A DNA stretch of 24,000 nt from Paludibacteraceae bacterium (GCA_024399545.1 JAKSNS010000008.1:1-24000), one strand, 5' to 3'; counted from the stretch's first letter, positions 1 through 24,000 are shown. Program-made: numbers and translations. Notes: generated by a model from the letters alone, not told the origin.

Positions 1-27
1 TTTTTTCGGGTTGTGTTTTTTTGTTTG

Positions 28-67
<40 letters not shown>

Positions 68-344
68 GTATTTTTTCGGGGCTGTAAATCAGCGGGTTAA
101 ATAGGGCAAATGCTTTTCGATAGTGCTTTTGCCTTGTGGTTATTGGTGTTTTTCCTGAGTTGGACGACGTGTTTTTCCCTTGGGAATGTGTTTTTTCTGA
201 AAATAAGGCTCTATAACGTTTCGTGTGGATGACTTTGCACGCAAACTCAAAGCTCTGAAAAATCGTGCAAGCGAAAGCAGAAACGAAGCTTGCTTCGGTT
301 ATGCTGAGTGTAGCCGATTTTATTAAAAGAGCGACATAAATCAG

Positions 345-364
345 CCCAGGGTGTAAACCCTGGG
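345..364 (-). terminator. GC-rich hairpin (stem cccaggg/ccctggg, 6-nt loop) downstream of the AddB-like gene; putative intrinsic terminator.
   Basis: A perfect 7-bp inverted repeat at 345-351 and 358-364. On the minus strand it is followed by a moderately T-rich stretch (ctgatttatgtcgctcttttaataaaat). It lies about 90 nt after the stop codon at 450. Confidence 0.45.
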
Positions 365-390
365 TAACAAGGCATTACCCATAAGGTATT

Positions 391-408
391 CCCCTCCTTG
401 GGGAGGGG
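391..408 (-). terminator. GC-rich hairpin (stem cccctcc/ggagggg, 4-nt loop) just downstream of the AddB-like stop codon.
   Basis: A perfect 7-bp inverted repeat at 391-397 and 402-408, about 40 nt after the stop at 450. No clear U-tract follows, so a terminator function is uncertain. Confidence 0.35.
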
Positions 409-421
409 GCAGGGGGTGGGG
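400..421 (+). other. Canonical G-quadruplex-forming motif GGGG-A-GGGGG-CA-GGGGG-T-GGGG on the plus strand.
   Basis: Four G-runs of at least 4 are separated by 1-2 nt loops, read directly at 400-421. The motif overlaps the 3' arm of the 391-408 hairpin. Confidence 0.6.
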
Positions 422-449
422 AAAATCCAATTCAGTGAATAAACCCACT

Positions 450-3230
450 CTATTTAGCCGTGAGGCATAGCTCGTGGAAGGGACAGTATTTGCAGTTGTC
501 TCTGTTTTCCGCGGTGCGGAGGAATAGTGATGGCGTGTCAAGGCATTTGCGTAGGTCCGTTAGGGTTTCCGCCATGCGTGCCTCAAATTCTGGCATTATC
601 ACTTCATAGTCAGTAAGTTCCATGACACCATCACTGGTCTCTGTTTGGATTGGTGTGAAGTCTTTCTTGTCTTTCTCCTTCGATAACGTGTAAATCTTGA
701 ATAGTTGAGGGATTAGTCGTGCGTTTGCGAAATCTGGCGTGCGGCGGAGGATGGCGCAGTATAGTAGCACTTGCATAACCTCAAGGTCGTATTTGCGGAC
801 TTTGTCGATTGAGAACATTCGGTCAAGCGACGCTTTCGTGTCATCTACCGAGGTTTTGTAGTCTATTACTACATATTCTCCACTCTCCATCCTGTCAATA
901 CGGTCAATAATCGCCTTTATTTTGAACCCTTCAAAGTCGGTGGTGAACTCAACTTCCGTTTGTACGTCGTAGAACTTTGCTCGTGACTCGTCAAAATTGA
1001 TTATGCGTCGAACTAGGGTTTTCAGTGAGTTGAATGCCAGGATGTCGTAGCCTCGGTTATGACGTTGGCGGACAACTTCTGCGTATGCCTGTTCGCAGAA
1101 TGTCGTTATCAGCTTTGACGATTGTTCTGCCGTCAGCAGGTGGTTCTCCCCTACTTTTTTGTAATACAGTTCAAGCGCACGGTGAAGGAGTTTGCCGAAA
1201 GTGCTGTCGGATATCGTGTCGTCTATGTCGTCTTGTTCTCTCAGGTTTAGCAGGTATTCGTAATAGAAACGCAGTGGGCAGGTGATGAATTTCTTGAGCG
1301 ATGAAGCGGATATTTGGGTGAGTCTATGAGCGGTAGGTGTTTGCTCGAAGTATGGTGTGAACAGGTTCTTCGACTGGTCGATGGTGTGTGCGATGGCGGC
1401 GTTGGCGTTTGTCATCGTGATGCCGTGGATGTAGCGCAATTGGTTGTAGAAGCGTGAGACTTCGGTCTTTGAATCCTCGTTCGTGGCGGTGGTGTAGATT
1501 AGGTCAAGGCGGCGACAACGGTGCAGCATACGGTAGAAGTTGTATGCGTAGATGCTGTTAGTGATTTCGTGCGAAGGCAATCCGTAGGGTTTTCGCAGTG
1601 AGTAGGGGATTATGGAGTTCGTCATGCCGTTGTTGCCAGGCACGAATTGGTCGTTGAAACCAACGAAGATTATGTTGTCGAAATCGAGCAGTCGGCATTC
1701 CAAAAGTCCCATAACCTGAAGTCCCTGAAGGGGTTCGCCACGGAACTGTACTTTCATTCCACGGGTTATCCTACGAATAAGTGCGTAAGTTTCGGTCTCG
1801 TCGGCAGATATGTCGGCGGACAAGAGGTGGTTGCGCAGGTTCTCTATTTGTGTCGTGTATTGGCGGACGAAATGGTGGTCTATGACTTCTGTGTCAGTGG
1901 CGGGATTGTCTTGTCGGTCAATGCTTTCCTTCAATCGGTTCAGGACCTGTAGCAGATAGCCGAATGTGTCGTGGTTGCGTGCGAAAAGCTGTTTGTCAAG
2001 CGATTGCAATTGTGCGGTAGGTATGCGGGAAATGTTGTTCTTTCGTATGTTTGAAATAATTTGCGTCGTTTCTGCTACAAGGCGGTTGCTCTCGTCATTT
2101 AGGTAAAGTTTGAGATAGGGGTGTGTGAGAAGGTCAATTAGTGGTTTATGGTATATTTTCTCAATGCCGTCGCTGTCAATCTCTATGCTGAGTTGCATTC
2201 GTATGACAAGGTTGACGAAATTTGCTATCTGGGTGCTTGCGAGTGGGTAACCCATTGTGACATTGATTTTTTTGATGTCACGAAGGTTGCTTAGCGTCTC
2301 TATGAGCATACTTTCGTCAGCAAGTACGATAGCTGTGTTTTCCTCGACATTGTCGTTGTTTCTTGCTATGTCTGACATCGCGCGACGCAAGGAATCTCCT
2401 TGTTCTGCAGATGTCATACAAGGGTATTCGTTGATGTCTGACGGTATGTTGAAACGGAAATCCCGGATGTTCGCTGAGTGATAGTCGAAGTCTGTGTCCT
2501 TGCGTTGCAGGGCGTTATAGTCAAAAACCATTCTGCGGTTGGTGAATTTCTCAATCACACGTTTTTCGCTTTCCGTCAGGATGTTGAACCCTGCGAATAT
2601 GATTTGTGCCTCCGAAAAACCCGAATCTTCGGCGTTGCATAGGTCACGGAAGAACATTCCCTCGTATGCTATGCCTTGCCCACGGAGAAGCGTCTGGAAT
2701 GTTTCGTAGAGTGGGTACATTATATTCCAGAGCATTGAGAAGCGTTGGTGGAAAAGTAGGGGAGTGTCGTCAGGTTTGGCAAGGAGTGTGTCGTAGAAGT
2801 GGCGGATGCTTTCGTCAGTGTTCGCTGTAAGTCCCGAAAGGTCGTTGATGTTCTGGAAAAGCGTCTGTGCGTCAACAAGGTATTTGTCTATTTCGTTGAA
2901 GTCGTGGAGGATTTTAGTGCCGAGTTCTATGAAGGATTTCAGTTGGTGGGTGTCTGATGGTGCAACGATAGTGTATGCTTTATATAGCCAAATTATGAGT
3001 TCTGTATCGTCAGCACGGCGCAGTGTAGACTGCTCTTCCACGAAACGGTTGATGTCCGTCACGTGGGGGAGTATGATGACCCTGCCGTCCCTTGACAGGC
3101 GTGACAAGGCACGGGTGAAGAAGAGACCTGCGCGGCGGTTAGGGAAAACGTAGGTTTGTCCGCTCAGGTCTATATTTTTGCCGTAGCCTTGTATGGCGTT
3201 TTCGGCGAGTGCGTCAATGAAGTGTCGCAT
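450..3230 (-). CDS. AddB-like PD-(D/E)XK nuclease family protein (inactivated-helicase N-terminal region plus C-terminal RecB-type nuclease with an Fe-S cysteine cluster).
   Basis: 926-aa ORF with an ATG start. The C-terminus carries a RecB-family nuclease core (IDRIDRMESGEYVVIDYKTS) and four cysteines arranged as in the AddB iron staple (FITCPLRFYYEY ... CKYCPFHELC). No Walker A motif is visible in the N-terminal region. Confidence 0.8.
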   Translation of the reverse strand: MRHFIDALAENAIQGYGKNIDLSGQTYVFPNRRAGLFFTRALSRLSRDGRVIILPHVTDINRFVEEQSTLRRADDTELIIWLYKAYTIVAPSDTHQLKSFIELGTKILHDFNEIDKYLVDAQTLFQNINDLSGLTANTDESIRHFYDTLLAKPDDTPLLFHQRFSMLWNIMYPLYETFQTLLRGQGIAYEGMFFRDLCNAEDSGFSEAQIIFAGFNILTESEKRVIEKFTNRRMVFDYNALQRKDTDFDYHSANIRDFRFNIPSDINEYPCMTSAEQGDSLRRAMSDIARNNDNVEENTAIVLADESMLIETLSNLRDIKKINVTMGYPLASTQIANFVNLVIRMQLSIEIDSDGIEKIYHKPLIDLLTHPYLKLYLNDESNRLVAETTQIISNIRKNNISRIPTAQLQSLDKQLFARNHDTFGYLLQVLNRLKESIDRQDNPATDTEVIDHHFVRQYTTQIENLRNHLLSADISADETETYALIRRITRGMKVQFRGEPLQGLQVMGLLECRLLDFDNIIFVGFNDQFVPGNNGMTNSIIPYSLRKPYGLPSHEITNSIYAYNFYRMLHRCRRLDLIYTTATNEDSKTEVSRFYNQLRYIHGITMTNANAAIAHTIDQSKNLFTPYFEQTPTAHRLTQISASSLKKFITCPLRFYYEYLLNLREQDDIDDTISDSTFGKLLHRALELYYKKVGENHLLTAEQSSKLITTFCEQAYAEVVRQRHNRGYDILAFNSLKTLVRRIINFDESRAKFYDVQTEVEFTTDFEGFKIKAIIDRIDRMESGEYVVIDYKTSVDDTKASLDRMFSIDKVRKYDLEVMQVLLYCAILRRTPDFANARLIPQLFKIYTLSKEKDKKDFTPIQTETSDGVMELTDYEVIMPEFEARMAETLTDLRKCLDTPSLFLRTAENRDNCKYCPFHELCLTAK

Positions 3231-3233
3231 GGT

Positions 3234-4142
3234 TTATTTGACTGGCTCTACAGTGTAGCCTGCTTTGCGAAGAAGCGTGATGACTCCTGTCTCGTCAAGA
3301 AGGTGTCCCGAACCTACGACAAAAAGCGTAGGGGCTTTCTTCATAATGTCAGGCATTATGGCAAGCCAGTTGTTGTTTCTCATCGTGAGCATCTTCTCCA
3401 TGTCTTTCTCGTTTAGTTCGTCACACTCGTTGCCAAACTTCATGTTCATTGCGTCTATAACTCCTTGCGCATCTTGTTTGATGTAAGCGTCAGTCATTAC
3501 GATGAGTTGTTTCTTTCCGACTTCTATGTTGTCGAGTAGGCAGTTGAATGACTCAACTTGTTGCTCGATGGAAATTGAGTTTAAAAGCATATCAATTTGG
3601 AATTTGCATGATTCCAAACCTCCCACTATCTTTCTCTCTTTAAGTGCCTGATTTTGGAAATACATGTCAATGCCTTTGTTAGGGTCGAATTTTCCAGGGT
3701 ACTCTTTGAGGTACATAAGTGCTTCAATCTGGTTTTCGATGGCTGCGGGTTTCATTTTACCCAATGAAGAGAATAGCAAAGGGTTGTCGAGGTTGGTGCC
3801 AACCAGTTCAAGTAACAGTTCGTTGAGCTTGTTGTAATGCTCTGGGTCAAGGATGTCTTTGATGGTGGTTTCATCAGGAAGCATCATAGCCTCTTGCATC
3901 ATCTTCAAGGTGTCAGGACTCATGAGGTTGGACATTATTACTTCGCCATAAACCTGTTTCGTGCTTTTCATCACTTTGTCAAGGCCTGGGATAGTGTTGG
4001 CGAAAGTCTCGTCAACCAAATGGTGCGTACCTATGATGTAGGATGCTTTTTTCAGGCCGTTACCTGAGATTTTGTAGAGGATTTGGCCGTTTGCCAAAGT
4101 TGCGCTCATAATTACGAGGGCAAGGAGAATGATTTTTTTCAT
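3234..4142 (-). CDS. TraB/GumN family protein, secreted or periplasmic.
   Basis: 302-aa ORF with an N-terminal signal peptide (MKKIILLALVIMSATLANG). Family-typical motifs are present: LYKISGNGLKKASYIIGTHHL near the N-terminus and FVVGSGHLLDETGVITLLRKAGYTVEPV at the C-terminus. Its stop lies 4 nt upstream of the AddB-like start. Confidence 0.8.
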   Translation of the reverse strand: MKKIILLALVIMSATLANGQILYKISGNGLKKASYIIGTHHLVDETFANTIPGLDKVMKSTKQVYGEVIMSNLMSPDTLKMMQEAMMLPDETTIKDILDPEHYNKLNELLLELVGTNLDNPLLFSSLGKMKPAAIENQIEALMYLKEYPGKFDPNKGIDMYFQNQALKERKIVGGLESCKFQIDMLLNSISIEQQVESFNCLLDNIEVGKKQLIVMTDAYIKQDAQGVIDAMNMKFGNECDELNEKDMEKMLTMRNNNWLAIMPDIMKKAPTLFVVGSGHLLDETGVITLLRKAGYTVEPVK

Positions 4143-4186
4143 AATGGTTTATTTTGTTGTGTATAGTGGTTATGAGTTAGACGGTG

Positions 4187-4194
4187 CAAAGGTA
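4187..4194 (-). promoter_or_regulatory. Bacteroidota sigma-A -7 box TACCTTTG (consensus TAnnTTTG) for the TraB/GumN-AddB-like operon.
   Basis: The plus strand reads caaaggta at 4187-4194, about 45 nt upstream of the ATG at 4142. A TTTG -33-like element (plus-strand caaa at 4214-4217) sits 19 nt further upstream. The site lies in the 85-nt intergenic gap. Confidence 0.6.
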
Positions 4195-4227
4195 CGAAAA
4201 ATTACTGAGAACACAAAGTTTTTTTCT

Positions 4228-5130
4228 TTATTTTTTATTGTAGTACCATAGTTGCCAACTGTTGAAGAGGTTTGCGAATATGCTGTAGAAGGCAAGAATG
4301 CAGGATGAAAGGGGGTTTAGGTACATATTGCCCATCCAGATGCCCATGGCGGTGTTTTTCTGTCCGAGCAGCTGTCCGCCAGCTATGGTGTCTCCGAAGT
4401 GATGTCCTATCAGTTTGCCAAAACCAAATTGCAGTGCGCAGAAGAATAGTGCGAGAAAACCGAGCCAAAGGATGTTGGCTGTGTTTCCTTCGCCATGGAT
4501 AAAGATAAAGTCTATTGTCTGACCGAGTGTTAGCAGCAGCGCGGTTGCCCAAAGGTAGAACGATAGTCCGTTGTAGCGTGCTATGGCTTTGCCTACACGA
4601 GGTGCCCATAATTGCAATGCAAGGGCAATGAAGAACGGTATTGCAAGTACAGAAGCCACACGCTTGAGAATAAGCAGGAAAGAGTCGAGGAAAGGCATCG
4701 TTTGCTGAACGCCTATAAAAGAGAAGACTACAGGGGCAACGCATGCTACCATCAGGTTGCCTATCATAGTGTATGTAGTTACGCGCACACGGTTGGCTCC
4801 AAGCATACACGAGACTACGGCGACCGATGACGCTACAGGGCAAAGGACACAAATCAGCACTCCTTCGGCAATTATGGTATTACGGGTTGTTGCCATTACA
4901 AGAATGTAGCCGCCAAGGCTGACGACAATCTGGAAAAGTGCGAGAATGAGGTCCATCCAACTGGGTTTCAGCGAGAAAATATCAACAGAGGTGAACGAGA
5001 AGACGAGTATGGAAAAAATAATGTAGGGGGTTACGAAACTTGCACGGCCGCAAAAGTCGTGGAGCAGAATGCCGAGGATAATGGCGGCAGGAAGGACGTA
5101 GGGTTTGATTTTTTGTTTTGTGTTTTGCAT
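4228..5130 (-). CDS. Polytopic integral membrane protein, transporter-like (possibly a bile-acid:Na+ symporter/SBF-like fold).
   Basis: 300-aa ORF with an ATG start. It is hydrophobic throughout, with roughly 9-10 predicted membrane spans. The family assignment is from general resemblance only. Confidence 0.6.
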   Translation of the reverse strand: MQNTKQKIKPYVLPAAIILGILLHDFCGRASFVTPYIIFSILVFSFTSVDIFSLKPSWMDLILALFQIVVSLGGYILVMATTRNTIIAEGVLICVLCPVASSVAVVSCMLGANRVRVTTYTMIGNLMVACVAPVVFSFIGVQQTMPFLDSFLLILKRVASVLAIPFFIALALQLWAPRVGKAIARYNGLSFYLWATALLLTLGQTIDFIFIHGEGNTANILWLGFLALFFCALQFGFGKLIGHHFGDTIAGGQLLGQKNTAMGIWMGNMYLNPLSSCILAFYSIFANLFNSWQLWYYNKK

Positions 5131-5133
5131 TTC

Positions 5134-5171
5134 AAAAAAACTAACCTTAGCGGCATTCCCGCTAAGGTTAG
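5134..5171 (-). terminator. Rho-independent terminator after the DUF805 gene: a perfect 13-bp stem (5141-5153 / 5159-5171), a 5-nt loop, then a T7 run on the minus strand.
   Basis: ctaaccttagcgg-cattc-ccgctaaggttag is read directly, and the plus-strand a7 at 5134-5140 gives the U-tract on the minus-strand transcript. It lies between the stop at 5197 and the next start at 5130. Confidence 0.8.
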
Positions 5172-5196
5172 ATATTGATAGAAGTAAGTTTTACGT

Positions 5197-5646
5197 TTAG
5201 ATTTCTGGCTTGTCACCGTACTTGTTGACACCTTCAGAGCCACGGATACAGCCGAAGACTATCCACCAAATCCAACCTATGATAGGAACAAAGGTAGGAA
5301 GGAAGTGAATCCAGCCGAGGTTGATGTCGTGCAGACGGCGAACCTCAACGGCAATCGTTGGTATGAGCATAGCCAAACCCCAGATGGTTGGGAGAATGCT
5401 GAGACCGGTTTCTTCAGGGTGCAGCTCGTAGTAGTGTGCGAGGTAAGGCACTGATAAACCGGAAATGATTGACTCGATAAAAATACCTACTTGTCCCAAA
5501 TCTATAGGGGCGAGGAACAGGGTGTCAATGAAAGCCAGAATGTCGAAGATGATGATTGAGAACAGTGCGAAGCACCACATCTCCTTACGGCTGGCACGTC
5601 CACGGAAAGTAGCGTAGTTTTTCAGACAATGTATTGTATATTTCAT
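5197..5646 (-). CDS. DUF805 domain-containing inner membrane protein.
   Basis: 149-aa ORF. DUF805 hallmarks are present: FRGRASRKEMWCFALF near the N-terminus and VRRLHDINLGW later, with 3-4 hydrophobic spans. Confidence 0.8.
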   Translation of the reverse strand: MKYTIHCLKNYATFRGRASRKEMWCFALFSIIIFDILAFIDTLFLAPIDLGQVGIFIESIISGLSVPYLAHYYELHPEETGLSILPTIWGLAMLIPTIAVEVRRLHDINLGWIHFLPTFVPIIGWIWWIVFGCIRGSEGVNKYGDKPEI

Positions 5647-5665
5647 AACATTATGAATTAAATGG

Positions 5666-7009
5666 TTACATTATGGTTGGCAACCAGATGAAGAGCACCT
5701 GGATAAGGATATAGACAGGGAGAAGGACGATAAGTGAGAACTTAATCATATAGCCGAAGAATGAAGGCATCTTGATTCCGCTCTCCTCAGCGATGGACTT
5801 AACCATAAAGTTAGGGCCATTGCCAATGTAGGTCATTGCACCGAAGAATACAGCACCGATTGAGATTGCCTGAAGGAGAAGTTCAGGGAATGCGCAGTCT
5901 TTCATATTGAGCATATTTGCGCCCATAGCCTCTGGGAAGTCAGGTCCGAGACCACAGCCAACCTCGTAGAATGCCACGGCTGTAGGGGTGTTGTCGAGGA
6001 ACGAGCTGAGGAGACCTGTCACATAATAGAACTGTGAAGGCGAAGAGAGTCCGAGTTCAGCTGCGTGACCCTTGAGGTAAATCAACGCAGGGGTCATTGT
6101 GGCGAAAATGCCGACGAAGAGGAACGCGACCTCGACAATAGGTGCCCACGAGAACTTGTTGGCTTCATAGCGTACATCCTTCTTGGTGGTGGCAAGCGAG
6201 AGAAGGGTCACTGCGACAAGGATGATTTCGCGCATGAATGGGAAATAGATACCTTCGAGCATCTTGTTGTCCTCGTAAACGAAAGCTACAGAGAAGACGA
6301 TGCAGATGAGCCAAAGGAAGTTGATGTTGCCTTTGACTGAGAGAGGGGTGATTTCCTGGGCATCACGGACGAGTGCCTCAGTGTCCTCTTTCTTATATTC
6401 ATGGCAATCAATGATGTAGTAGAGAATCAGCAGGATTGCGCCGGCGAAGAGCCATTGCATCCACATTGACATGAACCAAGTGAAGGATACGCCGCGGAGG
6501 AAGAGCATGAACAACGGAGGGTCGCCGAGCGGTGTCATCAGACCACCGCAGTTAGCCACGAGGGCGATGAAGAAGAGCACAGTATGGAGTTTGTGCTTGC
6601 GCTGCTGATTGGTGGTGAGCACAGGACGGATGAGGAGCATGGCTGCACCTGTAGTACCCATGACAGACGCCAGAATGAAGCCGATGGCGAGGAAGAGGGT
6701 ATTTACTTTAGGTGTTGCCATAATATCACCGCTGAGGTTGATACCGCCTGTCACAACGAACAGGGAGAGCAGCAGGATGATGAAAGGCACATAATCGTAG
6801 AGCATCTGGTGCATGATGGCATGTGAGCCTTCGTGACCGCCAGTCACAATCATATAGATTGCCACAGGTATGCCCAAAATCAATGATACGATGAGTTTGT
6901 TGGTGTTTTTTTCCCACCATTCGCCTACGACGAGGGGTGCGATGGCAATCATCAACAACATCACGATGAATGGCAGCATTGCCCACCATTCAACCATAAA
7001 TTCAGTCAT
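5666..7009 (-). CDS. Sodium:proton antiporter-like permease (ArsB/NhaD / citrate-transporter superfamily).
   Basis: 447-aa highly hydrophobic ORF with an ATG start and more than 10 spans. The size and sequence style match Bacteroidota proteins annotated as sodium:proton antiporters. The substrate is not inferable from the sequence. Confidence 0.7.
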   Translation of the reverse strand: MTEFMVEWWAMLPFIVMLLMIAIAPLVVGEWWEKNTNKLIVSLILGIPVAIYMIVTGGHEGSHAIMHQMLYDYVPFIILLLSLFVVTGGINLSGDIMATPKVNTLFLAIGFILASVMGTTGAAMLLIRPVLTTNQQRKHKLHTVLFFIALVANCGGLMTPLGDPPLFMLFLRGVSFTWFMSMWMQWLFAGAILLILYYIIDCHEYKKEDTEALVRDAQEITPLSVKGNINFLWLICIVFSVAFVYEDNKMLEGIYFPFMREIILVAVTLLSLATTKKDVRYEANKFSWAPIVEVAFLFVGIFATMTPALIYLKGHAAELGLSSPSQFYYVTGLLSSFLDNTPTAVAFYEVGCGLGPDFPEAMGANMLNMKDCAFPELLLQAISIGAVFFGAMTYIGNGPNFMVKSIAEESGIKMPSFFGYMIKFSLIVLLPVYILIQVLFIWLPTIM

Positions 7010-7033
7010 AATTGTTTATTGTTAAGTTTATTA

Positions 7034-8824
7034 TTAATCGAGTTTGAGGACGGCGAGGAATGCCTTCTGCGGCACCTCGACGTTGCCAATCTGCTTCATG
7101 CGCTTTTTGCCTCGTTTCTGTTTCTCAAGCAATTTACGCTTACGGGTGATATCACCGCCGTAACATTTTGCCGTGACATCCTTACGCACCTGCTTAACTG
7201 TCTCGCGGGCAATGATTTTTGCGCCTATTGCTGCCTGTATGGCTATGTCAAACTGTTGGCGAGGGATGAGTTCGCTCAGTTTCTCGCACATGCGGCGACC
7301 TAAGGCGTAAGCGTTGTCGAAGTGTATCAGCGACGAAAGAGCATCAACGCCTTCGCCGTTCAGAAGAATATCCAGTTTGACAAGTTTCGATGGCCGATAG
7401 CCGTTCATGTGGTAGTCGAACGATGCGTAACCCTTTGATATACTCTTCAGTTTGTCGTAGAAGTCAAAGACAATCTCGCCAAGAGGCATGTCGAAAATAA
7501 GTTCCATGCGGTTGCCCGACACATACTCCTGCTTGACCAGTTCGCCGCGTTTGTCGAGGCAAAGTGTCATTATTGGGCCAATGAATGTGCTTTGCGTGAT
7601 AATCGAGGCGCGGATGTATGGCTCTTCGATATGCTCAATCTCAGAGATGTCCGGCAGTCCTGAAGGGTTGTGAACCTCAAGCTCGTCGCCCTTTGTGGTG
7701 AACACCTTGTAAGATACGTTAGGGACTGTCGTTATGACGTTCATATCAAACTCACGGTCAAGGCGTTCCTGCACAATCTCCATATGCAGCATACCGAGAA
7801 AACCACAGCGGAAACCAAAGCCGAGAGCGGCAGACGACTCAGGCTCGAAGGTGAGCGATGCGTCGTTCAATTGCAATTTCTCAAGCGATGTGCGGAGGTT
7901 CTCGAAATCCTCAGTCTCAATAGGATAGACACCTGCGAAGACCATAGGCTTGACCTCCTCGAAACCTGAGATGGCCTTATCGCAAGGACGTGCCACATGG
8001 GTGATGGTATCACCGACCTTGACCTCCTTTGAGGTCTTTATGCCGGAGATTATATATCCCACGTTGCCCGCCGAAAGCTGCTTCTGGGGCATCATATCAA
8101 GTTTCAGCACACCAATCTCGTTAGCCTCGTACTCCTTGCCCGTGTTGACGAACTTCACCTGCTCGCCTGGCTTGATTGTCCCATTGATAATCTTGAAATA
8201 GGCGATGATACCACGGAACGAGTTAAACACAGAGTCGAAGATGAGGCATTGCAATGGCGCTTCAGGGTCGCCTTTTGGTGCGGGGACTTTATCGACGATG
8301 GCATCGAGTATCTCGTCAACGCCCATGCCGGTCTTGCCGCTTGCCCGTATAACCTCGCTACGGTCACAGCCCAGAAGGTCAACTATCTGATCCTCCACTT
8401 CGTCAGGCATTGCGCTGTCCATGTCCATCTTGTTCATCACAGGGATGATGGCAAGGTCATGCTCGATTGCCATATAGAGATTGGATATGGTCTGAGCCTG
8501 AATGCCTTGGGTAGCATCAACGATGAGCAACGCTCCTTCGCATGCAGCGATGGAGCGCGAGACCTCGTATGAGAAATCGACGTGGCCGGGAGTGTCAATC
8601 AGGTTGAGGATATACTCTTCACCGTTGCGTTGGTACCTCATTTGTATGGCGTGGCTCTTGATGGTGATGCCACGCTCACGCTCCAAATCCATGTCGTCAA
8701 GCACCTGAGCCTGAAGGTCACGTGCCTCGATGGTCTGGGTACGCTCCAGAAGTCGGTCGGCGAGAGTACTTTTGCCGTGGTCGATGTGTGCTATGATGCA
8801 GAAATTGCGGATGTTCTTCATCAC
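7034..8824 (-). CDS. lepA: Translation elongation factor 4 (LepA/EF4).
   Basis: 596-aa ORF with the G1 motif AHIDHGKST, then DTPGH and NKMD GTPase motifs, and the LepA-specific C-terminal region. The start is GTG at 8824 or the adjacent ATG at 8821, and it overlaps the trxA stop (GTGATGA). Confidence 0.97.
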
Positions 8825-9135
8825 GCCATCAGTTCATCAATAGCGGCACGCAGTTTAGCCTCAGGAACGGCACCAACGATTTTCTTCTTCATCTCACCGT
8901 TCTTGAAGAACATGAGTGTAGGCACTGAGCGAATGCCGTATTCGTCTGTTGCGTCAACGCACTCTTCGATGTCAACTTTGCCGAATGCCACTTTCCCGGT
9001 CATTTCTGCCTCGAGTTTTTCGAGAACTGGAGCGAGCGACTTGCATGGACCGCACCACTGTGCTGCGAAATCAAGTACTGTGAACTCGTTGTTATTCAAG
9101 AGTTCTTTGATAGTAGAATCTGTTACGTGTGTCAT
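8821..9135 (-). CDS. trxA: Thioredoxin.
   Basis: 104-aa ORF with the WCGPC active site in a thioredoxin-length protein. Confidence 0.93.
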
Positions 9136-9172
9136 ATTAGTGTATGGTTTATTTATATGTGAAATCAGGCTG

Positions 9173-9180
9173 CAAATTTA
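9173..9180 (-). promoter_or_regulatory. Bacteroidota -7 box TAAATTTG upstream of trxA-lepA.
   Basis: The plus strand reads caaattta at 9173-9180, about 38 nt upstream of the trxA ATG (9135), in the gap after the dnaE stop (9229). No well-spaced -33 TTTG was seen. Confidence 0.5.
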
Positions 9181-9228
9181 ATAAATAAAAATGACATTAT
9201 GGTCATTTTGGGGCAAATAATTTTGTAC

Positions 9229-12200
9229 TTAATCATCAACAGGAGGCAAATCGTTATCAGTAAACTCTTCCTCAACGACTTCTGTGCTGGTTTTGAATGC
9301 CTTACCGTTGATGGATAGTTGCTCAATCTGTCCGTCCATCTGCATTTTCTCGAGTGTCTTTATGAAATCGTTGGATTGTGCGTTCACCTTATAGAGACGT
9401 GAGCGTGTCATCAGACGTGCATTGAACTCTGAGTCAATGATTTCAATGCGGAACTCAGTCTCGCCCTTGTTGTCTTGTATCAGCGAGCCTATCTCGCGGA
9501 GGCTATCCTCATTCTTGTTTATGTCTATAGTCACGGTGACATCTTGTATGAGGTGTAAAGTTTCGCGTGCCTCCTCAAGTGTCTTCATCCCTGACACTAC
9601 GACCTCCATTTCATTTGTCGGCTGTGCCCATTTGTAGTCTGCGTTTTTCATCTGTACTGTTAGTTGGATGTAAACGAAGAGGTTCTTGACGAAGAATTTT
9701 GAGAAATCAAGGTAGCGTTGTCCGAACAATCTCACCTCGGCTGTGCCTGAATAGTCCTCTATTTTCAGTATTCCGTACGGTTTGTTGTTTTTCGTCATCT
9801 TCTGCTCGCCGCTAATCACTATTCCACCGACGGTATAAACGCCTTTGCCCATTGACGCGAGTTTTGAGATGTCTTTCGACTCGTTCGAGCAACCATATAG
9901 GATTTCTGTGCGATATTGGTCAAGTGGGTGGGCGGAGAGGTATATCCCCAACAGGTCTTTCTCTTTGTTTAGTACCTCAAGGTCTGTTATTACTGGGTTG
10001 CTGTCCAACGATGGTTTTACCATCTCTGGAGCATCGTCAAGTCCGTCAAACAGTGACTGTTGGCTTTCCATTTTGTCCGCTTGGATTTTCTCGCCGTACC
10101 ATTTCAGTTCGTCTATTACGACATTGCCTTTGCTGTTGTTGGCAAAGAACTGTTCTCGACGTATTTCATTGCGGAAACAGTCCAGTGCGCCACTCCATAT
10201 CAGTACCTCAAGTGTCTTGCTGTTGCATTTGCCCGAAGGGATTCGCTCGAAGAAATCATACACCGAGGTGTATGGTCCATTCTCTTTCCTCTCGTTTATT
10301 ATATATTCGACTGATGCCGACCCTGCGCCCTTGATGGCGGCAAGTCCAAAGCGGATTTCTCCCTTTTTGTTTACGGAGAAGGTTGCTTCTGATTCGTTTA
10401 CGTCTGGACCAAGTACGCTGATACGCATGTGTTTGCACTCTGCCATAAGTTTCTCGATGTCCGAGGCATTGCCCAAGCTTCGTGTCAAGTTGCCAGCCAT
10501 AAATTCGGCAGGGTAGTGGGCTTTCAGGTATGCCGTCTGGTATGCCACCCACGAGTAGCATGTCGCATGTGACTTGTTGAATGCGTATGATGCGAATTTC
10601 TCCCAGTCTGCCCAGATTTTTTCGAGTGTTTTTGCGTCATGTCCGTTCTCTTGTCCCTGTTGGATGAATTTTGGCTTCAGGTGGTCAAGTTTGTCTTTCT
10701 GCTTCTTACCCATAGCCTTACGCAGGGTGTCACTCTCGCCGCGCGTGAAGTTAGCCAGTTGTCGCGACAGTAGCATCACCTGCTCTTGATATACCGTGAT
10801 GCCGTATGTGTCCTTCAGGTATTTCTCCATGCATGGGATGTCGTACTCTATAGGTTTACGCCCCAGCTTACGGTCTATGAAGTCTGGGATATAATCCATA
10901 GGTCCTGGGCGGTAAAGGGCGTTCATGGCAATAAGGTCCTCGAAGACTGATGGTTTCAGTTCACGAAGGTATTTCTGCATACCCGGCGACTCAAATTGGA
11001 AGGTTGCTATCGTGTTGCCGTCTTGGTATAGCTTATAAGTCTCGGGGTCGTCTATAGGTATGTGCGCTATGTCAACGTCAATGCCTTGCGAGATCTTTAT
11101 GTTCTTGAGGGTCTCTTTGATGATACTCAGCGTTTTGAGTCCAAGGAAGTCCATCTTTATAAGCCCTACCGACTCAATAAGCGAACCAACGTATTGTGTT
11201 ACGAGCAACTCCTCTTTCGTGTCTTTGTCTTTGGCTGTGCTGAGTGGTGCGAATTTTTTCAGGTCGTCAGCACCGATAATCACGCCGCAGGCGTGGATAC
11301 CCGTCTGGCGTACAGTTCCTTCCAGCATGCTTGCGTATTTGAATACGTTGTGCATCTCGTCGTTCAGTCGGTCTTCGTCCTGTAGTTCAGGTATTGCCTG
11401 GAGGCATTTCTTGATGTTTATTTTCTTGTCGTCGCCTATCTTCGTCGGGATTAGTTTCGTCACCCTGTTTACGTCGGCAAGTGGCATTTTCAGGATACGT
11501 CCAACATCCTTTATTGACGATTTTGTCGCCATTGTCCCGAAGGTGATGATGTGCGCTACTTTCTCAGCACCATATTTTTGCGTCACCCAACGCAAAACCT
11601 CGGCACGTCCGTCGTCGTCAAAGTCAATATCAATATCAGGCAGGGATATACGGTCAGGGTTGAGGAAACGTTCAAACAGCAGGTCGTATTTAAGCGGGTC
11701 AACGTCCGTAATCTGTAGGCAATAGGCCACAACAGAACCTGCCGCCGAACCACGTCCTGGTCCTACCGAGACTCCCATGTTGCGTGCCGCCATTATGAAG
11801 TCCTGCACGATTAGGAAGTAGCCAGGGAAACCCATTGTCTTCATTACGTGTAGCTCGAAATTCAGGGTCTCCATAATATGTTCGGGCACAGGGTCGCCGT
11901 AACGCCTTTTCGCACCTTCGATGGTCAGTTTCTTCAGGTAGTCAGCTTCCAGTTTTATGCGGTACAGTTTGTCGTAGCCTCCCAGTTTCTTTATCTTTTT
12001 CTCTGCGTCTTCTTGGCTCATGACCACCTCGCCAACCTCGTTACGCGTGAATTCATCGAACAAATCTTGTTCCGTTATGCGTTGGCGGTACTCCTCTTCT
12101 GTGCCGAAGTCCTCTGGTATTGCGAATTTTGGCATGATAGGGTCACGTTCCAGCGAGAACACCTCCACTTTATCTACTATTTCCTGCGTGTTCTCCAAAA

Positions 12201-13071
12201 CCTCCGGAATGTCGGCGAATATTTCGCCCATCTCCTCTTTGCTCTTGAACCACTCCTGTTTCGTGTAACACATTCGCGATGGGTCGTCAACGTCTTTTCC
12301 TGTGCTCAGGCATATCAGCAGCTCATGGGCGTCGGCGTTATCTTCGTCCAGGAAGTGTACGTCGTTCGTTGCTATCACCTTGGTGCCCGTCTCTTTAGCC
12401 AATCGCATAATCACTTCGTTGACCTTCTTCTGTCTGAGGTACGTGGTTTGGTCTGCGCGCGGTTTGTCGGTTTTGTGGCGTTGTATTTCCAAATAGTAGT
12501 CGTCGCCGAAAATCTCCTTGAACCACATTATCGATTTGCGAGCCTCTTCAACTTCGCCAGCCATAATCAGTTGCGCTATCTCTCCGCCAAGGCAAGCCGA
12601 GCATACTATCAACCCTTCGCTGTGTTCCTTCAGTATGTATTTGTCTATACGTGGTTTAGAATAGTAACCATCCACCCACGACACGGATACCATGTGGCAC
12701 AGGTTCTCGTAACCCTTCATATTCTTGGCAATCAGGATCAGGTGGTAGCCCGAATAATCGACAATCCTTTCACGTCCGTTCTCTGGATTGACTGTTTTAT
12801 AGTCTTTGTCTTTGTCCGTCAGGTGGCGGCGTGCGCAATATGCCTCAACGCCTATGAGGGGTTTTATAAACGAAGGGTCAGATGGTTCGAGACCTTTATT
12901 GTTCTTCGCGCATTTGTCTATGAACTCCTTTATGCCGAACATATTGCCGTGGTCTGTGATGGCCAGTGCGTTCATCCCGTATTTCTTGCAACGGTCAATC
13001 AGCCCCCCGACGCTTGACATTCCGTCAAGCACCGAATACTGTGTATGTACGTGTAAATGCGTGAAGTTCAT
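9229..13071 (-). CDS. dnaE: DNA polymerase III alpha subunit.
   Basis: 1280-aa ORF with an N-terminal PHP domain (HLHVHTQYSVLDG, AITDHGNMFG), a polymerase core (GPGRGSAAGS, PDIDIDF) and an OB-fold C-terminal region. Confidence 0.97.
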   Translation of the reverse strand: MNFTHLHVHTQYSVLDGMSSVGGLIDRCKKYGMNALAITDHGNMFGIKEFIDKCAKNNKGLEPSDPSFIKPLIGVEAYCARRHLTDKDKDYKTVNPENGRERIVDYSGYHLILIAKNMKGYENLCHMVSVSWVDGYYSKPRIDKYILKEHSEGLIVCSACLGGEIAQLIMAGEVEEARKSIMWFKEIFGDDYYLEIQRHKTDKPRADQTTYLRQKKVNEVIMRLAKETGTKVIATNDVHFLDEDNADAHELLICLSTGKDVDDPSRMCYTKQEWFKSKEEMGEIFADIPEVLENTQEIVDKVEVFSLERDPIMPKFAIPEDFGTEEEYRQRITEQDLFDEFTRNEVGEVVMSQEDAEKKIKKLGGYDKLYRIKLEADYLKKLTIEGAKRRYGDPVPEHIMETLNFELHVMKTMGFPGYFLIVQDFIMAARNMGVSVGPGRGSAAGSVVAYCLQITDVDPLKYDLLFERFLNPDRISLPDIDIDFDDDGRAEVLRWVTQKYGAEKVAHIITFGTMATKSSIKDVGRILKMPLADVNRVTKLIPTKIGDDKKINIKKCLQAIPELQDEDRLNDEMHNVFKYASMLEGTVRQTGIHACGVIIGADDLKKFAPLSTAKDKDTKEELLVTQYVGSLIESVGLIKMDFLGLKTLSIIKETLKNIKISQGIDVDIAHIPIDDPETYKLYQDGNTIATFQFESPGMQKYLRELKPSVFEDLIAMNALYRPGPMDYIPDFIDRKLGRKPIEYDIPCMEKYLKDTYGITVYQEQVMLLSRQLANFTRGESDTLRKAMGKKQKDKLDHLKPKFIQQGQENGHDAKTLEKIWADWEKFASYAFNKSHATCYSWVAYQTAYLKAHYPAEFMAGNLTRSLGNASDIEKLMAECKHMRISVLGPDVNESEATFSVNKKGEIRFGLAAIKGAGSASVEYIINERKENGPYTSVYDFFERIPSGKCNSKTLEVLIWSGALDCFRNEIRREQFFANNSKGNVVIDELKWYGEKIQADKMESQQSLFDGLDDAPEMVKPSLDSNPVITDLEVLNKEKDLLGIYLSAHPLDQYRTEILYGCSNESKDISKLASMGKGVYTVGGIVISGEQKMTKNNKPYGILKIEDYSGTAEVRLFGQRYLDFSKFFVKNLFVYIQLTVQMKNADYKWAQPTNEMEVVVSGMKTLEEARETLHLIQDVTVTIDINKNEDSLREIGSLIQDNKGETEFRIEIIDSEFNARLMTRSRLYKVNAQSNDFIKTLEKMQMDGQIEQLSINGKAFKTSTEVVEEEFTDNDLPPVDD

Positions 13072-13221
13072 AAGGTAAGTTCAATAAATTCATTTTGAGG
13101 GTTTTTGGAGTTTGTTTTGAGCAAGATGCCAAAAGAAACTTCAAAAAAACCAAAAGGTTTATTTGTTACATATTTTTACTTTTTCATCTTAAACGGTGAA
13201 TTTATAGAACTCACCACAATA

Positions 13222-13956
13222 TTATTGTACAACGTATTTGTCGTCCTCGGTTCGTTTTACAAACCCTATGGTTTCAAGAAACTGGTGCATTGTAGTGACG
13301 GATTCACTAAATTCTGCCCCGTCACTCTTTTTTCTTTTGTGAATGTCGAAGGAACGGTTACAGGCATCTTCGACTCTTCTTTGTCGTGTCTCAGGATTGA
13401 CAGCCATCATCAAATCGAAAAAATCATCATTCACTTCTTTATTGCCGTTATCGTATATGTTGACTTTTTGTTTAGAATGTGATTTGTTATACTTTATAAT
13501 GTGGTTGTTTATCAAATCTATTTGAGCCTGTGAGTGGCTGTCATGTTTGCATGGTATAGGCTCACCCGAATGATTTTCAAAATGCAACAAAAACCAATAT
13601 TCTATACACATATTTGAGAAAACCACCTCAAACCCTGCGTCTCTTGCTTCCTTGATTGCTGCTGAGAAATCCTTATGTCCGTCACAGTCAAACATCAACC
13701 AACGCTGTGTGAATTTCCTACGTTGCTCTCTGGGGAGTGTGTTGTAGGCTTTTGTGCAACTGTCAACAAATTCTTCGCAACTTCCTATTCCCGACCCTTT
13801 TTTGACTATTGGAACCAATTTCAGATTGCTGCGTTTGAGTTGTTCGATATATGATTTCTCGGTGTTTCTTCCCTCGACATAGACTATAATCTGCCTGGGT
13901 GTTTTCTGACCGTTTCCCCGCTGTTTGAGCGTGCTGTTTGAATGTTTGTTTTTCAT
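13222..13956 (-). CDS. RloB-family protein (Toprim-like predicted nuclease), the second gene of an ATPase-RloB pair.
   Basis: 244-aa ORF with an ATG start. It matches the RloB family signature: IIVYVEGRNTEKSY (Toprim Glu, E28), RWLMFDCDGHKDF (DxD, D90/D92) and VVFSNMCIEYWFLLHFE (the family consensus as I recall it is roughly SNpcFElWlLLHFe). It starts 7 nt after the upstream ATPase stop. Confidence 0.85.
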   Translation of the reverse strand: MKNKHSNSTLKQRGNGQKTPRQIIVYVEGRNTEKSYIEQLKRSNLKLVPIVKKGSGIGSCEEFVDSCTKAYNTLPREQRRKFTQRWLMFDCDGHKDFSAAIKEARDAGFEVVFSNMCIEYWFLLHFENHSGEPIPCKHDSHSQAQIDLINNHIIKYNKSHSKQKVNIYDNGNKEVNDDFFDLMMAVNPETRQRRVEDACNRSFDIHKRKKSDGAEFSESVTTMHQFLETIGFVKRTEDDKYVVQ

Positions 13957-13963
13957 AGCGCAT

Positions 13964-15241
13964 TCATAGGATGTCTTCTATTTTCGCGACATTGAAATTA
14001 GGCACGCCGCCTAAAGCTCCGTCAATGTAGGAAGTTTCAGCATTAATCCTTGAGCTGTACTCTTCCAAAGAATCCAATTTAGCTTCGCCATAACGGTTTT
14101 TGTTGACGACATACAATTGGTCATTATTAAACAGCTTATATTCGTTATTTATATCTTTGGCATTCAGCAGAGAGGTGTTCTGTGAATTGATAATCAATTG
14201 CGCATGATTGTCGTTCCTGTAAAACAGACTGACGATAAACCTCACTATGTTGGTATGCAATCCGCTGTCAATCTCATCTACAAGCAAAATCGTCCCTTTT
14301 GAAAGTGCATTGAATATTGGCCCGACAAGCGCAAACAACCTGTTTGTTCCGAACGACTCGTCTTCTTCCATCCTGAAGGCGGTGGTGTCAATCCTTTCGT
14401 AGTTTTCATTGAACACTTTGTGGAAAGCCAAAACACCATCCACGAATTTTTCGTCCGGCTCATGTGGTATTATCTTTCTTATCTTTTCCGGCAGGTCATC
14501 GGCTGATATTTCGTGCAGCTGTATGTCTTCTATGTTGAAATCGAATGCCTTCATGAACTCTTTCACGGGAGTGCCTTGACCCATCGCCCTTAAAGTTCCC
14601 GCCATATTCATGTCGTTTGCCGAAATTATGGCGATAGACGAGAACCAATTGACTATCTCTTTGGATGTAGAATCGTTGAATGTTGCTAACAAAGATAGAA
14701 ACGGAGTTGTTTCAGACAGCATATTGGCATTCTTCAGGTTGGTGGCTATTGCTTGGTTAATCAACTCCTGATTGTCAAAGACACAATTGTTTTCTTCCCG
14801 TTCTATTATCCGGCTTTCGCTTTCCTCTTTGGTTTTTTGTGCATACAGCCATTCAGCGACTATGTGTTTTGAATCGACCTCAAATCCATAGCGGTACTGA
14901 ATTTCATTCAAAATGAATATAACCTCAAATGATGAGTTTTTGTTGGCGAAATGTGTGTTCAATCGGAAACTGTCGTATTCCTTCAGCCAGTAATTGCTGA
15001 TTGGGGTCTTTTCATCGCGAAGTGGGGGACAAATGACACACTGCATAAACTTTAACGCATCAAACAATTTTGTTTTGCCACTGCCATTTGCTCCATAAAC
15101 TGCCACCGCTTTGAGCACAGAATACTTATGAGGAGTGCGTATTGAACGATGTCCCTTCCTGGACGTATTCTCAGTCAGTAGGCTTAAAGCTGTTTCGTCA
15201 GCGAAGCATTTGAAATTATTGAAAGTGAATTGCACCAACAT
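13964..15241 (-). CDS. ABC/AAA_21-type ATPase (RloA/AbiLi/AriA-like), the first gene of the ATPase-RloB pair.
   Basis: Motifs are Walker A GANGSGKT (15071-15094), a signature-like ESFGTNRL, and Walker B ILLVDEIDSGLH (D333/E334 at 14273-14278). A long insertion of about 230 aa separates Walker A from the signature motif. The ORF-track start at 15274 is a TTG overlapping the galE stop. The ATG at 15241 gives the family-typical N-terminus MLVQFTFNNFKCF, so I prefer it. Confidence 0.85.
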   Translation of the reverse strand: MLVQFTFNNFKCFADETALSLLTENTSRKGHRSIRTPHKYSVLKAVAVYGANGSGKTKLFDALKFMQCVICPPLRDEKTPISNYWLKEYDSFRLNTHFANKNSSFEVIFILNEIQYRYGFEVDSKHIVAEWLYAQKTKEESESRIIEREENNCVFDNQELINQAIATNLKNANMLSETTPFLSLLATFNDSTSKEIVNWFSSIAIISANDMNMAGTLRAMGQGTPVKEFMKAFDFNIEDIQLHEISADDLPEKIRKIIPHEPDEKFVDGVLAFHKVFNENYERIDTTAFRMEEDESFGTNRLFALVGPIFNALSKGTILLVDEIDSGLHTNIVRFIVSLFYRNDNHAQLIINSQNTSLLNAKDINNEYKLFNNDQLYVVNKNRYGEAKLDSLEEYSSRINAETSYIDGALGGVPNFNVAKIEDIL

Positions 15242-15270
15242 ATAGCATGTCCCCTTTTCCTTTGCGTGAC

Positions 15271-16281
15271 TCAATACCCCTCAGGGTTATTCTTCTGCCA
15301 GTTCCACGAATCCCGGCACATCTCCTCAATGCCGTACTTCGCCTCCCAGCCCAGTTCCGCCTTAGCCTTCGCGGGGTTGCAGTAGCACGTCGCAATGTCA
15401 CCCGCACGGCGTGGCTTTATGCTGTAAGGCACCTCAACGCCGTTCACCTTCACGAACGCCCTCACCACGTCCAACACGCTGTAGCCGTGACCCGTACCGA
15501 GGTTATAAATCCCTATCCCGCACTTACGCTCAATGGCCTTCAGCGCAGCCACATGTCCTGCCGCCAGGTCGCACACATGAATATAGTCACGCACGCCCGT
15601 GCCGTCATGCGTGTCATAGTCATTGCCGAAAACGCCCAGCTCCTTGCGTATCCCCACAGCCGTCTGAGTGATATAAGGCATCAGGTTATTCGGAATGCCG
15701 TTCGGATTCTCGCCCATCGTCCCTGAAGGGTGCGCCCCTATAGGGTTGAAATACCTCAGCAAAATCACATTCCACTCCCTGTCGGCCCTCTGCACGTCCA
15801 TCAGCACCTCCTCAAGCATCGACTTCGTCTGACCGTAAGGATTCGTGCAATGCCCCTTCGGACACTCCTCCGTGATAGGGATAATCTGCGGATCGCCATA
15901 CACAGTCGCCGACGAACTGAAAATTATATTCTTGCACCCGTGACTGCGCATAGCCTCCAACAGCACGAACGTCGCATTCATATTATTTTCATAATACTCC
16001 AACGGCTTCTCCACCGACTCGCCCACGGCCTTCAGCCCCGCGAAATGTATCACTGCGTCAATCCTGTTCTCCCCGAAAACCCTGTCCATAGCCTCACGGT
16101 CACGCACGTCAGCCCTCACGAAAGGAATCTCACGACCCACAATCCTCCCAGCCCTGCGCAGCGACTCGGGATTCGAGTTACTCAGATTGTCAACCACGAC
16201 GGCACTGTGTCCCGCCTTGTAAAGCTCGATTGCGGTATGCGACCCAATGTAGCCTGCCCCGCCTGTAAGAAGTATATTCAT
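15271..16281 (-). CDS. galE: UDP-glucose 4-epimerase.
   Basis: 336-aa ORF with the Rossmann motif LLTGGAGYIGSH, the SSSATVYG and YGQTK catalytic motifs, and full-length similarity to GalE. Codon usage is noticeably G/T-ending, unlike the neighbouring genes. Confidence 0.95.
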   Translation of the reverse strand: MNILLTGGAGYIGSHTAIELYKAGHSAVVVDNLSNSNPESLRRAGRIVGREIPFVRADVRDREAMDRVFGENRIDAVIHFAGLKAVGESVEKPLEYYENNMNATFVLLEAMRSHGCKNIIFSSSATVYGDPQIIPITEECPKGHCTNPYGQTKSMLEEVLMDVQRADREWNVILLRYFNPIGAHPSGTMGENPNGIPNNLMPYITQTAVGIRKELGVFGNDYDTHDGTGVRDYIHVCDLAAGHVAALKAIERKCGIGIYNLGTGHGYSVLDVVRAFVKVNGVEVPYSIKPRRAGDIATCYCNPAKAKAELGWEAKYGIEEMCRDSWNWQKNNPEGY

Positions 16282-16322
16282 AATATTTTGCCCTATATTT
16301 TTTGAGACAACATTTCAACCTG

Positions 16323-16330
16323 CAAAGGTA
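16323..16330 (-). promoter_or_regulatory. Bacteroidota -7 box TACCTTTG with a -33 TTTG for galE.
   Basis: The plus strand reads caaaggta at 16323-16330, about 42 nt upstream of the galE ATG (16281). A plus-strand caaa at 16351-16354 lies 20 nt further upstream. The 16-mer tgcaaaggtacgaaaa is identical to the one at 4185-4200. Confidence 0.65.
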
Positions 16331-16432
16331 CGAAAATAATCCGAGACCGCCAAACATTTCCGCAAAAAAACTTTTCCGCCACACACACCGAAAAAAACTC
16401 CCCGAACCCTTGCCTATATCAAAAAAACTCCT

Positions 16433-16440
16433 TACCTTTG
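16433..16440 (+). promoter_or_regulatory. Bacteroidota -7 box TACCTTTG with a -33-like TTG, divergent from the galE promoter.
   Basis: tacctttg at 16433-16440, with ttg at 16410-16412 (20-nt spacer). It lies 66 nt upstream of the ATG at 16506. Confidence 0.55.
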
Positions 16441-16505
16441 CACAACCTACTCCATACGGACAGTGAATATGATTATCAACTACTTATCCCCAAAAACCGA
16501 ACAAA

Positions 16506-17054
16506 ATGCGTGACTACACCTTCGACAACAAGCCTATCTCCTACATCTCAGGACGCCTCAGCCGCAAAAGTGACGTCTATTACCGCACCATAAACGGGAA
16601 AATCTACGCATACCTCCTCTGGAACCCCAACACCAAACCGCCAACCCTCGGAACCCTCCGCACACGCCAAATCTTCAAAACCGCCTCACTCTACACCTCC
16701 CTCGACCTAAAACTCCCCTTCAAACTCGCCGAATGGAAACACCGCATGGCAGAGCACAACCGCCTCGCCATCAGCCTAAACCCCGATTTCGCACGACACC
16801 CCGAAAACTACAACAAACACAACGACCCACAACACCTACGCCCCTACACCTCAGTGCGTTACTTCATCCTCGCATCCTATACCCATGCCCTGAAATCCCT
16901 CACCACAAACCGCCCGCAACTCACAATAAAACCCAAAACAAAACCACAACTCACCACCGAAATCCTGACCCTCTTCATCCGCCTCAACCTCTTCACCGAC
17001 CGCCTTGCCTTCGACGGCCGTCAACCCACCTACTTCGCCAAACCTCCCACCTGA
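16506..17054 (+). CDS. Hypothetical protein (orphan, 182 aa), the only plus-strand ORF candidate. Coding status is uncertain.
   Basis: It has an ATG start, a canonical promoter upstream, and a varied N-terminal two-thirds containing W, Y, F, D and E. However, the local plus strand is so poor in G and T that stop codons are rare, a second frame is open across the same region (16733-17116), and the C-terminal third is low-complexity (T/P/K/L-rich). I recognise no family. Confidence 0.4.
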   Translation: MRDYTFDNKPISYISGRLSRKSDVYYRTINGKIYAYLLWNPNTKPPTLGTLRTRQIFKTASLYTSLDLKLPFKLAEWKHRMAEHNRLAISLNPDFARHPENYNKHNDPQHLRPYTSVRYFILASYTHALKSLTTNRPQLTIKPKTKPQLTTEILTLFIRLNLFTDRLAFDGRQPTYFAKPPT

Positions 17055-17315
17055 ATAATATGGTGACCCAAGTTTCGCAAGTGCACATTTATCTATATGA
17101 CAAAAATGTAATGTAAGTATCTAATGCCGTCAGGCATCGGTAAGCTGTGGCGTGCGTCAACTAAGCCATCCCGCTAATACAATCTCCTAAAACCTCTAGA
17201 ACATATAGAAAAGCGCAGCGTTCTGAGAGAACTATGACTCTATAACAATTCTTTTGTTGGGATGCACCTTGCTAACCGCTTAGGCAAACTTACCTACTCA
17301 AAACGTTATATAGCC

Positions 17316-17375
17316 TATTTAGTTTGGTAGTATCTGGTCAGATAGTGTTTAGTTGGGTAGTGTTTAGTCGGGTAG
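17316..17375. repeat. Tandem repeat of 4 x 15 nt (tatttagtttggtag / tatctggtcagatag / tgtttagttgggtag / tgtttagtcgggtag) overlapping the queA stop codon.
   Basis: Read directly from the sequence. Units 3 and 4 differ at one position, and unit 2 is the most diverged. On the minus strand unit 4 reads CTA CCC GAC TAA ACA, which is the last three queA codons plus the stop. Confidence 0.8.
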
Positions 17376-18476
17376 AATCATAATTGCATCTCCATAGAAA
17401 CCAAAGCGATAGCCTTCGTGGATGGCGGCTTGGTAGGCGTCCATGACTTTGCGGTAACCTCCGAAGGCGCATTGGTTCATTAACATGATGGATTGTGGAA
17501 GCTGTAGGTTGGATATTAGGCAGTTGGCGGTGTTAAACTCGTATGGCGGGAATATGAAGCGGTTCGTCCAACCAGAGAATGGCTTGATTAGCCCTTTGGT
17601 AGTTGCGGCACTTTCGAGTGTGCGGAGGACGGTTGTGCCAACGGCGCATATCTTCTTGTCATTGCGGTAGGCTTGGTTGAAGAGATTGCAGACTTCGTCG
17701 TTAACCTCGATTTGCTCAGACTCCATCTTGTGCTTGGAAAGGTCCTCTACGTCAATCTCATTGAAGATAGAAACGGAGGAGTAGAGTGTGGTGAAGGTGT
17801 AGCTGGCACCGACAATCTCAAGGCGTTTGAGGAGTTCGCGTGTGAAGTTGCAACCAGCGGCAGGAGCGACGACGGCACCTTCCTTAGAGGCGAAAATGGT
17901 TTGGAAACGCTCTGCGTCGTCAGGTTCGGCTGGGCGGTGGATGTGCTTAGGAAGAGGGGTTGTGCCGAGCGCGAAGAGGTTGCGTTTGAACTCATCGTGA
18001 GAGCCGTCGTAGAGGAAACGGACTGTCCTGCCACGCGCGGTGGTGTTGTCGATAACCTCGGCTACAAGGGAATTGTCTGGACCGAAATAGAGTTTGTTGC
18101 CAACGCGGATTTTGCGGGCAGGTTCGACAAGGACATCCCAGAGTTTGAGGCGAGGGTTTAGTTCGCGGAGCAAGAAGACCTCGATGTTAGCGTTTGTCTT
18201 CTCCTTATTCCCACACATGACGGCAGGGAAAACCTGTGCGTCGTTGAGGACGAAAAGGTCGCCCTCGTCGAAATAGGTGTAGAGTTCCTTGAAAATCTTA
18301 TGCTCTATGTCGCCAGTCTTGGAATGAAGGACGAGCAGGCGGCATTCGTCACGGTCAGCCAAAAGGTTGTCCTTGGACTTATATACGATTTTGCCGTCGT
18401 CGTCATACATAAAAGAACTGGGGTAGAGGGCAATCTGCTCCTGAGGAAGACGGAATTTGAATTGAGATAGTTTCAT
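17364..18476 (-). CDS. queA: S-adenosylmethionine:tRNA ribosyltransferase-isomerase.
   Basis: 370-aa ORF with the N-terminus MKLSQFKFRLPQEQIALYP and overall QueA-like sequence and length. Confidence 0.95.
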   Translation of the reverse strand: MKLSQFKFRLPQEQIALYPSSFMYDDDGKIVYKSKDNLLADRDECRLLVLHSKTGDIEHKIFKELYTYFDEGDLFVLNDAQVFPAVMCGNKEKTNANIEVFLLRELNPRLKLWDVLVEPARKIRVGNKLYFGPDNSLVAEVIDNTTARGRTVRFLYDGSHDEFKRNLFALGTTPLPKHIHRPAEPDDAERFQTIFASKEGAVVAPAAGCNFTRELLKRLEIVGASYTFTTLYSSVSIFNEIDVEDLSKHKMESEQIEVNDEVCNLFNQAYRNDKKICAVGTTVLRTLESAATTKGLIKPFSGWTNRFIFPPYEFNTANCLISNLQLPQSIMLMNQCAFGGYRKVMDAYQAAIHEGYRFGFYGDAIMILPD

Positions 18477-18497
18477 ATAGCGTATATTTTTTTTTCT

Positions 18498-19193
18498 TTA
18501 TAGTGTATCCTCGGCGAAGAGGGTAGGCAGTTGGTCGATGGTAAGACATTGGGCGACAGTGATATCACCAATGCGAGTGCGGCGCAGGGCTGTAAGGTAA
18601 GCCCCAGAATCGAGTGCCTTGCCTATATCGCGGGCAAGAGCGCGGATGTATGTTCCTTTGCTGCAAACAACGCGGATAGTCATCTGCATAACCGAAGAGT
18701 CGAAACTTAATAACTCAATCTCGTCAATGACGAGGAGTTTGGGTTTCAACTCGACATCCTTGCCTTTGCGGGCATAATCGAAAGCGCGTTTCCCATCGAC
18801 TTTCACGGCTGAATAGATAGGCGGCACTTGCCAAATCTCGCCCTTAAAACGGCTCAATGTGCCGAGGATAAGAGCCTCGGTGATATGGGCTGTCGGGAAG
18901 GTTGCGTCAACGGGATGCTCACGGTCGAAAGAGGGGGTTGTGGCACCAAGTTGAAGCGTGGCGACATATTCTTTGACTCCATACTGCAACTCCTCAATGC
19001 GCTTGGTGGCACGGCCAGTGCAAATAATCATAACGCCAGTGGCGAGAGGGTCGAGCGTGCCAGCGTGGCCAACCTTAATCTTCTTGCGGTTAAGGTGGCG
19101 ACAGATTGCATAGCGAATGCGGTTGACTACGTCAAAAGATGACCACTCGTATGGTTTGTCAAAATACAATATTTCGCCTTCCTCGAAATCCAT
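18498..19193 (-). CDS. truB: tRNA pseudouridine(55) synthase.
   Basis: 231-aa ORF with the catalytic motif GHAGTLDPLATGV, the YSAVKVDGKRAY-like motif (YSAVKVDGKRAFDYAR) and TruB length. Confidence 0.95.
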   Translation of the reverse strand: MDFEEGEILYFDKPYEWSSFDVVNRIRYAICRHLNRKKIKVGHAGTLDPLATGVMIICTGRATKRIEELQYGVKEYVATLQLGATTPSFDREHPVDATFPTAHITEALILGTLSRFKGEIWQVPPIYSAVKVDGKRAFDYARKGKDVELKPKLLVIDEIELLSFDSSVMQMTIRVVCSKGTYIRALARDIGKALDSGAYLTALRRTRIGDITVAQCLTIDQLPTLFAEDTL

Positions 19194-19196
19194 CCC

Positions 19197-20006
19197 TTAC
19201 TTAAATAACGAAGATATGATAACTATAAGACCGATTATCAGGCAGTACCAAGCGAACCAAATAAGTTTGCCGCGTTTGACAAGTTCAATCATAAACTTAC
19301 ATGCGAAAGAACCCGCAATGAATGCCGCAATAAAGCCAGCGACGATTGGCGCAACGCCTATGCCCGCTATAGCCGTGGAATCCTTGACAATGTCAAGTGC
19401 ACTGAGAAGAGCCTGCCCGAGAACCGGGATAAGCACCATGATAAACGAGAACTGCGCAACCTGTTCCTTGCGATCGCCAAGCAATAGACCTGTGGCGATA
19501 GTTGTGCCAGAGCGAGAAAGCCCAGGAAGAACGGCGACAGCCTGGCCAATGCCTATGACGAAAGCGTCGAGCCATGTGATATTCTTCTTGATGCGTGGCT
19601 TTGCGTAATAGGCAAAAGCGAGAAGCAATGCCGTGATGGTCAAGCATATACCTACGAGCAGGAGACCTGAGCCAAAAAGGTTCTCGACTTCGTCCTTGAA
19701 AAACATTCCAACGACGAATACAGGTATCATAGAAAGGAAAATCTTGGCGACATACTCTTTCTCGTAATTCCACTTGGTGGTGGTGAAAGTGCCGACGAAA
19801 AGTTGCGAAATCTCGTTCCAAAGAATGACAATGGTAGAGAGGACGGTCGCCGCATGAACGACGATGTCGAAAAGCAGGTTGTCGGCGGCAGAGGTGTTAA
19901 GCCCGAGGAGTTGCTGGCCAATGGTTAGGTGGCCGCTGCTGCTGACGGGAAGGAATTCTGTCAGGCCTTGGATAAGACCCAATATTGTTGCTTCTAACCA
20001 ATTCAT
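19197..20006 (-). CDS. uppP: Undecaprenyl-diphosphate phosphatase.
   Basis: 269-aa polytopic membrane ORF with UppP/BacA motifs: [14 protein letters not shown] near the N-terminus and [10 protein letters not shown] later. Confidence 0.95.
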
Positions 20007-20065
20007 GATTAAGGGTATTTCTTTTAGGTTACAGACGGATGTTTAATGATTGGACGCTTTTGAAT

Positions 20066-20281
20066 TTATTTCCTGCGGCGAATCATAATCCCGGCAATCA
20101 TACCAATGAAACCAACCATACAGACGATTGGCGCAACGGTGATGCGGCGGAACGAGAAGACATCAGGGTTGAACTCGATTTCAGTGGAACTGCCACCCAT
20201 AAGGCAGAAACCAACGACAATCAGAAGGATAGAGATTGCGATAACAATGTAGTTGATTTTTGATAATGGTGAATTGTTCAT
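20066..20281 (-). CDS. DUF3098 domain-containing small membrane protein.
   Basis: 71-aa ORF with two hydrophobic spans. Its position directly upstream of uppP and its sequence style (INYIVIAISILLIVVGFCLM ... RRITVAPIV) match the Bacteroidota DUF3098 family. Confidence 0.65.
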   Translation of the reverse strand: MNNSPLSKINYIVIAISILLIVVGFCLMGGSSTEIEFNPDVFSFRRITVAPIVCMVGFIGMIAGIMIRRRK

Positions 20282-20294
20282 AGTATAATGTGTT

Positions 20295-20705
20295 TTATTC
20301 GTTATTTACTTTGTTTATGGCATTGCGCCAGCGGTCACTGATGCGCGCAGTGCAGTGTTTTGCGAAATCGTAACCCACCATGACGGTGTTGCCGTCGCAT
20401 TTAACCTCGCCAGTCTCACTATTGACGACTTGCTGGTGGATATTCATACTCTTGTTGCCAATATGAGTAATCTCAGTGCGTACCTCAAGGGGTTCGTGGA
20501 GCATACCCTGAGCCTTGAAATCAATATCGATATGCGCAATGATAATGTCAATAGGCTCTGTGTAATAGCACTGCTTGTGCAGGTTGGAGAAATAGTCCGT
20601 CTTCCCCATATCAAAATACGAGAGATAAACGGCGTTATTTATATGCCCGAGGGCGTCTGCGTCATTAAAACGGACTTGTATAGGCGTAGAGTGCATAGGC
20701 TTCAT
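20295..20705 (-). CDS. Acyl-CoA thioesterase, hotdog fold (4HBT/YbgC-like).
   Basis: 136-aa ORF with the N-terminal pattern IQVRFNDADALGHINNAVYLSYF, typical of 4HBT-type thioesterases. It shares a 4-nt ATGA overlap with the upstream flippase gene. Confidence 0.85.
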   Translation of the reverse strand: MKPMHSTPIQVRFNDADALGHINNAVYLSYFDMGKTDYFSNLHKQCYYTEPIDIIIAHIDIDFKAQGMLHEPLEVRTEITHIGNKSMNIHQQVVNSETGEVKCDGNTVMVGYDFAKHCTARISDRWRNAINKVNNE

Positions 20706-22138
20706 TCTTTTTTAAGTAACGTGTCTCTAAGGTTGGATAGGACTTCAAGGCGGAAAAGAGCGGCAAGTCCAAAATAGACCGCAATGCCAACGAGAAATTG
20801 GATAAGTAGTTGCCAGACAGCATTGCAGCGTATGAAATAAGGGGTATAGAAAACGGCAAGGCACATCACGATGGAGAGTAAGACGTAGGGTGTCATGTGG
20901 CGCAGTTGGTCAACAAAACGATAGCCAGTGACGTGTGCGATAGTGACTGACATGCCAACCATGGCGACGTAACAAGCAATGATGTAGCCGTAAAGTATTT
21001 GCGTGATAGTGTCGTTGAGCAGGGCGAGGAACAAGATAACGAGAAGGTTACGCGAAAACTCGGTGAGGAAATTGAGCTTCGGTTTGCCGAATACGTTAAA
21101 CAATTGGAGGTACATATAGATAAACGGCATGGATATGCCGCCAATAAGTAGCAGACGCAGGTAGGGGAGAAGGGGCATCCATTTGTCGGTAATGACGACG
21201 TGGATGAAATTCTCGCTAACACCGTAAAAACCAAGCATAACAGGAAGGGTGATGAAAGCTGTGAGTTTCATAATCCTATGAATATAATTCATCTGGCGTT
21301 GAGGGTCGTTGTTGAGCTTGGCAAGTACGGAATATGCTACACCGCCTATAGAACTGGAGATAACCTGATGAGGGATTTGATGGTATTTGTAGGCCTGGGA
21401 GTAATAGCCAACTTCGTCAGTGGTGTAACGTGGACCAATGAACATCGTGTAAATATACTTGACAATAGTTGTGACCGCGGAAGAGACGATGAGTAATGCG
21501 CTGAAAGAGAGGATTTCACGGATGATACGGAAATCTGCCCAACAGATAGCGACAGGTCGCCATTCTGAGAGGACCCAGAGCAAAATTGCCTTGACTAACG
21601 CTTGCGAAATCTGCTGTGCGGCGAGAGCCCAATAGCCCCAGCCTGTAGCAGCCATCCATAGGGTAATCAATGCGGAAACGCACATACCGCCAAGGTTTGC
21701 TATAGTCATATTGCGGAAACGCAGTTTTTTGGTGAGGATGACGGTCTGTATGATTGTCAGGGAGTTGATGATAATGGCGAAGAAAATGATGCGGGCAAGA
21801 GACTTGAGGGGCGGCATATTGAAATACGCAGCAATCGCACCAGCGGTAAAATAGAGAATCCCATACAAAACAACGCTAAGAAAGATGTTGAAAAACAACG
21901 CCGCAGTGTATTCTCGGTCATTGTTGTTTTCACGGCGGACAAGTGCGGCAGTGAAACCACTCTCGACAAGGATGTTGCTCAGCATGGTAAAAACGGCGAG
22001 CGCACCAGTATAGCCGAAATCGGTAGGGGAGAGAAGGCGGAGCGTAAAAATGCCGACTATCAATGCAATTAGTTGATAGCCAATCTTATCGAGGAAATTC
22101 CAGATAAACGATTTTGTTGTCTCCTGCTTCAGTGTCAT
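20702..22138 (-). CDS. Polysaccharide/oligosaccharide flippase (Wzx-like, MOP superfamily; usually annotated as lipopolysaccharide biosynthesis protein).
   Basis: 478-aa ORF with about 12-14 hydrophobic spans. The N-terminal region (FIWNFLDKIGYQLIALIVGIFTLRLLSPTDFGY) is typical of Polysacc_synt family flippases. Confidence 0.8.
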   Translation of the reverse strand: MTLKQETTKSFIWNFLDKIGYQLIALIVGIFTLRLLSPTDFGYTGALAVFTMLSNILVESGFTAALVRRENNNDREYTAALFFNIFLSVVLYGILYFTAGAIAAYFNMPPLKSLARIIFFAIIINSLTIIQTVILTKKLRFRNMTIANLGGMCVSALITLWMAATGWGYWALAAQQISQALVKAILLWVLSEWRPVAICWADFRIIREILSFSALLIVSSAVTTIVKYIYTMFIGPRYTTDEVGYYSQAYKYHQIPHQVISSSIGGVAYSVLAKLNNDPQRQMNYIHRIMKLTAFITLPVMLGFYGVSENFIHVVITDKWMPLLPYLRLLLIGGISMPFIYMYLQLFNVFGKPKLNFLTEFSRNLLVILFLALLNDTITQILYGYIIACYVAMVGMSVTIAHVTGYRFVDQLRHMTPYVLLSIVMCLAVFYTPYFIRCNAVWQLLIQFLVGIAVYFGLAALFRLEVLSNLRDTLLKKE

Positions 22139-22674
22139 TATCTCAAGGTGAAAAACGAAAAATGTACGTTGCCGTAATTCCTATGTTGGTAGAATGCCGG
22201 GTGAGCCTCGAAAGAGGTCTTGGAGCCATGTTCGACAATCAGTAAACCATCCTGTTTAAGGTGGTTATGTCCAAGAATATGGTCGGGAAGCTCCATAATA
22301 TTGGGCAATTGGTAAGGTGGGTCGGCAAAAACAAGGTCGTAAGCCACTTGCGTATTGTCAATAAAACGGAACACCTCTTGCTTGACGACACGCAGGTTGT
22401 CAATTTTGAGTAAACTGCAAACCTTGTGGATATAAGCGAGTTGTGTTTGCGCCATCTCGACGGCAGTAACGTAAGCGGCACCACGAGAAATAAGCTCGTA
22501 ACTAATGCTGCCGGTTCCCGAAAAGAGGTCAAGAGCCGTAATCCCCTCAATATCCATCTCGTTGGAAATGAGGTTGAAAAGGGACTCTTTTGCAAAATCC
22601 GTCGTTGGGCGAGCCGTGATGTTAGACGGCGGGTCGAAATGCCTACCCTTGAATTTACCGCTGACTATACGCAT
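22138..22674 (-). CDS. rsmD: 16S rRNA (guanine(966)-N(2))-methyltransferase.
   Basis: 178-aa ORF with the N-terminus MRIVSGKFKGR, the SAM-binding motif LDLFSGTGS and the DPPY catalytic motif. Confidence 0.9.
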   Translation of the reverse strand: MRIVSGKFKGRHFDPPSNITARPTTDFAKESLFNLISNEMDIEGITALDLFSGTGSISYELISRGAAYVTAVEMAQTQLAYIHKVCSLLKIDNLRVVKQEVFRFIDNTQVAYDLVFADPPYQLPNIMELPDHILGHNHLKQDGLLIVEHGSKTSFEAHPAFYQHRNYGNVHFSFFTLR

Positions 22675-23114
22675 TTGTCGATATACTTATTAAGGAACAG
22701 TTTGTCTAAACCCCCATGAGCGAAAAGCGTGTTGCGCATCCTGTCAAGGGCCGTGGCTTGGTATGCCGCAAGGATGTGGTAAAGCGAATCCTCATTGCAA
22801 TTAACCGTGAACTTGTTGATATATGCGAGGGCGTTATTCTTCAGTACAGCGACATAGAGCCTATTGGCGGAAAGAAGCGCATGAACAGAGTCAACGCCTG
22901 AGTGCAGGCAATCTACTATCAAAGGTTCAACCTCGTGGCATGAACAAGAGTCTTCCCAGTTGGTGGCATCTGCGACAATGGTCATATCATCGGAGATTTT
23001 ATGCACGGAGAGCCTTGGGTTTGAGGACGTTACGCTACATGAGGTAAGGAAAGAGAGCGCATTTCCATCGTCAACGAGAAACGAAGGGACGACGGCGAAA
23101 TCACCATACCCCAT
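22665..23114 (-). CDS. Hypothetical protein resembling the C-terminal two-thirds of DUF3822 family proteins.
   Basis: 149-aa ORF with an ATG start that overlaps the rsmD start by 10 nt, as DUF3822 genes do in Bacteroidota. The C-terminal pattern (LYVAVLKNNALAYINKFTVNCNEDSLYHILAAY ... LNKYI) resembles DUF3822. The frame is open upstream to 23207 but contains no further start codon. Confidence 0.5.
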   Translation of the reverse strand: MGYGDFAVVPSFLVDDGNALSFLTSCSVTSSNPRLSVHKISDDMTIVADATNWEDSCSCHEVEPLIVDCLHSGVDSVHALLSANRLYVAVLKNNALAYINKFTVNCNEDSLYHILAAYQATALDRMRNTLFAHGGLDKLFLNKYIDKCV

Positions 23115-23175
23115 AATACAACAACCGCCGGACGAGTTGTTAACCCGTCCAGCCGTATTGTTGACAAAACCTATT

Positions 23176-23877
23176 TTATTCCCAGTTTCCAGCGTTATTG
23201 TTTGATTCTATAATTGAACCAAAGCGAAGACCCAGGAACTTATCTTCCTTATTTTCTTGAAGTTTGCGCTCCTTGTCCTTGAGGTTAACCAACTGCTGGT
23301 GGTCAAGGTCGCTGAGATATGTGTCATACTCGGTACCTACCTGAACAAGAGGGGTCACGTTGCCAGTAGTAGAGTTAGTGTAACTTGCAGTGTCGAACGA
23401 GAACTTAACACCTTCGGCGGCGAAAGGTACGAAAACTATTTTCTTTGCCTCATCGAGAGTGTATTTGTCAGCGAAGACAGCCTCGTAAACTGTGACATAG
23501 TTCGTATCGCGGCGGAAATTCTCAAGACCATTTTCGGCAATGGCTTTTGCGTTGCCGCTACGTACGATGGCGAGTGCAGACTCCTCGGTAAGGCCATTCT
23601 TGAGTTGCTCGTCGGTGAGGACACCTTCCTTAAGGACCATAGGTACCTTGCCATTCTCGATGAAAGCAACTAGAGAGTCGGCATTAGCGCAGTAGTGGCC
23701 ATTGAGTTTCTTGTACTCAATCTGCACGTTGCGGATGTCGGTGAGTTTCTGGATGATGATTTTTTCACGAGCGGCGCGTGTCTCGTCAAATTTTATTGGT
23801 GTCGTGATGCTGGTGACACAGAGGTAAGCCATAACGACGATGGCCACACACAATAAAATACGGAATACTGTTTTCAT
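23176..23877 (-). CDS. Hypothetical protein with an N-terminal membrane anchor or signal sequence.
   Basis: 233-aa ORF with an ATG start and a hydrophobic N-terminus (FRILLCVAIVVMAYLCV). The composition looks coding-like. I recognise no family. Confidence 0.65.
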   Translation of the reverse strand: MKTVFRILLCVAIVVMAYLCVTSITTPIKFDETRAAREKIIIQKLTDIRNVQIEYKKLNGHYCANADSLVAFIENGKVPMVLKEGVLTDEQLKNGLTEESALAIVRSGNAKAIAENGLENFRRDTNYVTVYEAVFADKYTLDEAKKIVFVPFAAEGVKFSFDTASYTNSTTGNVTPLVQVGTEYDTYLSDLDHQQLVNLKDKERKLQENKEDKFLGLRFGSIIESNNNAGNWE

Positions 23878-23900
23878 AATTATTTTGATTGTTATTTTGA

Positions 23901-24000
<100 letters not shown>

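Follow-up and report, generated by a model that had tools for sequence, protein, structure and literature searches.

The locus examined here raises the question of what is encoded by the two minus-strand genes that lie between galE and dnaE in a Bacteroidales genome from the gut, and of what else is found at this site. The host is a Paludibacteraceae metagenome-assembled genome (Bacteroidota; proteins MCQ2343781-84), of which one stretch of 24,000 nucleotides, referred to as the window, was analysed. An earlier note on this DNA had proposed a stand-alone ATPase plus RloB pair acting in defence or abortive infection. The two minus-strand reading frames that it had described were confirmed, the second starting 7 nt past the stop of the first, and so was its observation that no restriction genes adjoin the pair in this Bacteroidota host, the neighbours being galE and dnaE. 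The features of the locus are:

9229..13071, minus strand: dnaE, downstream flank of the hotspot described below
13072..15270, no strand assigned: whole variable segment of 2199 nt, cassette plus MITE-like element (contig comparisons)
13074..13215, minus strand: MITE-like element of 142 nt that fills the RloB-dnaE spacer (inverted repeat)
13222..13956, minus strand: abiLii-like gene for a 244-aa RloB-family protein, a putative Toprim-type nuclease effector (Pfam RloB, PADLOC AbiLii, AF2 model)
13957..13963, minus strand: 7-nt spacer from the ATPase stop to the RloB start (read from the sequence)
13964..15241, minus strand: abiLi-like gene for a 425-aa ABC-type (Rad50/SMC-like) ATPase (Pfam AAA_21, PADLOC AbiLi, motifs, AF2 model)
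15242..15270, minus strand: 29-nt spacer from the galE stop to the ATPase start, left edge of the variable segment (sequence)
15271..16281, minus strand: galE, upstream flank of the hotspot

The gap of only 7 nt between the two cassette genes suggested that they form one operon, possibly with coupled translation. GC content is 0.36-0.42 over the cassette as against ~0.48-0.53 in the flanks. No hsd genes were found in the 24-kb window, and neither restriction genes nor a helicase gene lie next to the cassette.

Profile searches gave significant matches for both proteins: Pfam AAA_21 for the ATPase (1.2e-34) and Pfam RloB for the second protein (1.1e-28, with the model covered over its full length, 1-195/195), which NCBI already labels 'RloB family protein'. 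In PADLOC the AbiLi model PDLC02335 matched the ATPase at 1.4e-75 (residues 5-431 of the 436-aa translation) and the AbiLii model PDLC02337 matched RloB at 3.1e-18. Since PADLOC names the two proteins AbiLi and AbiLii, the pair belongs to the known AbiL family of two-gene abortive-infection systems. These assignments, made on sequence profiles, favour the stand-alone defence pair of the earlier note, whose claim to novelty was overstated: the cassette is exactly the AbiL of PADLOC and DefenseFinder, and the kinship with PARIS and OLD has been published (PMC11464382, PMC13064643, PMC10440598). We conclude that the cassette is probably a two-gene AbiL-family anti-phage (abortive-infection) system, carried as accessory cargo in a galE/dnaE defence hotspot of a gut Paludibacteraceae species.

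The ATPase frame in its longest form (13964..15274, 436 aa) begins with a TTG that overlaps the galE stop codon. The ATG at 15241, which yields a protein of 425 aa with the N-terminus MLVQFTFNNFKCF..., is the more likely start, and was picked by gene callers on three independent contigs. The protein contains a Walker A motif (GANGSGKT), a signature-like DESFGTNRL and a Walker B motif (LLVDEID). The long insert between Walker A and the signature was confirmed and measures about 238 residues, where the earlier note had counted about 230; the short motifs reported there (GANGSGKT, ESFGTNRL, LLVDEID, and in the second protein VEGRNTE and FDCDG) are all present, and its K67 and E334 are valid in the 436-aa numbering, corresponding to K56 and E323 of the 425-aa protein. 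In the latter numbering Walker A spans G50-T57, the Q-loop residue is Q115, the signature residues are S296/G298/T299/R301, Walker B is D322-E323, the D-loop has D325, and H329 follows. Walker A, Q-loop, signature, Walker B and D-loop were invariant in 32/32 homologues. The H-loop position is occupied by Q354, which hhalign aligned with the His of the 'STHS' of P2 Old; among the homologues it is Q in 21/32 and H in 11/32. The region from Walker B to the H-loop aligned with P2 Old at E 3.7e-6 (hhalign). Foldseek comparison of the AF2 model (pLDDT 85) with the PDB retrieved the heads of Rad50, SMC and PtuA (E 1e-7 to 1e-6, probability 1.00).

RloB carries the motifs VEGRNTE, FDCDG and SNMCIEYWFLLHFE. 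Residues E28, E33, D90, D92, E119, W121 and H125 were invariant in 25 close homologues; in 116 distant homologues E33, D90, W121 and H125 remained invariant, and E28, D92 and E119 were kept in at least 90%. The candidate catalytic residues are E28/E33 (VEGRNTE), D90xD92 (FDCDG) and E119. In the AF2 model (pLDDT 87) E28 comes directly after the strand 21-27, and D90xD92 closes the strand 82-90. On this predicted fold, a Glu after strand 1 and a DxD after strand 3 make up the Toprim arrangement. The only significant structural match obtained by Foldseek was a phage RloB-like protein in BFVD (1.5e-8); the PDB gave nothing at E<1e-3, the best Toprim matches having E 0.1-0.2. The weak, sub-threshold neighbours were Toprim domains of gyrase and topoisomerase II, DnaG primases (primase Toprim domains in BFVD at E about 0.09-0.15) and RNase M5. 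Alignment with P2 Old by hhalign at three increasing depths returned E 0.03-0.12 and covered the VEGxTE motif only, and phmmer and hmmsearch of the PDB with the RloB sequence and profile returned no hits. A Pfam scan of 116 diverse RloB members detected a weak Toprim_3 match in 2/116 and a weak DUF4276 match in 1/116. The proposal of the earlier note that the pair is a split OLD-like ATPase/Toprim system draws its support from where the motifs fall in the AF2 model and from the literature; Foldseek and hhalign were negative. The link between RloB and Toprim, which does not attain statistical significance, is inferred from motif placement on that fold together with published structure comparisons.

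The pairing of the two genes is not peculiar to this genome. At every locus inspected an AAA_21 ATPase gene lies directly upstream of the RloB homologue, adjacent and in the same direction, and where both proteins are encoded on one contig their identities vary in step. Homologous pairs of about 50% identity occur at varied positions, either alone or in defence islands, where their neighbours include TIR, AAA_13+WYL, KAP NTPase and Fic genes. More distant pairs are found on small mobilizable plasmids and form the main cargo of plasmids of 3.5-6 kb; tblastn against plasmids returned only pairs of <36% identity, from listed organisms that did not include Lactococcus. None of the homologues inspected has hsd genes next to it, and no long fusion proteins occur among the best 150 RloB representatives. 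Carriage of the cassette by phages was considered and rejected: only 2 IMG/VR loci contain a homologous pair, and their neighbours are plasmid-like (RepL), not phage-like.

The site itself was analysed on contigs with 97-100% identical galE, in which the galE|dnaE junction was found in three states: the same AbiL cassette (L001, L004, L005 and L099), the three-gene Menshen system NsnABC (L002; e-values 1e-78 to 1e-104), or an empty 28-nt spacer (L003, L097 and L098). In the window this 28-nt spacer is replaced by the 2199-nt variable segment, whose own 29-nt galE-ATPase spacer bears no resemblance to it. The occurrence of three states in near-identical galE contexts indicates that the pair is accessory cargo at a defence hotspot. 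Because near-identical flanks exist with Menshen or without the pair, the pair must be dispensable and is not tied to dnaE function. The earlier note had named presence at this exact site in all relatives as a sign of core genes; instead the pair is missing or exchanged for Menshen beside identical or near-identical galE, and its homologues lie in defence islands. Among GTDB representative genomes scanned with GalE (best identity 86%) none has dnaE beside galE. The galE-dnaE adjacency is lineage-specific, so the hotspot is open to study within its own lineage only.

The only Bacteroidetes-type promoter motif (TAnnTTTG) found is TACCTTTG at 16323-16330, upstream of galE, and no terminator-like sites were detected in 12900-16600. 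A sigma-70 scan was uninformative (7 sites against 5.8 expected). The cassette carries neither a promoter motif nor a terminator; joint transcription of galE, the pair and dnaE probably starts at the galE promoter.

Among known systems the closest is AbiL of L. lactis plasmid pND861, as modelled in PADLOC and DefenseFinder, which has the same adjacent, co-directional arrangement of an ABC/Rad50-like ATPase gene followed by one for an RloB-type protein, and is likewise stand-alone with no restriction genes nearby; this likeness to the archetype, taken to be accession U94520, was judged by the PADLOC models. The archetype resides on a Firmicute plasmid, whereas the present pair is chromosomal, in Bacteroidales, and is set in one gene string with galE and dnaE, where it seems to have no promoter to itself. 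PARIS (AriA/AriB) is similarly split into an ABC ATPase and a small metal-dependent nuclease partner with toxin/antitoxin-like logic, and serves as the mechanistic template: a sensor ATPase scaffold, a released effector and tRNA cleavage. Its effector is a DUF4435 protein, in contrast to the RloB (PF13707) found here, and no Pfam or PADLOC match to DUF4435 or AriB was obtained in the cassette at E<=0.1. Of the AriA models only PDLC02980 matched the ATPase (1.3e-32), AbiLi scoring far better; its coordinates are identical to those of Pfam AAA_21, suggesting that the AriA match is generic. No AriA or AriB chains in the PDB were retrieved by sequence profile. PARIS also differs at the H-loop residue, which is Gln here, and ATP turnover may therefore differ from that of PARIS.

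P2 Old (class 1) and GajA of Gabija (class 2) join an ABC ATPase to a Toprim nuclease with a Glu/DxD site, a combination that the present pair putatively shares, but as single fused polypeptides, whereas two separate genes are present here; the cassette has no GajB-like helicase, and the similarity of its RloB to the Toprim of Old was not significant by hhalign. The small protein of Campylobacter RloA/RloB belongs to the same Pfam family and also has an ATPase partner, yet those genes lie in type I R-M loci, while the present pair is autonomous, with no hsdR, hsdM or hsdS nearby. Menshen, found in sister strains at exactly this galE|dnaE position, also contains an ABC ATPase (NsnB), and in some of its variants NsnC has an RloB effector domain (PMC12065111). 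It differs in having three genes, a ParB/DUF262 sensor (NsnA) and a DUF3696 ATPase; NsnA and NsnC are absent from the cassette.

By analogy with PARIS, and from the published toxicity of AbiLii and of related ATPase/TOPRIM pairs, the most likely mechanism would be as follows. An oligomer of the ATPase would bind the RloB nuclease and hold it inactive. When the ATPase senses a phage-derived trigger, with ATP binding or hydrolysis, RloB would be released or activated, and its Glu + DxD metal site could then cut host or phage nucleic acid. Cleavage would stop phage production at the expense of the infected cell. For PARIS, in which ATPase and effector assemble at 6:3, the mechanism has been established, and the same work counts AbiL among the ABC ATPase + TOPRIM systems (PMC11464382). 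TOPRIM_OLD toxins are neutralised by their paired AAA ATPases, and such pairs score as toxin-antitoxin systems (PMC10440598). AbiLii of F. nucleatum was toxic in E. coli, but in the one published test AbiLi supplied from a second plasmid did not neutralise it (PMC3985639), so that the sequestration model may not transfer directly.

The target of RloB would most likely be tRNA or another RNA, given that lactococcal AbiL, which needs both genes, reportedly acts after phage transcription and does not block DNA replication (PMC13064643, Table 1). The same architecture and sensing could instead end in nicking or degradation of phage or host DNA, as with OLD and Gabija. DNA is the substrate of the Toprim nucleases OLD and GajA, according to work cited in PMC11464382, a Glu + DxD metal site fits either substrate, and the sub-threshold neighbours of RloB include the DNA enzymes gyrase, topoisomerase II and DnaG. 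The post-transcriptional action of lactococcal AbiL argues against a DNA target, RNase M5 is also among those neighbours, and the split ATPase/Toprim system that has been studied most closely has a tRNase, AriB, as its effector (PMC11464382). We regard DNA cleavage as unlikely, though the most probable of the rival readings. Much less probable is a selfish addiction module, with the ATPase as antitoxin and RloB as toxin, that lacks a meaningful anti-phage role. Such a reading would suit the toxin-antitoxin scoring of AAA/TOPRIM_OLD pairs and the toxicity of AbiLii, and addiction is plausible for the distant pairs that are the chief cargo of small plasmids; but the archetype makes its host resistant to phage (PMC13064643), the site holds a genuine defence system, Menshen, in other strains, homologues reside in defence islands, and a toxin-antitoxin pair can at the same time serve defence.

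The name RloB comes from ORFs located within type I R-M loci of Campylobacter (PMC12065111, PMC13064643), and the cassette lies directly upstream of dnaE, with which it is probably co-transcribed. The pair might accordingly serve, in the manner of RloA/RloB, as accessory to a type I R-M system encoded elsewhere in the genome, or a housekeeping ATPase-nuclease working with DnaE. We give this very little credence, as hsd genes are absent from the window and from beside the homologues inspected, strains with near-identical flanks have no pair or have Menshen, and the adjacency to dnaE is confined to this lineage.

Within the preferred reading, an AbiL-type abortive-infection system, the Bacteroidales pairs could still work unlike PARIS. 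The Gln that replaces the H-loop His, often in the Bacteroidales clade, could mean that the ATPase is an ATP-binding switch with little hydrolysis, and the C-terminal helical half of RloB, which is subfamily-specific, could mean a distinct substrate. Combined with apparently constitutive expression inside an essential-gene operon (galE-dnaE), this is a speculative picture that we consider improbable. If it is true, working out the pair would supply a first mechanism for the entire RloB branch, which comprises about 5,300 clusters (50% identity) and has no solved structure.

Taken alone, the locus is one more AbiL-family pair among thousands in databases, which PADLOC or DefenseFinder would call automatically. 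Its junction, in contrast, offers a natural experiment on the turnover of a Bacteroidales defence hotspot, with AbiL, Menshen or nothing at one chromosomal site in a Paludibacteraceae species of the horse or ruminant gut. A 2026 review of lactococcal Abi systems still listed the mechanism of AbiL as open (PMC13064643), and PDB sequence searches found no solved structure of either component; any tractable member could therefore test whether the PARIS model generalises. As far as appears from the literature, no Bacteroidota AbiL has been tested experimentally.

The spacer between RloB and dnaE, which matched no Rfam family, is filled by the MITE-like element, with 19-nt terminal inverted repeats at 13197-13215 and 13074-13092. 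The 20-mer of its left end was found in 31 metagenome contigs, in 13 of which a matching right end follows 68-199 nt away, often with TTAA flanks. A role as general shuttle of defence cassettes was rejected, other copies being flanked by housekeeping genes such as sdhA, panB, typA, relA and recQ. The adjacent dnaE is mosaic, with a divergent allele over ~9550 to 13071 that could reflect recombination or mixed-strain assembly. A still weaker possibility is that recombination at the hotspot also swapped the neighbouring dnaE allele; arrival of the divergent allele with the cassette was discarded, as L099 carries the cassette at 98-99.7% identity beside the common dnaE allele.

The coordinates of the two-gene minus-strand cassette and the 7-nt gap between its genes, both proposed in an earlier note, were borne out by the sequence, and the 425-436 aa given there for the ATPase reflect two alternative start codons:

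TTG at 15274, minus strand: start of the long form of ORF A, the ATPase gene (436 aa), overlapping the galE stop codon
ATG at 15241, minus strand: start of the short form of ORF A (425 aa, used for residue numbering), which begins MLVQFTFNNFKCF
13222..13956, minus strand: ORF B, the RloB gene (244 aa), starting 7 nt past the ORF A stop

The ATG, separated by a 29-nt spacer from the galE stop, was the start picked by gene callers on independent contigs. In the deposited second Paludibacteraceae MAG (L099:5830-7107) the ATPase is annotated as a 360-aa protein (MCQ2337642). Because the full 425-aa ORF is intact there, the annotated start lies too far downstream.

ORF A matched Pfam AAA_21 (1.2e-34) and PADLOC AbiLi (1.4e-75), and ORF B matched Pfam RloB over its full length (1.1e-28) and PADLOC AbiLii (3.1e-18), in agreement with the families suggested earlier. 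The next-best match of the ATPase, 'AriA' PDLC02980, had the same alignment coordinates as AAA_21; it is therefore generic and no evidence for PARIS. NCBI labels the products of the Paludibacteraceae MAG 'ATP-binding protein' (MCQ2343783) and 'RloB family protein' (MCQ2343782), and NCBIfam has no specific model for the two proteins. A word-indexed search returned 870 relatives of the ATPase and 162 of RloB. Among 1.84 billion cluster representatives searched with a profile, 5,328 clusters belonged to the RloB family (E<=1e-3); each of the best 150 was a short stand-alone protein, and the nearest relatives beyond the protein's 90% cluster were only 61-64% identical.

All motifs quoted in the earlier note were present. 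Across 32 aligned ATPase homologues (43-64% identity) Walker A (G50-T57, including K56), Q115, the signature-like D294-E-S-x-G-T-N-R-L302, Walker B (D322-E323), D325 and H329 were invariant in 32/32. At the H-loop position, aligned to His in P2 Old, the protein has Q354 (codon at 14180-14182); this position is polymorphic, with Gln in 21 and His in 11 of the 32 homologues. Gln at this position may slow ATP hydrolysis. In RloB, E28, G29, T32, E33, D90, D92, G93, S114, E119, W121 and H125 were invariant among 25 close homologues; in 116 distant ones E33, D90, W121 and H125 were still invariant, and E28, D92 and E119 were kept in at least 90%. Foldseek matched the predicted ATPase model (pLDDT 85), with prob 1.0 and E 1e-7 to 1e-6, to ATPase heads of Rad50, SMC and PtuA (Septu and retron), and the solved structures reached by its sequence profile, the retron Ec83 ATPase and PtuA, were reached with the C-terminal lobe only. 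No close solved-structure relative was found for either protein.

The Toprim reading of RloB is supported by the position of its motifs on the predicted fold and by published comparisons. In the predicted model (pLDDT 87) the N-terminal half consists of alternating strands and helices, E28 directly follows strand 1 and D90xD92 closes strand 3, a placement that, on the model, is the Toprim arrangement; the C-terminal half is helical, with conservation confined to the subfamily. However, the link did not reach statistical significance by Foldseek, hhalign or Pfam. Foldseek gave no match in the PDB below E 1e-3 (gyrase, topoisomerase II and RNase M5 Toprim appeared at E 0.1-0.2 only); in BFVD the sole significant match was a phage 'RloB-like protein' (1.5e-8), and DnaG-type primases matched at E about 0.1. 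Three RloB alignments compared with P2 Old by hhalign aligned only VEGxTE with LVEGKTE (E 0.03-0.12), and in Pfam, Toprim_3 and DUF4276 were matched no more than faintly among the 116 members. The relationship has been asserted from HHpred (PMC10440598) and from structure and motif analysis (PMC12065111).

In every locus inspected an AAA_21 ATPase gene immediately preceded the RloB gene. Some pairs lie in defence islands, one with AAA_13+WYL, TIR and methyltransferase+PRTase-CE+ORC/CDC6-like genes (L011), others (L136-L139) with KAP NTPases, a second AAA_15 pair, Fic and IS66 fragments. Others stand alone, between fimbrial genes and alanine racemase (L131) or adjoining polysaccharide genes (L133). 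Distant pairs (<36% identity) are carried by plasmids, among them 3.5-6 kb Enterobacteriaceae plasmids, with annotations abiLI in one and 'abortive infection protein' in others. In IMG/VR the pair occurred in two contigs only, with plasmid-like neighbours.

Alleles of the galE|dnaE junction were sampled from contigs encoding an identical GalE protein and then from members of the DnaE cluster. Three states were found in flanking DNA otherwise 94-99.7% identical:

AbiL-type cassette: the window, L001, L004, L005 and L099
Three-gene cassette of Menshen type: L002:1229-4608, on an identical-GalE contig, at the same site as window 13072-15270
Empty site, 28 nt from galE stop to dnaE start: L003:1327-1354, L097:1357-1384 and L098:1490-1517

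Across the cassette L099 is 98-99.7% identical to the window. The PADLOC matches of the L002 genes (NsnA 1.8e-103, NsnB 1.1e-91, NsnC 8.1e-78) identify its cassette as a Menshen system, and the short contigs L006-L010 begin like it. The 28-nt empty sites contain no cassette or MITE sequence. Fixation of the pair at this position in all relatives, which the earlier note had set against a defence role, is contradicted by these alleles. Gene order in L097, L098 and L099 follows that of the window for the named genes dnaE, lepA, the CitMHS transporter, DUF805, TraB and the PD-(D/E)XK gene, and the pair is therefore, as had been proposed, the sole accessory insertion there; in all three contigs a thioredoxin gene sits between dnaE and lepA. 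The variable segment is swapped exactly between the galE and dnaE coding sequences, and such replacement would be the expected product of homologous recombination in the conserved flanks. Adjacency of galE and dnaE is lineage-specific: dnaE lay beside galE in 0/80 GalE-bearing loci of GTDB representative genomes, where the best GalE identity was 86%. GC content is 0.36-0.42 over the cassette versus about 0.48-0.53 in the flanks. No terminator-like site and no Bacteroidetes-type TAnnTTTG promoter motif was found inside or adjoining the cassette, the sole such motif lying upstream of galE, which points to a transcript shared with galE and dnaE.

The analysis establishes the families of the two proteins, their obligate pairing and the accessory, hotspot-borne status of the pair. 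By all computational criteria the pair is classed as AbiL. PARIS was rejected because its effector is DUF4435, whereas that of the pair is RloB; OLD and Gabija, defined by fused domains (and a helicase), were rejected because ATPase and RloB are separate proteins and a helicase is absent. A type I R-M RloAB locus was rejected because hsd genes are absent, in line with the lack of adjacent restriction genes noticed before. Of the proposed split OLD-like candidate, the ATPase and RloB pair stands, but the system already bears the name AbiL and its kinship with OLD is published: the ATPase-plus-Toprim logic common to AbiL, RloAB, PARIS and OLD has been described (PMC11464382, PMC13064643). The pair belongs to a known family.

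Lactococcal AbiL works only with both genes present and stops c2-type phage at a stage after transcription (PMC13064643). AbiLii of F. nucleatum is toxic in E. coli and is not rescued by AbiLi in trans (PMC3985639), paired TOPRIM_OLD toxins are neutralised by AAA ATPases (PMC10440598), and in PARIS AriB is sequestered by the AriA hexamer until a phage trigger sets it free, whereupon it cleaves tRNA-Lys (PMC11464382). On the strength of these reports we favour a mechanism in which the ATPase, as sensor or scaffold, would keep the putative RloB nuclease inactive and infection would end this hold. By the same analogy RNA would be the likelier target of the putative nuclease, DNA being the main rival.

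The 150-nt spacer between RloB and dnaE is occupied almost wholly by a MITE-like element:

13074..13215, minus strand: MITE-like element, 142 nt, with 19-nt terminal inverted repeats GGTGAGTTCTATAAATTCA ... TGAATTTATTGAACTTACC
L099:7855-7997, and contigs L100-L130: further copies

Metagenome contigs from gut and rumen, 31 in number, contain its left-end 20-mer; in 13 of them the matching right end was found at a distance of 68-199 nt, and TTAA often flanks the element. Members of the family measure 68-199 nt. Rfam gave no match for the element. At its other sites housekeeping genes adjoin the element, which is therefore not defence-specific. In the Menshen allele a degenerate 45-nt form is found between galE and nsnA (L002:1172-1216).

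The window dnaE (~9550-13071) matches each of the species' other contigs at just 75-88% DNA identity, and this applies also to L099, which has the same cassette and a different dnaE allele. The DnaE protein is 92% identical to the others, which are about 99.7% identical mutually. The divergent block extends from the start codon of dnaE to a point about 300 nt short of the stop, between flanks 94-99.7% identical to the other contigs. Assembly GCA_024500545.1 holds both DnaE alleles; the divergent dnaE reflects either recombination or a mixed-strain assembly. Compared with L097, L098 and L099, window ~1220-4300 (TraB/PrgY-like and PD-(D/E)XK nuclease genes) is 64-89% identical per 300-nt bin in surroundings >94% identical, which suggests another mosaic segment.

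An Rfam Acido-Lenti-1 sRNA match (312-364, minus strand) scored just above threshold (38.8 bits versus 37) and falls inside a 117-nt G/C-hairpin-rich repeat (326-441). A second copy of the repeat (89% identity) lies in L099 (3703-3819) at the synteny break with the window (~17137), upstream of a 182-aa ORF:

16506-17054, plus strand: 182-aa ORF, product Pro/Thr/His-rich

This ORF had no Pfam match, and the stretch holding it has an extreme GC skew (-0.57). At the corresponding position of L099 a gene of equal length and strand was called.
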